64,000 bases of DNA, taken from the NCBI GenBank assembly GCA_905233745.1, contig CAJODA010000002.1:1916-65915 (forward strand), given 5' to 3'. This DNA comes from an uncultured Bacteroidales bacterium. GTDB taxonomy: Bacteria; Bacteroidota; Bacteroidia; Bacteroidales; WCHB1-69. This document shows, in pieces, positions 1-64,000 of this stretch. Under the pieces are notes generated by a model. That model had not been told where the DNA came from. It saw nothing but the letters and a program-made list of their open reading frames with translations, and ran no database searches. Position numbers and translations under genes: made by a program. How positions within the stretch are numbered: the stretch's first letter is position 1; every line of letters begins with the position of its first letter.

Positions 1-586
1 CCACAATGATGAATATGATAAATAGGATGAACGCGAAAACCAAAATGGGTGCGACACCCTTATCTGACGAATTCAAATCTTCGGCAGAAATTTCGCCCGC
101 AGCCAAAGGAAGAATGTATGCCAACGCGGAATCCACCGCTGCGCCATAACGCTCCTCCCGAAGCTCGGGAATCATCTTCAGCTCTATGATACGCTTGGCG
201 ACGGCATCGGGAATTGCCCCCTCCAAATCGTAACCCACGGAAATATAGACATCCCCTCCCCCATTGCTGTTACGGGGCTTGATGAGGATAACCACACCGT
301 TGCGTTTCTCTTTGGAACGTACGCCCCACTTGTCACCAATCTCATAGGCAAATTGGGCGGCAGAGTAGCCATCCAGATTGTCCACCGTCACCACACAGAT
401 AACATTGGAGGTGCTATCATTGAAGTCCACCAGACGTTGCTCCATGTCGCGAACCTGCTCCGGCGGCAACACCCCGGCAAAGTCATTGACCAGCCGCGGA
501 GGATCAGGCGCCGGAGGAATGGCGGCATTCAAGAATCCGCCAGCCGCCATGGCCAGCAAAAACAGACATAGAGCAATTCTTCTCAT
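1..586 (-). CDS. TPM (YgcG-like) domain protein; 3' end runs off the window
   Basis: Absent from the ORF track because it is open at the window edge. My minus-strand translation from the ATG at 584-586 gives MRRIALCLFLLAMAAGGFLNA (signal peptide), then LVNDFAGVLPPEQVRDMEQRLVDFNDSTSNVICVVTVDNLDGYSAAQFAYEIGDKWGV...NGVVILIKP, then a hydrophobic VAPILVFAFILFIIFIIV segment. It lies 2 nt downstream of lemA, the common lemA-TPM pairing. Confidence 0.75.
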   Translation of the reverse strand, partial: MRRIALCLFLLAMAAGGFLNAAIPPAPDPPRLVNDFAGVLPPEQVRDMEQRLVDFNDSTSNVICVVTVDNLDGYSAAQFAYEIGDKWGVRSKEKRNGVVILIKPRNSNGGGDVYISVGYDLEGAIPDAVAKRIIELKMIPELREERYGAAVDSALAYILPLAAGEISAEDLNSSDKGVAPILVFAFILFIIFIIV

Positions 587-588
587 GC

Positions 589-1188
589 TTAGTTGAAGTT
601 GAAGTCAACAGATGGAGCGTTCTCGGCACCTGCAGTTGCCTGGAAATAGCCCTTCTTGTCGAAGTTGAAGATTCCTGCAACAATATTGTTCGGGAATTTG
701 CGGATATAGGTATTGTAGTCTTTAACCACCTCGTTGAATTTGTTGCGTTCCACTGCTATACGGTTCTCGGTGCCCTCAAGCTGTGACTGCAGTTCCAGGA
801 AATTCTGGTTGGCTTTCAGCTCCGGGTAGCGCTCTACAACCACCATAAGGCGACTCAATGCGGAGCTCAACTCATCTTGCGCCTTCTGGAACTGGGCAAT
901 GGAATTCTCGTCCAGTTTGTCGGCATTCACTTGCACAGATGAAGCCTTGGCGCGAGCTTCGACGACAGCCTCCAAAGTTCCCTTCTCATAATCGGCCGCA
1001 CCTTGCACGGTTTTCACCAAATTGGGGATAAGGTCCAGACGACGCTGATAGACGTTTTCAACATTGGCCCATGCGCCGGAACATGCCTCGTCTTTCTTCA
1101 CCATAGTGTTATACGGCGTGATAAGCATGGCAAGCAGCACCAAAATAACAACAGCCACAATAACAATTGTCAAAACTGATTTTTTCAT
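589..1188 (-). CDS. lemA: LemA family protein
   Basis: 199 aa with an N-terminal TM helix, followed by the LemA pattern NVENVYQRRLDLIPNLV...ERYPELKANQNFLELQ..LEGTENRIAVER..FN. Confidence 0.9.
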   Translation of the reverse strand: MKKSVLTIVIVAVVILVLLAMLITPYNTMVKKDEACSGAWANVENVYQRRLDLIPNLVKTVQGAADYEKGTLEAVVEARAKASSVQVNADKLDENSIAQFQKAQDELSSALSRLMVVVERYPELKANQNFLELQSQLEGTENRIAVERNKFNEVVKDYNTYIRKFPNNIVAGIFNFDKKGYFQATAGAENAPSVDFNFN

Positions 1189-1234
1189 TTTTAAATAATT
1201 TTATTAAAACTAAATAATTGTCTTTTTGCAATTG

Positions 1235-1242
1235 CAAAAATA
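1235..1242 (-). promoter_or_regulatory. Bacteroidota -7 promoter box (TATTTTTG on the minus strand) upstream of lemA
   Basis: The reverse complement of caaaaata matches TAnnTTTG. It lies in the waaA-lemA gap and overlaps an 18-bp perfect palindrome. Confidence 0.5.
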
Positions 1243-1255
1243 GCAAATATTGTAC

Positions 1256-2491
1256 CTAACTGGTTTTTGTAGTGAATATTCTCTCGTAAATAAGGTCACA
1301 TGCTCCAATGTTATTCTGAACATACTGCCTGCAGATGGCACAAGTTTCCTCATAATAGGCCCTGTCTTCCTCAAAGCGGCGGATAATTTCCAGCATCTCC
1401 TTGTAAGAACGGACGGAAAAAGCGCCTTTTTGCCGCACCAACATAACCGCCTCATTAAAATGGCTGTATATGGGTCCGAAGAAAAGGGGTACTCCAAACA
1501 CAGCAGCTTCCAAAATGTTGTGGAGGCCTGTTTTAAATGCCCCTCCGACATAGGAAATGTCGCTGTATTTGTAAATTTTGCTCAACATTCCAATAGTGTC
1601 CACAACCAGCACGTCCATTGCAGCCAGCGAATTGCCCTCAATTTCCGTATAACAAACGGTCTTGAAATCCCCGAACGTTTTCATCACCTCCGGCTTGCGG
1701 CTGATTTCATGGGGGGCAACAATCAGCTTGTATCCTTGCAGGTGGGTGAGCAGGTGGGCCAAGAGCGCCTCATCAGGTCCCCAGGTGCTGCCGGCGACAA
1801 TGAGTTTGCGGTCTTGCTTAAACTGCTCCACAAATTCAAGCGAATAGGGCTGGCTGGCAATGGCATGAACACGGTCGAAGCGGGTGTCTCCACACACCTC
1901 CGCCTGATGGATGTCAATGCTTTTCAGCAACTGGCGCGACTCCTCATTCTGAACAAAGAAGCCGGAGGCCCTGCCCAATTGACGGGCAGCCCATTTGCCT
2001 TGCGGCCTGAAAAAATACTGTCCGGGCCGGAAAATGGCACTGACATAGTAGAAAGGGATGCCCCGCTCACTAAGCTGCGCCATGTAATTGAACCAAAACT
2101 CGTATTTGATAAAGATGGCCATGCTTGGTTGGACTATCTGCATGAAACGGCGGGCATTCCGCATTGTGTCTGCCGGCAAATAGAAGATATAATCCGGCAG
2201 CGTGTCGTTTTTCCGGACCTCATATCCTGAAGGGGAAAAAAACGTAACCAGAATCTTGGTTTCAGGCTGCTGTTGTTTGATCTTCTCAATAAGAGGTCTT
2301 GCCTGTTCATACTCACCCAGCGAGGCACTGTGAATCCACACCGGATGCTCATCTCCTTGGAAAGTATTGCTTAAATCCTCAAAAACGCCCTTTCTACCCC
2401 TTATCCAGAGGCGGGCTTTTTTGCTGAATATGGAAGCAATGACAATCCCGAAGGAGTAAAGGATAATTCCTATTGAGAACAGGACAAGCAT
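1256..2491 (-). CDS. waaA: 3-deoxy-D-manno-octulosonic acid (Kdo) transferase
   Basis: 411 aa with an N-terminal membrane anchor. It carries WIHSASLGEYEQARPLIE and FSPSGYE motifs, and its C-terminal GGAF...HNILEAAVFGVP is typical of KdtA/WaaA. Confidence 0.9.
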   Translation of the reverse strand: MLVLFSIGIILYSFGIVIASIFSKKARLWIRGRKGVFEDLSNTFQGDEHPVWIHSASLGEYEQARPLIEKIKQQQPETKILVTFFSPSGYEVRKNDTLPDYIFYLPADTMRNARRFMQIVQPSMAIFIKYEFWFNYMAQLSERGIPFYYVSAIFRPGQYFFRPQGKWAARQLGRASGFFVQNEESRQLLKSIDIHQAEVCGDTRFDRVHAIASQPYSLEFVEQFKQDRKLIVAGSTWGPDEALLAHLLTHLQGYKLIVAPHEISRKPEVMKTFGDFKTVCYTEIEGNSLAAMDVLVVDTIGMLSKIYKYSDISYVGGAFKTGLHNILEAAVFGVPLFFGPIYSHFNEAVMLVRQKGAFSVRSYKEMLEIIRRFEEDRAYYEETCAICRQYVQNNIGACDLIYERIFTTKTS

Positions 2492-2493
2492 AG

Positions 2494-3288
2494 CTATCTA
2501 TAGTAGAATGTGGTAACGGACTTTTTCTCGTAAAGAGGAATATTCCAGCCGATTTTGAGACTCACCAGGCCGCTGAAACGGTTCTTCATACCAGCAGTCG
2601 GACCTTCGTAGAAGATGTAGTTGCGACTCGGTTTTGTCCATATCTCATAGATCTCGATACCGCCATAGAAGTTGAGGATTCTGTTTTTCTGATTGAAAAG
2701 ATATCCCACAAACTGGCTCATGGCAAAACCGGCGGAGAGATGGTCATAACCTTTGGTATAATTGCCATCCAACTGGGGCACTTGGTGGTCGTAGTCGTTG
2801 ATACGGATCTTGTGTCCGAAATAACCCGCACCGAAGCGCAGCCAGATGCCGGAGTTTTTCCACCTGTTGACCGGTATGATTTTACCCACACCTACACCAA
2901 CTGTCCAATAGCGGCCTTCAAAATAGAGGGTGGCCTTGTTGCCATTTCCATCCCACACAATGCCGTCACTGTTCGCCAGATCCCCTAAAAACGCAAAAGT
3001 GGTATCGCGGAGATTGCCGCCAAACATATAGTTGAAGCCGACATCCAGCGTCCAGTTGCTTTTGGTTTTGAAGGTCACATTGGCACCAACGGCCAAATTG
3101 GGCTTGAACCACTCCCGCAAATATCCCATGGGCAATTGCCCGGACATGTTTACGCCGGCCCAAACCATCGTGGCCGACGTGTCTACATAGTTCTTATCCT
3201 TGAAATCTGTCCGGATGTTAGACTGTGCCTGCAAACCCGCAGGCAGCAGACAAAAACCGATTAACAATGCGAATAAGAGACGTTTCAT
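2494..3288 (-). CDS. Hypothetical outer-membrane beta-barrel protein
   Basis: I trimmed the ORF-track start (3369) to the ATG at 3286-3288, which gives MKRLLFALLIGFCLLPAGLQAQ (signal peptide) and removes the overlap with the aminotransferase gene. The sequence is rich in alternating aromatic and Gly residues, as expected for beta strands. No family recognised. Confidence 0.5.
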   Translation of the reverse strand: MKRLLFALLIGFCLLPAGLQAQSNIRTDFKDKNYVDTSATMVWAGVNMSGQLPMGYLREWFKPNLAVGANVTFKTKSNWTLDVGFNYMFGGNLRDTTFAFLGDLANSDGIVWDGNGNKATLYFEGRYWTVGVGVGKIIPVNRWKNSGIWLRFGAGYFGHKIRINDYDHQVPQLDGNYTKGYDHLSAGFAMSQFVGYLFNQKNRILNFYGGIEIYEIWTKPSRNYIFYEGPTAGMKNRFSGLVSLKIGWNIPLYEKKSVTTFYYR

Positions 3289-3323
3289 AACGGGGGTACA
3301 AGGTGAAGGGTTCCTGAAATGTA

Positions 3324-4523
3324 CTAGATGGTTCGGCCGGGATAGACTTTGAGGGCCTCTTCGAGGCATTTCACAGCCTTTCTCAGGTCTTCGACCTTGA
3401 GACAGTAACTAATGCGGACCTCATCGGTGCCCTGTCCCTTAGTGGAATAGAAACCGGTGGCGGGGGCCATCATGGTAGTTTCACCATTATAGTTAAACTC
3501 TTCGAGCATCCATTGGCAGAAGCGGTCGGAGTTGTCGATGGGAAGACGGGCCACACAATAGAAGGCGCCTTTGGGCATAGGCACGAAGCAACCGGGGATA
3601 GCGTTCACACCGTTAACCACAGTGTTACGGCGAGCCACATAGTCCGTGATGACGGCGTCGAAATACTCCTTCGGGGTTTCCACAGCAGCTTCTCCCAGAA
3701 TCTGACCGTATGTCGGGGGCGACAGACGGGCCTGGGCGAATTTCATGGCCGTGTTGTAAACATCCTTGTTGTGGGTAATGAGCGCACCCGTACGCACACC
3801 ACAGGCACTATAACGCTTGGAAACGGAATCCAAGAGAACCACATTCTGCTCCAGACCTTCCAACTGCATCACGGAGAAATGTTTCACTCCGTCATAGCAG
3901 AACTCACGGTAAACTTCATCGGCGAACAGGAAAAGATCATGCTTCTTGGCAATAGCCCCCAATTGGCGAATCTCTTCCTCCGAGTAAAGGTAACCGGTAG
4001 GATTGTTGGGATTGCACACCATAATCGCCTTGGTCTTCGGCGTGATGATTTTCTCAAACTCCTCAATAGAAGGAAGTGCGAAACCGTTGTCAATAGTGGA
4101 GACAATGGGTTTCACCACAACACCACAAGTAACGGCAAAACCGTTGTAGTTTGCGTAGAAGGGCTCCGGAATAATAATCTCATCGCCCGGATCCATACAA
4201 CTGTTAAAGGCAAAAAGCAGACCTTCGCTACCACCGGTGGTGATCAGAATTTCATCCGGTGTGATATCAATACCCACACTGTGATAGTACTCCACCAGTT
4301 TCTGACGATAGCTGAGGTTACCGGCAGAATGGGTATAGGCAATTACAGGGACATCGGCATTCTTGACCGCTTCACGGGCACCTTTCGGCGTCTCGATATC
4401 CGGTTGGCCAATGTTCAGGTGATAGACGTGGACACCACGTGACTTTGCTGCATCGGAAAACGGGACCAGTTTACGAATTGGGGATGAGGGCATGGTTTGG
4501 CCCTTTTTTGAAATTTGAGGCAT
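3324..4523 (-). CDS. Pyridoxal-phosphate-dependent aminotransferase, class I/II (aspartate/aromatic type)
   Basis: 399 aa with SPIRKL near the N-terminus, CNPNNPTG, and the PLP-lysine context DSVSKRYSACGVRTG. The start could instead be the ATG at 4493. Confidence 0.85.
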   Translation of the reverse strand: MPQISKKGQTMPSSPIRKLVPFSDAAKSRGVHVYHLNIGQPDIETPKGAREAVKNADVPVIAYTHSAGNLSYRQKLVEYYHSVGIDITPDEILITTGGSEGLLFAFNSCMDPGDEIIIPEPFYANYNGFAVTCGVVVKPIVSTIDNGFALPSIEEFEKIITPKTKAIMVCNPNNPTGYLYSEEEIRQLGAIAKKHDLFLFADEVYREFCYDGVKHFSVMQLEGLEQNVVLLDSVSKRYSACGVRTGALITHNKDVYNTAMKFAQARLSPPTYGQILGEAAVETPKEYFDAVITDYVARRNTVVNGVNAIPGCFVPMPKGAFYCVARLPIDNSDRFCQWMLEEFNYNGETTMMAPATGFYSTKGQGTDEVRISYCLKVEDLRKAVKCLEEALKVYPGRTI

Positions 4524-4576
4524 AGTATTTTAATGTATTGATTATTAATTATATATATATTCGCTAGTAGAAAGCG

Positions 4577-4584
4577 CAAAAATA
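4577..4584 (-). promoter_or_regulatory. -7 promoter box (TATTTTTG on the minus strand) for the aminotransferase gene
   Basis: The reverse complement of caaaaata matches TAnnTTTG and lies in the divergent intergenic region. Confidence 0.5.
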
Positions 4585-4640
4585 CACTTTTTTAAGACAT
4601 TTTAGTAGCCTTGCTTATTATATGCATATCTTATTTTTTT

Positions 4641-4648
4641 TATTTTTG
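4641..4648 (+). promoter_or_regulatory. -7 promoter box TATTTTTG for the Omp85-family gene
   Basis: Matches TAnnTTTG, 24 nt upstream of the ATG at 4673. Confidence 0.55.
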
Positions 4649-4672
4649 CATCGTTTTTTAAAAATTTCTTTT

Positions 4673-6115
4673 ATGAATCGACACTTACTACTACTAATTT
4701 GCTTATTGTTCTTATGTGGAAACAGTCTGCAAGCGCAGGTGGAAATCACTAAGGCCAAGACTGAAAAGACCGAAAAGACAAAGAAGGCCAAAAAGCCGAA
4801 AAAAGACAAGAGTGCTGTACGTACAGGCTGGACATTTGGTGTTCTGCCATCGGTGGCATACGATGCTGACAAGGGTTTCCAGTACGGCCTGCTTGCCAAC
4901 GTGTACGATTTTGGCGACGGCTCCGTCTATCCCGAATATTTCCATTCACTCTACTTCGAGGCCGCCTACACGACCAAACGTTCTGGTCTGTTCCGCTTCG
5001 CATACGACTCCAAATATCTCATACCCGGGCATCGTCTGAAAATAGACGTGTCCTACCTTCCCGACGCCCTGTGTGACTTTTACGGCTACAATGGGTATCA
5101 GACCGTTTATAATGCCGGATGGGCGAAGAAAAAATATGAGGAAACATACATTTCCAGAGCATTTTATAAGTCGCGCCGCGATTTGTTCCGTGTAGCTGCG
5201 GATATAGACGGGAGCATTGGTCAGAACTGGTACTGGAATGCAGGCATCGGACTTCTCGGATATCAGATTGGTCGGGTTAACATAGCCATGATTAATCGCA
5301 ACAAGAAGCCCGAGAACATTTTACCCGATGTGGACGGTCTGTACGAGAAGTACGTTAAATGGGGGATTCTTGCACCCAACGAAGCCAATGGTGGCTGGCA
5401 TCCCTACCTGCGCGGAGGTATCTCCTATGACAGCCGCGACCGTCAGCAGAACACCCAAAAGGGTATGAATGCCGAGGTTTTCCTGACCTACAATGCCGCT
5501 TTCGGCGAGGATAAGGATTTCAATAACTTGATGCTCAACGCCTCTTTCCGCCATTTTGTGCCCGTTTATAAAGATTACATCACCTTCGCTTACCGTGCGG
5601 CCGCACAGCTCACGGTGGCAGGCAACTCCCCATTCTATCTGAGCAACTACTACAACAACCTGTTCATCCAACGCGTGCTTTACGAAGGACTTGGCGGTGG
5701 AAACACGCTCAGAGGTGTGCTCCGCAACCGCATCACCGCACCCGGATATGCCTTCGCCAACGTGGAGTTCCGTTTCAAGGTCTGCAAATTCGATATCGGG
5801 AAGGAGCATTTCTTCATCGGACTCAACCCCTTCGTTGATGCCGGAATGGTCCTCCAACGCTATCGCCTCGACGAAATCGCCATCCGCCAGAATATTGCAG
5901 CCAATGATCCCGATTTTGACGTTTCCCAACTGGAAGACTATATTGTCTTTGGCGACAAGGCAAATGTCTATCGCCCGCACTTCTCCGGCGGCCTGGGTCT
6001 CAAACTGATGATGAACGACAACTTCGTGCTTTCCGTCGATTGGGCCGTTCCTTTTGACAAAAGAGACAATGACGGCATGGCCAACATCTATGTGAAAATG
6101 GGTTACATGTTCTAG
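4673..6115 (+). CDS. Omp85 (BamA/TamA-type, surface antigen D15) family outer-membrane barrel without POTRA domains
   Basis: Start reset to MNRHLLLLICLLFLCGNSLQAQ (signal peptide). A Lys-rich segment follows. The barrel carries the motif GGGNTLRGV...ANVEFRF and ends in an aromatic residue (...KMGYMF). Confidence 0.65.
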   Translation: MNRHLLLLICLLFLCGNSLQAQVEITKAKTEKTEKTKKAKKPKKDKSAVRTGWTFGVLPSVAYDADKGFQYGLLANVYDFGDGSVYPEYFHSLYFEAAYTTKRSGLFRFAYDSKYLIPGHRLKIDVSYLPDALCDFYGYNGYQTVYNAGWAKKKYEETYISRAFYKSRRDLFRVAADIDGSIGQNWYWNAGIGLLGYQIGRVNIAMINRNKKPENILPDVDGLYEKYVKWGILAPNEANGGWHPYLRGGISYDSRDRQQNTQKGMNAEVFLTYNAAFGEDKDFNNLMLNASFRHFVPVYKDYITFAYRAAAQLTVAGNSPFYLSNYYNNLFIQRVLYEGLGGGNTLRGVLRNRITAPGYAFANVEFRFKVCKFDIGKEHFFIGLNPFVDAGMVLQRYRLDEIAIRQNIAANDPDFDVSQLEDYIVFGDKANVYRPHFSGGLGLKLMMNDNFVLSVDWAVPFDKRDNDGMANIYVKMGYMF

Positions 6116-6126
6116 CCTGCCTGACT

Positions 6127-7137
6127 ATGAGAGTTGAAGAGCACTACTCATTAAAAAATCATAACACATTTGGTATCGACATCAAATGTGACCGTTTCAT
6201 AGCGGTAGAGCACCCCGACGAGGTTGCGGAATTGATAGGGGAAGGTGTTTTCCTGAATCCATTCTTTATCCTTGGCGGCGGCAGCAATGTGCTTTTCACC
6301 AAAGATTATCATGGAACAGTTATTCATCCGGTCTTCAAGGGGATAGAGACGCTGGAAGAGTCCGAAAAAGCAGTCCTCCTGCGTGTAGCCGCCGGTGAGG
6401 AATGGGACGCTTTGCAGCAGTTCTGCCTCCAACATCTCCTATACGGACTGGAGAATCTGACAGGCATCCCGGGCAATGTGGGCAGTGCCCCGGTGCAGAA
6501 CATCGGTGCCTATGGAACGGAAGTGAGAGACTGCATTGATCATGTGGAAGGCTGGCGCGTGGACACGGGCGAAGTTTTCCGTTTCTCCAACGAGCAGTGC
6601 CGGTTTGGATACCGCGACTCCATCTTCAAGAACGAAATGAAAGGCAAATGCCTCATCACCCATGTCACATTCAAGCTTTCCAGAATCGAACATTACAATC
6701 TGAAATACAAGGCACTGAGCGATGCGCTGGAGAACGCTCGATTGCAGCCTTCTCTGAAAAATGTGACCGATTGCATCCTTATGGTGCGCAACAGCAAACT
6801 GCCCGACATTACCAAAATCGGATGTGCCGGCAGTTTTTTCAAAAACCCGGTCATTCCTTTTTCCGATTTCGAGATTCTCCGTCGGAATATTCCCGATCTG
6901 GTTTCCTACCCCGCGCCCAACGGCCAAGTGAAATTGGCGGCCGGGCAGCTGATTGAGAAAGCGGGCTGGAAAGGCCGTCGCTTAGGCAACGCCGGCGTTT
7001 ACGACAAACAAGCCCTCGTGATTGTAAATTATGGTGACGCTTCACCGCAAGAAGTGATTGCGGTTTGTGAGGCAGTTATCCGCGACGTTCACGAAAAATT
7101 CCACGTCACCCTCTGCCCAGAAGTCAACATATTGTAA
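6127..7137 (+). CDS. murB: UDP-N-acetylenolpyruvoylglucosamine reductase
   Basis: 336 aa with the FAD-binding motif ILGGGSNVLF, GIPGNVGSAPVQNIGAYG, and a C-terminal GSFFKNP / AGQLIEKAGWKG pattern. Confidence 0.9.
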   Translation: MRVEEHYSLKNHNTFGIDIKCDRFIAVEHPDEVAELIGEGVFLNPFFILGGGSNVLFTKDYHGTVIHPVFKGIETLEESEKAVLLRVAAGEEWDALQQFCLQHLLYGLENLTGIPGNVGSAPVQNIGAYGTEVRDCIDHVEGWRVDTGEVFRFSNEQCRFGYRDSIFKNEMKGKCLITHVTFKLSRIEHYNLKYKALSDALENARLQPSLKNVTDCILMVRNSKLPDITKIGCAGSFFKNPVIPFSDFEILRRNIPDLVSYPAPNGQVKLAAGQLIEKAGWKGRRLGNAGVYDKQALVIVNYGDASPQEVIAVCEAVIRDVHEKFHVTLCPEVNIL

Positions 7138-7156
7138 AAAACAAACTCTTAAAACA

Positions 7157-9349
7157 ATGGATAAAGTAACTATTTTACCTTACGACAGGATTTATAAGAA
7201 TTTCATTGATCCGAAATATTTGCACGACGGACACGATGAGCACTACTATCGCAACCGGCAGGTCAAAAGCCCCGATGGTGGCTGGCGGCATCTGCGCTCA
7301 GATGAAATAGAGCAACTGGTGCTCAATAACAACACAGCTTCCAACTGGGATGACATTTGGGTGACCAATGAGTTTGACACCAGTATGGTGCGCAACAACC
7401 GTTTCTTCGGAATGGTACGTATCGGGCGGGTCCGCAAAGAAATCCTGCAATATCATGACCTCCATGTGCCCGTGGGCATAACAGACAGCAGCATCATCTC
7501 TTGTGACATTGGTGATGATGCAGCTATACATGATGTTCACTACATGGCCAACTATATTATCGGCGAACGCTCCATCCTTTTCAACATTCAGGAGCTCTCC
7601 ACCACCGACCACTCCAAGTTCGGAAACGGCGTGGTAAAGGAGGGTGAGCCGGAAGATGTCCGGGTTTGCCTGGAGGTGATGAATGAGAACGGAGGACGCT
7701 CCATTCTCCCCTTCGACGGCATGATTACCGCCGATGCCTATCTATGGGCCAAATATGTGGATGACACCCGTCTTCAGGAACGCCTGAAGGAAATCACTCA
7801 AAAGCACATCAGCAATCATCGTGGCTTCTACGGCACCATCGGCGAGAGTTGTGTCATCAAAAACTGCTGGATTCTCAAGGATGCTAAGATTGGCCCACAC
7901 TGCTATATTAAAGGCGCATCCAAGTTGAAGAACGTCACCATCAACTCTTCCGAGGAGGAGCCGACACAAATCGGAGAAGGCGTCATTCTGGTCAACGGCA
8001 TCACAGGGTACGGATGTCATATCTTCTATTCCGTAACCGCTACCCGTTTCGTACTCGGTGACAACTGCAACCTCAAATACGGGGCACGCTTGATCCACTC
8101 CGTCTTAGGCGACAACTCCACCATATCATGCTGTGAGGTTCTCAACAACCTCATCTTCCCCTCGCATGAACAACACCACAACAATTCGTTCCTCATCTCC
8201 GCCTGCGTGATGGGACAAAGCAACATGGCTGCGGGTGCCACCATGGGTTCCAACCACAACAGCCGCGCCACCGATGGTGAGATTGTGGCCGGACGCGGTT
8301 TCTGGCCCGGACTCTGCACCAGTGTCAAACACTCCTCCAAATTCGCATCTTTCACCCTGCTCGCCAAGTCCGACTTTCCTCATGAACTCAACATTAAACT
8401 GCCGTTCAGCCTGGTGAACAACAATGCCAAAGCCAACGAACTGGAGGTAATGCCCGCCTATTGGTGGATGTACAACATGTATGCCATTGCACGAAACACC
8501 TCCAAATACCAGAGTCGTGACAAACGCAAACGGAAGATTCAAAATATAGAGTTTGAAACTTTCGCTCCCGACACTATGGAAGAGGCTATCGAAGCCCGCA
8601 AACTGCTCGAGGGTTGGACCGGCAAGGCTTATTTGCTGAAACAAGGGAACTTTGACCCCAACATGGATTTCAAAGAACTGCGTAAGATTGGCAAACAGCT
8701 GCTTGACAACGAGCCGGAAACCGCCAAGTCATTGGAAGTATTAGGAGAGGGCATGGAGTGCGGTCATCGGAAAGTACGTATTCTGAAAGCCTGTCAGGCA
8801 TACCACGCATACGGCGACATGATTACCTATTATGCCGTTAACAACATCACACGCTTCTTACGGGATAATCCCTCCTTCACTCTGGAGGAATTGTGCAAAG
8901 AGATTGAAAGCAAACGCCAGCGTGAATGGATTAACTTAGGCGGACAACTCATGAACGGTGACGAAATTGATAGACTCATCCACGACATCAACTACGGCAT
9001 TCTGGACAACTGGGATGCCATCCATCACCGCTACGATGAGATTTGGAGAAGCTATCCCATGGAAAAACTTCGTCATGCATACCTCTCCCTGGTTTTCCTG
9101 CATAAGGAAGAGACCGATACGCTCACTCCTGAAATTTGGAACAAGGCCAAAAACGATGCCAAACGCATTCAGCAATACATCTGCGACCAGGTCTATATTA
9201 CCCGTAAAAAGGATTATGACAACGAATTCCGCAACGCCACTTTCCGCAATGAGGCAGAGAAAATCGCGGTTGTTGGGGAAATTGACGAAGTTAGCTTCGT
9301 AAAACAGATTCGCAAGGAGACAGAAGAATTCATCTCCAGACTTGATTAA
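7157..9349 (+). CDS. Large left-handed beta-helix (hexapeptide-like) protein of unknown function, DUF4954-like
   Basis: Start reset to the ATG at 7157 (MDKVTILPYD...). The central region shows repeated short [IVL]-G-x-x-x-x turns (IGESCVIKNCWILKDAKIGPHCYIKGASKLKNVTI...LGDNCNLKYGARLIHSVLGDNSTIS) and is followed by a long helical C-terminal part. The family name is recalled from memory, not searched. Confidence 0.6.
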   Translation: MDKVTILPYDRIYKNFIDPKYLHDGHDEHYYRNRQVKSPDGGWRHLRSDEIEQLVLNNNTASNWDDIWVTNEFDTSMVRNNRFFGMVRIGRVRKEILQYHDLHVPVGITDSSIISCDIGDDAAIHDVHYMANYIIGERSILFNIQELSTTDHSKFGNGVVKEGEPEDVRVCLEVMNENGGRSILPFDGMITADAYLWAKYVDDTRLQERLKEITQKHISNHRGFYGTIGESCVIKNCWILKDAKIGPHCYIKGASKLKNVTINSSEEEPTQIGEGVILVNGITGYGCHIFYSVTATRFVLGDNCNLKYGARLIHSVLGDNSTISCCEVLNNLIFPSHEQHHNNSFLISACVMGQSNMAAGATMGSNHNSRATDGEIVAGRGFWPGLCTSVKHSSKFASFTLLAKSDFPHELNIKLPFSLVNNNAKANELEVMPAYWWMYNMYAIARNTSKYQSRDKRKRKIQNIEFETFAPDTMEEAIEARKLLEGWTGKAYLLKQGNFDPNMDFKELRKIGKQLLDNEPETAKSLEVLGEGMECGHRKVRILKACQAYHAYGDMITYYAVNNITRFLRDNPSFTLEELCKEIESKRQREWINLGGQLMNGDEIDRLIHDINYGILDNWDAIHHRYDEIWRSYPMEKLRHAYLSLVFLHKEETDTLTPEIWNKAKNDAKRIQQYICDQVYITRKKDYDNEFRNATFRNEAEKIAVVGEIDEVSFVKQIRKETEEFISRLD

Positions 9350-9365
9350 TAAAAACAGAAGAAAA

Positions 9366-9917
9366 ATGAAAAACATCACCTTTATCTTAGGCTCACTGCG
9401 CAAGCAGTCTTTTAATCGCCAACTGGCGGCTATGGCGGAAGAGATGCTCTCTGACCGTTTCAATATCAATTATCTCGAGTTCGAAGACGTTCCATTGATG
9501 AATCAGGATTTGGAAATGGACGCCCCTGCGGCGGTAAAACGTGTAAGGGAAGAGATCCTCGCCACTGATGGCATCTGGATTTTCACTCCGGAATACAATT
9601 ACAGTTACCCCGGACTGCTCAAAAACCTCCTTGACTGGCTTTCCCGCCCGATGGACATGAGCAATTTCACGAACCTCTCCGCGGTGGTCGGCAAGAAAGT
9701 CACCATCAGTGGCGCCGGTGGACAGAACAAAACAGCCACCTGCCGCGCCAAATTGTGCGATTTGCTGGAGTTTATGAAAATGCAGGTGATGAAAGAACCG
9801 CAAACAGGCATTGCCCTTGGTGTGGAAGCATGGACTAAAGGCGAGTTCAATCTTACATCGGAACAAGTCGCGCAGCTAAAAGAACAAGCAGAGCGTTTTG
9901 CGGAATTTTTGGGATAA
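9366..9917 (+). CDS. NAD(P)H-dependent FMN reductase family oxidoreductase
   Basis: Start reset to MKNITFILGSLRKQSFNRQLA. Also contains TPEYNYSYPGLLKNLLDWLS, typical of the flavodoxin-like FMN_red family. Confidence 0.8.
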   Translation: MKNITFILGSLRKQSFNRQLAAMAEEMLSDRFNINYLEFEDVPLMNQDLEMDAPAAVKRVREEILATDGIWIFTPEYNYSYPGLLKNLLDWLSRPMDMSNFTNLSAVVGKKVTISGAGGQNKTATCRAKLCDLLEFMKMQVMKEPQTGIALGVEAWTKGEFNLTSEQVAQLKEQAERFAEFLG

Positions 9918-10003
9918 GTACTTGTTCTGGCTGTATTTCCAAACCGGACATTCAAAACGGGTTAGTAAAACAAATTTAATACCTTACAATTAATACTGAT
10001 TTT

Positions 10004-10540
10004 ATGACTATTTACGATTTTAAAGTCCTCAACAACAGAGGCGAAGAGATAGATTTGGCACAATACAAGGGCCAAGTGCTCATGATTGTCAACACTGCCA
10101 GCAAGTGCGGTTTCACCCCGCAATACGACGGCTTGCAAGCTCTGTACGAGAAGTATAAAGACCGCGGTTTCATCATTCTTGGTTTCCCGTGCGACCAGTT
10201 CAAGCATCAGGAACCCGGCTCCGATGCTGAGATTGCGGAGTTCTGCAAACTCAACTTCGGCGTCACCTTCCCGCTGATGAAAAAGGTGGACGTTTATGGA
10301 GAAAACGCAGCTCCTGTTTACACCTATCTGACAACCCAGGTTCCAGAAGAGAAAGTAACCGGTTTGAAAAACAAAGCCACGATGAAGATGGTGGAGGCTT
10401 TGGCTACTGGCCGCAAAGACAGTGACATCCGCTGGAACTTCACCAAGTTCCTGATTTCCCGTGATGGTGGCCTCATCAAACGCTATGCGCCAGTCATCAC
10501 CCCTACCGAAATCGAAAAAGACATTGAAGAGATGCTATAA
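10004..10540 (+). CDS. Glutathione peroxidase (Cys-type)
   Basis: Contains IYDF...G.....YKGQVLMIVNTASKCGFTPQY..L..LY and LGFPCDQF, then WNFTKFLI. The active-site residue is Cys (TGC), not a TGA selenocysteine codon. Confidence 0.9.
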   Translation: MTIYDFKVLNNRGEEIDLAQYKGQVLMIVNTASKCGFTPQYDGLQALYEKYKDRGFIILGFPCDQFKHQEPGSDAEIAEFCKLNFGVTFPLMKKVDVYGENAAPVYTYLTTQVPEEKVTGLKNKATMKMVEALATGRKDSDIRWNFTKFLISRDGGLIKRYAPVITPTEIEKDIEEML

Positions 10541-10600
10541 TTCATAGATGCGATTATTTCCACCCTGAACAAATCCAAATCATAGAATAATCACACTTGC

Positions 10601-11716
10601 ATGATAATAGGCTCTATCACAATATTATTGCTGGCTATTCTGATTGCGACAGCTGTAATCGTAGCCATCTTTGCGCCCATTGTCGTATACCTGCCAAGAT
10701 TTGGAAAATCCCCAGCCGGAGCCCGTCTCGATCGTATCCGGCAATCCCCTCATTTCCGGAATGGAAAATTCTGCAACCTAGATGACACTGACGTTAAGAT
10801 TTCCGTCAAGATGTTTATCCGGGCTATCCGGAAAATGGTTTTCGGGAAGAAAAAGGCTCTGGTTCCACCCGAGCCCATGCATATGGAAAAACGGGATTTG
10901 AAGAATCTTGACAAAACTCGTGATTATTATGTATGGTTTGGACACTCCTCCTATCTGCTCTCACTTCACGGCACCACCATTCTGGTTGACCCCACTTTCT
11001 GCACAGCATCCCCTTTCTCATTCATCAACAAGGCATTCAAAGGCACCGATTTATATCAGCCTGAGGACATGCCGGATGTCATAGATTATCTCATCATCAC
11101 CCATGACCATTATGACCATCTGGACCATCAAACTTTCAAGAGGCTGAAAGATCGTGCCCGGCGTGTTGTGTGCCCGCTAGGAGTGGGTTCTCATTTGGAG
11201 CGCTGGGGTGTGGACTTGACCAAACTCACAGAGATGGACTGGTACGAGTCGTGCTCTTTGCAGGAGAACTGGGACGTTTTCTGCCTGCCTTCACAGCATT
11301 TTTCCGGCCGTGCGCTGAGGCGCAACAATACCCTATGGGCCTCCTTCCTGATCAAAACTCCTTTCGGCAACATCTTCGCCGGCTGCGACGGCGGTTATGG
11401 GCCCCATTTTAAAGAAATCGGGGCACAGCATCCCGACATTGATCTGGCAATCTTGGAAAACGGCCAGTACAACATACAGTGGAAAGCCATACACACCATG
11501 CCGAGCCAACTGGAGGCAGAAATCTGCGATTTGCTCGCCGCCCAAGTGATTACAATACACCACTCCAAATACGCTCTCGCCCGCCACGCCTGGGATGAGC
11601 CATTGACTAACGAAATAAAACTGAAGAAGATATTCGGACAGCGCATCCATATTGTCGCTTTGGGAGAGCTCGAGGAGTTACATCTGAAACCACAGAAAGA
11701 TAATCTGCTTCCCTAA
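10601..11716 (+). CDS. Membrane-anchored MBL-fold metallo-hydrolase
   Basis: N-terminal TM helix, the metal-binding motif ITHDHYDHLD, and later conserved His and Asp residues. Confidence 0.8.
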   Translation: MIIGSITILLLAILIATAVIVAIFAPIVVYLPRFGKSPAGARLDRIRQSPHFRNGKFCNLDDTDVKISVKMFIRAIRKMVFGKKKALVPPEPMHMEKRDLKNLDKTRDYYVWFGHSSYLLSLHGTTILVDPTFCTASPFSFINKAFKGTDLYQPEDMPDVIDYLIITHDHYDHLDHQTFKRLKDRARRVVCPLGVGSHLERWGVDLTKLTEMDWYESCSLQENWDVFCLPSQHFSGRALRRNNTLWASFLIKTPFGNIFAGCDGGYGPHFKEIGAQHPDIDLAILENGQYNIQWKAIHTMPSQLEAEICDLLAAQVITIHHSKYALARHAWDEPLTNEIKLKKIFGQRIHIVALGELEELHLKPQKDNLLP

Positions 11717-11829
11717 AACTGTCATCTTTTACGAAAACAGATTGTTTTTTTTGCATGTTAATTCTGCACTCACATAATATTATCCATAAAAGTGAGTTGT
11801 TATTTTCACGATTTACAATATAATATAAG

Positions 11830-13536
11830 ATGAAACAGCACCTGCTCTATTTTTTAATTTTATTTGCATTGGCAGCATCATCAGGCTGTGAGAGGGACTT
11901 GATCACCTTGATTGACAATTCCGGAAGTGGTGACGACGGCGAAGTGATTGTGGACACCACTTTTTCATCAGTGGTTAACGTTGTGTTTTCCACCACTGGG
12001 GATGCCACTGTAAGCGGCACGGATGATAATTTCAACGTTACTGTGAACGGAAACCATGTAACCATCGTTTACAGTGGTGATTCTTCCATTATGTACTCCT
12101 TGTCGGGCACTACTACCGACGGCTTTTTAAAACTATATAGTGGTACTTCGCAGGGCATCAGGTTAAACAACGCCAGCATCACAAACAGAAATGGCGCCGC
12201 CATTAACATTCAAGGACCGCAATCCGAACCCGGCAAAGGTAAAAGCACTTACTTTGTGTTAACGGGGGCCAACACCCTTGCGGATGGCTCCTCTTATACG
12301 GTTACGCCCTCCAATGAGGACGAAAAAGCGGCGTTGTTCAGTGAAGGCCAGATTGTTTTCAGCGGCAACGGCTCATTAACCGTGAATGCCACTGGCAAAT
12401 CCGGCATCATTTCTGACAAATACCTGCAATTTTTATCAGGGCCCACAATCAAAGTGACCTCCACCGCTGGACACGGGATACGGGGATCTGATTATATCCT
12501 CATATCCGGCGGCAACTTGGATGTGAATGTCTCTGCCGACACCAAAAAAGGATTGGGCACAGACGGTTATCTCCATATTAATGGCGGCAGCACAACTGTT
12601 AAAGTGTCAGGCGGCGCAGCTTACGACAGTGGGGAAAGCGCCTACTCCGGCTCGGCAGGTGTCAAAACAAAAGGTGACTTTAAGATGAATGGCGGCACGC
12701 TTACCATCACCAACTCCGGCTCCGGAGGCAAGGGCATTAACGGAGATGGAGCAGGTTACTTTAACGGCGGCACGCTTACCATCACCACCACCGGATCCAA
12801 CTACACCGCAGGCGATATTTCTTCCAAAGGGATTAAATTTGACGGAAACTTGCTTTTTGCCGGCAGTAATGTGACGGTCAACTGCAGCGCAAATGAGGGT
12901 ATTGAGTCCAAAGGCACCATTTCTGTCACGGACGGCATTATCTACTGCTATTCTGCCAGCGATGACGCCATCAATTCGGGCGGCGATTTCACCATCAGTG
13001 GAGGATATGTGTTCGCATATGCTCCTTCCAATGACGGCATGGATGCCAACGGGAACTTCTACATCACGGGCGGCTTGGTGTATGCTATCGGTTCAAACGC
13101 TCCCGAAGTGGCAATAGACGCTAACACCGAGGAGGGTTATAGGCTCTATGTGCAGGGCGGCACTTTGATTGCCATCGGTGGGCTGGAGAACGGGGCTGCT
13201 CTCACGCAAAGCTGCTACTCGGCCGCATCGTGGTCGGCAAACACGTGGTATGCGCTAACGGTGGGCGGAAGCACCTATGCATTCAAGACTCCAGCCAGCG
13301 GCGGCACACCCCTTGTCGTCTCCGGAGCATCCACACCTACCCTACAGTCCGGGGTGACAGTCAGCGGCGGAACAACCATTTTCAACGGCATGCTGACCAC
13401 CGGAGCAAGCATCAGCGGAGGCTCGTCCGTCTCCCTCTCCTCCTACACAGGCGGAAATGGTGGCGGCGGACCCGGAGGAGGACCTGGTGGAGGAGGACCT
13501 GGCGGCGGATGGAAATTATCTAATAGTAAAGGCTAA
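11830..13536 (+). CDS. Beta-helix lipoprotein, Cthe_2159-like carbohydrate-binding domain family, with a Gly/Pro-rich C-terminal tail
   Basis: Lipoprotein signal MKQHLLYFLILFALAASSGC. Family-like blocks include LSGTTTDG, NASITNRNGAAINIQG, NTLADGSSYT, EDEKAALFSEGQIVFSGNGSLTVNATGKSGIISDKYL, and repeated GG.L.I..(S/T) coils. The tail reads GGNGGGGPGGGPGGGGPGGGW. Confidence 0.65.
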   Translation: MKQHLLYFLILFALAASSGCERDLITLIDNSGSGDDGEVIVDTTFSSVVNVVFSTTGDATVSGTDDNFNVTVNGNHVTIVYSGDSSIMYSLSGTTTDGFLKLYSGTSQGIRLNNASITNRNGAAINIQGPQSEPGKGKSTYFVLTGANTLADGSSYTVTPSNEDEKAALFSEGQIVFSGNGSLTVNATGKSGIISDKYLQFLSGPTIKVTSTAGHGIRGSDYILISGGNLDVNVSADTKKGLGTDGYLHINGGSTTVKVSGGAAYDSGESAYSGSAGVKTKGDFKMNGGTLTITNSGSGGKGINGDGAGYFNGGTLTITTTGSNYTAGDISSKGIKFDGNLLFAGSNVTVNCSANEGIESKGTISVTDGIIYCYSASDDAINSGGDFTISGGYVFAYAPSNDGMDANGNFYITGGLVYAIGSNAPEVAIDANTEEGYRLYVQGGTLIAIGGLENGAALTQSCYSAASWSANTWYALTVGGSTYAFKTPASGGTPLVVSGASTPTLQSGVTVSGGTTIFNGMLTTGASISGGSSVSLSSYTGGNGGGGPGGGPGGGGPGGGWKLSNSKG

Positions 13537-13556
13537 CATTTAGAATTAAGCGTTTT

Positions 13557-14396
13557 ATGAAATACAGAGGAATTATCATCCTGCTGGCAGGATTCATCTT
13601 CATCACACAATTCTCAGTCCCCGCAAGCGCGCAAACGGATGTCAACCTGGATCCCGAATTCGGTGGGAGAATATCAGCCGGCCTGGACAAGAAAATTGTC
13701 AAAGGCCTGCATATCACCCTTGATGAAGACATTTGGTTTGACAACAATTTCCGGAGTTTTGACCGCCTTCAGACCTCATTGGGTTTGAGTTACAAAGTGA
13801 ATAAGTATTTTAAAGTCGGAACGGGTTATGTCTTCATCGCCCCTTATGGTTCCAACTCCAAATCCTTCAAAAATCTACGCCATCGTCTGTATCTTGATGC
13901 GTCCGGAACGGTATGGATGGGCCAATGGACGCTGTCGCTGAAAGAGCGTTTCCAATGGACATATCGCAGTGGTGATTTCAACGTTTATCAAAACCCGCGC
14001 AACGCATTAATGCTGAAAAGCAGACTAACCTTGAAATACAGGGGATTCAAGAAAGTGACTCCCTACATCTATTTCGAGCTTCGCAATTATCTCAACGCCC
14101 CCGTCATTTACGCCAATTATGACGGCACAACCTACCTGACAGATGAGGGGACGGAAGAGGGTCCCGAAGGCTGGTTTCTTCATAGTTTCAAAGGCGGCTA
14201 CATCAACCGGTACCGCAGTTCCATCGGCCTGGATTGGAAAATCAACAAAAGGAACAACCTTGGATTCTATTTCCTCGGGGATTATCTGGACAACAAGGTG
14301 GTGGATGCCAACTCCGAAGGCACAAAACTTAAATCCTACACCAGAGAAAGAGGATTTATGGGCACGATTGGTGTAAGTTATGTTTTCGATTTCTAA
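13557..14396 (+). CDS. Small outer-membrane beta-barrel protein (DUF2490-like)
   Basis: Signal peptide MKYRGIIILLAGFIFITQFSVPASAQ, an alternating beta-strand pattern, and a terminal ...GVSYVFDF. It starts 20 nt after the beta-helix lipoprotein gene. Confidence 0.5.
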   Translation: MKYRGIIILLAGFIFITQFSVPASAQTDVNLDPEFGGRISAGLDKKIVKGLHITLDEDIWFDNNFRSFDRLQTSLGLSYKVNKYFKVGTGYVFIAPYGSNSKSFKNLRHRLYLDASGTVWMGQWTLSLKERFQWTYRSGDFNVYQNPRNALMLKSRLTLKYRGFKKVTPYIYFELRNYLNAPVIYANYDGTTYLTDEGTEEGPEGWFLHSFKGGYINRYRSSIGLDWKINKRNNLGFYFLGDYLDNKVVDANSEGTKLKSYTRERGFMGTIGVSYVFDF

Positions 14397-14418
14397 CACT
14401 CGCTAATATCAATTTTTT

Positions 14419-15309
14419 ATGATGCAAACATTAATAAACACGATTTGTTCGGTTACCTGGAAAGTTAACCCGGTTGCATTCCACCTTGGATCCATTGAAG
14501 TAAGATGGTATGGCATCTTTTTGGCTACGGGCTTTTTACTGGCATACTACACGCTCCAACAGATTTTCAAAACTGAGAAACTATCACAGAAGCTGTTGGA
14601 CAAAATCGCCATCTGGACGATTGTGTGGACCATTATCGGACTCCGGTTAGGACATTTCCTATTCTACGAACCGGAAATGTTTGTCACCCACCCTTTGCAA
14701 ATCCTTCTGCCATTTGATGAAAACTGGAACTTCATCGGATACCAGGGGCTTGCCAGCCACGGTGCCGTGATTGCCATTCTCTGTTTTGTCATCTATTACA
14801 CTTGGCGGCACAAAATCAACTTTCTGTGGTTGTTGGACCGTTTGGCCATAGCGATACCCATTGCAGCGGCATTTGTGCGCTGTGGCAACCTCATGAACCA
14901 CGAGATAGTGGGTAGCATCACCGATGTGCCCTGGGCCTTCGATTTCACCATGGGCGGATTTGGTATTGCGGGAACATTGCGCCACCCGGCCCAACTCTAT
15001 GAGTCCCTTGTCTATCTTCTACTGTATGCAGGTCTGACCTTCTATTATTTCAAATTCTCCAAAGGGAAAGTGGCAGCAGGGCGTACCTCCGGTATCACCT
15101 TGACCGTAATCTTTGTAGCCCGTTTCATTATTGAATTTTTCAAGGAGGTGCAAGTGGCATCCGAAATCGGGCATACCTTAAACAACGGACAAATCTTGAG
15201 CATCCCGCTCATCCTGCTTGGAATCGGATTATTGGTTTATTCCTTTGTAAAGACCTCTTATCCGGAGTGCCCATACAAAGAGGATCCGGTTGAAGTGAAA
15301 AAGAAATAG
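14419..15309 (+). CDS. lgt: Prolipoprotein diacylglyceryl transferase
   Basis: Polytopic membrane protein with RWYGIFLATGFLLAYY near the N-terminus, G.R.GN..N.E, and RHPAQLYESL. Confidence 0.9.
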   Translation: MMQTLINTICSVTWKVNPVAFHLGSIEVRWYGIFLATGFLLAYYTLQQIFKTEKLSQKLLDKIAIWTIVWTIIGLRLGHFLFYEPEMFVTHPLQILLPFDENWNFIGYQGLASHGAVIAILCFVIYYTWRHKINFLWLLDRLAIAIPIAAAFVRCGNLMNHEIVGSITDVPWAFDFTMGGFGIAGTLRHPAQLYESLVYLLLYAGLTFYYFKFSKGKVAAGRTSGITLTVIFVARFIIEFFKEVQVASEIGHTLNNGQILSIPLILLGIGLLVYSFVKTSYPECPYKEDPVEVKKK

Positions 15310-15310
15310 G

Positions 15311-16915
15311 TTATTCCCACTCTATGGTCGCGGGCGGTTTGGAGCTGATGTCATAGCATACGCGGTTCACACCCTTGACTTTATTGATAATATCGTTAGA
15401 GACCTTCGCCATGAAGTCGTAGGGCAAGTGTGCCCAGTCGGCGGTCATGGCATCCGTGCTGGTTACTGCGCGCAGGGCCACCGCACGCTCGTAGGTTCGT
15501 TCGTCACCCATCACGCCCACGCTCTTGATGGGCAACAGGATGACACCAGCCTGCCAGATTTGGTCATATAACGAAACTTCAATCTCACCGTTAGTCATGT
15601 TCGCGGGCACGCCGGCGGCCAGCACTTTGCGGGCCTCTTCGCCACTCAACCGCACTTTCCAATCGCGCAGGCCCTGGATGAAGATGTCGTCGGCATCCTG
15701 CAAAACACGCACTTTGTCGCGGGTGATGTCACCCAAAATACGCACTGCCAGACCCGGTCCCGGGAACGGATGGCGAGTGATGAGGTGCTCGGGCATACCC
15801 AACTGGCGTCCCACACGGCGGACCTCATCTTTGAACAGCCATTTCAAAGGCTCGCAAAGCTGCAAATGCATCTTCTCGGGCAGTCCGCCCACATTATGGT
15901 GACTCTTGATGACCATACCCGTGATGCTCAAACTTTCAATGCGGTCGGGATAAATAGTGCCCTGTGCCAGCCATTTGGCATCGGTGATCTTTTGCGCCTC
16001 CGCATTGAACACATCAATGAAGCCTGCCCCGATAATCTTGCGCTTGCGCTCCGGTTCAGACACACCCTCCAATTCCTTGAAGAACTTGTCGCTGGCATCC
16101 ACTCCGATCACATTAAGACCCAGACCCTCGTAGTCGCGCATCACATTCTGGAACTCGTTTTTGCGCAGGAGGCCATGATCGACAAAGATACAGGTCAGAT
16201 TCTTGCCGATGGCGCGGTGCAGCAGCATGGCACAGACTGAAGAGTCAACGCCACCGCTCAAGCCGAGAATCACACGATCGCTGCCAATTTGCTCTTTCAG
16301 CTCAGCCACCGTAGTTTCCACGAAAGAGGCGGGGCTCCACGTCTGGTGGCCACCGCAAATGCCAACCACAAAATTCTTCAACAGTAGGGTGCCTTGCACT
16401 GTATGGAACACTTCCGGATGGAACTGCACACCCCAAACTTGCTCACCCTCAAACTGGTATGCGGCATACTGAACTTTATCGGTAGAGGCAATCTTGCGGC
16501 AGTGGTCGGGCAGCTTAGTGATGGTGTCGCCATGGCTCATCCATACTTGGGTATGCGCCTCCAGACCTTGCAAGAGAGGATTATCCTGTTCAAATTCGGA
16601 GAGATTCGCACGGCCGTACTCACGACTGCCGGCGGGTTCCACATTGCCACCATTGGTGTAGGCCATGAACTGCGCTCCGTAGCATATACCCAGGATGGGA
16701 AGCCTGCCTCTGATGCCCGTCAGATCGACTTTGAATGCCTTTTCGTCATAAACACTGAAAGGGGAACCGCTCAGAATTACGCCGATAACATCTTTATCGT
16801 CCCTGGGAAACTTGTTATAGGGCACGATTTCGCAAAACATGTCCAGTTCGCGCACGCGGCGACCGATGAGTTGGGTGGTTTGGGAACCGAAATCCAGGAT
16901 AATGATTTTTTCCAT
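15311..16915 (-). CDS. guaA: GMP synthase (glutamine-hydrolysing)
   Basis: N-terminal GATase ([26 protein letters not shown]), the ATP-PPase P-loop [10 protein letters not shown], and the C-terminus [11 protein letters not shown]...[14 protein letters not shown]. Confidence 0.95.
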
Positions 16916-16929
16916 AAAGAGAAGTGTGT

Positions 16930-17496
16930 TTATGCGTTGATGATTTTGTTGATGGTGGCGGGATAATGTGTATGTTCCAGTTGGTGGATTTGTCGTTCCA
17001 CATCCTCCAGTGTGGCTCCGTCGTTTGCATGGAAGGCAAACTGTTCGATGATTTTGCCCGTATCGACACCTTCATCCACGTAATGGATGGTGATGCCGAA
17101 AACTTTCACGCCGTGTCGGAAGGCATCGGCGATGCCGTGCGCGCCGGGAAATGAGGGCAGTAATGCGGGATGCAGGTTGATGATTTTCATCGGAAAGCTC
17201 TCTAATAAAACTCGTCCGATATAGCGCATATAGCCGGCCAGAACGATATAATCCACACCTCTTTGGCGCAATTCCTGCAGAATTTCCGTTTCATACGCCT
17301 CTTTGTCGGCATACTCTTTTGCAGAAAAGGCAAAAACGGGAATCAGGTGCTCTTCAGCGCGTTCAATAGCCTTGCATCCTGGTTTGTCGGACACCAGCAA
17401 GGCAATCTCAGCATTCAAAGAATTGTTCTTTACAGCTTCTATGATGGCTTGGAAATTAGAGCCGAAGCCACTGGCGAAAACAGCGATTCTTTTCAT
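16930..17496 (-). CDS. purN: Phosphoribosylglycinamide formyltransferase
   Basis: 188 aa with [32 protein letters not shown] and [11 protein letters not shown]. Confidence 0.9.
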
Positions 17497-17502
17497 ACAA
17501 CA

Positions 17503-17895
17503 CTATTTTGTATCAGGGGTTTTCTCAGGCGCGGCGGCATCCTCCTTCTTTGCAGCCCTGGGATTCATAAGGTCAAAGGCGGCTTTGCGCTCATCCAAGG
17601 AAAGATTATCCCAATTTTCCATGGCTGCCTCAAATTTGGCTTTGCGCGCCTCACGGGCCTCCTTTATCGCTTTCTGTTTTTCATAGACGAGCTTCTGTTC
17701 GTCCAACAATTCTGCCTTCCGCTCATCGGTAAGATTTTCCCAATTGTTCCAATCTTCTCTGTCCTTCTGAAATTTTTCCTGCATGGCTACCGTGGCAGAG
17801 TCCGTTTGCTCTGTATCAGAAGACGGTTTTGAACCGTTATGGCAACCTGCCATCAACAAGCTGCCAACTGCAAGTAAAAGAAATAGTTTCTTCAT
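17503..17895 (-). CDS. Small charged lipoprotein with an internal helical repeat
   Basis: Lipoprotein signal MKKLFLLLAVGSLLMAGC. The repeated motif is NWENLTDERKAEL / NWDNLSLDERKAAF. It is the first gene of the lipoprotein-purN-guaA string. Confidence 0.6.
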   Translation of the reverse strand: MKKLFLLLAVGSLLMAGCHNGSKPSSDTEQTDSATVAMQEKFQKDREDWNNWENLTDERKAELLDEQKLVYEKQKAIKEAREARKAKFEAAMENWDNLSLDERKAAFDLMNPRAAKKEDAAAPEKTPDTK

Positions 17896-17920
17896 TGTTC
17901 ACCTATTTTATAACAGAATG

Positions 17921-17928
17921 CAAAAGTA
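17921..17928 (-). promoter_or_regulatory. -7 promoter box (TACTTTTG on the minus strand) for the lipoprotein-purN-guaA unit
   Basis: The reverse complement of caaaagta matches TAnnTTTG, 25 nt upstream of the ATG at 17895. Confidence 0.55.
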
Positions 17929-17960
17929 GTAAAAAAACGGTTGTTAACGGCTATTTTTTG

Positions 17961-17968
17961 TACTTTTG
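17961..17968 (+). promoter_or_regulatory. -7 promoter box TACTTTTG for the S9 peptidase gene
   Basis: Matches TAnnTTTG, 21 nt upstream of the ATG at 17990. Confidence 0.6.
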
Positions 17969-17989
17969 CACCCTCTTAATATCAAGCGT

Positions 17990-20074
17990 ATGAAAAATTA
18001 TTTCGTCCTAATAATCCTATCCGTTATGTTATTGAGCAGTTGTGAGAAGAAAAACAACGAAGCTGTTGTCTCCAAGGAGAACCGGGAGACGCCAGACTAT
18101 TCCAAAGGTGTGTTTGACGAGAAGATTATGTGGTACCTGGGACGTCTTTCCGATGTTCAGGTTTCACCCGACGGCAAAACAGTTCTCTATAGTGTAAAAT
18201 ATTACGATTACCGCACCAACAGTGGGAATGCCGAACTTTACACCATGCCTGTTGAAGGCGGGAATCCCACCCGGATCACCACCACACCCAACGACGAGAT
18301 GCAGGCAATTTGGCGCCCAGACGGTAAGAAAATCGCATACTTATACACCAACGACAAAGGCACGCAGGTTTGGGAATGCAACCCCGACGGCAGCAAAGCC
18401 CGGCAACTCACCCACACCGACGGCGATATCAACTGTTTCAGTTACGCACCTGACATGAAGCATGTCTGCTATTCGCAAAACGTGCGCATCGATCCAACCA
18501 TTGAACAACGCTACCCCGACCTCCCCAAAGCCAACGCCCAAATCTATGATGACTTGATGTACAGACATTGGAACTATTGGGCAGACGGCACCTATAGCCA
18601 CCTTTTCATCGCCGACTACCCTAAATGCGACAACCCCATCGACCTTTTGGACGGTCAGAAGTTCCACTGCCCCAATCCTCCCTTCGGCGGCATGGAGGAA
18701 CTCGCCTGGAGCCCCGATGGCAAAAGCCTAGCCTACTGCTGCAAGAAACTTTCCGGCAAAGCTTTCGCCGAAAGCACCAACACCAACATCTATTTGTACG
18801 ACCTCAACACGAAAAAAACCATCAATCTTTCGGAAGAGAACAAGGGGTACGACATGGACCCTGTCTTCTCTCCAGACGGCAAAAAACTGGTATGGTGGAG
18901 CATGGAAACCGACGGTTTCGAATCCGACAAACACCGCTTGGTCATCTATGATTTTGAGAAAAAGATGATGGAAGATTACAGCAAGGATTTCGACCAGGAT
19001 GCCTCTACATTCTCATGGAGTAATGATGGGAAAAAGGTCTATTTCAACAGTTACGTGCAGGGTACCTGCCAGATATTCGCCCTGGACCTCGCGTCACGCC
19101 AGTTCGAGCAAATCACAGACGGGGATTACGATTACAACACGCTGCAAGTGTGCGGCAACCAAATCATTGCCACCCGCACTTCCCACGCCTCCCCCTCCGA
19201 TATCTATTCCATCAATCTGAAAAACAAGGCTGTCAAGCAGCTTAGTTTCATCAACAAAGATGTATTGGACAAGATCACTTTGGGCAAAACTATCAAAAAG
19301 TGGGTGAAAACCACCGACGGCAAGGAGATGCTGGTCTGGGTAATTCTCCCGCCAAATTTTGATTCCACCAAGACTTACCCCACCTTGCTCTATTGTCAAG
19401 GTGGTCCCCAATCTGCTGTGAGCCAGTTCTTCTCCTATCGGTGGAATTTCCAAATGATGGCCGCTCATGACTACATCATTGTCGCACCCAACCGAAGGGG
19501 ACTGCCCGGATTTGGCCAGGAATGGAACGATGAAATCAGCGGTGACTTTGGTGGCCAATGCATGAAAGATTATTTATCAGCCATTGATGCACTTGCCAAA
19601 GAGCCCTACGTGGACGAAAACCGACTCGGGTGCGTCGGCGCCAGTTTCGGTGGTTTCTCCGTCTATTGGCTCGCCGGTCATCATGACAAACGCTTCAAGG
19701 CCTTCATTGCCCATTGCGGCATGTTCAACTTCGAAAGCTGGTACAACACCACCGAGGAGCTATTCTTCGCTAATCATGACATTGAAGGCCCCTTCTGGAA
19801 CACACCCACACCAAAGAGCTACGATTTCTCCCCTCATAAATTCATCGGCAATTGGGATACGCCCATTCTCGTAATCCATGGAGGTAAAGATTTCCGTATC
19901 CCTTACACCGAAGGAATGCAGGCTTTTGACGCAGCTCAAATCAAAGGTGTTCCCAGCCGGTTCCTCTTCTTCCCCGACGAATGCCACTTTGTATCCAAAC
20001 CTCAAAACGCCATGCTTTGGCAACGTGAATTTTTCCGTTGGCTCGATCATTGGCTGAAGGATGAGACAAAATAA
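17990..20074 (+). CDS. S9 family serine peptidase (prolyl oligopeptidase / dipeptidyl-peptidase type)
   Basis: Start reset to MKNYFVLIILSVMLLSSC. An N-terminal beta-propeller-like region (repeated SPDGK) is followed by a C-terminal hydrolase domain with the nucleophile motif GASFGG and later D and H residues. Confidence 0.85.
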   Translation: MKNYFVLIILSVMLLSSCEKKNNEAVVSKENRETPDYSKGVFDEKIMWYLGRLSDVQVSPDGKTVLYSVKYYDYRTNSGNAELYTMPVEGGNPTRITTTPNDEMQAIWRPDGKKIAYLYTNDKGTQVWECNPDGSKARQLTHTDGDINCFSYAPDMKHVCYSQNVRIDPTIEQRYPDLPKANAQIYDDLMYRHWNYWADGTYSHLFIADYPKCDNPIDLLDGQKFHCPNPPFGGMEELAWSPDGKSLAYCCKKLSGKAFAESTNTNIYLYDLNTKKTINLSEENKGYDMDPVFSPDGKKLVWWSMETDGFESDKHRLVIYDFEKKMMEDYSKDFDQDASTFSWSNDGKKVYFNSYVQGTCQIFALDLASRQFEQITDGDYDYNTLQVCGNQIIATRTSHASPSDIYSINLKNKAVKQLSFINKDVLDKITLGKTIKKWVKTTDGKEMLVWVILPPNFDSTKTYPTLLYCQGGPQSAVSQFFSYRWNFQMMAAHDYIIVAPNRRGLPGFGQEWNDEISGDFGGQCMKDYLSAIDALAKEPYVDENRLGCVGASFGGFSVYWLAGHHDKRFKAFIAHCGMFNFESWYNTTEELFFANHDIEGPFWNTPTPKSYDFSPHKFIGNWDTPILVIHGGKDFRIPYTEGMQAFDAAQIKGVPSRFLFFPDECHFVSKPQNAMLWQREFFRWLDHWLKDETK

Positions 20075-20083
20075 CTACAGAAA

Positions 20084-21214
20084 ATGTCATTGAAAAGCAA
20101 TTGGAAACGGCTTGGTGAACGGTTTTGCGACCTCACAGGATGGAAAATCATCGACTCCTACATCCTAAGGAAATTCCTGGGATCGGTGGTCTACTCCATT
20201 CTTCTGCTGATGACCATCATCATCGTATTTGACCTCTCCGAGAATATCCAGCGCTTTATGAGCAAGAACATCCCGGTCAATGAAATCATTACCGGATACT
20301 ACCTCAACTTCATCCCCTACTTCATTAACCTTTTCATCCCGCTGTTCACATTCATCAGTGTGATTTGGTTCACCTCGAAACTTTCGTCCAACAACGAGAT
20401 TATTTCGATTTTAGGCAATGGGGTAAGCTTTTACCGCTTTCTGGTTCCCTATTTTGTCGGGGCTGTAATCATTATGCTGGTGTCACTCATCATGGCCAAC
20501 TTCATTGTACCGCACACCAACAACAACCTTAATGAATTCAAGTACAAGTATTTCGGCAAACAAGCTGTTTCCACCACCGATTTGCACATAAAAAACTCCG
20601 CCAACAGCTACATGTACGTCCAGCGTTGGGATCGTGAAAACAATGTCGGCTATGATTTCACTTATGAAGAATTCGATGATTCCAAAATCCGTTTGAAAAT
20701 CAAAGCTCAGATGGCATCCTACGACTTGGAAAACAACAAATGGGTGTTGCGTTCCTACCTCCGGCGCGAAATTGTTGACGGAAATGAAATTGTCACTTCC
20801 GGGAATCAGATGGATACCACTTTCAACGTGCTCCCCCGTAATTTCAGCCAAGATGTTTTCATAGCAGAAACCATGTCTTACAGCGAGTTACGCTCTTTCA
20901 TCGCCGAAGAGAAGGCCAGGGGGTCAAATCTGGTATCACATTTTCAGATAGAGCAGCATAAGCGTGTGGCCAACTCCATCGGTATATTCATCATGTCCTT
21001 TTTGGGACTGAGCGTCTCCTCACGCAAAACCCAGCGCGGGGTGGGCGTGCATGTATTCATCGGAATGGGTCTGGCCTTCACCTTCATTTTCCTGCAACAA
21101 GTGTCCACGGTGTTCTCTGTTTCCGGCGGACTGCCACCCGTGCTCGGAACTTGGATTCCAAATATCATCTTTTTGTTTATCACCGTTTTGTCGTTAAAAA
21201 TGGCGCAGAAATAA
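20084..21214 (+). CDS. LptF/LptG family LPS export permease
   Basis: YjgP/YjgQ pattern: IDSYILRKFLGSVVYSILLL, six TM segments, and a large periplasmic beta-jellyroll-like loop. Confidence 0.8.
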   Translation: MSLKSNWKRLGERFCDLTGWKIIDSYILRKFLGSVVYSILLLMTIIIVFDLSENIQRFMSKNIPVNEIITGYYLNFIPYFINLFIPLFTFISVIWFTSKLSSNNEIISILGNGVSFYRFLVPYFVGAVIIMLVSLIMANFIVPHTNNNLNEFKYKYFGKQAVSTTDLHIKNSANSYMYVQRWDRENNVGYDFTYEEFDDSKIRLKIKAQMASYDLENNKWVLRSYLRREIVDGNEIVTSGNQMDTTFNVLPRNFSQDVFIAETMSYSELRSFIAEEKARGSNLVSHFQIEQHKRVANSIGIFIMSFLGLSVSSRKTQRGVGVHVFIGMGLAFTFIFLQQVSTVFSVSGGLPPVLGTWIPNIIFLFITVLSLKMAQK

Positions 21215-21217
21215 AGT

Positions 21218-22117
21218 ATGCACAACTTGAGAAGCTACGTATTGCCTGCTGCCATTTTTTTTGGTTTGTTGTTACACCGCTGGTGCGGCATACTCGCCTT
21301 CTTGTCCCCTTACCTCATCTTCGCCATCTTGTTCCTGAACTTCGTGGCAGTAGATATGCACAAATTGAAAACAACCAAACTCAGCCTTTGGCTCCTTTTG
21401 TTTCAAACTGTTGTCAGTATCGGATGCTATTATCTCACATTCAAAGTGTTTCACAACGAACTGGTGGCGCAGGGGCTGCTCATCGGCATCTTGTGCCCCG
21501 TGGCCTCCTCCGTGGTGGTCATTTCCTGTCTGCTGGGCGCCGACCGTGAAACCGTCACCGAATATACCATCCTGTGCAACCTGATGGTCTCCATTGTGGC
21601 TCCATTCTATTTCACCTTCATCGGTGTGCACCAAGACCTCTCCTTCTGGAGCTCTTTCCTGTTGATATTAAGAAGAATAGGACCTACCATTGCACTGCCA
21701 TTCTTCGTGGCTCTACTGTTACAGTTGGTCTGGAAAAACGGCAATGATTTCTTAGCACGTTACAAAAACAGCACCTTTTATATCTGGGCGTTCCTGCTGT
21801 TTCTAACCTTGGGTCAAACCATTGACTATATCTTCATCCACGGTAAGGGCAATGGCCTAAACATCCTGCTGCTAGGTATAACTTCCGTGATGGCATGTGT
21901 GGTAAACTTTGCCGTCGGCAAATGGATTGGCCGGAAGTATAACGACTCCATTGCCGGCGGGCAGATGCTAGGGCAAAAAAACACGGCTATGGCCATCTGG
22001 ATGGCCAACACCTACCTCAACCCGCTGGCTTCGGTGTTCCTGGCATTCTATGCTGTCTGGCAGAACTTGTTCAACAGTTGGCAGATCTGGCAGCACGACA
22101 AGGCCGGCGGAAAATAA
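21218..22117 (+). CDS. Polytopic membrane protein, putative transporter (bile acid:Na+ symporter-like)
   Basis: 299 aa and strongly hydrophobic, with about 9-10 predicted helices. The family assignment is tentative. Confidence 0.45.
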   Translation: MHNLRSYVLPAAIFFGLLLHRWCGILAFLSPYLIFAILFLNFVAVDMHKLKTTKLSLWLLLFQTVVSIGCYYLTFKVFHNELVAQGLLIGILCPVASSVVVISCLLGADRETVTEYTILCNLMVSIVAPFYFTFIGVHQDLSFWSSFLLILRRIGPTIALPFFVALLLQLVWKNGNDFLARYKNSTFYIWAFLLFLTLGQTIDYIFIHGKGNGLNILLLGITSVMACVVNFAVGKWIGRKYNDSIAGGQMLGQKNTAMAIWMANTYLNPLASVFLAFYAVWQNLFNSWQIWQHDKAGGK

Positions 22118-22126
22118 AAACAAACA

Positions 22127-23107
22127 ATGAAACTCTGGAAAACATATCATCAGGATATCCCTGTTTTCATGCAGAAAATGGCTGAAACTCCAGCCATGAA
22201 AAGATTGCAGGATATAGGAATGAACTGCGGCTGTGAATACACCTCGTTCCCGCTGTTCATAAACATGGGTAGCTATTCCCGCTACGACCATAGCATCGGT
22301 TGCGGGCTGATTGTATGGCACTTCACACACGACCTCCGACAGACTGTGGCAGCGTTGCTGCACGATATAGCCTCTCCTGCATTCGCCCATGTGATCGATT
22401 TCCTGAACGGGGACCACGAACAGCAGGAATCCACTGAAGACGCCACCGAGACGGTTATCGCCACCTCACCCGAACTGATGGCTGAGTTGAAGGAACTCGG
22501 TCTCAAACTGGAAGAAGTGTCCGACTATCATCGTTATCCCATCGCTGACAACGACACACCACAATTGTCGGCCGACAGACTGGAGTACACTTTGGGCAAC
22601 ATTGTTAACTATGGCATCGCCCCAATTGAAGAAATGGAACGCTGGTATGGCAATTTGACAGTGGGGCGCAACGAAATGGGATCTCCGGAGCTGATGTTCA
22701 CCGATTCAGACACTGCCTTGGCCTTTGGCAAAGCCGCCCTGAAAACTTCCCGTATTTACGTTTGCAATGAGGACCGCTATGCCATGCAGACATTGGCCGA
22801 ATTGCTGAAAACCCATATCGAAAGGGGCATCCTCAACATTTCCGACCTCTATCGTACAGAGACTGAAGTCATCACATTGCTGGAAGGGGATGCAGCCGCC
22901 AAAAGAGACTGGAATCGTTTCAGGGCATTGCACCGGATGTTGGACAACGGGCCTGAAAGTGAAGGTAAGTTCATTTCCGCAAAAAAACGCCGTATAAACC
23001 CCTTTGTGCTCGAAAAGGGTCGGCTCACCGACCTTTCGGCGGATTTTTCACACGACATGGAACAATTCATGGCCACATCATTTGGCACCCCCTTATGGGG
23101 TAGGTAA
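22127..23107 (+). CDS. HD domain-containing phosphohydrolase
   Basis: YDHSIGCG...AALLHDIASPAFAH supplies the H...HD...D metal-ligand pattern. Confidence 0.7.
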   Translation: MKLWKTYHQDIPVFMQKMAETPAMKRLQDIGMNCGCEYTSFPLFINMGSYSRYDHSIGCGLIVWHFTHDLRQTVAALLHDIASPAFAHVIDFLNGDHEQQESTEDATETVIATSPELMAELKELGLKLEEVSDYHRYPIADNDTPQLSADRLEYTLGNIVNYGIAPIEEMERWYGNLTVGRNEMGSPELMFTDSDTALAFGKAALKTSRIYVCNEDRYAMQTLAELLKTHIERGILNISDLYRTETEVITLLEGDAAAKRDWNRFRALHRMLDNGPESEGKFISAKKRRINPFVLEKGRLTDLSADFSHDMEQFMATSFGTPLWGR

Positions 23108-23163
23108 TTATTACGCACCGTTCAGCGTGTACCCTTCACCTTTCCACTCATTGAAAAAAAAAT

Positions 23164-23171
23164 TATTTTTG
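23164..23171 (+). promoter_or_regulatory. -7 promoter box TATTTTTG
   Basis: Matches TAnnTTTG, 19 nt upstream of the ATG at 23191. Confidence 0.55.
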
Positions 23172-23190
23172 CGGCTCAAAAACTGACAGC

Positions 23191-23739
23191 ATGAAAATCA
23201 TCGGCATAACAGGCACCTTGGGTGCAGGGAAAGGCACTATTGTGGACTATCTCATCAACCATTACGGCTACAAGCATTACTCTGTACGCGGCTATCTGAT
23301 TGAAGAGGCCAAGAGGAGAGGGATGGAAATCAACCGGGACACTTTCGTATTGGTGGCGAACGACCTTCGCGCCAAGCACTCGCCCTCCTATATTGTGGAC
23401 GAACTCTACAAGCAGGCGGAAACCGCAGGCGGAAATGCCATTATTGAAAGTGTGCGCACGCCCGGCGAGGTGGAGTCGCTGCGCAAAAACGAGCACTTCC
23501 TGCTCTTTGCCGTGGATGCCGACCCGAAAGTCCGCTACGAACGCATTGTGAGCCGGGCTTCTGAAACCGACCATGTGTCGTTTGAGACGTTCATCGAAAA
23601 CGAGCAGCGTGAGATGTCTTCCACCGACCCCAACCACCAAAATGTGGGCAGATGCATGCAAATGGCTGACTTCGTCTTTAATAATGACGGCAATTTTGAC
23701 TCATTGTACCAACAAGTGGAAAAAGCGCTTAACCAATAG
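23191..23739 (+). CDS. P-loop nucleotide/nucleoside kinase-like protein
   Basis: 182 aa with the Walker A motif IGITGTLGAGKGT at the N-terminus. Size and layout fit an NMP / dephospho-CoA kinase fold. Confidence 0.6.
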   Translation: MKIIGITGTLGAGKGTIVDYLINHYGYKHYSVRGYLIEEAKRRGMEINRDTFVLVANDLRAKHSPSYIVDELYKQAETAGGNAIIESVRTPGEVESLRKNEHFLLFAVDADPKVRYERIVSRASETDHVSFETFIENEQREMSSTDPNHQNVGRCMQMADFVFNNDGNFDSLYQQVEKALNQ

Positions 23740-23816
23740 CCATACCTGCCTATTTTATTCAAAATCTTTTGTTTATAATTTTTTCACAATGCAGTAAAAA
23801 AAGCATTATTCATTGC

Positions 23817-23824
23817 TATTTTTG
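23817..23824 (+). promoter_or_regulatory. -7 promoter box TATTTTTG
   Basis: Matches TAnnTTTG, 21 nt upstream of the ATG at 23846. Confidence 0.55.
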
Positions 23825-23845
23825 CCTGTTTGAATAATTGCCACA

Positions 23846-24832
23846 ATGAAAAAGAATTTCTTAATCTTATTTTGCATCTGCTTGACCTTATTATCAAGCA
23901 GTTGTGTCACCAAACAGAAATACAGCGAGTTGCAAAACGATTATAAAAAATGTCAGGAGGACCTGACATTCGCCAACTCAGAAAATGTGAACTACTCCAA
24001 TGCCCAAAAGCAGCTCACCACTGAAGTGGAAAGGCTTACCAAAGAGAGCGACCAATTGGCAAAAGACACCCTGACGCTCTCCCGGAGGCTTCGTCAATCG
24101 GAGCGCGATCTGGCCAAGGCAACGAAGGATTACGATGATTTGCTGAAGGATTTCACCCGCCTTAACGTCCACAACCAAAACCAGATGAATGACCTTTTGG
24201 ACAACATTGACAAATACCGTGACCAACTTGACGCTAAAGAAAAACAGCTTAATGCACAGCAAGACTCTTTGGACATAGCCAAAGCCGAACTTGTTAACAA
24301 GGAGGCCCGTATTGAGGAGATGCAGAAAATCCTCAACGACAAAGACGAGGAAGTGAAGTCGTTGAAAGAGAAGGTCAGCAATGCCCTCAAGGGATTTGAA
24401 GACAGCGGACTGAACGTATATGAGAAAGATGGCAAAGTCTATGTCTCCATGGAAGACAAACTGCTGTTTGCCTCTGGCAGTTGGGAAATCAATGCCCAGG
24501 GAATCAACGCCATCAAGAAACTGGCCAAAGTGCTGGAGAGCGAGAAAGAGATTTCCGTGCTCATTGAAGGACACACGGACAACAAGCCGTTCAACGGCAA
24601 CGGGCAAGTGAAAGACAACTGGGACTTGAGTGTGATGCGTGCCACCGCTGTCGTGAAAGCGCTTTTGCGCAACGGTGATATTGAGCCTGTGCGGCTCTCC
24701 GCCTCCGGACGAAGCGAGTATCTGCCCATTGACAAAAGCGACACACCTGAGGGTCTCGCCAAAAACCGACGCACCGAAATCATCCTCTCCCCCAACTTGG
24801 ACCAGCTGTTCCAACTCATCCAGAACAACTAA
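23846..24832 (+). CDS. OmpA-family lipoprotein with a long coiled-coil N-terminal region
   Basis: Lipoprotein signal ...LTLLSSSC and a heptad-rich charged region. The C-terminal OmpA domain has GHTD, LS..RA..V and NRRTEIILSP. Confidence 0.85.
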   Translation: MKKNFLILFCICLTLLSSSCVTKQKYSELQNDYKKCQEDLTFANSENVNYSNAQKQLTTEVERLTKESDQLAKDTLTLSRRLRQSERDLAKATKDYDDLLKDFTRLNVHNQNQMNDLLDNIDKYRDQLDAKEKQLNAQQDSLDIAKAELVNKEARIEEMQKILNDKDEEVKSLKEKVSNALKGFEDSGLNVYEKDGKVYVSMEDKLLFASGSWEINAQGINAIKKLAKVLESEKEISVLIEGHTDNKPFNGNGQVKDNWDLSVMRATAVVKALLRNGDIEPVRLSASGRSEYLPIDKSDTPEGLAKNRRTEIILSPNLDQLFQLIQNN

Positions 24833-24838
24833 AGCACT

Positions 24839-25828
24839 ATGTTCGCCGACACCCTGCTCGCCTGGTACGAGGAGAACCGGCGCTCGCTACCCTGGCGTGG
24901 CGAGAGCGACCCCTATAAAATATGGGTTTCCGAGATCATCCTGCAGCAAACCCGCGTACAGCAGGGATGGGATTACTATTTACGATTCATCGGCACATTC
25001 CCAACAGTGGAGGCGCTGGCTGGTGCGCCGGAGGAACAGGTGTTGCGCGTTTGGCAGGGACTCGGCTACTACTCACGCGCCCGCAACATGCACGCCGCCG
25101 CCCAGCAGATCATGAAGACGCACGGTGGCACCTTTCCAAACCGCTATGAGGAAATCCGCTCCCTGAAGGGCGTTGGCGACTATACCGCAGCTGCCATATC
25201 CTCCATCGCCTTCCATCTCCCTTACCCCGCAGTGGATGGCAACGTGCTCCGCATTTGCAGCCGTATCTTCGGCATTTGCGATGACATCGCTCTGCCCACC
25301 ACCCGCAAAACTGTCACCAACATCTGCCTGAAACACATTCCCGCCCGGAATCCCGGTGATTTCAATCAGGCCTGCATGGAGTTCGGGGCCGTTTGGTGCA
25401 CTCCAAAAAATCCCAAATGTGAGGAGTGCCCGTTTGCCGGCCAATGCTATGCGCTGAAACATGACATGGTGGAGACATTGCCTATCAAAAGCAACAAGAT
25501 TACCAAGCGTAAGCGCTATTTCCATTTCAATTTCTACGTATATAATAATAGTACAATCATAGAAAAGAGAACCGGCAACGACATCTGGCGCAATCTCTAT
25601 CAATTCCCTATGCAGGAATCCCTAAAGCCGTCACATATTGGCGATTCTGCAAAAATCATGGAATTGAAGGAGATCCTCACCCACCAGGTTATCCACGGTT
25701 TTTTCTATCTGAAAAAACTGGAAAAGAAACCGGAATTGGCAGGAAACCAGCTTCTGGTGCCGCTGGACCAGTTACACAATTATCCCATGCCCAAAATCAT
25801 GACGCAATTTTTTGACAAAATGTCCTGA
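24839..25828 (+). CDS. mutY: A/G-specific adenine DNA glycosylase
   Basis: Contains LPWR...DPYKIWVSEIILQQTRV, the HhH-GPD motif LKGVGDYTAAAI, the Fe-S loop CTPKNPKCEECPFAGQC, and a NUDIX-like C-terminal domain. Confidence 0.9.
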   Translation: MFADTLLAWYEENRRSLPWRGESDPYKIWVSEIILQQTRVQQGWDYYLRFIGTFPTVEALAGAPEEQVLRVWQGLGYYSRARNMHAAAQQIMKTHGGTFPNRYEEIRSLKGVGDYTAAAISSIAFHLPYPAVDGNVLRICSRIFGICDDIALPTTRKTVTNICLKHIPARNPGDFNQACMEFGAVWCTPKNPKCEECPFAGQCYALKHDMVETLPIKSNKITKRKRYFHFNFYVYNNSTIIEKRTGNDIWRNLYQFPMQESLKPSHIGDSAKIMELKEILTHQVIHGFFYLKKLEKKPELAGNQLLVPLDQLHNYPMPKIMTQFFDKMS

Positions 25829-25910
25829 AAGGACATTGTCTCCATAACCCCATACAAGCGAAGCGCAGTGTGGGATATGATAATATCAGCAGCAACACAT
25901 AATAAAGAAT

Positions 25911-26345
25911 ATGACCGAAGACGAAAAATTCATGAGAATGGCCTTGAACGAGGCCGTTGACGCCTGCGAGGCCGATGAAGTGCCCGTAGGTGCCGTTGTA
26001 GTGCTCAACGGCCGAGTCATTGCACGCGGGCACAACTTGACTGAGACCTTGAAAGACGTGACTGCCCATGCGGAGATGATGGCCATAACGGCCGCCGCCA
26101 ACGGGCTTGGTGCAAAATATCTGAAAAACTGCACCCTGTATGTGACCCTCGAACCCTGCATCATGTGCATAGGAGCCATCATGCACAGCCAAATCAGCCG
26201 TCTGGTCTATGGTGCAGACGACCCGAAGAAGGGATATACCCTTTTGAACCACGACTTTCTTCCTAAAAACATCACGGTGGAGCATGGCGTTTTGGCGGAA
26301 GAATGCGCCCGTTTGTTGAAAGAATTCTTCAAAGAGAAACGATAA
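25911..26345 (+). CDS. tadA: tRNA adenosine(34) deaminase
   Basis: 144 aa with EVPVGAVVV, HAEMMAI and TLEPCIMCIGAI zinc-ligand motifs. Confidence 0.9.
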   Translation: MTEDEKFMRMALNEAVDACEADEVPVGAVVVLNGRVIARGHNLTETLKDVTAHAEMMAITAAANGLGAKYLKNCTLYVTLEPCIMCIGAIMHSQISRLVYGADDPKKGYTLLNHDFLPKNITVEHGVLAEECARLLKEFFKEKR

Positions 26346-26346
26346 C

Positions 26347-26380
26347 AAAAAAAAAATCCGCCGCAGTTGCGGTGGATTTT
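26347..26380. terminator. Bidirectional rho-independent terminator between tadA and tRNA-Arg
   Basis: A 9-bp GC-rich stem (atccgccgc / gcggtggat) with loop agtt, flanked by an A-run on the left and a T-run on the right. Confidence 0.8.
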
Positions 26381-26385
26381 CTCTG

Positions 26386-26459
26386 TGACCCCTGCAGGAT
26401 TCAAACCTGCAACCTTTTGATCCGTAGTCAAATACTCTATTCAGTTGAGCTAAGGGGCC
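26386..26459 (-). tRNA. tRNA-Arg (anticodon ACG)
   Basis: The minus-strand sequence GGCCCCTTAGCTCAACTGAATAGAGTATTTGACTACGGATCAAAAGGTTGCAGGTTTGAATCCTGCAGGGGTCA folds as a 74-nt cloverleaf with a 7-bp acceptor stem, anticodon loop CTACGGA and a T arm GCAGG/CCTGC. CCA is not encoded. Confidence 0.9.
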
Positions 26460-26479
26460 ATTGTCCTTTTTTGACGCCG

Positions 26480-26487
26480 CAAAAGTA
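26480..26487 (-). promoter_or_regulatory. -7 promoter box (TACTTTTG on the minus strand) for tRNA-Arg
   Basis: The reverse complement of caaaagta matches TAnnTTTG, 20 nt upstream of the tRNA 5' end. Confidence 0.6.
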
Positions 26488-26561
26488 CATTTTTTTTTAT
26501 ACCCTCCAACAAAAAAATTCAAAAAAAAATTACATACAAACCAAGCATAATGAAAAAAGTG

Positions 26562-26569
26562 TATTTTTG
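26562..26569 (+). promoter_or_regulatory. -7 promoter box TATTTTTG for tRNA-Gln
   Basis: Matches TAnnTTTG, 23 nt upstream of the tRNA 5' end. The core GTGTATNTTTGC is shared with the tRNA-Cys promoter. Confidence 0.6.
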
Positions 26570-26592
26570 CAGCCTCAAACAACTCAAGGCAT

Positions 26593-26663
26593 TGAGCTAT
26601 GGTGTAACGGTAGCACTACAGATTTTGGTTCTGCCTGTGTAGGTTCGAATCCTGCTAGCTCAA
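26593..26663 (+). tRNA. tRNA-Gln (anticodon TTG)
   Basis: A 71-nt cloverleaf with acceptor TGAGCTA/TAGCTCA (the U1:A72 pair typical of bacterial tRNA-Gln), D stem GTGT/GCAC, anticodon loop TTTTGGT and T arm GTAGG-TTCGAAT-CCTGC. Confidence 0.85.
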
Positions 26664-26671
26664 CAAGGAAA

Positions 26672-26700
26672 ACTCTCACCCGCCTGGTGGGAGTTTTTTT
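26672..26700 (+). terminator. Rho-independent terminator after tRNA-Gln
   Basis: A 9-bp stem (actctcacc / ggtgggagt, with one G:U pair) and loop cgcct, followed by a T7 run. Confidence 0.8.
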
Positions 26701-26775
26701 ATAAATTCTTGACAAAAAACATCATAATTGATAATATTAATAGTAAAAAAATAAAAAGTAAAATTGAACAAAACG

Positions 26776-28032
26776 ATGGAAGAACATGTAAATCTTATCG
26801 ACACCTTTGCGGAGTTTAAAGAGTCCAAAAGCATAGACAGGGAAACCCTGATGCATATTCTGGATGACGTATTCCGTGCCGCTCTGCTTAAAAAATACGG
26901 TCCTGATGCCAAATTTGACATTATCGTGAATGTGGACCGCGGCGATCTTGAGATTCAGCACACCCGCGAAATTGTGGAAGATGGTGAACTTGAGGACGAA
27001 GGCAATCAGATCACGCTGTCGGAAGCCATCAAGATTGAACCCGACTTCGAGATTGGCGAGGAGGTAGTCGAGAATATCCGCCTGAGCGACTTTGCAAGAC
27101 GTGAGATTTTGGCCATCCGTCAAAACCTCAGCTCCAAGATAATGGAGTACGAAAAGGATGTTATATACAAGAAATATGAACACCGCATTGGCGAGCTCAT
27201 CACCGGTGAGGTCAACCAGGTTTGGCGCAAGGAAATTCTGGTGCTGGACGAAGACCATGTGGAGCTGGTACTCCCGAAATCGGAGCAGATTCCTGCTGAC
27301 AAATACAAGAAGGGCGACTCACTCACAGCCGTGGTCCTTCGCGTAGAGGTTCAGTCTTCCACTCCGCGCATTATCATTTCGCGCACCTCCCCGATGTTCC
27401 TGGAACGTCTGATGGAAACGGAGATTCCCGAAATCTATGACGGTCTCATCACCATCCGCAATGTGGTGCGCGCTCCTGGCGAACGTGCCAAAGTGCTCGT
27501 CGAGTCCGGTGACGACCGCATCGATCCCGTTGGCGCTTGCGTCGGCATGAAGGGCAGCCGCATCCACAGCATCGTCCGTGAGCTTCGCAACGAAAATATC
27601 GACATCATCAACTATACCTCCAACAAGGAACTCCTCATCAAGCGCGCCCTCAGTCCCGCTGAAATCACCTCCATCGTGCTGGATGACGAAAACAAGATGG
27701 CCAACGTCTATATGAAGGCCGATCAGGTATCATACGCCATCGGCAAGGGCGGCTATAACATCAAGCTCGCCTCCAAGATCTCCGGCTACGAGATTGACGT
27801 CTTCAGAGATGATGTGGACCAAGAGGAGGATGTGCCGTTGACCGAATTCGCCGATGAATTCGACCAATGGGTTATTGACGCCTTCATCAACATCGGCTGC
27901 GATACCGCCAAGAGCATTCTCGCTCTCGACCGCGACGAACTCATCAAGCGCACTGACCTTGAAGAGGAAACCGTGGATGCCATGATCGCCGCTGTAAAAG
28001 AAGAGCTCGAAGACTACGAAGGAGACAAATAA
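26776..28032 (+). CDS. nusA: Transcription termination/antitermination factor NusA
   Basis: Start set to the ATG at 26776; the ORF-track TTG at 26764 is also possible. It has an N-terminal domain, an S1 region (GELITGEV..V), two KH domains (GACVGMKGSRI, AIGKGGYNIKLAS) and an acidic C-terminus. infB follows. Confidence 0.9.
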   Translation: MEEHVNLIDTFAEFKESKSIDRETLMHILDDVFRAALLKKYGPDAKFDIIVNVDRGDLEIQHTREIVEDGELEDEGNQITLSEAIKIEPDFEIGEEVVENIRLSDFARREILAIRQNLSSKIMEYEKDVIYKKYEHRIGELITGEVNQVWRKEILVLDEDHVELVLPKSEQIPADKYKKGDSLTAVVLRVEVQSSTPRIIISRTSPMFLERLMETEIPEIYDGLITIRNVVRAPGERAKVLVESGDDRIDPVGACVGMKGSRIHSIVRELRNENIDIINYTSNKELLIKRALSPAEITSIVLDDENKMANVYMKADQVSYAIGKGGYNIKLASKISGYEIDVFRDDVDQEEDVPLTEFADEFDQWVIDAFINIGCDTAKSILALDRDELIKRTDLEEETVDAMIAAVKEELEDYEGDK

Positions 28033-28069
28033 TCATCGGAATAACAATAGAAAGTACTAAAACATCAAT

Positions 28070-30907
28070 ATGCCAGAGGAAAAAAGAAAAATACCACGTT
28101 TAGGAAAAGCTGCCGGGGAATTCAATGTCTCCATCAGCACCATCACCGCTTTGCTCAAGAAGAAGAACCTGGAAATCGAAGACAATCCGAACACCAAGCT
28201 GACGGAAGAGATATACGATATCCTGCTTCAAGAGTTTGCCGGTGAAAAACTGGTTAAGGCCGAAGCCGACAAAATCGACATCGGCACTTTCAACGCCAAA
28301 TCCAAAACGGAAAGCAAACCGAAAGAGGCCAAAGTTGAGGAGACTGAAGAACCTTCTGATGACAACGCACTTATCATCAAGAACATCATTATCAACACCC
28401 CTCAACACATCGACACGGAAATCCCTACACCCAAGGTGTTGGGAAAAATCAATCTGGAGGAAGTCACCCCAAAGAAAAAGAGCAAGGAACAGCCTAAGGA
28501 AGAGACTCCTGTCGAGAAGCCGGAAACTGACGTTGAGGTGACTCCCGAGCCTGAGGTAAAACCCGAGCCCAAGAAAGAACCCGAACCCAAAAAGGTCCCG
28601 GAACACATTCCGACGATTGTGGAGAAACTGGAACAGCCCAAGGTTATTGACAAGGCTGACCTGGATGCCCTCTTGCACAAAAAGAAGAAAAGCACCCCGG
28701 TTGAGGTGAAACCCGAAGTGAAAGAGACTCCGAAGGTTGAGGAGGCTCCTGCTCCCAAGGAACCCGAGCGCAAAGTGGAGTTCATTGAGACCCGCGTGGA
28801 AAAAATCCAAGGGCCGAAGATTATGGGTAAAATCGAACTGCCCGTAGAGAAAGAGAAGACCAAGGAACCTTCCCGCAAACCAGACAATAACGAGGATAAG
28901 AAGAAGAAAAAGAGAAAGAGAATCCTCAAACAGACGGGTGTCAAATCCAACATCAAGGACGAAAAGAAAAGCAAAGCTGAACCAGAAAAGACCGAAATTT
29001 CCCCCGAGGACATCCAACGTCGTATCAAAGAGACCAAACAGCGTCTGGAACCTGCTGGCAAGACCAAGGCTTCCAAGAGAAGAAAAGAGAAACGCGAGCA
29101 GATTCACGAACGTATGGAGGAACAGAAGCTTCAGGAACTCGAAAACCAGAAGATCCTGAAGGTGACCGAATTCCTGACCGCCAACGAACTGGCCACTTTG
29201 ATGAACAAAGAGGTGAACGAAATCATCTCCACCTGTCTGAGCATCGGCTTGTTCGTCTCTATCAACCAGCGTCTGGATGCGGAAACCATCACCCTGCTGG
29301 CCGAGGAGTTCGGCTTCCAGGTGGAGTTCATCGGTGCAGATGCCGAGGATGGTCCAGGAGAAGGGGATGAGGATAATCCTGAAGATTTGGTGCCGCGTCA
29401 TCCGATTATCACGGTCATGGGCCACGTCGATCACGGTAAGACCTCCTTGCTGGACTACATCCGCAAGACCAACGTCATTGCAGGTGAGGCCGGCGGTATC
29501 ACACAGCACATCGGTGCTTACCTGGTGCAACTGTCCGACGGCCGCAAGATCACCTTCCTGGACACGCCGGGTCACGAGGCGTTCACGGCCATGCGTGCGC
29601 GCGGTGCGAAAATCACGGACTTGTGTATCATCGTCATTGCTGCCGACGACGCGGTGATGCCGCAGACCATCGAGGCTATCAACCACGCCCAGGCTGCTGG
29701 CGTACCCATGGTGTTCGCCATTACCAAAATAGACAAAGCCAACGCCAATCCCGAAAAGATCAAAGAGGAACTGGCCAACATGAACATATTGGTGGAGGAT
29801 TGGGGTGGCAAATACCAGTGCCAAGCCATCGACGCCAAGCATGGCGATCATGTGAACGATTTGTTGGAGAAGGTGTTGTTGGAGGCCGAGATGCTGAATT
29901 TGAAAGCCAATCCTAACCGCAATGGTGTGGGTGCGGTCATTGAGTCCTCTTTGGACAAGGGTCGTGGCTACGTGGCCAAGGTCTTGGTCCAGAACGGCAC
30001 GCTTTCAGTGGGTGATCCCATCCTCGCAGGCAGCTGTTTCGGCAAGGTTAAGGCCATGTTCAACGAGCGTAACCAGCCGGTGAAGTCAGTGGGTCCTGCC
30101 ACTCCCGTACTGTTGCTGGGTCTTAACGGCGCCCCGCAAGCCGGCGACAGCTTCAAGGTATGCGACACGGAGCAGGAAGCCCGCGCCGCCGCCACCAAGC
30201 GCGCCCGACTGGCCCGCGAGATGGGCCTGCGCACCCAAAAGCACATCACCCTCGAAGAGATTGGCCGACGTATCGCCATCGGCGACTTCAAGGAGCTCAA
30301 CATCATCGTCAAGGGCGACGTGGACGGCTCCGTGGAGGCTCTCTCCGACTCCCTGCTCAAACTCTCCACAGAACAGGTACAGGTCAACGTCATCCACAAG
30401 TCTGTGGGTGCCGTCACCGAAACGGACGTCATGCTGGCAACCGCCTCCAACGCCCTTATCGTGGCCTTCCAGGTCCGTCCTACCGCCGGAGCACGCAAGA
30501 TGGCCGAAGCCGAGCAAATTGACATCCGCACCTACTCTATCATCTACACCGCTATCAACGAAATCAAAGAGGCTATCGCCGGTATGCACACCCCGGAAAT
30601 CCGGGAGAAAGTGGTCTGCAACATCGAAATCCGCGAAGTGTTCCATATCTCCAAAGTGGGCAACGTGGCCGGTTGTATGGTACTGGACGGCAAACTGCAA
30701 CGCTCCACGCGCATCCGCCTGATCCGCGACGGTATCGTAATCTATACCGGCAAACTCGGCTCCCTGCGCCGCTTCAAAGATGACGTCAAGGAGGTTACCG
30801 CCGGACAGGATTGCGGTCTGAACATTGACGGCTGCAACGATATCAAAATCGGCGACATCATTGAAGGATACGAAGAGTATGAAGTTGCTTACAACGCTAA
30901 CAAATAA
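28070..30907 (+). CDS. infB: Translation initiation factor IF-2
   Basis: 945 aa. A Lys/Glu/Pro-rich N-terminal region is followed by the GTPase domain [22 protein letters not shown] and TKID, then conserved C-terminal domains. Confidence 0.95.
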
Positions 30908-30922
30908 CCCTGATAATCTACT

Positions 30923-31927
30923 ATGGCTGAGAATCAATTATATAAAATAGGCATTACCCATGGCGACTTGAACGGTATCGGATACGAGGTTATCATCAAA
31001 GCACTGACCGACTATTCCATCATGGAATTGTGCACGCCTATAGTGTACGGACTGGCCAAAGCCGCATCCTATCACCGCAAATATATGGAGTTGCCTGATT
31101 TCTCCTTCCAGTTCATCAAAAACGTAGAACAACCCTCTTTGAAACGTCCCAACCTCATCAATTTGATGGATGAAGAGGTGAAAATTGAACTGGGAACTTC
31201 CACAAAGATTGCCGGACAGCTGGCTGAAAAAGCGCTTATCATGGCAGGCAAAGATCTGAAAAACAAGAATATCGATGCCATCGTAACCGCCCCCATCAAC
31301 AAGAACAATATCCAGTCCGACAGATTCAAGTTCCACGGTCAAACCGAATTTTTCGAATACTATTTTGGAGGAGAACAGAAATCCATGATGATGATGGTGG
31401 CCGATGGCCTGCGCGTGGGTTTCGTAACCAATCACGAACCGATTAACAAAGTCTCTTCCATCTTAACCCAAGATCTGATTATCAAAAAGCTGGAGATTCT
31501 GAACCATACCTTAAAGCAGGATTTCGCCATTGACAATCCCAAGATTGCCGTTCTGGCCCTCAATCCGCATGCTGGTGATGACGGATTGCTTGGTTCTGAA
31601 GAGAAGGATATTATCCATCCGGCTATTGAAATGGCATTCCAGAACAAAATCAACGCGTTCGGACCATTCCCTGCTGACGGATTCTTCGCTGCCGGCCAAT
31701 ACCGAAAATTCGACGCTGTGCTGGCCATGTACCACGACCAAGGCATGATCCCGTTCAAGATCTTGGGCGCCGAAGGTGTGAATTTCACCGCAGGACTTCC
31801 TATCGTCCGCACCTCTCCTGCCCATGGTACCGCTTATGATATCGCAGGGAAGAATATTGCCAACGGCCAGTCCATGCGCAACGCTATTTATCTCGCCCTC
31901 GACATTCTCAAAAACAGAAACAGATAA
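30923..31927 (+). CDS. pdxA: 4-hydroxythreonine-4-phosphate dehydrogenase
   Basis: Contains GITHGDLNGIGYEVI, LNPHAGD, MYHDQG and SPAHGTAYDIAGKNIAN. Confidence 0.9.
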   Translation: MAENQLYKIGITHGDLNGIGYEVIIKALTDYSIMELCTPIVYGLAKAASYHRKYMELPDFSFQFIKNVEQPSLKRPNLINLMDEEVKIELGTSTKIAGQLAEKALIMAGKDLKNKNIDAIVTAPINKNNIQSDRFKFHGQTEFFEYYFGGEQKSMMMMVADGLRVGFVTNHEPINKVSSILTQDLIIKKLEILNHTLKQDFAIDNPKIAVLALNPHAGDDGLLGSEEKDIIHPAIEMAFQNKINAFGPFPADGFFAAGQYRKFDAVLAMYHDQGMIPFKILGAEGVNFTAGLPIVRTSPAHGTAYDIAGKNIANGQSMRNAIYLALDILKNRNR

Positions 31928-31950
31928 TCGATACCTGAATCTCTTCTGAG

Positions 31951-33111
31951 ATGGACTTTATTCACATTCTTCATCTGTGCCTGATAACTATTGAGTTTCT
32001 GGCAGGTTCGGCATACGTGCTATTCCGGCTGCTCCAAGTTATCTCCAAAAAATGGCTACGCAAAGTCGCATGGACCATCATAGGGTTCATGTCGCTGTTC
32101 TTCATCTTTGTGATGGTGCTGCGCACCCATAATACAGGGGCTTGGTACCTTCCTTTGCAAGCCGTTGAATACACTTGGGTGGTTTTCGTTTTTTACCTTC
32201 TAATCCTCATTGTCGCCTTCGATTTCGTCCGCATCGCCCTGCATTTTATCCCTAAAGGGAGATGCTGGGCAGGCCGACGGATGACCCGAACCCGTCGTAT
32301 CTATTATTCCTGCTGCCTGGTTTTCATTTCTGCACTCATCACCTACGGCTTTATTCACTTTCAGCATCCTGCTGTAAGAACCGTAACCATGGAATTGGAC
32401 AAACCTGTTCCCGATTGGCAAGTGGTTGTGGTCAGTGACATGCACTTAGGAACCATGTCGCCTAAAACATTAGAGAAAAACATTCAGAGAATCAACAGCT
32501 TACAACCAGACCTCATTCTAATGTTAGGAGATCAGTTTGTGATAGACTGGCAGGATTTGGAGAAAACGGGATATGCCGACGCGCTTGGGAAACTACATGC
32601 CGACAAGGGAATATTTCTCATTAATGGAAATCACGAATATTACCACGGGTATCCGCATAACAGCAATCCGGATTACAAAAGACTATTTGAAAACTGGCAT
32701 TTCACCCTGTTGGAAGATTCCGTTGTTTGTATTGAAGATCAGCTGGTCATAATAGGTCGTGATGACACAACAAACCGAAAGCGGGCCACTTTGAACTTTT
32801 TAATGAAAGATATCCCTTCGGACATTCCGGCAATAGTTCTGGACCATGATCCCACCGGTATGAAATCGGCAGAGCAATGTGGGGCTGACATACAGCTGTC
32901 GGGGCACACGCACAACGGCCAGTTGTTCCCATTAAACATTTATGGCCGTTTTACCAGCAGTTTAAAGGGATTTTTATACTATGGCTATGAAAAAAGAGGG
33001 GGAACCCACTACTACGTAACCAGCGGAATGGGCTCTTCGGGTGCACCCATCAGAATCGGCACGGATGCTGAGATTGTGGTTCTGAAGATGAAAGCAACAT
33101 GCCAACAATGA
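31951..33111 (+). CDS. Membrane-bound metallophosphoesterase
   Basis: Four N-terminal TM helices, then the calcineurin-like motifs VVVSDMHLG, GDQF, GNHEY and GHTHNGQ. Confidence 0.85.
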   Translation: MDFIHILHLCLITIEFLAGSAYVLFRLLQVISKKWLRKVAWTIIGFMSLFFIFVMVLRTHNTGAWYLPLQAVEYTWVVFVFYLLILIVAFDFVRIALHFIPKGRCWAGRRMTRTRRIYYSCCLVFISALITYGFIHFQHPAVRTVTMELDKPVPDWQVVVVSDMHLGTMSPKTLEKNIQRINSLQPDLILMLGDQFVIDWQDLEKTGYADALGKLHADKGIFLINGNHEYYHGYPHNSNPDYKRLFENWHFTLLEDSVVCIEDQLVIIGRDDTTNRKRATLNFLMKDIPSDIPAIVLDHDPTGMKSAEQCGADIQLSGHTHNGQLFPLNIYGRFTSSLKGFLYYGYEKRGGTHYYVTSGMGSSGAPIRIGTDAEIVVLKMKATCQQ

Positions 33112-33241
33112 GCGCATTAGCACAAGACAATTGAGGTGGATTGCCACGATGAAAATTGGAATGTGAAAAAAACAAAAATCCGCCCGACCTTTTTTCAAAA
33201 ACAATAAGAACAAACACTGTTGGTCACATGATATTTTTTTG

Positions 33242-33249
33242 TACATTTG
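33242..33249 (+). promoter_or_regulatory. -7 promoter box TACATTTG
   Basis: Matches TAnnTTTG, 19 nt upstream of the ATG at 33269. Confidence 0.55.
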
Positions 33250-33268
33250 CGACCAAATTTTTATAGTA

Positions 33269-33721
33269 ATGAAAAAAGCATCTTTTTTCTTCATCATGGC
33301 TTTGGCAGTCATAATAGGTCTGTTTGCAAGCTGCGAGCGTTATGACACGGCCTACATCACCATTGAAAAGAACAGTTTCAACGACACCACCCGTATTGTC
33401 AACCATACCGCTATCGTGACTGACGACGGAGGCTGTCCGCGCTGCATAGAGGCCGGATACTGTTTCAGCTATATCGATCCCGTACCCTCTCACACCCAAT
33501 TCTACAGCACTGTCGTGCCTCTGATTTTCGATTCCCTGATGACCTATACGGACTCCACCAAATATCTGACCTTCTCATGGGAGCGCCAGCTGCCCTTCAT
33601 TGAAAGTGCGGACGGTGATGAAACTGACACCCTGCTCTACTTTTTCCGTTCGTATATCACAACCAACGCCGGTACTTTCTACAGCAAGGTTGATACGGTC
33701 AAAGTTCCCCGAAGCTATTAA
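33269..33721 (+). CDS. Hypothetical lipoprotein
   Basis: Start reset to MKKASFFFIMALAVIIGLFASC (lipobox). 150 aa, no family recognised. Confidence 0.55.
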   Translation: MKKASFFFIMALAVIIGLFASCERYDTAYITIEKNSFNDTTRIVNHTAIVTDDGGCPRCIEAGYCFSYIDPVPSHTQFYSTVVPLIFDSLMTYTDSTKYLTFSWERQLPFIESADGDETDTLLYFFRSYITTNAGTFYSKVDTVKVPRSY

Positions 33722-33743
33722 TTTTAAACAAACAATATCTGAA

Positions 33744-34814
33744 ATGAAAAGAATTCTTGCCATCAATCCGGGTTCAACCTCCACAAAAATCGCCATTTTT
33801 GAAGGAACCGAACAAATCTTCATAAAGAACATCAAGCACTCTACCGAACAGTTGTCGGCCTACGCCACCATCGCCGACCAGTTTGAATTCCGTCGGGATG
33901 TGATCATTGATGAATTGAAGAATGAAAATATTGATTTGCATTCCATAGATCTGGTAATGGGTCGCGGCGGCCTTATCAAACCGCTGAAATCCGGTGTGTA
34001 CAAAATCAACGATCTGATGAAAGAGCATCTGATGATGGGTTATAACGGTCAGCACGCCTGCAACTTGGGCGGTCTTATCGCCGACAGTTTGGCCAAGGTT
34101 ATCGGTTTGGACGGTGCTTACATTGCCGACCCGGTAATTGTGGACGAAATGGAAGAAGTGGCTCGCATCACCGGACATCCCGATTTTGAGCGCAAGTCCA
34201 TTTTCCACGCTCTGAACCAAAAGGCAATTGCCCGCATGTATGCCAAGGACAACGGCAAGAAGTACGAGGAGTTGAACCTGATTGTCTGCCACATGGGTGG
34301 CGGTGTAAGCGTGGGTGCTCACCGTCAGGGGCGCGTCATAGACGTCAACCAAGCCCTGGATGGCGAAGGTCCGTTCTCTCCGGAACGTTCCGGCTCCCTC
34401 CCGATGAACCAGTTCCTGAAAGCTTGTTTCAGCGGAAAATACACGCAGGAAGACATGCAGAAAATTCTCGTGGGCAAAGGCGGTTACGTAGGCTACTTTG
34501 GCAGCAATGATGCCTTAGCCGTTGAGAAGGCTGCCATTGCCGGAGATCCCAAAGCAGAGCTCCTGGAAGAGGCCTTCGCCTATCAGGTGGCCAAACAGAT
34601 CGGTGAAAACGCCGTCGTACTTAAGGGCAAGATTGACGCCATCATTCTTACCGGCGGCATCGCTTATGGCAAACCCGTCATCCGACGCATCAAGAACTAC
34701 ATCGAATGGATCGCCCCTGTTGCTGTCTATCCCGGCGAAGATGAAATGGCTGCCATGGCACTCAACGCCAATATGATTATCAACGGTGAGATTGAAGTTC
34801 AAGACTACAAATAA
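33744..34814 (+). CDS. buk: Butyrate kinase
   Basis: Start reset to the ATG at 33744, giving MKRILAINPGSTSTKIAIFEG. The acetate/butyrate kinase motifs GRGG, HMGGGVSV and LTGGIAYG are present. The ORF-track extension (33600) overlaps the upstream lipoprotein gene. Confidence 0.9.
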   Translation: MKRILAINPGSTSTKIAIFEGTEQIFIKNIKHSTEQLSAYATIADQFEFRRDVIIDELKNENIDLHSIDLVMGRGGLIKPLKSGVYKINDLMKEHLMMGYNGQHACNLGGLIADSLAKVIGLDGAYIADPVIVDEMEEVARITGHPDFERKSIFHALNQKAIARMYAKDNGKKYEELNLIVCHMGGGVSVGAHRQGRVIDVNQALDGEGPFSPERSGSLPMNQFLKACFSGKYTQEDMQKILVGKGGYVGYFGSNDALAVEKAAIAGDPKAELLEEAFAYQVAKQIGENAVVLKGKIDAIILTGGIAYGKPVIRRIKNYIEWIAPVAVYPGEDEMAAMALNANMIINGEIEVQDYK

Positions 34815-35674
34815 TGAAACTCGCACTCTACTGCCGGCAACGCGGCGAAGAAGAGTTTACCCATAGCGTAATCCAACACCTCAAACAGGAAGGTTACGAT
34901 ATCACGGTTCACGGCAACTGTCCCACAGCGGATAGTTGCCTTGAGCATTTTTACACCCACGAGGATTTGGCAAAACAGTTGCCTGTCAACTTCATGGTTT
35001 CCATCGGCGGTGACGGCTCCTTCATTGACGCCGCCAATCTCGTTGGGGACCTTGACATACCGCTAGTGGGCATCAATACAGGACGTATCGGATTCCTTTC
35101 CGGAATCAAAAAAGAAAACTACAAAGAGTGCTTCCAAATGTTACACGAGGGCCGGTTCACGCTGGAGGAGCGGTCACTTCTCCACATTGAGAGCAGTGAG
35201 CCTCTGGAACTGGAACACAGTTTCGTCATCAACGACATCACCGTACGGGCCACCGATGCCGATGCCATCGACGCCATCACCGTGTGGGCCGGCGGTGAAA
35301 AGGTGAACACTTACTGGGCTGACGGTCTGATCATTGCAACTCCAACAGGATCCACGGCCTACTCCATGAGCTGCGGAGGCCCCATCCTCCACCCACGCAG
35401 CGAAGTGCAAGTCCTCACCCCCATAGCCTCACACTCACTGAGCGTGCGCCCCATCGTGATCCCCGCCGACACGGAATTGACCGTCGAAGTCAGCAGCCGC
35501 GCCGGACGATATTCGCTAGCCCTTGACACCGAACGTCTTATCGTATCCGACCACATCTGCCTCCACATCCGCAAAGAGAACTTCCGACTCAAGACCGTCC
35601 TGTTTGAAAACACCAATTTCTACGACATCATCCGGGAAAAGTTATTGTGGGGACTCGATAAGAGAAACGGCTGA
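34814..35674 (+). CDS. nadK: NAD(+) kinase
   Basis: Contains GGDGSF, GINTGRIGFL and TPTGSTAYSMSCGGPI. The ATG overlaps the buk stop codon by 1 nt (TAATG). Confidence 0.9.
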   Translation: MKLALYCRQRGEEEFTHSVIQHLKQEGYDITVHGNCPTADSCLEHFYTHEDLAKQLPVNFMVSIGGDGSFIDAANLVGDLDIPLVGINTGRIGFLSGIKKENYKECFQMLHEGRFTLEERSLLHIESSEPLELEHSFVINDITVRATDADAIDAITVWAGGEKVNTYWADGLIIATPTGSTAYSMSCGGPILHPRSEVQVLTPIASHSLSVRPIVIPADTELTVEVSSRAGRYSLALDTERLIVSDHICLHIRKENFRLKTVLFENTNFYDIIREKLLWGLDKRNG

Positions 35675-35774
35675 AAACTTGTCATTTAGCCTCTTCGGAA
35701 AAGATGTTTTGTTATGAACATGTTTTTGTTTATTTTTTAAAAAAAACATCATTTTTCTCTTGTTTTTTTAATGG

Positions 35775-35782
35775 TATTTTTG
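35775..35782 (+). promoter_or_regulatory. -7 promoter box TATTTTTG for ftsQAZ
   Basis: Matches TAnnTTTG, 29 nt upstream of the ftsQ ATG. Confidence 0.55.
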
Positions 35783-35811
35783 TGGCTAAATATTAATGAA
35801 TTTAGCCTATA

Positions 35812-36567
35812 ATGAGGTATTTTAAAGCAATAATGCGTATTGTTTTGGTTATCAGTGTTTTGGCTCTTGTCGTTGTGGCAATGGTCAAGATACCTCAGCG
35901 GCGTTGTGAAACCATACAAGTCAACGCCCATACACAAAACGAGAGTGTTTTGCTTACACAAGCTGATGTGGAACAGATTCTTTCCGAAAAAGGCATTGAA
36001 ATCATCGGCAAAAGAATCAAGGATGTGGACCTTACGGAAGTGACGGCGGCGTTAGAGAAGAATCCCTACATCCGTACAATCAACTTCATCCATTTCGCCG
36101 GCACACGGCTGTTGATCGACTACGACCTGCGCCATATCGTACTGCACGTTTATGACCAAAGGGGCGGACAGTATTTTGTGGACAATGACGGAGCGCTGGT
36201 GCCCTTCACCACTAAAATGAAGGACTACCTGATTATCGTAAACGGGAACATCAGCCAGACCTATAAGGCCGGGGCCACGGTATCCAAAGACTTGAAACAG
36301 ATACTGAACGTAACCCATAAAATCATGGCCGATGATTTTTACCAGGCACAGTTCCGCCAAATCTACCTCAATGACAAACACCAGATGGAACTGGTGGCCT
36401 CACTCGGCAACCAAATCATTCTCTTCGGCTCCGACACTAACACCGACGAGAAGCTGGCCAATCTGAAAGTCGTTTACAGGGAAGGCCTGTCACGCAAGGG
36501 CTACGACACTTATGCCATGTTGGACGCCCGCTATAAAAACAGAGTTATCGCATTACGAAAACAATAA
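35812..36567 (+). CDS. ftsQ: Cell division protein FtsQ
   Basis: Single N-terminal TM helix and a POTRA-like region. It sits immediately upstream of ftsA-ftsZ. Confidence 0.8.
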   Translation: MRYFKAIMRIVLVISVLALVVVAMVKIPQRRCETIQVNAHTQNESVLLTQADVEQILSEKGIEIIGKRIKDVDLTEVTAALEKNPYIRTINFIHFAGTRLLIDYDLRHIVLHVYDQRGGQYFVDNDGALVPFTTKMKDYLIIVNGNISQTYKAGATVSKDLKQILNVTHKIMADDFYQAQFRQIYLNDKHQMELVASLGNQIILFGSDTNTDEKLANLKVVYREGLSRKGYDTYAMLDARYKNRVIALRKQ

Positions 36568-36582
36568 ACTTAAGAGGATATT

Positions 36583-37932
36583 ATGGAAAATATTTCTACG
36601 AACAACGGCATGGTGGTAGGCCTCGATATTGGTACAACAAAAATAGCCACCGTAATTGGTTTTCGGAACGAAAAAGGCCAGATTGAAGTCGTGGGCTACG
36701 GCAAAAGCGAGTCCAGCGGCGTGGAGTTCGGTGAAATCAAGAATATCCTTAAGACCACAGAAGGTATTGTGCTGTCCAGAGACATCGCCGCACAACGCTC
36801 CAATCAGGAAATTGATTGGGTGTATGCCGGCATCGCAGGACATCACATCAAGACCAGCAAATACAACCATATCCTCTATCGCCACGGAAACGAAAACCCC
36901 ATTGTCCAAGAAGAGATTGACCAACTGAAGAAAGATGTGTCGGCTGTAACCCTGCCACCGGGCGAGGAAATTATCGACGTTATTCCCCAACGGTATCAGA
37001 TCGACCGTTCGCGGCAGACCACAGACCCCGTTGGCGAACTCGGCAATGAGGTGATAGGTATTTATCAGATTATCACGGGCAACAGACGTGAAATCAAGAA
37101 AATCGTAAAATGTGTCAATGACGCCGGGCTGAACATCCGCGATATCGTGCTGGAGCCCATCGCTTCCGGTCTGGCATGTCTGAGCGACAAGGAGAAACAG
37201 GACGGCGTGGTGCTGGTGGACATTGGCGGTGGCACTACAGACATGGTTATTTTCGTGGACGGCAGCCCCGTATTCACCAAAGTCATCCCCATCGGCGGTA
37301 ACATCATCACCAAGGACATTGCCCAGGTGTGCCGCATCTCCGAGGACGTGGCCGAGCAGCTCAAGGTTCGCTACGGCACCTGCGTGGTGGAGAAGAGCAA
37401 CGCCAACAACATGATCACCATTCCCAGACCGTACGGACAGGATCCCATCCAGATCAGCGAGTACAATCTGGCCCAGATCATCAACTGCCGTGTGCAGGAA
37501 GAGATTATCAACGTGATAAAAAGCGAGGTGGAAAACTCAGGTTACAAAGACCGCCTCTATGCCGGCTTGGTGCTCACTGGTGGCGGCGCAAACCTTCGCA
37601 ACATCAAAGAACTCTGCCAGTTCTCCCTGCAATTGCCCACCCGTATCGGCATACCGGACAACAGTTTCGCCCATAATATCCCTACCGAGCTGAAGCACCC
37701 CATGTTCGCCACAGCTCTCGGATTGCTTAAATTCGGTATCGGAGCCGAATACAAAGAAATGCCTGCGGAAGAAAACGAGAATCCAGAGCAGGAGAAAAAA
37801 GAGAAAACCGGCATTTTCTCCAGACGGAAAAAAGAACCTAAGGCTCCCAAAGAGGAACGTAACCCCTCAAGCAACGACATCTTCAGCAAAATCCCGGGTT
37901 TCATGAGAGACCTGCTGGAACGTATTTCATAA
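36583..37932 (+). CDS. ftsA: Cell division protein FtsA
   Basis: Actin-like ATPase motifs GLDIGTTKI, VDIGGGTTD and LTGGGANL, with a C-terminal amphipathic tail. Confidence 0.95.
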   Translation: MENISTNNGMVVGLDIGTTKIATVIGFRNEKGQIEVVGYGKSESSGVEFGEIKNILKTTEGIVLSRDIAAQRSNQEIDWVYAGIAGHHIKTSKYNHILYRHGNENPIVQEEIDQLKKDVSAVTLPPGEEIIDVIPQRYQIDRSRQTTDPVGELGNEVIGIYQIITGNRREIKKIVKCVNDAGLNIRDIVLEPIASGLACLSDKEKQDGVVLVDIGGGTTDMVIFVDGSPVFTKVIPIGGNIITKDIAQVCRISEDVAEQLKVRYGTCVVEKSNANNMITIPRPYGQDPIQISEYNLAQIINCRVQEEIINVIKSEVENSGYKDRLYAGLVLTGGGANLRNIKELCQFSLQLPTRIGIPDNSFAHNIPTELKHPMFATALGLLKFGIGAEYKEMPAEENENPEQEKKEKTGIFSRRKKEPKAPKEERNPSSNDIFSKIPGFMRDLLERIS

Positions 37933-37983
37933 AACTTAAAGAACCCTATAACCAAACGTAAGAATAATAAAACATTCATCAAG

Positions 37984-39333
37984 ATGACAGATAAAATAAA
38001 TTTTACCCCGGATTATGGTGAAAAAGCCACTCCCTCTTCCATCATCAAAGTGATTGGCGTAGGTGGAGGCGGCAGCAATGCAGTAAAACACATGTACAGC
38101 GAAGGCATCGTCGGCGTTGACTTCCTGATTTGCAACACAGACCGTGGTCACTTGGAAAGCACCCCTGTTCCCGACAAACTGTTGTTGGGCAACGGCCTTG
38201 GTGCCGGCGCACAACCCGAAGTTGCCCGCCAATACGCTATGGAAAGCAAAGAGCGCATCCAAGAGTTCATCGGCAAGGAGACTCGCATGCTCTTCATCAC
38301 CGCCGGTATGGGTAAAGGCACAGGCACTGGAGCATCACCCGTGATTGCAGAGATTGCCCACGACATGGGAATCCTCACCATCGGTGTGGTCACCACCCCC
38401 TTCAAGTTTGAAGGCATGGAACGTACGCGCCTTGCCAATGAGGGTATTTCCGAACTGGCCAAACACGTAGATTCCCTCATCACCATCAAGAACCAGAATG
38501 TCATCAAATATTACAACGACGAAGATCTGGACAGCGCCTTCGGTTACGCTGACGACGTGCTCAAAAACGCCGTGAAGTGTATCGCAGAGCTTATCACAGT
38601 CAACTACGCCCAGAATGTGGACTTCAACGACGTACAGACCATCATGAAGGATAGCGGAAAAGCCATGCTGGGTCTTGCTGTAGCTCAGGGTGAGAACCGC
38701 GTGGAGAAAGTGGTGCAAGACGCCCTTGACTGCCCGTTGTTGGATGAAAGCGCCATCTCCGAAGCTAAGAACTTCCTCTTCTTCATCAGCTACGGTCCAG
38801 ACAAGAAGCTCAAGATGTCCGAACTTGACAGCCTTACCGAAAAGTTTGAAAGAATTCAGAGCCGCAATGCCCGAGTCATCTGGGGACGCGGTCTGGACGA
38901 AAGCCTTGGCGAATCCATCAAGCTCTCCGTTATTGTCACTAACTTCAACTCCAACCCGGAGAAGAAACAGCAGGAGACGACCATCATTTTCGATGAAGCC
39001 AAGAAAAACGACGCTATATTCTCGCAAGACATGCCGAACAGCGACATCGAGAACCTCATTCCCAATATGAATGTCAAAGCAGCCCCGCAGGTTCCGAATA
39101 CGCCCATCGACCCTTTTGATTTCCGGCCGAACATGTCCGCCGACGGCCCGCAGAAAATCAAAGACGACGATGACATCTTTTCCGATTTCGACATGGTGAC
39201 ACAAACCCCCGCCATCAACCGCTATAAAATCATGGAATCCTCTGCGCCGACAGAGACTATGACCATGAATTTCCAGCCGATGTACGAAGGCAGCAATGAC
39301 ATAAGAGAGCTCTTTACTGATCTCGCTGACTAA
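37984..39333 (+). CDS. ftsZ: Cell division protein FtsZ
   Basis: Contains IKVIGVGGGGSNAV, the tubulin signature GMGKGTGTGASPVIA, NTDRGHL, and a long disordered C-terminal linker. Confidence 0.95.
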   Translation: MTDKINFTPDYGEKATPSSIIKVIGVGGGGSNAVKHMYSEGIVGVDFLICNTDRGHLESTPVPDKLLLGNGLGAGAQPEVARQYAMESKERIQEFIGKETRMLFITAGMGKGTGTGASPVIAEIAHDMGILTIGVVTTPFKFEGMERTRLANEGISELAKHVDSLITIKNQNVIKYYNDEDLDSAFGYADDVLKNAVKCIAELITVNYAQNVDFNDVQTIMKDSGKAMLGLAVAQGENRVEKVVQDALDCPLLDESAISEAKNFLFFISYGPDKKLKMSELDSLTEKFERIQSRNARVIWGRGLDESLGESIKLSVIVTNFNSNPEKKQQETTIIFDEAKKNDAIFSQDMPNSDIENLIPNMNVKAAPQVPNTPIDPFDFRPNMSADGPQKIKDDDDIFSDFDMVTQTPAINRYKIMESSAPTETMTMNFQPMYEGSNDIRELFTDLAD

Positions 39334-39350
39334 AAGTAATAATTATCAAG

Positions 39351-39385
39351 AAAAAACAGCACCCCTTTGGGATGCTGTTTTTTTT
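39351..39385 (+). terminator. Rho-independent terminator after ftsZ
   Basis: Stem aacagca(cccc) / (ggg)a-tgctgtt with a ttt loop, followed by a T8 run. Confidence 0.75.
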
Positions 39386-39434
39386 CACACCCCATCCAAC
39401 TTCCTGAACCCTAAAAACCCTTACCTTTGCCACC

Positions 39435-40511
39435 GTGCTCAGATATATTGTTAAGAAAATATTATACGGACTGCTATTGATGCTCGGTGTGGTAACACTG
39501 GTGTTCTTCCTGTTCACCGTGCTCCCATCCGACCCAGCCCGCATGATGATGGGCCAACGCAGTGACTTGCAAACGGAGCAAGCTATCCGGAAGGAGATGG
39601 GGCTTGACCTGCCGGTCGGCGTTCAATATCTTGCCTACCTGAACGATGTGTCACCGATCTCATGGCACAAAACACAGGATACAGAATCCTTCTTTTACCT
39701 GAATGACAACGATTATCATTATGTGAAAATCCTGCCCTTGGGCAAATCCGCAGTGGTGCTAAAGGCGCCCTATCTCCGGCGCTCCTACCAGAGCAAGCGC
39801 CCTGTTGGTGAGATTATAGCAGAGGCATTCCCGAAAACCGTACTGCTGGCTGTCGTCTCCATCGTGTTTGCCCTCATTGTAGGCATCATCATCGGTATCT
39901 TCTGCGCCCTGTACAAAGGGACCTGGTTCGACCACGTATCCTTGGTCATGGCCACCCTCGGCATGTCGGTACCCTCTTTCTTTGCCGCCATCCTCCTGGC
40001 CTGGATCTTTGCCTTTCTGCTCTCCGACATAACCGGACTAAGCATGTTCGGCAGCCTATACACGGTTGATGACTATGGCAGCGGACAGTATCTGGACCTC
40101 AAGAACCTGATACTTCCAGCCATCACATTGGGAATCCGCCCGCTTGCCGTAGTGGTTGAACTCACCAAAAATTCACTGTTGGACGTGCTGTCGCAGGATT
40201 ACATATGCACAGCGAAGGCAAAGGGGTTGAAGAAAAGCGTCATTATTACAAGACATGCCCTGAAAAACGCCCTGAACCCTGTGGTTACAGCCATCTCCGG
40301 TTGGCTGGCCGGGCTTCTGGCCGGTGCCGTGTTCGTGGAATATATCTTCGACTGGAAGGGCATGGGGGTGGTAATCGTGGATGCCCTCGACAAATACGAC
40401 TTCCCCGTCGTGATGGGCTCCCTGCTGTACGTCTCCATCATCCTCATCATCATCAACATCTTTTGTGATATTATCTACGGCTGGCTCGACCCCCGGGTGA
40501 GTTTGAATTAG
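39435..40511 (+). CDS. ABC transporter permease, Opp/Dpp (DppB-like) family
   Basis: GTG start giving MLRYIVKKILYGLLLMLGVVTLVFFLF, the usual DppB-type N-terminus. It has a long first periplasmic loop and an EAA-like region (TAKAKGLKKSVIITRHALKNAL). Confidence 0.85.
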   Translation: MLRYIVKKILYGLLLMLGVVTLVFFLFTVLPSDPARMMMGQRSDLQTEQAIRKEMGLDLPVGVQYLAYLNDVSPISWHKTQDTESFFYLNDNDYHYVKILPLGKSAVVLKAPYLRRSYQSKRPVGEIIAEAFPKTVLLAVVSIVFALIVGIIIGIFCALYKGTWFDHVSLVMATLGMSVPSFFAAILLAWIFAFLLSDITGLSMFGSLYTVDDYGSGQYLDLKNLILPAITLGIRPLAVVVELTKNSLLDVLSQDYICTAKAKGLKKSVIITRHALKNALNPVVTAISGWLAGLLAGAVFVEYIFDWKGMGVVIVDALDKYDFPVVMGSLLYVSIILIIINIFCDIIYGWLDPRVSLN

Positions 40512-40565
40512 CTTCAATTCTTTTTCTCTGCCCATCATTCGTACCCCCAGTAATCCGATTTTTTG

Positions 40566-40573
40566 TACTTTTG
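40566..40573 (+). promoter_or_regulatory. -7 promoter box TACTTTTG (distal) for purA
   Basis: Matches TAnnTTTG, 34 nt upstream of the purA ATG. Confidence 0.55.
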
Positions 40574-40593
40574 CAGCACGATAAAAACGGAGA

Positions 40594-40601
40594 TATTTTT
40601 G
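40594..40601 (+). promoter_or_regulatory. Second -7-like box TATTTTTG, 6 nt from the purA ATG
   Basis: Matches TAnnTTTG. The spacing would place the transcription start at or next to the ATG. Confidence 0.4.
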
Positions 40602-40607
40602 CATTTT

Positions 40608-41888
40608 ATGGAAAAACAGAAAATAGACATTTTGCTCGGCTTGCAATGGGGGGACGAGGGCAAAGGTAAAATCGTGGATGTGGTCACCCCGCATTATGAT
40701 GTTGTGGCACGATTCCAGGGTGGTCCCAACGCCGGCCATTCTCTGGAATTCAACGGCATACGCCACGTGCTCCACATCATCCCCTCCGGTATCTTTCACA
40801 AGGAGAAGACCAACATCATAGGCAACGGAGTTGTCATCGACCCCGTCACCTTTGAGGAGGAAATCCGTGCGCTGGAGGCCATGGGACTCACCCCCACCGA
40901 CAACCTTTTCGTTTCTAAAAAGGCACACCTCATTCTGCCCACGCACAAGTTGCTGGATGCCGCCTACGAATCCCAAAAGGGCGATATGAAAATCGGCTCC
41001 ACTCTCAAGGGTATCGGACCCACCTATACCGACAAAACCGCCCGGAACGGCCTGCGCGTCTGTGACATTATATCTCCGAATTTTGAAGAAAAATACCACC
41101 AGACCATTGCCCGTCATCAAGAGATTCTGGACGGACTCCATTTCGACTACAGCCAAACACTGCCAGAAATGGAGCGCAAATGGATGGATTCTTTGGCCAC
41201 CTTGAAATCTTTCACGTTCATTGACAGTGAATACGAACTGTTCGACCTCCTCCAAAAGGGCAAATCCGTTTTGGCCGAGGGAGCCCAAGGCACATTGCTG
41301 GACCTGGAGTTTGGTGCATATCCGTTTGTCACCTCCTCCAACACCATTGCCGCCGGAGCCTTTACCGGTTTGGGCCTTGACCCGCATTTTGCCGGAAAGG
41401 TTATCGGCATTGTGAAAGCCTACTGTACCCGTGTGGGTAGCGGTCCCTTCCCCACAGAACTGTTCGATACCACCGGTGAACAGCTGCGCAAACAGGGCAA
41501 TGAATATGGCGCCACCACCGGACGTCCGCGCCGTTGCGGATGGCTTGACCTCGTGGCTCTCAAGTACGCCCTCATGGTGAACGGTGTCACCGACATCGCC
41601 CTCACGAAAGCCGATGTAATGGACAATTTCGAGACTATCAATATCTGCACCGCTTACAAGGTCAACGGTCAGCTTACCACCAGAATGCCCACCGACCCGG
41701 ATGCCACAATAGAGCCCGTTTACACACCACTGAAAGGCTGGATGCAGAACATCAGCCAGTGCAAAAGCTATGAGGCACTACCTGCGACCTTCAAGGATTA
41801 TATCCGATTCATCGAAGAAGAGACCCGAACCAAAGTCTCCATCGTTTCTGTCGGCCCAGACCGCGACGCTACCATTTTCAGAGAATAA
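40608..41888 (+). CDS. purA: Adenylosuccinate synthase
   Basis: Start reset to MEKQKIDILLGLQWGDEGKGKIVD. GPNAGH, TTGRPRRCGW and the C-terminal SVGPDR are present. Confidence 0.95.
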   Translation: MEKQKIDILLGLQWGDEGKGKIVDVVTPHYDVVARFQGGPNAGHSLEFNGIRHVLHIIPSGIFHKEKTNIIGNGVVIDPVTFEEEIRALEAMGLTPTDNLFVSKKAHLILPTHKLLDAAYESQKGDMKIGSTLKGIGPTYTDKTARNGLRVCDIISPNFEEKYHQTIARHQEILDGLHFDYSQTLPEMERKWMDSLATLKSFTFIDSEYELFDLLQKGKSVLAEGAQGTLLDLEFGAYPFVTSSNTIAAGAFTGLGLDPHFAGKVIGIVKAYCTRVGSGPFPTELFDTTGEQLRKQGNEYGATTGRPRRCGWLDLVALKYALMVNGVTDIALTKADVMDNFETINICTAYKVNGQLTTRMPTDPDATIEPVYTPLKGWMQNISQCKSYEALPATFKDYIRFIEEETRTKVSIVSVGPDRDATIFRE

Positions 41889-41894
41889 CCTGAC

Positions 41895-44800
41895 ATGTAC
41901 AAGCATCTTCTCGTTATCTGCACCCTGATTTGGTGTTTGTTCCTACCCACAAACAGCCAAGGGCAGTCGTTAGCGGATGAGCAGGCTTTTGTCTCCTCTC
42001 TCCAAGAGCAAGTACAATATCAATATCAGCAATACCGGAACCGCAATGTGCCCATCTGTTCCCTGTCTGTTCAAATTGAAAGTACAGACGATTACATTAT
42101 GGCATCATCCATGGGTAGCCTAACGCGCAATCTGCACCAAACCCGGCGTACGCTCGTTTTGAATATGCTCGTTGGGGATTTGCAAAAAGGCAATATTACC
42201 AGCGGAACTTCAGCTGGCAAAACAATCCTCCTGCCCCTTGATTATAACACTCAAGCCATCAAACGGATACTGGACCGCGAGGTCAGGGCGGTTTATAATA
42301 AAGCTGAAAAAGAATTTCTGAGCCGACAGGATCTGGAATGGATAGAGAAAAGAGACTCCGAACCATATCAGCCGGAAATCGAGGAACCCACAATCACCGA
42401 TGTAACACTCCCCTCCAATGCAGAGATTTCCACAGATGCATGCGCAGCTATGCTGAGAAGAAGCACCTCTCTGTGGAACACTTTCGGTTCCGACATTCAA
42501 GGCAGCGCCTCCTTACAATATATATATACACGTCACTACGGTTTTCAAAGCAACGGAACCGTTTCCATTAAAGAGAACCATGCCACCACTCTTACCCTTT
42601 CGGCCATCATGACAGACAAGGAAGGGTTTGAGATTCCTCTTGAAAAGAACTTCCTGGCCGAATACCCCGCCGATCTTCCAGATGAAAACACGATACTACA
42701 GGAAGAGACCTCCCTGTTTGAACAGCTCCAACAGTTGGCCGACGTGCCCGCCGCCAAAGCTTCAATCTGCCCTGTACTGCTCTCAAACCAAGCGGCGGCA
42801 CTCACCCTTTTTGCCATACATCACATCTATCCTTTCAATGATAATCAGCAATTTGCTATAAAACAGGACCCCTCACATTTTACGATAATCGCCAACAATG
42901 CCACCAGAGAGCATGAATTACTCCAACGCTTGAAGCAAACCATCAAAAGCCAGAACAAGGAATTCGGCTATTGGATAAAGCTGTTGCGATTCTCTGAAAA
43001 TGGAGATTTGATACCACAAATCCTGTATCGGGTGTATCCTGATGAGCGCGCCAACGAATTGGTCCGCGGGAACATCGCAATCACCCTGTCGCCACTCACA
43101 TGGCCACAAATATCGGTTTATGGCAATGAACCCGACTGCGCCATAGCTCCCTGCGGACCCTTCAACACACAACCTACTGTATGTTGTGCCCCATCCGTTC
43201 TTTGCCCATCAATGGAACTTCTGCCCTGCCAAGGCCAAGCCAAGTTCCACCTGCTGGCTCCCGCGCAAAAGGAAAGACAATCCGCCAACTCACAGTTCTC
43301 CACCCTAATCACTCAAATCGCGCAGGAAGAGATTGGCAACTTTTTCGAAGACACCAATCTGCTGGATTCCCCCCAGCCTTATGACGTGGAATATTTAGTC
43401 ACAGACGCCCTTACCTACACCGTGCAAAGCTCATTAGGAAGCACCCTGGCCTTCAGCGAACAGCCCCTGCGAAGTGTAAACACGCACCTGCTGGTGGGCA
43501 ACGACCGGCTAAACAATGAACATCTCTCGCTTTCGCAAAATGGGACTCCCCATCCTTTGCCATTGGATAATGATTATGCCAACACCCTTGAGGCTCTGCA
43601 TCAAGCCACTGAAAATGCATACAAGCAGGCGCTTCTCGACTATTCCCACAAGCTCAGAATCCTGGACAATCTGCCAGCCGAGCAACAGAAAAACCGGACA
43701 CCCGACCGCTCTGAAGCCAAACGGCAGTCCTTCTTCCTGGAGGAGACCCACGAAACCGCAAACCCGACCCGACTGCAGAACCTCGCCAATGAGCTATCAG
43801 CCCAATTCAATCCCAAAGCAGACGAATTGCTTTGTTCGGGAGTAAACATCTTTGTCTTTCAATCCACTGCATATTTTATCTCTGCAAAGAACATCCAATA
43901 CGCCCAACCTTTCAATCTCTACTATATCCAATGGTTTGCCGAGGTGGAAACAGCAGGGGGAGACACGTTAAGGGATTGTTCTTACCGGGTTTTTCGCAAA
44001 ATGGAGGAAATCCCTGACTTGCGCAACGAGATAACAGCCATGGCAGAAATCCTGCTGACCTTTAAAAAGGCTCCGAAATTGCCCCAATTATACAACGGTC
44101 CTGTACTCTTTTCCGGGGAGGCGGTATCCGCATTGCTATCAGATGCTCTATTAGAAGGGACGCCCTCGCTTATCGCCACGCACGAACCCGCAGACAAGAC
44201 AGGCTATTCTGCCAATTATTGGGAAAAAATGAAAAACAAGCAGATTGCCAGTCCTATTTGGAACGTATCAGCGAATTATGATAAGGACACCTATGACAAC
44301 ACGCCGCTAATAGGCCACTATACTGTGGATGCGGAAGGAGTTCCCGTAATGCGGGAGACAGAACTGATCCGCCGTGGGATCCTGAACGAGATGCTCTCTT
44401 CCCGCAGTGCTACAGTTACTGGAAAATACTCTAACGGGCACCGACAGCTGGCCATATGCAATGGCCAGTTGGAAACCTGCACCGGAGCAGGAATACTGGA
44501 GGTGAGCGGCTCACGTGCCCTGGAAGAGGACGCCTTATTCAAAGAGTTCCTCAAACAGGCCAGGGCGTCCGGCCATAAGTACGCCTACCAGATTGTTAAG
44601 CTGGGCTATCGTGAAGATCAAAATGGGCAACGTGTCGCCTGCCCTCTCTATGCTTACCGAATCAAAACATCCAACGGAAACAGGGAGCCCATCCGTATCT
44701 CAAACGGGGAGCAAATGGACCTCATGTTGCTAAATCGTGCTACAGCCGTATCTTCTTGCAAAAATGTTTTCAACATACTAACCTCCCCGCAAGGCAAAGC

Positions 44801-44897
44801 ATGTAAATCGATGGAAACACCTATAAATGGCATTTCTACGAGCATTATAGTTCCTGCCCATGTGTTATTGAACCTTTTCCTCCTCCCTCCGGAATAA
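41895..44897 (+). CDS. Exported 1000-aa protein with two tandem TldD/PmbA-like modules (metallopeptidase-TldD-related, no HExxxH)
   Basis: Signal peptide MYKHLLVICTLIWCLFLPTNSQGQ. An internal duplication is visible by eye (see findings). The C-terminal module carries the PmbA/TldD-like block GPVLFSGEAVSALL...IGHYTVDAEGVPVMRETELIRRGIL...TGKYSNG. It starts 6 nt after purA. Confidence 0.5.
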   Translation: MYKHLLVICTLIWCLFLPTNSQGQSLADEQAFVSSLQEQVQYQYQQYRNRNVPICSLSVQIESTDDYIMASSMGSLTRNLHQTRRTLVLNMLVGDLQKGNITSGTSAGKTILLPLDYNTQAIKRILDREVRAVYNKAEKEFLSRQDLEWIEKRDSEPYQPEIEEPTITDVTLPSNAEISTDACAAMLRRSTSLWNTFGSDIQGSASLQYIYTRHYGFQSNGTVSIKENHATTLTLSAIMTDKEGFEIPLEKNFLAEYPADLPDENTILQEETSLFEQLQQLADVPAAKASICPVLLSNQAAALTLFAIHHIYPFNDNQQFAIKQDPSHFTIIANNATREHELLQRLKQTIKSQNKEFGYWIKLLRFSENGDLIPQILYRVYPDERANELVRGNIAITLSPLTWPQISVYGNEPDCAIAPCGPFNTQPTVCCAPSVLCPSMELLPCQGQAKFHLLAPAQKERQSANSQFSTLITQIAQEEIGNFFEDTNLLDSPQPYDVEYLVTDALTYTVQSSLGSTLAFSEQPLRSVNTHLLVGNDRLNNEHLSLSQNGTPHPLPLDNDYANTLEALHQATENAYKQALLDYSHKLRILDNLPAEQQKNRTPDRSEAKRQSFFLEETHETANPTRLQNLANELSAQFNPKADELLCSGVNIFVFQSTAYFISAKNIQYAQPFNLYYIQWFAEVETAGGDTLRDCSYRVFRKMEEIPDLRNEITAMAEILLTFKKAPKLPQLYNGPVLFSGEAVSALLSDALLEGTPSLIATHEPADKTGYSANYWEKMKNKQIASPIWNVSANYDKDTYDNTPLIGHYTVDAEGVPVMRETELIRRGILNEMLSSRSATVTGKYSNGHRQLAICNGQLETCTGAGILEVSGSRALEEDALFKEFLKQARASGHKYAYQIVKLGYREDQNGQRVACPLYAYRIKTSNGNREPIRISNGEQMDLMLLNRATAVSSCKNVFNILTSPQGKACKSMETPINGISTSIIVPAHVLLNLFLLPPE

Positions 44898-44951
44898 GAA
44901 AATTGTTGAAAAAAAAATCTTTTCCCCTATAGCGAAAAAAAACTATTTGTC

Positions 44952-44959
44952 TATTTTTG
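44952..44959 (+). promoter_or_regulatory. -7 promoter box TATTTTTG for pyrBI
   Basis: Matches TAnnTTTG, 68 nt upstream of the pyrB start. This implies an unusually long leader for this window. Confidence 0.5.
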
Positions 44960-45014
44960 CATTGACTTTGGATTGAGGGGAACTGACGCGATATTCATAA
45001 TCAATTAAAATATA

Positions 45015-45020
45015 AGGAGG
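45015..45020 (+). promoter_or_regulatory. Shine-Dalgarno-like AGGAGG upstream of pyrB
   Basis: A perfect AGGAGG lies 7 nt before the TTG start at 45028. Confidence 0.5.
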
Positions 45021-45027
45021 CTTTATT

Positions 45028-45951
45028 TTGTTAAAAAACAGATGCTTAATAGACCCTGCGGATTTCACTCGCGAAGAATTTCGCGAAATATTTGATTTGG
45101 CACATCAGATTATTGCGGATCCGGAAAAATACAGTAAGAGTTGCGAAGGGAAAATCCTAGCAACTCTTTTTTATGAACCGAGCACACGTACACGCTTCAG
45201 TTTTGAGGCAGCCATGTTGCGTCTAGGCGGTAAGGTGATTGGCTTTTCGGAGCCCAACTCCAGTTCCACCGCAAAGGGCGAGAGCATTGCTGACACGTTG
45301 CGCACCATCGAATGCTACGCGGACATCGCGGCGATGCGCCATCCCAAGGAGGGTGCGCCACGTATGGCCAGCCACTACATCCAAATGCCGCTGATCAACG
45401 CCGGCGACGGCGGACACCAGCACCCCACACAAACCCTCACCGACATCCTCACTATTGAAAGACTGCGCGGCAATGTGGAAAACAAGACCTACGGATTCTG
45501 CGGTGACCTTAAGTTCGGACGTACCGTCCACTCACTGGTCAAATTCCTCAGCAACTATGAGGGAGTGAAGTTCATCTTCATCTCTCCCGAAGAGCTTCGC
45601 GTGCCGGAATACATCCGCGAAGAGATTGTAAAGAAAAAAGGCATCCCCTATGAAGAGGTGGACCAGATGGAACCCTATATGGGCCAGCTCGACTTCTTAT
45701 ACATGACCCGTGTGCAGCGTGAACGCTTCTTCAACGAGGAAGACTACATTCGCTTGAAAGACCGCTTCATCCTCGATGCCGAGAAGATGACCTACGCACG
45801 CCCTGACACCTACATTCTGCACCCGCTGCCGCGCGTGAACGAAATCAGCACTGAAGTGGATAGCGATCCTCGTGCCCAATACTTCAACCAGGCACGAAAC
45901 GGCATGTATGTGCGCATGGCCCTCATCTGCAAACTTTTAGGAATATATTAA
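45028..45951 (+). CDS. pyrB: Aspartate carbamoyltransferase catalytic subunit
   Basis: TTG start. There is no in-frame ATG near the conserved N-terminus (M)[16 protein letters not shown]. The motifs EPSTRTR, HPTQ, and HPLPRVNEI are present. Confidence 0.9.
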
Positions 45952-46044
45952 TCTGATATATGGCTATTAGCCGCTAGCTAAAGCCCAACAGCTAACTGCC
46001 TACAGCCAAAGTCTTAAGAAAAATCATCAAAAATCAGAAACACC

Positions 46045-46479
46045 ATGTTAGAAATCAACAGTATAGAAAGAGGTATTGTCATTGACCATATCAAAGCCGG
46101 TTATGGCATGACCGTTTTCAACTATTTGCATCTTGAAAACGCCGATTATAATGTCGCCCTCATCATGAACGCATTCAGCCTCAAAATGGGGAAAAAGGAT
46201 ATTATCAAGATCAACAATGTCATTGACATCAACTACGATTTTCTAGGTCTCATCGACCCTAATGCCACGGTGAACATCATTGAAAACGGGAAAACTGTAA
46301 AGAAGGTAAAGCTGGAAGTTCCACAGACCATCACCAATATCATTCACTGCAAGAACCCGCGCTGCGTCACCTCCGTGGAGCACTACTTCGACCATGTGTT
46401 CCATCTGGTCGATAAGGAGAAACGTTCCTACCGCTGCGAGTACTGCGATGATATCGTGGTGCCGTATCCGAACAAATAG
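46045..46479 (+). CDS. pyrI: Aspartate carbamoyltransferase regulatory subunit
   Basis: 144 aa with [10 protein letters not shown] and the zinc domain CKNPRCVTS...YRCEYCD. Confidence 0.9.
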
Positions 46480-46546
46480 AGCTCGTATCTTCACTGCCAT
46501 AACGGAAAAATATTTCGCTATAAATTGTGAGGTACCAAAAAAAGTG

Positions 46547-46554
46547 TATCTTTG
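46547..46554 (+). promoter_or_regulatory. -7 promoter box TATCTTTG for tRNA-Cys
   Basis: Matches TAnnTTTG, 11 nt upstream of the tRNA 5' end. The core GTGTATCTTTGCCGC is identical to the box at 61931-61945. Confidence 0.6.
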
Positions 46555-46565
46555 CCGCGTCAAAA

Positions 46566-46636
46566 GGTCTCTTGGCCGAGTGGTTAGGTACCGGTCTGCA
46601 AAACCGTTGACTCCAGTTCGAATCTGGAAGAGACCT
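46566..46636 (+). tRNA. tRNA-Cys (anticodon GCA)
   Basis: A 71-nt cloverleaf with a perfect 7-bp acceptor stem GGTCTCT/AGAGACC, anticodon loop CTGCAAA, T arm TCCAG-TTCGAAT-CTGGA, and discriminator U73, which is characteristic of tRNA-Cys. Confidence 0.9.
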
Positions 46637-46641
46637 CAAAT

Positions 46642-46669
46642 AAAAAAGGAGCGATGGCGCTCCTTTTTT
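46642..46669. terminator. Bidirectional rho-independent terminator (tRNA-Cys / NlpC-P60 gene)
   Basis: Stem ggagcg / cgctcc with loop atgg, flanked by A6 on the left and T6 on the right. Confidence 0.8.
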
Positions 46670-46672
46670 ATT

Positions 46673-47482
46673 TTACAACACCACTATCTTCAGGCTCTTG
46701 CCAGCTCGTATCATATCTGATTTCAGATTATTCCACTGCTTGAGTTGTTTTACGGTTACATGATATTTCCTGGCAATGGAAGACAATGTCTCTCCCTCTT
46801 TTATTTTATGATACACAACCTTTTGCGTTTGGACAGCCGGCTGGTTTGACGGAGCAGCTCCCGCTTCAGCCTCAGTAGAGACCACCTGCACAGTGTCTGT
46901 TGTCGTCGTATCTTCCGCCAGCGCGGAATGGTCCGCTTCAACTAAAAAAATACGGCCTTCAGCATCACAGTCCACAATACGACGCGCACCCGCATACGTG
47001 GAAGCATACCATCTGCCCGTTGAGCGGTCCAGTCGTACTCCCTTTCCATACGTCGAGGCGTGTATGAATGTGAAATTATGCGCGGAATCCACATCTACCA
47101 CCATACCCGAATGACCGACATACCCTTTCCCACGGTACCAAAAAACCAAATCGCCCTTCCGGATATCATTCTTCTCCACCGCCTTGCCCATCCGAATCTG
47201 GTCGCGTGAACTGCGCCCAAGCTTGACTCCGAACTGTCCGAAAACATAGTACATGAAACCGGAACAGTCAAACGAACGGGGTCCGATACCCCGAGCCCTG
47301 TAGGGGCTTCCCAACTTGGTCTTAGCAAATGCTATAATAGAATCAATCTTTGGGCAAACCTCCCCATTGGCAGCGGATACATCTTCCAGCTCCATTTTCT
47401 TTTCAATTTCTTGTCCAAACCCATTCTGTATGATAAGGATGGACAATATTGTCACAATAATATAACGTATGTTTCTCTTCAT
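46673..47482 (-). CDS. NlpC/P60 (C40) cell-wall peptidase with a C-terminal LysM domain
   Basis: Start reset to MKRNIRYIIVTILSILIIQNGFGQ (signal peptide). The catalytic Cys context is FDCSGFMYYVF and the His context is GHSGMVV. The LysM region reads YHKIKEGETLSSIARKYHVTVKQLKQWNNL. Confidence 0.85.
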   Translation of the reverse strand: MKRNIRYIIVTILSILIIQNGFGQEIEKKMELEDVSAANGEVCPKIDSIIAFAKTKLGSPYRARGIGPRSFDCSGFMYYVFGQFGVKLGRSSRDQIRMGKAVEKNDIRKGDLVFWYRGKGYVGHSGMVVDVDSAHNFTFIHASTYGKGVRLDRSTGRWYASTYAGARRIVDCDAEGRIFLVEADHSALAEDTTTTDTVQVVSTEAEAGAAPSNQPAVQTQKVVYHKIKEGETLSSIARKYHVTVKQLKQWNNLKSDMIRAGKSLKIVVL

Positions 47483-47550
47483 TTTCCTAAAAACGGCAAA
47501 AATAATAAAAAGATAGAAAAATGCGTTAAGAACCCGACCCGAGAATTTTG

Positions 47551-47558
47551 TACATTTG
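47551..47558 (+). promoter_or_regulatory. -7 promoter box TACATTTG for the small lipoprotein gene
   Basis: Matches TAnnTTTG, 18 nt upstream of the ATG at 47577. Confidence 0.55.
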
Positions 47559-47576
47559 CACCCATTTATTACAACA

Positions 47577-47741
47577 ATGAAAAAACACTTTTGGATTTTT
47601 GCTGTATTACTCCTGTTGGGCACCTCCTGCTCCAGGAAAATAATCGGGGCGAGACCGCACCGAAAGGAACGCAACTGTGGATGTGAGTATAAAACCAACC
47701 CTCAACCAGCTGATTCCACGCTGGCCTATCAATCATTCTAA
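47577..47741 (+). CDS. Small (54-aa) basic lipoprotein, unannotated-type micro-ORF
   Basis: MKKHFWIFAVLLLLGTSC (signal plus lipobox) followed by SRKIIGARPHRKERNCGCEYKTNPQPADSTLAYQSF. It has its own -7 box, and its stop codon lies 1 nt before the next ATG. Confidence 0.55.
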   Translation: MKKHFWIFAVLLLLGTSCSRKIIGARPHRKERNCGCEYKTNPQPADSTLAYQSF

Positions 47742-47742
47742 C

Positions 47743-48519
47743 ATGAAAATTCTGAAGAACATACGGATATTTGTCATCCTTATCTTATCTGCCATCCTGA
47801 TTGTTTCCTGCCAGAACAGAAAATCCCTTATCACTATCGAAGGGGATATCGCTGGTGTCAAGGATGATAAACTCGTATTGGCGGTAGTCACCAATGACGG
47901 TCTGGACATACTGGATTCCGTAACCTTGAAAAATGGCCATTTTCGCTTTGAGTTGAAAGCGGACAATGATGCAGCCAAAGCGCGTGCTGCATCGCCTATG
48001 ATGTACCAAATCATGCTTTCACCGTATAACACACTCACCACCATTGCCATGGGCGGCGACCACATCATCATTAAAACCGATGCTGAAAATCTCGTTGACG
48101 ATTATACCGTCAGTGGAGGCGAAGAGGCTGTACTGATGGGACAACTTGACAGTGCACTCAACTCCTTTGTACAACCGGTGGACGCCCTCTATCGAACCTA
48201 CCGAAATAACATTGAAGAAGATTCTGTGAGAGCAAAAATTGAAAAGCAATATATACAACTGCTCGACCATCATAAACAATATCTCGTGAACTTCATTCAG
48301 GAGCATCCGGACAGGCTTGCTTCTTATGTAGCTTTTTATCAAGGATATAATAGAAGAAGTTTCTTCAGCGAGCAAGAGGATAAAGCTCTATTGCGCAAGA
48401 TTACCCAAACTTTAAAAAAACGATATCCGGAGAATCCGTACGTCCAGAATATGCAACGTCGTCTGGAGATGCTGGATTTGATGGAACAGGAAAGGAACAT
48501 TCAACATGATACTCATTAA
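47743..48519 (+). CDS. Lipoprotein with a DUF4369-like N-terminal domain and no attached thioredoxin domain
   Basis: Start reset to MKILKNIRIFVILILSAILIVSC. The block ITIEGDIAGVKDDKLVLAVV...LDSVTLKNGHFRFEL resembles the beta-sandwich that usually precedes TlpA/AhpC-like domains in Bacteroidota. Confidence 0.55.
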   Translation: MKILKNIRIFVILILSAILIVSCQNRKSLITIEGDIAGVKDDKLVLAVVTNDGLDILDSVTLKNGHFRFELKADNDAAKARAASPMMYQIMLSPYNTLTTIAMGGDHIIIKTDAENLVDDYTVSGGEEAVLMGQLDSALNSFVQPVDALYRTYRNNIEEDSVRAKIEKQYIQLLDHHKQYLVNFIQEHPDRLASYVAFYQGYNRRSFFSEQEDKALLRKITQTLKKRYPENPYVQNMQRRLEMLDLMEQERNIQHDTH

Positions 48520-49756
48520 CATCGGCGACGAATTGCTTATCGGGCAGGTCGTCAACACCAATGCCGCTTTTATCGGCCAGCAGATGGCAGCGGCAGGTTT
48601 TGAATTGACAGACGTGGTCACCATCGGTGATGAAGGCGAAGCCATACGGCAAACGGTGACTGCTGCGCTGGGTAAGACAGATATAGTACTGATGACTGGC
48701 GGTTTGGGACCCACCAAAGACGACATCACCAAAAAGATTATATGTGATCTTTTTCATCGTGAGTTAGTTATTGACGAACGCACATTGGAGCATGTCACGG
48801 AAATCTTTGCCTCCCGGGGGATGGCTCTGACGGAGACCAACCGCCAACAGGCGGCCGTGCCGCAAGGAAGCACTGTGCTACCCAACCCGCTGGGCACCGC
48901 CCCGGGGCTCTGGGTTGAGCAGGATGGAAAGTTGCTCATCGCCCTTCCCGGCGTGCCCTTTGAAATGGAAAGACTGATCAAGGAGGAAGTCTTACCTCGT
49001 CTGAAATCAGCCAAACAACAATCACACGCCATCCTGTACAAGGTGCTCCAGTGCACAAACATTTCCGAAAGCGGTCTTTCCGACCTGCTGGAAGAGTATG
49101 AAAAACAACTGCCTCCGGAGCTGAAACTGGCCTATTTGCCCAAACCTGGCATCATCCGTCTGCGGCTCACCGCCCGCGGAGATGATGAAGCAGTCCTCAA
49201 ATCCATGCTGGAAGAACATTTCGCCAAATTACAGCAACTTACCCTTGAGTACGCCTTCACCGATGAGGACATTGAGATTGAAGAGGTGGTGGGCAGACTG
49301 CTGGTGAAAGTCGGCAAGACAATGGCCACAGCAGAGAGTTGCACCGGCGGATATATCTCCCATCTCATCACTTCAGTGCCCGGCAGTTCACGCTATTTCC
49401 AGGGAACACTCGTATCATACAGCAACGACATAAAGCGCGACCTGCTGAATGTGCGCGAGGACAACCTGAAACGCCGGGGCGCCGTGAGCGAACAAGTGGT
49501 CAGCGACATGGCTCTCAACGCCATGGGGCTCTTTGATGTGGATTACACCATCGCCACTTCTGGCATTGCCGGACCCGACGGAGGCACGGAAGAAAAACCC
49601 GTCGGCACTGTATGGATTGCCGTAGCCACGCCCGTACGCCTCACCACCAAGGAGTTCCACTTCGGCAGCCGCACCGGACGCAAACAGATTATTGAACGAG
49701 CCGCCCGCGCCGCACTGAACATGCTCCGCATTGAAATCGAGAAAGACCTGCGGTGA
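48506..49756 (+). CDS. cinA: CinA family competence/damage-inducible protein (NMN amidohydrolase PncC type)
   Basis: N-terminal MoCF-binding domain (IGDELLIGQVVNTNA, TGGLGPTKDD) and C-terminal CinA domain (ATAESCTGG, ATSGIAGPDGG). Confidence 0.9.
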   Translation: MILINIGDELLIGQVVNTNAAFIGQQMAAAGFELTDVVTIGDEGEAIRQTVTAALGKTDIVLMTGGLGPTKDDITKKIICDLFHRELVIDERTLEHVTEIFASRGMALTETNRQQAAVPQGSTVLPNPLGTAPGLWVEQDGKLLIALPGVPFEMERLIKEEVLPRLKSAKQQSHAILYKVLQCTNISESGLSDLLEEYEKQLPPELKLAYLPKPGIIRLRLTARGDDEAVLKSMLEEHFAKLQQLTLEYAFTDEDIEIEEVVGRLLVKVGKTMATAESCTGGYISHLITSVPGSSRYFQGTLVSYSNDIKRDLLNVREDNLKRRGAVSEQVVSDMALNAMGLFDVDYTIATSGIAGPDGGTEEKPVGTVWIAVATPVRLTTKEFHFGSRTGRKQIIERAARAALNMLRIEIEKDLR

Positions 49757-49796
49757 CGAGGAGCGATGAACGATTAATAAATCACCTTGTGCCCCC

Positions 49797-50684
49797 ATGT
49801 CCCCATTAATCCTCCAATTCAAGCAATATCTCCTCTTCGAGAAAGGTCTTTCACCGAAGAGTGTGGAGGCTTATATCCATGATGTGACACTGCTGGAGGA
49901 CTTTCTGAACCACAAGGCGCTGGAAACTGCCACATTGGAAAATCTTCAAAATTTTCTCCGCGATTTGGTGGAAAAGGGGGTCGCCACGCGTTCGCAGGCT
50001 CGCATTGTTTCCGGCGTCCGGGCCTTCTATCGTTTTTTGCTGTACGATGGAACCATAAAGGACGACCCTACCCTGTTGTTGGATGCACCCAAAATCGGGT
50101 TGCACTTACCCGATGTGCTTTCGGTTCCGGAGATAGAGGCTCTTATCTCCGTTATTGACTTAAGTACACCCGAGGGGCACCGCAACCGCGCCCTCGTGGA
50201 GGTGATGTACGGCTGTGGGCTCCGAGTGAGCGAAGTGGTAACCCTTCGTCTCTCCCACCTGTTCTTTAAAGAGGGTTTTATCAAGGTGCTGGGAAAAGGC
50301 AGCAAAGAGCGATATGTTCCTATTGGCGACATGGCAAAAAAAATGGTGAGCTTATACGTGGATGGCGCACGAAAAAAGGTGAAAATAAAGAAAGGCGAGG
50401 AGGATTATCTCTTTTTAAACCGAAGAGGCAGTCATCTTTCCCGAGAAATGGTGTTCATGTTGGTAAAAAAATGGGCTGCGGAGGCTGGTATCACCAAATC
50501 GATCAGCCCGCACACTTTTCGCCACTCATTTGCCACCCATCTGGTAGAGGGTGGTGCCGACTTGCGCGCCGTTCAACAGATGCTGGGACATGAAAGCATC
50601 ACCACAACTGAAATATACACTCACCTTGACAAGGATTACATCCGTAGCAATATCGCACAATTTCACCCGCGATACAGGAACTGA
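49797..50684 (+). CDS. xerD: Site-specific tyrosine recombinase XerD
   Basis: 295 aa with an N-terminal SAM-like domain, and catalytic residues within GLRVSE, HTFRHSFATHL and GHESITTTEIYTH. Confidence 0.8.
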   Translation: MSPLILQFKQYLLFEKGLSPKSVEAYIHDVTLLEDFLNHKALETATLENLQNFLRDLVEKGVATRSQARIVSGVRAFYRFLLYDGTIKDDPTLLLDAPKIGLHLPDVLSVPEIEALISVIDLSTPEGHRNRALVEVMYGCGLRVSEVVTLRLSHLFFKEGFIKVLGKGSKERYVPIGDMAKKMVSLYVDGARKKVKIKKGEEDYLFLNRRGSHLSREMVFMLVKKWAAEAGITKSISPHTFRHSFATHLVEGGADLRAVQQMLGHESITTTEIYTHLDKDYIRSNIAQFHPRYRN

Positions 50685-50696
50685 TTTCAAACCCGA

Positions 50697-52226
50697 TTAT
50701 TTTCTTTTCCGTACAAAGCCTATTGTTTTATCAATAAGCTTGTTCACATCGTCTGAAACATGCCAGGCGTAAACCAACACAATACCTGTTCCCAACATAA
50801 CGAGGCTTCTGAATGTGCCTTCCAGAATGGCCATTAAAAGAGAATGGGAGGAAATCTGAAGTATGTGCGGGGTCAGCGTTTTGAAAAATAGCATGTTTAG
50901 TCCAAACATAAAGAATATGATCAAGACCACTTTCAACTGCGCCTTGGAAAACAGAGAAATGTTCAGTTTCCATTTGAGCAGAAACAGAAGAAAAAGATAA
51001 TACACAAAATTGGCAAGAAGGTTCGCGAAGGCCGCACCATTCATCCCCCATTTGGGGATAAGCAAGATATTCAACACAATGATAGATACTGTCAGAAGCA
51101 AAGTGAACACCAAGGTCATGTAGTAATATTTGGAATAGGTAAGCGCACTGGCACTGATGCTGAAAGTAGAACTCAACAACCGTGATGTTCCCAATATAAA
51201 AATCACGCTTATGCCTGTAACATAATCCTTACCATTCCGCAGAATCATAAACAACAAGTCAACATTTATGCAAATCAAGAAAAAGATAAAAGTGCTGGAA
51301 AGCAGCAGATGAAGGGACACTGACTTGCAAAGATTTTCCGCTCTATCCCATTCCTTATTCTTCACCGCTTCAGAAAGGTTGGGCTGGACAATAGCATTCA
51401 ATGAGCGGTTCGGAATTTCCACCACTGCTGAAATATAGTTGGCTATAGCGAAAATTCCGGTGAAGGCCAATCCCATCTGTGCCGTCACGAAAAACGAGCT
51501 CAGTAAAGGTGTGACGGTTCCGGCAATGGCAGCCATGACGAGGAATATCGTATAAAACAGAAAGTCCCTGCGCAACGGCTTCGTAATGAACTTGAAATCG
51601 GGTTTCAGAGATATCTTCTGCAGGGTGAACAAATAGATGATATCGACCAGTGCAGCAAGGAAATATGTTATACAGAATCCTATAACCAGTCCATCCAAAT
51701 TGATAAGGTGATGACCATACAGAATATAAATGACCAGTAATCCCACACGCACGCCAACTTCACGTACAAACTTGGGAACCACTATCCTCATCAAAACATT
51801 GGCATTCGCTTCGAAAACATACTGATACAGCATGAACAAAGCCAATGGTATCACATAGTGAAAATAGTTTACAAATAGCGACGAATTTTCCGAAAAAGCT
51901 TGGACAATAGTATTTTTAAAAAGCAGATAAACTGCGGAAAATATTAAAAAACCCAAGAATGGAACTACAATGGTAAAGAAGAAGAATCCATGGTGCTTGT
52001 TCTCCTCATCCTTAAAATAGGGGAAAAAACGGAGTATGGAAGCGCCTGTACCAAGTTGTGACAGGCTTGCAAGAAGTGTACCGGCATCTATGAGAACGCG
52101 GGTAAGTCCTACCTCCTCCTGGGATAAATAACTGGTAATAACAAAAAAGGTGGTGATAAAGCCAATGGCAACACCTATATAGTTGACTATAGTTCCCTTA
52201 ATGCTCTGCTTAATAATAATACCCAT
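50697..52226 (-). CDS. Polysaccharide/oligosaccharide flippase family membrane protein (MOP/Wzx-like)
   Basis: 509 aa with about 14 hydrophobic segments, and the typical N-terminus IKQSIKGTIVNYIGVAIGFITTFF. Confidence 0.75.
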   Translation of the reverse strand: MGIIIKQSIKGTIVNYIGVAIGFITTFFVITSYLSQEEVGLTRVLIDAGTLLASLSQLGTGASILRFFPYFKDEENKHHGFFFFTIVVPFLGFLIFSAVYLLFKNTIVQAFSENSSLFVNYFHYVIPLALFMLYQYVFEANANVLMRIVVPKFVREVGVRVGLLVIYILYGHHLINLDGLVIGFCITYFLAALVDIIYLFTLQKISLKPDFKFITKPLRRDFLFYTIFLVMAAIAGTVTPLLSSFFVTAQMGLAFTGIFAIANYISAVVEIPNRSLNAIVQPNLSEAVKNKEWDRAENLCKSVSLHLLLSSTFIFFLICINVDLLFMILRNGKDYVTGISVIFILGTSRLLSSTFSISASALTYSKYYYMTLVFTLLLTVSIIVLNILLIPKWGMNGAAFANLLANFVYYLFLLFLLKWKLNISLFSKAQLKVVLIIFFMFGLNMLFFKTLTPHILQISSHSLLMAILEGTFRSLVMLGTGIVLVYAWHVSDDVNKLIDKTIGFVRKRK

Positions 52227-52246
52227 ACCTATTGAATAATAGCGCG

Positions 52247-52254
52247 CAAATGTA
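52247..52254 (-). promoter_or_regulatory. -7 promoter box (TACATTTG on the minus strand) for the flippase gene
   Basis: The reverse complement of caaatgta matches TAnnTTTG, 20 nt upstream of the ATG at 52226. Confidence 0.55.
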
Positions 52255-52265
52255 CTAATTTTTCG

Positions 52266-52273
52266 TACTTTTG
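52266..52273 (+). promoter_or_regulatory. -7 promoter box TACTTTTG
   Basis: Matches TAnnTTTG, 17 nt upstream of the ATG at 52291. Confidence 0.6.
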
Positions 52274-52290
52274 CACCCCATAATTTTTAA

Positions 52291-53376
52291 ATGATGAAAA
52301 AGAATCGCATTTATATTATCTCCACCATCCTTCTTCTCTTAATCTGTTTGGTGATCATCCTTTTTAAGACCGGCGTGTTCCATACCGCCAACAGCGTTCC
52401 AAAATCCGACATTTTCGCTGTTAAGGACACCTCAGCGATTACCAGAATTTTTATTGCTGACATGAACGGCGAATATGTGCTGTTAAGCCGCCGCGATGGT
52501 GAATGGTACGTGCAGGACTCCATCCTTGCCCAAACCCCAAAAATCAAAGATCTGCTGGGTATCATCCATAATGTGACCTTACAACAAACTGTGGCCAAGA
52601 CTGCCCAATCCAACATCAACAAAATGATGTCGGTAAATGCCATCAAGGTGGAAATCTATCAGAAAGCCCCGAAATTCACACTGTTTGGAATCAAGTTTTT
52701 CAACAAGGAAAGAAAGACCAAGACCTATTACATGGGCCCTGCCACCATGGATAATATGGCTAATTTTGCCATTCTGGAAGGCTATGACGAACCTTGCATT
52801 GTTTACATTCCCGGTTTCAGAGGATTCATCACCCCGTTTTTCTCTTTCCGACCCATCGATTGGTACAACTGCGACCTGTTCAGCACCAAAATCACCCGTA
52901 TCAAGACACTGACCGTGCAAGACTTTGAAAACCCCGAAGAATCCTTCATCGTTGAAAAATCCGGCCCCCGCTTCTTCAGCCTTTTCAACGGGCAACACCA
53001 ACCCATTTTGGACTATGACACCATTAAGCTCCTGGATATGCTCTCAGAATACCGGGACCTCAACTATGAACAATACATCTCTTCCATGAACCAGTCGACC
53101 AAAGACTCCGTTCTACAATTCAACAAGTTCAAAACCATCACTTTGGTAGATGTAAACGGGCAGGAAACCCGCCTGGACATGTACCGCAAACTGGAACCTG
53201 ACGCAATGTATCTGGACGCAATAATAGGCATGGAGGATTCTGACAGCGATCTGCCATACAATCGGGATAAGTTCTATGCAATATTAAACGGACACACTAA
53301 AGATATGCTGCAATGTCAATATTATCATTTTGACAGAGTTAACCAGCCTCTTTCTTATTTTCTGAAAAAGCAATAA
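52291..53376 (+). CDS. Membrane-anchored hypothetical protein (DUF4340-like)
   Basis: N-terminal TM anchor MMKKNRIYIISTILLLLICLVIILF. The periplasmic part has the F.V.D...I..I.I......L.....G.W pattern that I associate with DUF4340. Confidence 0.5.
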   Translation: MMKKNRIYIISTILLLLICLVIILFKTGVFHTANSVPKSDIFAVKDTSAITRIFIADMNGEYVLLSRRDGEWYVQDSILAQTPKIKDLLGIIHNVTLQQTVAKTAQSNINKMMSVNAIKVEIYQKAPKFTLFGIKFFNKERKTKTYYMGPATMDNMANFAILEGYDEPCIVYIPGFRGFITPFFSFRPIDWYNCDLFSTKITRIKTLTVQDFENPEESFIVEKSGPRFFSLFNGQHQPILDYDTIKLLDMLSEYRDLNYEQYISSMNQSTKDSVLQFNKFKTITLVDVNGQETRLDMYRKLEPDAMYLDAIIGMEDSDSDLPYNRDKFYAILNGHTKDMLQCQYYHFDRVNQPLSYFLKKQ

Positions 53377-53383
53377 TCTATTC

Positions 53384-54352
53384 ATGACGGAAGATGAAAA
53401 ATACATGCACCGGTGCCTGCAATTGGCAGAATCAGGTTTGGGCAAAGTCCAGCCCAACCCCATGGTAGGTGCGGTTATTGTTCATCAACATCAGGTAATA
53501 GGAGAGGGTTATCATCACGAATATGGCCAGCCCCATGCAGAAGTCAATGCCATCGCCTCGGTGCAAAACCCCTCACTACTCACTGAATCCACACTTTATG
53601 TTTCTTTAGAGCCCTGCTCCCACTTTGGCAAAACCCCACCCTGCGCCGACGCTATTATTCAACACGGTATTCCCAAAGTAGTCATTGGCACCACCGACCC
53701 CCATGACAAAGTTAACGGTCACGGCATCCAAAAACTTCTCAATGCCGGTGTTGAGGTTGTGCAACACGTGTGTGAACAAGAATGCCGCGAACTAAACAAG
53801 CGCTTCTTCACCTACCATCTTCACCACCGCCCCTATATCATCCTCAAATGGGCGCAGACCGCCGATGGCTACATGGACATTGACAGGAGTAACTCCGCAG
53901 AAATCGAGGATTATTGGATAACCAACCCGGCACTTAAGGTCATTGTCCACAAATGGCGCAGTGAAGAAGATGCCATATTGGTGGGCTACAACACCGTGGT
54001 GAACGACAAACCGCAACTAACCAACCGGCTCTACCCGGGGAAAAGTCCCAAACGCTACGTGATGTGCCATGGGAATCCAAACATTGACCTTAGTTATTAT
54101 AACCCCTTGTCCATGGATCTTTCCGCCGCAATGGATAGCCTCTATACCGAGCGTGTACAATCTGTCATAGTTGAGGGGGGACGAAAGACACTGGACAGAT
54201 TCATAGCAGCGGGTTTATGGGATGAAGCACGCATCCTGACAGGGGCACAGTCATGGGGTAAGGGCACAAAAGCCCCCACCCTGTCCGAGCACCCGCATCT
54301 TGTCCGACACATTGACGATAATCAAATTCTCTATGTTCGAAGACACCTATAA
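53384..54352 (+). CDS. ribD: Bifunctional riboflavin biosynthesis deaminase/reductase
   Basis: Deaminase motifs HAEVNAI and EPCSHFGKTPPCADAI, followed by a reductase domain (KWAQTADGY, VEGGRKTL). Confidence 0.9.
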   Translation: MTEDEKYMHRCLQLAESGLGKVQPNPMVGAVIVHQHQVIGEGYHHEYGQPHAEVNAIASVQNPSLLTESTLYVSLEPCSHFGKTPPCADAIIQHGIPKVVIGTTDPHDKVNGHGIQKLLNAGVEVVQHVCEQECRELNKRFFTYHLHHRPYIILKWAQTADGYMDIDRSNSAEIEDYWITNPALKVIVHKWRSEEDAILVGYNTVVNDKPQLTNRLYPGKSPKRYVMCHGNPNIDLSYYNPLSMDLSAAMDSLYTERVQSVIVEGGRKTLDRFIAAGLWDEARILTGAQSWGKGTKAPTLSEHPHLVRHIDDNQILYVRRHL

Positions 54353-54932
54353 AACCATATCGGCACCCGCCACCGGAAGCTATAGCGAAAAAAGAAGCAA
54401 GTTTCTGGCTTATGCGTTTCCAGTAAAGACAGAGACGCAGGTAAAAGAGCGTCTCACTGAGATTCAAAAAAAGCACAATGACGCCCGGCATCATTGCTAC
54501 GCCTACATTCTGGGGCCAAATAAAGATGCGTACAGGATGAATGATAACGGGGAGCCCTCCGGAACAGCGGGAAGACCCATTCACGGCCAACTGTTGTCAA
54601 AAGATCTGACCGACACCCTGGTAATTGTTGTGCGCTACTTTGGTGGCATAAAATTAGGCGTGAGCGGTCTTCAAAATGCTTACAAGATAGCGGCGAAAGA
54701 GGCGTTGGATGCAGCCAACATTGTGGAGAAAACCATTGACGAGACTTACGAAGTGGTATTCGATTATTTGCAGATGAACAGCGTCATGCAGTTGATGAAG
54801 GATCCCTACGTTACTATTATCAGCCAGCAAAGCGACATGAATTGTACCATTCGGTTTTCCGTGCGCCGGCGCGAAGCCGATCGTATTGTGACGGCCCTGA
54901 AAAAAGTGGGAGAGGTGAAGTACTGTTGCTAA
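54333..54932 (+). CDS. yigZ: IMPACT/YigZ family protein
   Basis: Start reset to MFEDTYKTI. Motifs SKFLAYAFPV, HHCYAY, NGEPSGTAGRPI and VVRYFGGIKLG are present. It overlaps the ribD end by 20 nt. Confidence 0.85.
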   Translation: MFEDTYKTISAPATGSYSEKRSKFLAYAFPVKTETQVKERLTEIQKKHNDARHHCYAYILGPNKDAYRMNDNGEPSGTAGRPIHGQLLSKDLTDTLVIVVRYFGGIKLGVSGLQNAYKIAAKEALDAANIVEKTIDETYEVVFDYLQMNSVMQLMKDPYVTIISQQSDMNCTIRFSVRRREADRIVTALKKVGEVKYCC

Positions 54933-55492
54933 AAATCTATCGCCACCATCTCCCCGTGAGGGTGGAAGATAGTGTACTTGCTGAAACGCTCATCCGCCTC
55001 AAAGCCATCACCATAGTTCACAGACCCGTCCGCCTTTTTCTGCTTTACCAACTCTTTAGAAAAGATAATCCTCTTGCGCTGATCCCAGATTATCTCCTCC
55101 GTTTCCAATGTGTCTCCCTTGATAACATCCACAATCACCACATTGTCCGATGCCTTATACATGTTATTGTTGATATTGCAGGCATACTTTGCCGTGAGAA
55201 TTGCCTGCATCCGTCCGTATTCCGTGTAGGAGATAGCGGTTATGCCCTCCGGACAGTCTGTATAAGTTGAATCGGTACGATATGTGTTAAACATGGGAGC
55301 CCTCACCACAAAGCTCACCACCCCGGAGTCACTGACTATCAGCTCCATATTCTCCGCTGACTCATCAGGAAACTTGCCTTTGTATTCCAAAAGCCCAGTG
55401 TTTTTATCTTTATGGTTACAGGAAACAAAAAACATCATAAGGCACAAGGCCATTATGATGTTTTTTGCTCGGCAAGTCTTTAAGACAGACAT
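54929..55492 (-). CDS. lptC: LPS export system periplasmic protein LptC (OstA-like fold)
   Basis: Lipoprotein-type signal ...CLMMFFVSC. The size and the pattern of a Bacteroidota LptC are present (ENMELIVSDSG...F....PM........Y..CP.GI....Y......A.L.A.YA......M..A..NVV). It is last in the coaX-OMP-TPR-lptC string. Confidence 0.65.
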   Translation of the reverse strand: MSVLKTCRAKNIIMALCLMMFFVSCNHKDKNTGLLEYKGKFPDESAENMELIVSDSGVVSFVVRAPMFNTYRTDSTYTDCPEGITAISYTEYGRMQAILTAKYACNINNNMYKASDNVVIVDVIKGDTLETEEIIWDQRKRIIFSKELVKQKKADGSVNYGDGFEADERFSKYTIFHPHGEMVAIDF

Positions 55493-55504
55493 ATTGATAT
55501 GATA

Positions 55505-56977
55505 TTACCTGACGGTAGTAGTCTCTTGAATCCAGCAACCCACGTGATAGGTTGCGCCTGTGCTCAGACCGCGCTTGAAAAGGTCCTCCTTGCTCGGGAA
55601 TCTCAGTTTTGCACGTTGAGCATTTGCTCTTTCAGCGCAGCTCGGGTCCACGGCGGCTGCACGTGCATACTTGTCAGCAGCTGCCCATGCATTTGCCAAC
55701 GGAAGCATGTCACCACCAGAGCATCTGCCACCAGAGTTGGCGTAAAGGTCTCCGATGAGGATGTATGCCTTGCCCATGTTAGGTTGATGTTTCAAAGCGG
55801 CAAGAGCAGCACTACGGGCCTCAGAATAGGAACCCTTGGTGTAATAAGCCAAACCCAACATATAGTTAGCATCGGCCTTCTGCTCATTGGTTTCGCTTAA
55901 GCTCACTGCCTCGATAAAATAGTCGATCGACTTGTCAATTTCAGCATTGTCCTTGGTGTTCAAGAAGCTCTTCAGTGAGAGGTTGCCCATCCAGTATGCA
56001 GAGTTACGGTTCGGGTTTGCCCTATGCAGTATTTCCAAAGCCTCTTTGAAAACAGGGCTGGAAACACAGTCACCTTTTGACATCGTCATGACCATCTTGT
56101 TGATAGCAGAAAGGTCCTCTTTGTTGTTGGCCAGTTTCTCGCTATAGAGTTCTTCCAAAACTTCGCAGGAAGCATACGGGGTAACCGCCTTTTCAATTTT
56201 GGCAAGAGTCTTGCGGTAATTCAACACCAATTTCATCTGACGGGCTGTGTCAGTGGCAGGCTTTTTGGAGAGTTCAATCAAGTAGTTGGTGTCAATGGTA
56301 CCGTTTTTGTACAGCTCATACAAACTATCCAACGTGTTCACTTGTTTCTCATACTGTACCAAAGAGTTGTTGATGGAGATGTCGAGATAGTCGGTAGCAC
56401 GACCGTAGGCCTCAATCACAACGCTGGTGTCTTTGCTAGCCTTGGTAATACTTTCAGACAATTGGAAGTATTTGTCCCAAATAGCGGGCTGAGTTTTTTC
56501 CTTCTCCATTTCAACAGACTGGATGAACCAATCTTCAACTTCTTTAATCTGATCAAAATCCATAGATTTTGCACGATAAAGAAGCATGTTGTATGCCTTG
56601 AATCCCAAGCAATATCCCCTGCTGAATTTATCAGGAAAATATTGGCTACGGATTTCATAAGAGTATATGAGGGTATCAATCAAATGTTCTCTTTTCAGGG
56701 AATCCTTCTCATCTTTAATCATACCGGCGAACATGTTTTGCGCATTGGTGTAGATACCATCCCAGCAGCATGGGCAGTTAGCTATCAGATAATGCCATGC
56801 CTCGTATGCGTCTGCATAACTTTTGCTTTTGTAAAACATGTTGAAATTCGTGATTTGCTCCAAACATTTCAGAGAATCTTCCTCATTCGCGCCGTATTTA
56901 AACGGGCAATTGCTGTTCTGGGCAAAAACAAAACTGCCAGATAACAGTAAAAATGTTGCGATGAATAATTTTTTCAT
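55505..56977 (-). CDS. Tetratricopeptide-repeat protein (exported)
   Basis: Signal peptide MKKLFIATFLLLSGSFVFAQ and TPR-like helices, for example YMLGLAYYTKGSYSEARSAALAALKHQPNMGKAYILIGDLYA. Confidence 0.75.
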   Translation of the reverse strand: MKKLFIATFLLLSGSFVFAQNSNCPFKYGANEEDSLKCLEQITNFNMFYKSKSYADAYEAWHYLIANCPCCWDGIYTNAQNMFAGMIKDEKDSLKREHLIDTLIYSYEIRSQYFPDKFSRGYCLGFKAYNMLLYRAKSMDFDQIKEVEDWFIQSVEMEKEKTQPAIWDKYFQLSESITKASKDTSVVIEAYGRATDYLDISINNSLVQYEKQVNTLDSLYELYKNGTIDTNYLIELSKKPATDTARQMKLVLNYRKTLAKIEKAVTPYASCEVLEELYSEKLANNKEDLSAINKMVMTMSKGDCVSSPVFKEALEILHRANPNRNSAYWMGNLSLKSFLNTKDNAEIDKSIDYFIEAVSLSETNEQKADANYMLGLAYYTKGSYSEARSAALAALKHQPNMGKAYILIGDLYANSGGRCSGGDMLPLANAWAAADKYARAAAVDPSCAERANAQRAKLRFPSKEDLFKRGLSTGATYHVGCWIQETTTVR

Positions 56978-57010
56978 TGTCTTTATTTTTTTTGAGTTAC
57001 TGTACTTATT

Positions 57011-58291
57011 TTAATCAAGTTTCGTGCGTTGGTACCATCTCTCCTGCAAGATGAAGTTGAATGTGAACTTGAAGTAATTCTGCTGGATAAGATCTCTTGT
57101 GAGTGTTCCGAGTTTCCCGTATTCAAATACAATATTGATAGAAGAGTGTGTATTGAAGGTGGAAATAGGAAGACCAACGCCGAAAGTGACTCCAAATTCG
57201 TTGATAGGTTTACCGCGCAGGAAAATTTCTCCGGTAGAATATTTGGCTCCTAATCGGAAATTCATCCTTTTCAGGAACTTATTGGAATTGGGGTCTGGAA
57301 TAAACTGTGCTCCCAAAGAGGCTGTGATAGAGTTGCAAAGGGAATCCCCATATCCAAAAGCCTTATACTTGGCCCAATTGTTCCAGGCCACATCGCCGGC
57401 TACCGTCAGTTTGTCATTGAACGTATAGCTCACGCCACCGCCAACAGATTGCGGAATGTAGAGGTTCCCTCGCACGACTTCGTTAAAATACACGGTATCA
57501 TAGGTGGTCACCTGGCTGAATGTACCTTGGTAATAATTGATGAGCAAATTTTCTCTAGCCCAAATGTAAGCCGTATTGCTGTAAACAAGTCCCAATCCGA
57601 TTTTATGTTTCTCATTGATATTGAAGAAATACTGGATTCCACCGTTCAAGTGAATGCCGTCTATGAGATAAGAGTCGTTGATATAGGAATTGTAGAAATT
57701 ATTACCGTCAAATGAGGTGTTGTTGAATTTGTAAATGGTACCGAAAATATAGGAGGTGTTCAGTCCTATCGAAAGGCCCTTGCAGATTTTGAAAGCGTTA
57801 CCCCAATACAACTGGTAGAGGCCACCTTTTGCGGAATAGTCATACTTTACTTCTCCGATATTCTCCATGGTACTGGAAAATGCAACATCATAACCCACTG
57901 AACTGAACGGAACTATGCCCACGCTTGAGCGCCAATGGCGGGTGACGGGAAGTCCGATATTGATGTATCCCAAACGAGCATACGAATTCCGCTGCCGCAG
58001 GGTTCCGGAGGAGAGCGTGGAGACATATATGGATGCTGCCGCATCGGCTATGAAAGACAAAGAGTCAAAAGCCGCATAAGAGGCAGGATTCCTGAAATTA
58101 ATGTAATAGGGGTTCTGCATGGCATACGAAGCACCCCCCATACCATCCAAAATACCGTTGGAACTGCGATTTACCAAACCAACGCCAAATGCAGAATAGG
58201 GGTTGCTGATCTCGTTCTGTGCCCAAGAGTTCCAAGACAACGTAAGGAGCAGTACAAACAACAATAAACCGTTGATTCTTCTATTCAACAT
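57011..58291 (-). CDS. Outer-membrane beta-barrel protein of unknown function
   Basis: Signal peptide ...LTLSWNSWAQ, N-terminal NPYSAFGVGL...GMGGASYA, and an alternating strand pattern throughout. Confidence 0.55.
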   Translation of the reverse strand: MLNRRINGLLLFVLLLTLSWNSWAQNEISNPYSAFGVGLVNRSSNGILDGMGGASYAMQNPYYINFRNPASYAAFDSLSFIADAAASIYVSTLSSGTLRQRNSYARLGYINIGLPVTRHWRSSVGIVPFSSVGYDVAFSSTMENIGEVKYDYSAKGGLYQLYWGNAFKICKGLSIGLNTSYIFGTIYKFNNTSFDGNNFYNSYINDSYLIDGIHLNGGIQYFFNINEKHKIGLGLVYSNTAYIWARENLLINYYQGTFSQVTTYDTVYFNEVVRGNLYIPQSVGGGVSYTFNDKLTVAGDVAWNNWAKYKAFGYGDSLCNSITASLGAQFIPDPNSNKFLKRMNFRLGAKYSTGEIFLRGKPINEFGVTFGVGLPISTFNTHSSINIVFEYGKLGTLTRDLIQQNYFKFTFNFILQERWYQRTKLD

Positions 58292-59027
58292 TAAGCTTCA
58301 AAATTTTATATAATCCTTGCAAAACCAAATAAGGGGCGGCAAATATACGATTTTTTATGAAACTTTGGAGAAGTTCCGCATCCCCTCCTGTTAAAAGAAC
58401 CTTAAGGTCTGAATAGTGCGACCTATAATGGTCTATAAACCCATCAATTTCACACGCCATGCCCCGAATCACACCCGAAGAGATGGATTCTCCTGTATTT
58501 TTCCCAGTGATGGAAATGACCTCATGTGGTTCAACCAATGGCAACCGGGCTGTATGGTCATGTAAAGACTGGAACCGCATTCTCATGCCAGGGGCAATTG
58601 AACCGCCCTGATAAACTCCCTGATTATCCACAAAATCGAACACCAGACAGGTGCCCGCCTGTATAACCAGCACGTTTTGTGCAGGGTACAGCATTTGAGC
58701 ACCGGAAGCAGCGGCAATGCGGTCCGTGCCCAACGTTTCGGGTGTCTCATAATCCAAACAAACCGGCAGTTTGAGACCAGGTGTAAGACGAACTAAGGCT
58801 GTATGATTCTCCAACCAAAAAATTATACCCTCACGCACACTGCCCACCGACGACAAGATGGCCGCTTCGATGTCATATTGTTCAAACAAATTCTGCAACC
58901 GGCTGATTTCCAACTCATCGTAACGAAAGAGGATTTCAAGGTCTCCATCCGAATTAAAGATGGACACCTTATGCGTAGTATTTCCTATATCTATAACTAA
59001 AAACATTGCTTTATTTAACGTTGGCAT
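58281..59027 (-). CDS. coaX: Type III pantothenate kinase
   Basis: Contains LVIDIGNTTHK, VIQAGTCLVFD and LTGGDAELL. The start may instead be the ATG at 59006 (MFLVIDIGNT). Confidence 0.9.
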   Translation of the reverse strand: MPTLNKAMFLVIDIGNTTHKVSIFNSDGDLEILFRYDELEISRLQNLFEQYDIEAAILSSVGSVREGIIFWLENHTALVRLTPGLKLPVCLDYETPETLGTDRIAAASGAQMLYPAQNVLVIQAGTCLVFDFVDNQGVYQGGSIAPGMRMRFQSLHDHTARLPLVEPHEVISITGKNTGESISSGVIRGMACEIDGFIDHYRSHYSDLKVLLTGGDAELLQSFIKNRIFAAPYLVLQGLYKILKLNVE

Positions 59028-59075
59028 TTTACAAATATTTTATGGAAAGAAGCGTGTTTTTTATATTTTTTTTTA

Positions 59076-59083
59076 TATTTTTG
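59076..59083 (+). promoter_or_regulatory. -7 promoter box TATTTTTG for mntP
   Basis: Matches TAnnTTTG, 39 nt upstream of the ATG at 59123. Confidence 0.5.
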
Positions 59084-59122
59084 CAGCCTCTTGAAAAGAG
59101 AGGTATGTAAAGCGCCTGAACA

Positions 59123-59680
59123 ATGGGATTCCTGACCCTTTTTCTTCTTGCTGTAAGTTTAGCCATGGACTGCTTTGCTGTAAGCTGTTCCGCCGGTGCA
59201 TTGCAACCTGACCTGAAACCGAAAAATGTGATTGCTTTTGCTTTCAGTTTCGGTTTTTTCCAAGCTCTCATGCCCTTGTTAGGATGGTTGGGCGGCGAAA
59301 TGGTCGTCAGTTACCTGGACCGTTTCACCAATTGGATAGCCTTCGGCATTCTTGCTTTTATCGGTATTAAGATGTTGGTGGAAGGCATCCGTCACAATGA
59401 AACTGAATCCAAAGTGGATATGACCCGTCTGGGTACCGTACTGCTGCTTTCGGTGGCCACTAGCATTGACGCACTGGCTGTAGGATTCAGTTTTTCCATG
59501 ATGCAACAGGTAAGGTTGGGCCTGGCACTGTTCCTGATTGGCATTGTTTCCTTCGGCGCCTCTCTGGCCGGTTATTACCTCACCCGCCGTCTGCGCAAAC
59601 ATCTGAAAGCGCACATAGCCGAAATCATTGGCGGTATCATCCTGGTTATGCTCGGCATTAAAATCCTGCTGGGCTACTAA
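59123..59680 (+). CDS. mntP: Manganese efflux pump MntP
   Basis: 185 aa with six TM segments and the duplicated DUF204 motifs LAMDCFAVS and TSIDALAVG. Confidence 0.85.
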   Translation: MGFLTLFLLAVSLAMDCFAVSCSAGALQPDLKPKNVIAFAFSFGFFQALMPLLGWLGGEMVVSYLDRFTNWIAFGILAFIGIKMLVEGIRHNETESKVDMTRLGTVLLLSVATSIDALAVGFSFSMMQQVRLGLALFLIGIVSFGASLAGYYLTRRLRKHLKAHIAEIIGGIILVMLGIKILLGY

Positions 59681-61137
59681 CGGCGCATCCGTTTCTCTTC
59701 ACTACCCGGGTAATATTCGTACGCTCCAATGTCAGGGACTCCATTTCTAGCCCGCCCCAGAATATCTGTGGTGATGCCCAAATCTGTCCGTCCGGCATCT
59801 ATGGCTGGTGAATTCTCCTTCAAATTATAGTCCTGATTATATGTGGCTACAAATTGGGGATCCATTTCAAAAATACAGTTCACATAGTGGTTATCTATCT
59901 CATCCATTCTCACTATACAATTGTTGAACTGGTAATTCAGGTTTGCGCCATTATAGGCTGAAGTCACAATCTCATTGGGGAACGATGCATTTCCGTATAT
60001 AATGGAGTTATTGCACTCTAAACGGGTGTCTCCGATGTAACGGGTGTCTCCCTTATCGTAATAATTGCTTAATCCGAACGCAGGCTCGTTCCGCTTGCTT
60101 TGGGAGAAATAGTTGGCGATGGTAACATGGTTCAATTTGAATTCCCCCACCTGCATGACCAAACTGTAGCTTCCCGTATTGCTGATTTGGCAGTTGTTCA
60201 TTTCCACATCGGCACTTTGCGCCGCTACGCCATAATAGCGGTTGTTATGGATGACTGAATTGTTGATGATAGTTTTATTCCCCAGATATTCCATCAACGC
60301 TGAAACCTCAATGCCTGTGGAAGAGTTGGTTATGATGGCATTATTGATGATATTGTCTTCTGTACCCTCATTGATCCAAATGCGGTTCCACTGCTCATAG
60401 TCAGTGCTGTAGAAAGACTCCCGACGGTCACCGGCAATGAGCACAGGGTCATCATACGTGCCGTTTACATGGATATTGCCATACCGATACACCCATATAC
60501 CACCACCATGATGGATATAGATGCGAGTTCCCGGATCAATGGTGAGTTTTCCCAGCGAGTCCACAACTGCCCAACCGTAAATCACCCATGGCTTGTCATT
60601 TGTCCAATGCACATGTTCATGCTCATGTGCCACTATATAGTACGACATGGAGGTGTTGTTATGGTCGGGAATGATGAAATGGGCGTCTTGGCCGAAGGCC
60701 ACCAATTGCACCGACTGCTTCCGTTGTGTATTATAGAACAGCACCGAGTCGGTGACCAGATACGGGTTATTCTGGTTAGCGGGGTTTATGTTAACTTTGA
60801 CAAAAACAAAAATGCTATCATGCGCAGGAATCTCCACATCATGAAACTCGGTTCCTGCCACGCCATCCACATTGATGCTATAATATGACTGGGTACCACC
60901 AGCAAGATAGATATCCAATTTCACCGGGTCAGGACTCGGATTGGTTACGGTGAACGAGCGGGTAATGGAGGAGACTGTAGTGAAGATAGTGTCAAACATC
61001 AGCGTATCCGTAGAGAACTCAAGCTTCACATCCTCATTATACTGGCCGTTGCGGCAACTGCTCAAGGTCAATCCACCCGTTGTCAAAAAGACAAGTAGCA
61101 GAAAACAAAAGAATCTATCTATCCATTTCATAATCAT
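59677..61137 (-). CDS. Right-handed parallel beta-helix lipoprotein with a choice-of-anchor-Q-like C-terminus
   Basis: Lipoprotein signal ...GGLTLSSC. An Ig-like N-terminal domain is followed by repeated N..I.NN coils. The C-terminal motif is SPAIDAG...DILGRARNGVPDIGAYEY. Confidence 0.65.
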   Translation of the reverse strand: MIMKWIDRFFCFLLLVFLTTGGLTLSSCRNGQYNEDVKLEFSTDTLMFDTIFTTVSSITRSFTVTNPSPDPVKLDIYLAGGTQSYYSINVDGVAGTEFHDVEIPAHDSIFVFVKVNINPANQNNPYLVTDSVLFYNTQRKQSVQLVAFGQDAHFIIPDHNNTSMSYYIVAHEHEHVHWTNDKPWVIYGWAVVDSLGKLTIDPGTRIYIHHGGGIWVYRYGNIHVNGTYDDPVLIAGDRRESFYSTDYEQWNRIWINEGTEDNIINNAIITNSSTGIEVSALMEYLGNKTIINNSVIHNNRYYGVAAQSADVEMNNCQISNTGSYSLVMQVGEFKLNHVTIANYFSQSKRNEPAFGLSNYYDKGDTRYIGDTRLECNNSIIYGNASFPNEIVTSAYNGANLNYQFNNCIVRMDEIDNHYVNCIFEMDPQFVATYNQDYNLKENSPAIDAGRTDLGITTDILGRARNGVPDIGAYEYYPGSEEKRMRR

Positions 61138-61894
61138 CCAATAAGATTTCGCGCCAATTATAACGAACGTCTGTCAGAAATAGTGCATGGGCAGGCACGG
61201 AAATCCCAGCTTCGCATCTGTCTTTTTTTTCTATAACACTTTGAAAATCCTCCAGAGACATCTTTTCCAGCCCCACATCCAACAAGGTGCCCACTATAGC
61301 ACGGACCATGTTCCGCAGAAAACGATTGGCTGTGATTGTAAACACAACATCTTCTCCTTTTCTCTCCCAAAAGGCCTCAGAAACATGGCAGATAAAATTA
61401 TTGACTTGTGTGTGCACTTTGGAAAAACTGGTGAAATCTTCGTTTTTTTTCAGCAGTTTTGCCGCTTCATTCATTTTTTCAACATTCAACGGACGATGAT
61501 AGAAAAGACGTTGAGAGAAGGTGAAGGGGTTTTTAACGGTAGTAATAAAATATTGATATGTGCGGCTTTCCGCATCAAATCGGGTATGAGCCTCATCTTT
61601 TACCGGGAAAAGCCTGTATATTACAATATCTTTGGGCAGAAAATTGTTAAGCTGGTCTCTGATTCTATCACATTCGGAGGTGGTGAGCTTGGTGTCAAGG
61701 TCGAAATGGGCATAAAAGCAGGAGGCATGCACGCCGGTGTCTGTACGCCCGCAGCCCGTGATGGCAACACGTTCGCAATGGAGCAGCAGTGACAGGCATT
61801 TTTCAAGCGTGTCCTGCACCGAAGGATGTTCCGGTTGCATCTGCCAGCCGTAATAGGCGTTTCCGTTATAAGCCAAATGTAGAAAGTATCGCAT
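61115..61894 (-). CDS. truA: tRNA pseudouridine(38-40) synthase
   Basis: Start reset to MRYFLHLAYNGNAYYGWQ. The catalytic motif GCGRTDTGVHA and the block FLRNMVRAIVGTL are present. Confidence 0.9.
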   Translation of the reverse strand: MRYFLHLAYNGNAYYGWQMQPEHPSVQDTLEKCLSLLLHCERVAITGCGRTDTGVHASCFYAHFDLDTKLTTSECDRIRDQLNNFLPKDIVIYRLFPVKDEAHTRFDAESRTYQYFITTVKNPFTFSQRLFYHRPLNVEKMNEAAKLLKKNEDFTSFSKVHTQVNNFICHVSEAFWERKGEDVVFTITANRFLRNMVRAIVGTLLDVGLEKMSLEDFQSVIEKKDRCEAGISVPAHALFLTDVRYNWREILLDDYEMDR

Positions 61895-61914
61895 GATCTT
61901 GAACAAAGCGGCGG

Positions 61915-61922
61915 CAAAGATA
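61915..61922 (-). promoter_or_regulatory. -7 promoter box (TATCTTTG on the minus strand) for truA
   Basis: The reverse complement of caaagata matches TAnnTTTG, 20 nt upstream of the ATG at 61894. It forms the left arm of a perfect inverted repeat. Confidence 0.55.
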
Positions 61923-61933
61923 CGAAAAAGGTG

Positions 61934-61941
61934 TATCTTTG
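61934..61941 (+). promoter_or_regulatory. -7 promoter box TATCTTTG, 6 nt before the ABC ATPase ATG
   Basis: Matches TAnnTTTG and forms the right arm of the same inverted repeat. Confidence 0.5.
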
Positions 61942-61947
61942 CCGCCG

Positions 61948-63681
61948 ATGGAGAATCTTTTGGAAATAACGGATTTGTCACTGGACCTTAAACAGGATGG
62001 AAATTGGAAATCCATCCTGCGGCAGGTGTCATTCAGTCTCAAAAGAGGAGAGACTTTGGGCATTGTGGGTGAATCCGGCTCCGGAAAGTCTGTCACAGCC
62101 CTTTCGGTAATGCAACTACTCCATCCCAACATCTCCCGATACCCGCAAGGGCACATTCTTTTCCATGACAAAGCCAATCCGGACCACCCCATTGAACTGA
62201 TTGATTGCCCGGAGAACACCATGCGACATCTGCGGGGCAACAAGATAGCGATGATTTTCCAGGAGCCCATGTCTTCGCTGAATCCTGTTATCCGTTGCGG
62301 CGAACAGATTACCGAGCAGATTCTGTTGCACACCACCATGGACAAAAAGGCTGCAAAACAGCATGTAATTGAACTGTTCAGGGAGGTGATGCTGCCACGT
62401 CCGGAGCAGATTTTCGATTCTTATCCGCACGAACTGTCGGGTGGGCAAAAGCAACGTGTCATGATTGCCATGGCCATGAGCTGCCAGCCCGATCTGCTGA
62501 TTGCTGACGAACCCACCACCGCACTTGATGTGACGGTACAAAAGGGGATTCTGGAAGTGATCCGAAAACTGCAGAACAAATACGGCATGAGCGTCCTCTT
62601 CATCTCCCATGACCTTGGCGTAGTGGCCGAGATTGCCGACAAGGTGCTCGTGCTCTTCAAAGGGAACGTGGTGGAACATGGACATATCCGCGACATCTTC
62701 CTGCACCCGCAACACCCATACACCCAAGGACTTCTAGCCTGCCGTCCCTCCATGACCGCCAGGTTGAAAAAATTGCCCACAGTAGACGATTTCATGCACA
62801 ACCAAACCCAAGGGTTGCCACAGGTGATGGAAAAATTCACGGTCACATCCGCTGAACGCGCAGCATATCATCGTCAGTTATACGCCGGAAAGCCCATCAT
62901 CACCATAGAGAATCTAAACAAAAAATATCCTGTCCGCAAACGAAAGCTTTTCGAACACCAGCAATATGTCCATGCATTACAAGATATCAATCTGGAAATA
63001 TACGAAGGGGAGACCCTTGGACTGGTAGGTGAATCGGGATGCGGCAAAACCACCCTTGGGAGAAGCATGATCCGGCTGATTGAGCCTACCTCCGGCACTG
63101 TGTACTATCAAGGGACAAACCTGATGAACCTCTCCTCCTCGCAAATGAGAAAGATGCGCAAGGATCTGCAAATTATTCTGCAAGACCCTTACTCTTCGCT
63201 CAACCAACGACTCACCGTTGGTGACGCACTGATGGAACCCATGCAGGTGCACGGCATTGGGCACAACGATAAGGAACGCAAACAAAAGGCAATTGCACTG
63301 CTGGAGCGCGTAAACCTCAACGAGTCACACTTCTACCGCTATCCCCATGAATTCTCCGGCGGACAACGACAACGCATCTCCATTGCCAGAGCTCTCGCCG
63401 TAAACCCACGGTTTGTCATCTGCGATGAATCCGTGTCCGCCCTCGATGTGTCGGTTCAAGCTCAGGTACTCAACCTCCTCAATGAACTAAAAGATGAGTA
63501 CCACTTCACTTATATCTTCATTTCACACGACCTGTCAGTGGTACACTTCATGTCCGACCGCATCGCTGTGATGCAAAATGGACGAATTGTAGAACTAGGC
63601 GATGCCGACGACATCTGTGAGCGGCCGCAAACGGACTACACCCGTCAACTGATAGCCGCCATTCCAAAAGGAATCCAATAA
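61948..63681 (+). CDS. ABC transporter ATP-binding protein with two fused Opp/Dpp-type ATPase domains
   Basis: Start reset to [12 protein letters not shown]. Two Walker A motifs ([16 protein letters not shown]), two signatures ([16 protein letters not shown]), and two Walker B/D-loops are present. Confidence 0.9.
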
Positions 63682-63710
63682 TTTTTTAGTTACAATAAAT
63701 CTGCTCCAAA

Positions 63711-64000
63711 ATGGAAAAAGCAAAAATCCATACCATCACCAAGCTTATCATCCGGATTCTGCTCGGTGCCTTCTTCATCACCACAGCCATATTGAAACTG
63801 CTGTCTATAGACAGCTTTGAAATCTACATCTATAGTTTCAATCTCTTCAGTTTCAACATGTGTGCTATCGTAGCACGGTTGATTATTGCCGCAGAAATGC
63901 TGCTCGGTACATTCTTGATTGCCAAAATCCTATACAAACCCGTCTGGTGGCTTTCCATGCTGATGATGATCGGGTTTACTCTTTTTTTAATCTATGTAGC
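63711..64000 (+). CDS. DoxX/MauE-like membrane protein; 3' end runs off the window
   Basis: My translation from the ATG at 63711 is MEKAKIHTITKLIIRILLGAFFITTAILKLLSIDSFEIYIYSFNLFSFNMCAIVARLIIAAEMLLGTFLIAK... This gives successive TM helices in a DoxX/MauE-like pattern. It is open at the window edge. Confidence 0.5.
   Translation, partial: MEKAKIHTITKLIIRILLGAFFITTAILKLLSIDSFEIYIYSFNLFSFNMCAIVARLIIAAEMLLGTFLIAKILYKPVWWLSMLMMIGFTLFLIYV

Follow-up and report, generated by a model that had tools for sequence, protein, structure and literature searches.

In the stretch of Bacteroidales DNA analyzed here (64,000 nucleotides, referred to as the window), one gene raises the question of whether a protease shell can be exported, joined into a single chain and kept after its active site has been lost. 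TldD/TldE is a widespread and poorly understood cage protease, and to our knowledge the forms studied so far are cytoplasmic and two-chain only. The gene in question, here called X, occupies positions 41895..44897 of the plus strand, from its ATG start through the stop codon, and encodes 1000 amino acids (aa); the proteins of its clade are annotated in databases as "hypothetical protein" only. A preliminary description had read X as a fused, secreted, metal-site-less pseudo-heterodimer of TldD/PmbA-like modules, a reading which is supported by a profile match between the two halves, a Pfam match, matches of AlphaFold models and the absence of the metal-binding motif, as detailed below.

The gene begins 6 nt downstream of purA, as already described: purA (adenylosuccinate synthetase; 40563..41888, plus strand; PF00709, E 5e-168) ends with its TAA stop codon at 41888. 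On the right flank, a gap of 130 nt separates X from pyrB and pyrI (45028..46479, plus strand; Pfam OTCace_N/OTCace and PyrI/PyrI_C).

Two related modules behind a predicted signal peptide

By inspection, the N-terminus of X (aa 1-23; 41895..41963, plus strand) has the tripartite layout of a Sec signal peptide, comprising a basic MYKH, a 13-residue hydrophobic core whose Kyte-Doolittle window means reach 2.9, and a c-region of small residues, PTNSQG|QS, in which the likely cut SQG|QS would leave an N-terminal Gln. This layout, ending in AQ-S-L-A-D-E, is kept across the family and agrees with the signal peptide first noted on the 1000-aa protein. We infer export of X to the periplasm via Sec and signal peptidase I. 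Lipoprotein and type IX secretion (T9SS) cargo were considered and rejected: the family alignment shows no canonical lipobox in the X clade, where the position of the h-region Cys varies, and Pfam finds in X no Por_Secre_tail, the T9SS C-terminal domain that neighbors at related loci do possess. Canonical TldD and TldE, in contrast, are cytoplasmic and have no signal peptide, and in Escherichia coli they form two chains where X is one.

The proposal of an internal duplication had rested on pairs of sequence blocks, all of which are present at the residues given. The duplication is also recovered by profiles. When a 13-member family alignment was split at residue 455 and the two parts were aligned profile against profile with hhalign, the halves matched with a probability of 98.5% (E 1.6e-15) over 403 aligned columns at an offset of ~440 residues, with a single large gap on the N-half side, opposite C-half residues ~760 to 860. 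Single-sequence BLASTP of the X halves against each other was not significant (best E 0.062).

Pfam assigns X to the PmbA_TldD superfamily at gathering score through the C half only. Its sole domain, PF19289 (PmbA_TldD_3rd), lies at aa 736-850 (44100..44444, plus strand; E 1e-5, 25.3 bits, cutoff 22), confirming the PmbA/TldD block which had been recognized by eye in the second module. This stretch, which includes IGHYTVDAEG and YSNGH, has a conservation of 0.64-0.68 and is the counterpart of the part that the N half has lost by deletion. Taken by itself, the N half gives no Pfam match; it is linked via profiles to the exported A subunits introduced below, which themselves score 96.6 bits in Pfam. 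All TldD matches in NCBIfam were subthreshold, and neither the C half nor the family profile found anything relevant in searches against PDB sequences.

Predicted structures point to the same fold for both modules, as had been proposed. The full-length AlphaFold2 (AF2) model of X has a pLDDT of 78 and a pTM of 0.79, while the N half modeled alone reaches 85.5 and 0.80, respectively. For either model, 16/16 significant Foldseek matches in the PDB are TldD, TldE or PmbA, with E values of 1e-11 to 1e-15, target-normalized TM scores of 0.5-0.6 and identities of 12-14%. The N-half model is best matched by E. coli TldD chains (5njf_C, 5njc_A and 5nj5_A; E ~1e-15, TM 0.58), and the C-half type by homodimers of TldE/PmbA (PDB 1VL4, 3QTD, 1VPB, 3TV9 and 6J6A). 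Foldseek recovers the fold of the superfamily, in which helices accompany a long, curved antiparallel sheet and the C-terminal domain is rich in beta structure, and each half of X has the same two-domain fold as E. coli TldD/TldE (PDB 5NJ5 and related; Ghilarov et al. 2017, PMC5810440; E 1e-14 to 1e-15), from which it differs in sequence, identity being just 12-14%. AF2 confidence is low (pLDDT 30-50) at aa 756-849, the most TldD/E-typical and a well-conserved part of the C half. The pTM of the whole chain indicates a defined mutual arrangement of the halves in the model, and X may still fold as a closed two-lobed shell. Like the TldE/PmbA homodimers, which are hollow shells without a catalytic site, X has no recognizable active site; unlike these cytoplasmic proteins of ~440 aa, it is an asymmetric fusion, predicted to be exported, whose first module is a truncated former TldD.

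Descent from a pair of exported subunits

Besides 12 full-length homologs of X (41-99% identity), a profile search returned 2143 relatives, the nearest of which outside the clade are fused proteins of 1080-1150 aa. Two adjacent exported genes, A and B, are found in Acidobacteriota, Myxococcales and some Bacteroidales. Gene A carries HE[IV][FL]GH and the cysteine of GxCGAE, whereas gene B carries neither; such split pairs, adjacent or overlapping and with the motifs in the first gene only, were seen at loci L012-L017, L019 and L020. Both genes of the pairs have a signal-peptide-like N-terminus and both match PF19289. These ancestral exported modules differ from E. coli TldD/TldE in being ~100 residues longer each. 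In many Bacteroidales, A and B form a single protein of ~1100-1160 aa in which the site is preserved, as in L009 and many representative proteins. NCBI/JGI annotate such pairs and fusions as "metallopeptidase TldD-related protein", "TldD/PmbA family protein" or "predicted Zn-dependent protease". As to how widespread the fused architecture is, a point raised in the preliminary description, our survey finds the exported fusion with an intact HExxxH to be common in Bacteroidales; what is unusual in X is neither export nor fusion but the loss of the site.

The A/B pairs and the intact fusions are direct homologs of X, sharing its signal-peptide-first, A-then-B layout. The N half of X (aa 24-445; 41964..43229, plus strand) matches A subunits with an hhalign E value of 2.2e-38 versus 3e-24 for B subunits, and the C half (aa 468-1000; 43296..44894, plus strand) matches B subunits with 7.9e-73 versus 4.1e-35 for A subunits. 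Along X, matches to the A HMM precede those to the B HMM, the former covering A positions 8-310 and 418-543 only and the latter B positions 39-569 with 286 bits. The module order is TldD-like then TldE-like, as in the two-gene operons of distant relatives. Between the halves, a linker (aa 446-467; 43230..43295, plus strand; conservation 0.39-0.52, pLDDT ~70-76) takes the position that the signal peptide occupies in separate B subunits. The X clade nests inside the fused forms in a neighbor-joining tree of the B part, and X shows the complete plan of the exported A-B TldD/E-like fusions of Bacteroidales, namely, signal peptide, A module, linker and B module. As in E. coli TldD/TldE, a module of the catalytic type is paired with a noncatalytic one. 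The latter, the C half, is a full-length TldE/PmbA-like fold without metal ligands, covalently joined to the TldD-derived module and keeping the family motifs DxEG and NG(H).

The existence of two separate genes in distant relatives might suggest that X is an artifact of assembly or gene calling in which two neighboring genes were joined. We regard this as very improbable, as the 1000-codon frame is uninterrupted in independent ENA, Logan, NCBI and JGI assemblies and also in five species-level MAGs, and the junction is a linker, not a stop codon followed by a second signal peptide.

Loss of the metal site

Of the two E. coli subunits, only TldD binds the metal, through His262, His267 and Cys454, and TldE is devoid of a site (PMC5810440). 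X contains neither HExxH nor HExxxH at any position, nor any H-x(2-4)-H, and its only H-E dipeptides lie at residues 340, 619 and 763; the earlier visual scan had been accurate on the two HE motifs and on the dipeptides. The HExxxH that marks TldD (MEROPS M103, formerly U62) is replaced by F-A-I-H-H-I (aa 306-311; 42810..42827, plus strand), which aligns to H-E-I-F-G-H of active relatives both in MAFFT alignments with active fused proteins and in hhalign with A subunits, and whose columns vary within the clade. Nor is the third-ligand Cys, which is Cys454 in E. coli TldD and belongs to GxCGAE in exported A subunits, preserved as a family feature: C421 of X, in APCGP, aligns with it, in a column that is not conserved in the clade. 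Overall, metal-ligand columns are absent or variable in 17/17 clade members.

In the first module, the stretch corresponding to the PmbA/TldD block had also been estimated to have shrunk from some 120 residues to about 30. The loss is confirmed and its extent is revised, since the unmatched part measures 107 A-profile positions (311-417) and ~20 aa stand there instead (scar at aa ~306-326; 42810..42872, plus strand). In the A profile, the deletion starts at HExxxH, and the deleted segment comprises the metal-binding central helix and the following strands, up to the SNGHGR...RQSN region. In contrast to E. coli TldD, X has neither HExxxH nor the Cys ligand and has lost 107 residues of the catalytic domain. 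The same difference separates it from its closest homologs: the exported A/B pairs and intact fusions keep HE[IV][FL]GH, GxCGAE and a full-length A module, whereas the X clade is without all three ligands and the 107 residues. The dead half is the formerly catalytic one, and judged by the parts that are lost, X would be unable to cleave peptides by the TldD mechanism.

We consider it probable that X is an exported single-chain pseudo-heterodimer which derives from a two-subunit exported TldD/TldE-type metalloprotease, has a dead catalytic half and acts noncatalytically. The ancestral state, which persists in the taxa with split pairs, is adjacent genes A and B with their own signal peptides, A bearing HExxxH and the Cys ligand and B neither. 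In Bacteroidales, the two were fused with A first; in the purA-linked lineage, the catalytic half decayed, with the clade of the window losing HExxxH and the 107 following residues while the TldE-like half stayed intact. X might act by binding or sequestering a ligand, for example, or as a structural partner or regulator. In the even shorter 820-aa orthologs, only the TldE-like half and, of the former TldD half, the N-terminal domain are retained; the function probably rests on these parts. Retention of a scaffold under selection after loss of catalytic residues is known from pseudoproteases of unrelated folds, such as iRhoms and Clostridioides difficile CspC.

X might alternatively still be an enzyme, with a new catalytic center, for example in the TldE-like half, or serve in trans as the TldE-like partner of an active TldD-like subunit encoded elsewhere. 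E. coli TldD does require TldE for activity (PMC5810440), and purifying selection acts on both halves of X (see below). In addition, the C half keeps the invariant family-typical polar motifs DAEG and YSNGH, and its invariant polar residues (H569, D604, R605, S606, D812, R837 and S846-H849) include clade-specific ones, for example, H569, D604-R605-S606 and R837. Nevertheless, such an activity is unlikely. DAEG and SNGH are common to catalytic and noncatalytic subunits, which makes them motifs of the fold and not of a new site, and no grouping of His, Glu, Cys and Asp in X resembles a metalloprotease motif. For homodimers of TldE, no activity is known (PMC5810440). As for a role in trans, the place of the partner is already filled by the fused N half, and no second TldD/E-like gene was found within the 64-kb window.

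A graded series under selection at the purA locus

The purA-X(-pyrB-pyrI) locus of related lineages presents a graded series: the HEIVGH motif (P0018), HNxxGH (HNLLGH/HNLVGH in L010 and L026, with the Cys kept), no motif (P0019, with QYALTP at its position), the deletion of the window clade, and an ~820-aa form (P0033, 823 aa). Ortholog lengths shrink stepwise from 1140 through ~1090 and ~1000 to ~820 aa. In the neighbor-joining tree of the B part, the members of the series form one clade. This simple tree has the HEIVGH-bearing P0018 inside the dead clade and so leaves it uncertain how many losses occurred and in which order. The linkage of purA and X is conserved throughout the inactivating lineage, with purA immediately 5′ of X in L001, L003, L004-L008, L010, L023, L024, L025 and L026; the order X-pyrB-pyrI also recurs in L001-L003 and L024.

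Both halves of X are held by purifying selection. Comparisons of the window with its relatives were saturated at synonymous sites, and closer MAG pairs were used instead; among these close relatives, the N half has a dN/dS of 0.15-0.20 and the C half one of 0.10-0.16. In all pairs, pN is smaller than pS. Conservation is alike in the two halves (0.55 for N versus 0.58 for C), across both of which 81 invariant residues are spread. At the same time, X evolves 10 to 20 times faster than its neighbors, with 40-57% identity versus 84-99% for purA, pyrB and pyrI, and its synonymous divergence is 2 to 5 times that of the flanks.

This rapid divergence, together with the stepwise shrinking of the catalytic half, could mean that X is a functionless relic on its way to loss, left open by chance or by polarity constraints in the purA transcript. 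Several observations make this quite implausible, more so than a surviving enzyme. All clade members seen (12 homologs, 5 further cluster representatives and 5 MAG loci) have an undisrupted frame of ~970-1016 codons at amino acid identities down to 40%, dN/dS is 0.10-0.20 and not ~1 in either half, the invariant residues cover both halves, and the signal peptide is conserved.

The HNxxGH relatives keep the metal ligands and have the catalytic Glu replaced, which makes them the natural equivalent, at the X locus, of the engineered E263A substrate-trap mutant of TldD (PDB 5NJC), and suggests an initial "bind but do not cut" stage in this lineage. A tentative extension, which we put forward as possible only, is that a gut/rumen Bacteroidales lineage turned an exported cage protease noncatalytic through an HNxxGH "substrate trap" and subsequent removal of the core, the gene becoming fixed and fast-diverging in a purA-X(-pyrBI) transcription unit. 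If so, X would represent a pseudoprotease of a new kind, located in the periplasm or at the surface and serving, for instance, as a decoy or as a shell that binds peptides while under diversifying pressure, and the locus would offer a ready-made evolutionary series for dissecting how the TldD/E cage was repurposed.

An exported branch of TldD/E exists, as gene pairs and as single-chain fusions, and at one syntenic locus inactivation and stepwise trimming have affected its catalytic subunit in a protein still under selection. The natural variants, which range from an intact site through the Glu-to-Asn trap, motif loss and core deletion to domain loss, lend themselves to experiments on the roles of the TldE-type half and the shell beyond proteolysis, and proteins so far labeled "hypothetical" gain a specific annotation. 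A literature search in a limited library, which does not prove absence, returned nothing relevant on exported, fused, Tat-dependent, vesicle-associated or pseudoprotease TldD/E.

The neighborhood was dropped as a clue to function, since the flanks in the window are housekeeping genes (ftsA, ftsZ, purA, pyrB and pyrI) and the contexts of active relatives are mixed, with a TonB-dependent receptor at L015, a MutS-like gene and DUF4153 at L009, and DUF1015 and a beta-lactamase-family gene at L028. Promoter and terminator scans gave nothing bearing on X above shuffled expectation. A foreign origin of X was rejected on its GC content, which at 0.47-0.51 is similar to that of the flanks.

Fold and ancestry of the fused protein

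The reading frame at 41895-44897 on the forward strand proved to be real in the ORF list and encodes, on translation, 1000 residues; its start lies 6 nt beyond the purA stop codon. A preliminary description had seen in its product two diverged TldD/PmbA-like modules without HExxxH, and all the sequence blocks quoted there were found in place. Direct BLASTP of one half against the other was not significant (E 0.062). Using 12 full-length homologues (41-99% identity), with the alignment split at residue 455, profile-profile comparison made the internal duplication clear (hhalign probability 98.5%, E 1.6e-15, 403 aligned columns). Opposite residues ~760-860 of the C-terminal half, the N-terminal half shows one large gap.

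The sole Pfam match, PF19289 (PmbA_TldD_3rd) at residues 736-850, is barely over threshold (25.3 bits against a cut-off of 22). An NCBIfam scan reached the TldD model at a sub-threshold score only (15.5 bits; cut-off 635), and sequence searches of the PDB gave no match. When a full-length AlphaFold2 model (pLDDT 78, pTM 0.79) was compared with the PDB by Foldseek, all 16 significant matches were TldD, TldE or PmbA (E 7e-15 to 1e-11; entries 6J6A, 5NJ5, 5NJ9, 5NJB, 5NJC, 5NJF, 1VL4, 3QTD, 1VPB and 3TV9), the next matches having E > 1e-3. Because a full-length search cannot tell which half matched, the N-terminal half (aa 24-455) was modelled separately (pLDDT 85.5, pTM 0.80); it likewise retrieved that family only, headed by E. 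coli TldD chains (E ~1e-15, TM 0.58). Since both models significantly match only TldD, TldE and PmbA, each half has the TldD/E fold, in line with the original proposal.

A scan of species-representative genomes yielded relatives beyond the close family. Two adjacent, often overlapping genes of ~550-610 aa each occupy the matching region in MAGs of Bryobacteraceae, other Acidobacteriota, Terriglobia and Myxococcales, as well as in some Bacteroidales and Rikenellaceae. Both genes start with a signal-peptide-like segment and match PF19289. Gene A always carries HE[IV][FL]GH plus GxCGAE close to the C-terminus, while gene B has neither. The exported A subunit thus resembles E. coli TldD, whose metal ligands are His262, His267 and Cys454, and exported B resembles TldE, which has no site (PMC5810440). 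In profile comparison, the N-terminal half (~aa 24-445) was nearer A (E 2.2e-38, versus 3e-24 for B) and the C-terminal half (~aa 468-1000) nearer B (E 7.9e-73, versus 4.1e-35 for A). Hence A and B are fused here in the order of the operon, with a poorly conserved linker (aa ~446-467) in place of the signal peptide of a separate B. Of the B-type subunits, one from Myxococcales (L020, 2476-4494) bears RREFL, a twin-arginine-like motif, in its N-terminal region; the others appear to be Sec-type. The active split A/B pair of L015 is immediately preceded by a gene for a TonB-dependent receptor (3264-5600), a single case.

Graded loss of the active site at the purA locus

The absence of a metal motif was borne out: the protein contains 0 HExxH, 0 HExxxH and 0 H-x(2-4)-H pairs, with H-E dipeptides at residues 340, 619 and 763 only. 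An alignment profile of A subunits matched it over profile positions 8-310 and 418-543; positions 311-417 are missing. The break starts exactly at HExxxH, where active FFHEIFGH aligns with LFAIHHI (residues 305-311), and the ~107 residues that follow, as far as the SNGHGR...RQSN region, are reduced to ~20. The Cys-ligand column varies in the window clade, that is, the close relatives sharing this core deletion, and holds C421 in the window protein itself. With all three metal ligands and the catalytic core of the N-terminal half lost and the C-terminal half of the B type, which never carried any ligands, the protein is, as judged from sequence, inactive by the defining criteria of TldD catalysis. 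Invariant polar residues in the C-terminal half, and the uncertainty of AlphaFold2 over residues 756-849, leave some room for a new or trans-complemented catalytic activity, which we regard as unlikely.

The purA-linked relatives fall into graded states. The most complete, P0018 (L025; 1140 aa), has HEIVGH and retains the Cys. In proteins of ~1070-1100 aa (P0026-28, P0034, P0045, P0046; loci L010, 4777-8067, and L026, 5001-8297), the motif reads HNxxGH or HHxxGH, such that the catalytic Glu is replaced and the metal ligands, including the Cys, are kept. Others of ~1080 aa (P0019 of L023, P0021-23) have a full-length N-terminal half in which the motif is lost (QYALTP, QHSLVP), and the core deletion gives ~1000 aa in the window, L001 and L003-L008. 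Finally, P0033 (L024, 5001-7472), at ~800-850 aa, reduces A to its N-terminal domain (~280 aa), followed by a complete B. P0032, P0035, P0038, P0040, P0042, P0048, P0053, P0057 and P0073 share this size and build, and these short forms again sit between purA and pyrB-pyrI; one of them bears the NCBI name 'metallopeptidase TldD-related protein'.

In every subclade examined (L025, L010, L026, L023, L024 and, for the window clade, L001 and L003-L008), the gene directly follows purA, either 6-13 nt beyond it or overlapping it by 4 nt, and pyrB and pyrI come next wherever the contig is long enough. This shared place identifies the different states as orthologues at one syntenic position. That independent assemblies show the same gene makes an assembly artefact scarcely credible. 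A crude neighbour-joining tree of the B part unites the states in one clade, sister to active fusions such as L009, P0020 and P0024; in L009 and L028, both active sister forms, the gene is not next to purA. The HNxxGH and HHxxGH orthologues, in which both His and the Cys remain and the catalytic Glu alone is naturally replaced, resemble the engineered E. coli TldD substrate trap E263A, which keeps peptide bound (PDB 5NJC). By analogy, this suggests a stage of binding without cutting in the history of the lineage.

Selection, export and proposed mode of action

Between the window and its relatives, identity is 84-90% for purA, 98-99% for pyrB and 93-98% for pyrI, but 40-57% for the fused gene, whose synonymous sites are saturated in these pairs; even so, each half has a lower pN (0.25-0.46) than pS (0.72-0.85). 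The three rumen MAGs L005, L006 and L008 are more closely related, and among them dN/dS is 0.15-0.20 for the N-terminal and 0.10-0.16 for the C-terminal half, compared to 0.02-0.06 for the flanking genes. Mean column conservation is 0.55 and 0.58, respectively, with 81 invariant residues across both. Purifying selection therefore maintains both halves, although the gene changes much faster than its neighbours. A functionless relic is at odds with these dN/dS values and with the intact reading frames, and we consider it very improbable. In the same genome pairs, dS of the fused gene is 2-5 times that of purA and pyrB (0.65-1.7 versus 0.15-0.40), possibly through exchange of old alleles or weaker codon-usage constraint.

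Three cysteines, C55, C430 and C437 (42057-42059, 43182-43184 and 43203-43205), do not vary among the 13 members of the family alignment and are missing from active A subunits; C55 and C430 are also invariant across a wider 14-sequence clade set. C430 and C437 face each other on a predicted beta-hairpin (strands 428-432 and 435-444), where a disulfide between them is conceivable.

The N-terminus reads MYKH, then LLVICTLIWCLFL, then PTNSQG|QS, an export-type segment resembling a signal peptidase I substrate, which is kept in the family as ...AQ-SLADE. The predicted cleavage before Gln would agree with Bacteroidetes signal peptides. Neither a T9SS C-terminal domain nor a canonical lipobox was found in the protein, for which the periplasm would be the most likely location. 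The chain may form a pseudo-heterodimer within one molecule, its pTM of 0.79 suggesting a fixed arrangement of the halves, and would act without peptide cleavage. In E. coli TldD, the substrate is bound as an additional beta-strand within a cleft beside the metal (PMC5810440); the cleft is part of what is deleted in the window clade, making binding in the ancestral manner unlikely there. All orthologues, including the 820-aa form, retain a complete B together with A's N-terminal domain, and function probably rests on these parts. In all, we are fairly confident of an exported, catalytically dead TldD-TldE fusion under selection, and far less so of any specific role, be it ligand binding, sequestration, or service as partner or regulator of another protein.

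Frequency and genomic surroundings

Of 1.84 billion representative proteins, 2143 were picked out as relatives by profile search (598 at E < 1e-30). The best 150 of these include B-type single subunits and many fusions (~1060-1190 aa) in which a signal peptide, the Cys motif and, near residue 310, an intact HExxxH are all present. Searching with the active fusion L009 (1159 aa) gave >1200 clusters, mainly from Bacteroidales MAGs, with hosts including Lentimicrobiaceae, Dysgonamonadaceae and Candidatus Symbiothrix and names such as 'metallopeptidase TldD-related protein', 'TldD/PmbA family protein', 'predicted Zn-dependent protease' and 'hypothetical protein'. The window clade is small, comprising 7 clusters at 50% identity, called 'hypothetical protein' where named at all. 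Exported fusion is thus frequent among the relatives, and loss of the active site is the uncommon part. While fold and family are already known and the exported fusion is common in databases, our literature search found no paper on this exported, fused architecture, and neither the inactive version with its deleted core nor the series of steps next to purA appears to have been described.

As for the neighbours, the mechanical purA ORF (40563-41888, 441 aa) starts at TTG 40563; as Pfam matches it from residue 23 onwards and its homologues have 423-429 aa, the true start is probably ~12-18 codons downstream. Between ftsZ and purA lies an OppB/DppB-type ABC permease (39435-40511; BPD_transp_1 plus its N-terminal domain), which is unconserved in related loci and had no partner ABC genes beside it among those scanned. 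The window has three tRNA genes, at 26386-26459 (-), 26593-26663 (+) and 46566-46636 (+), the last directly after pyrI and abutting the 3′ end of a convergent NlpC/P60-LysM gene (46673-47698, -). In L026, likewise a single case, a divergent TonB-dependent receptor gene (1531-3615) lies upstream of purA and the fused gene. T9SS cargo genes occur near the fused gene in L001 (2520-6560) and L003 (465-3812, 12703-14457), encoding an fn3 protein, a gingipain-like Peptidase_C25 and a Peptidase_C10, each with Por_Secre_tail, which fits a proteolytic Bacteroidales host.
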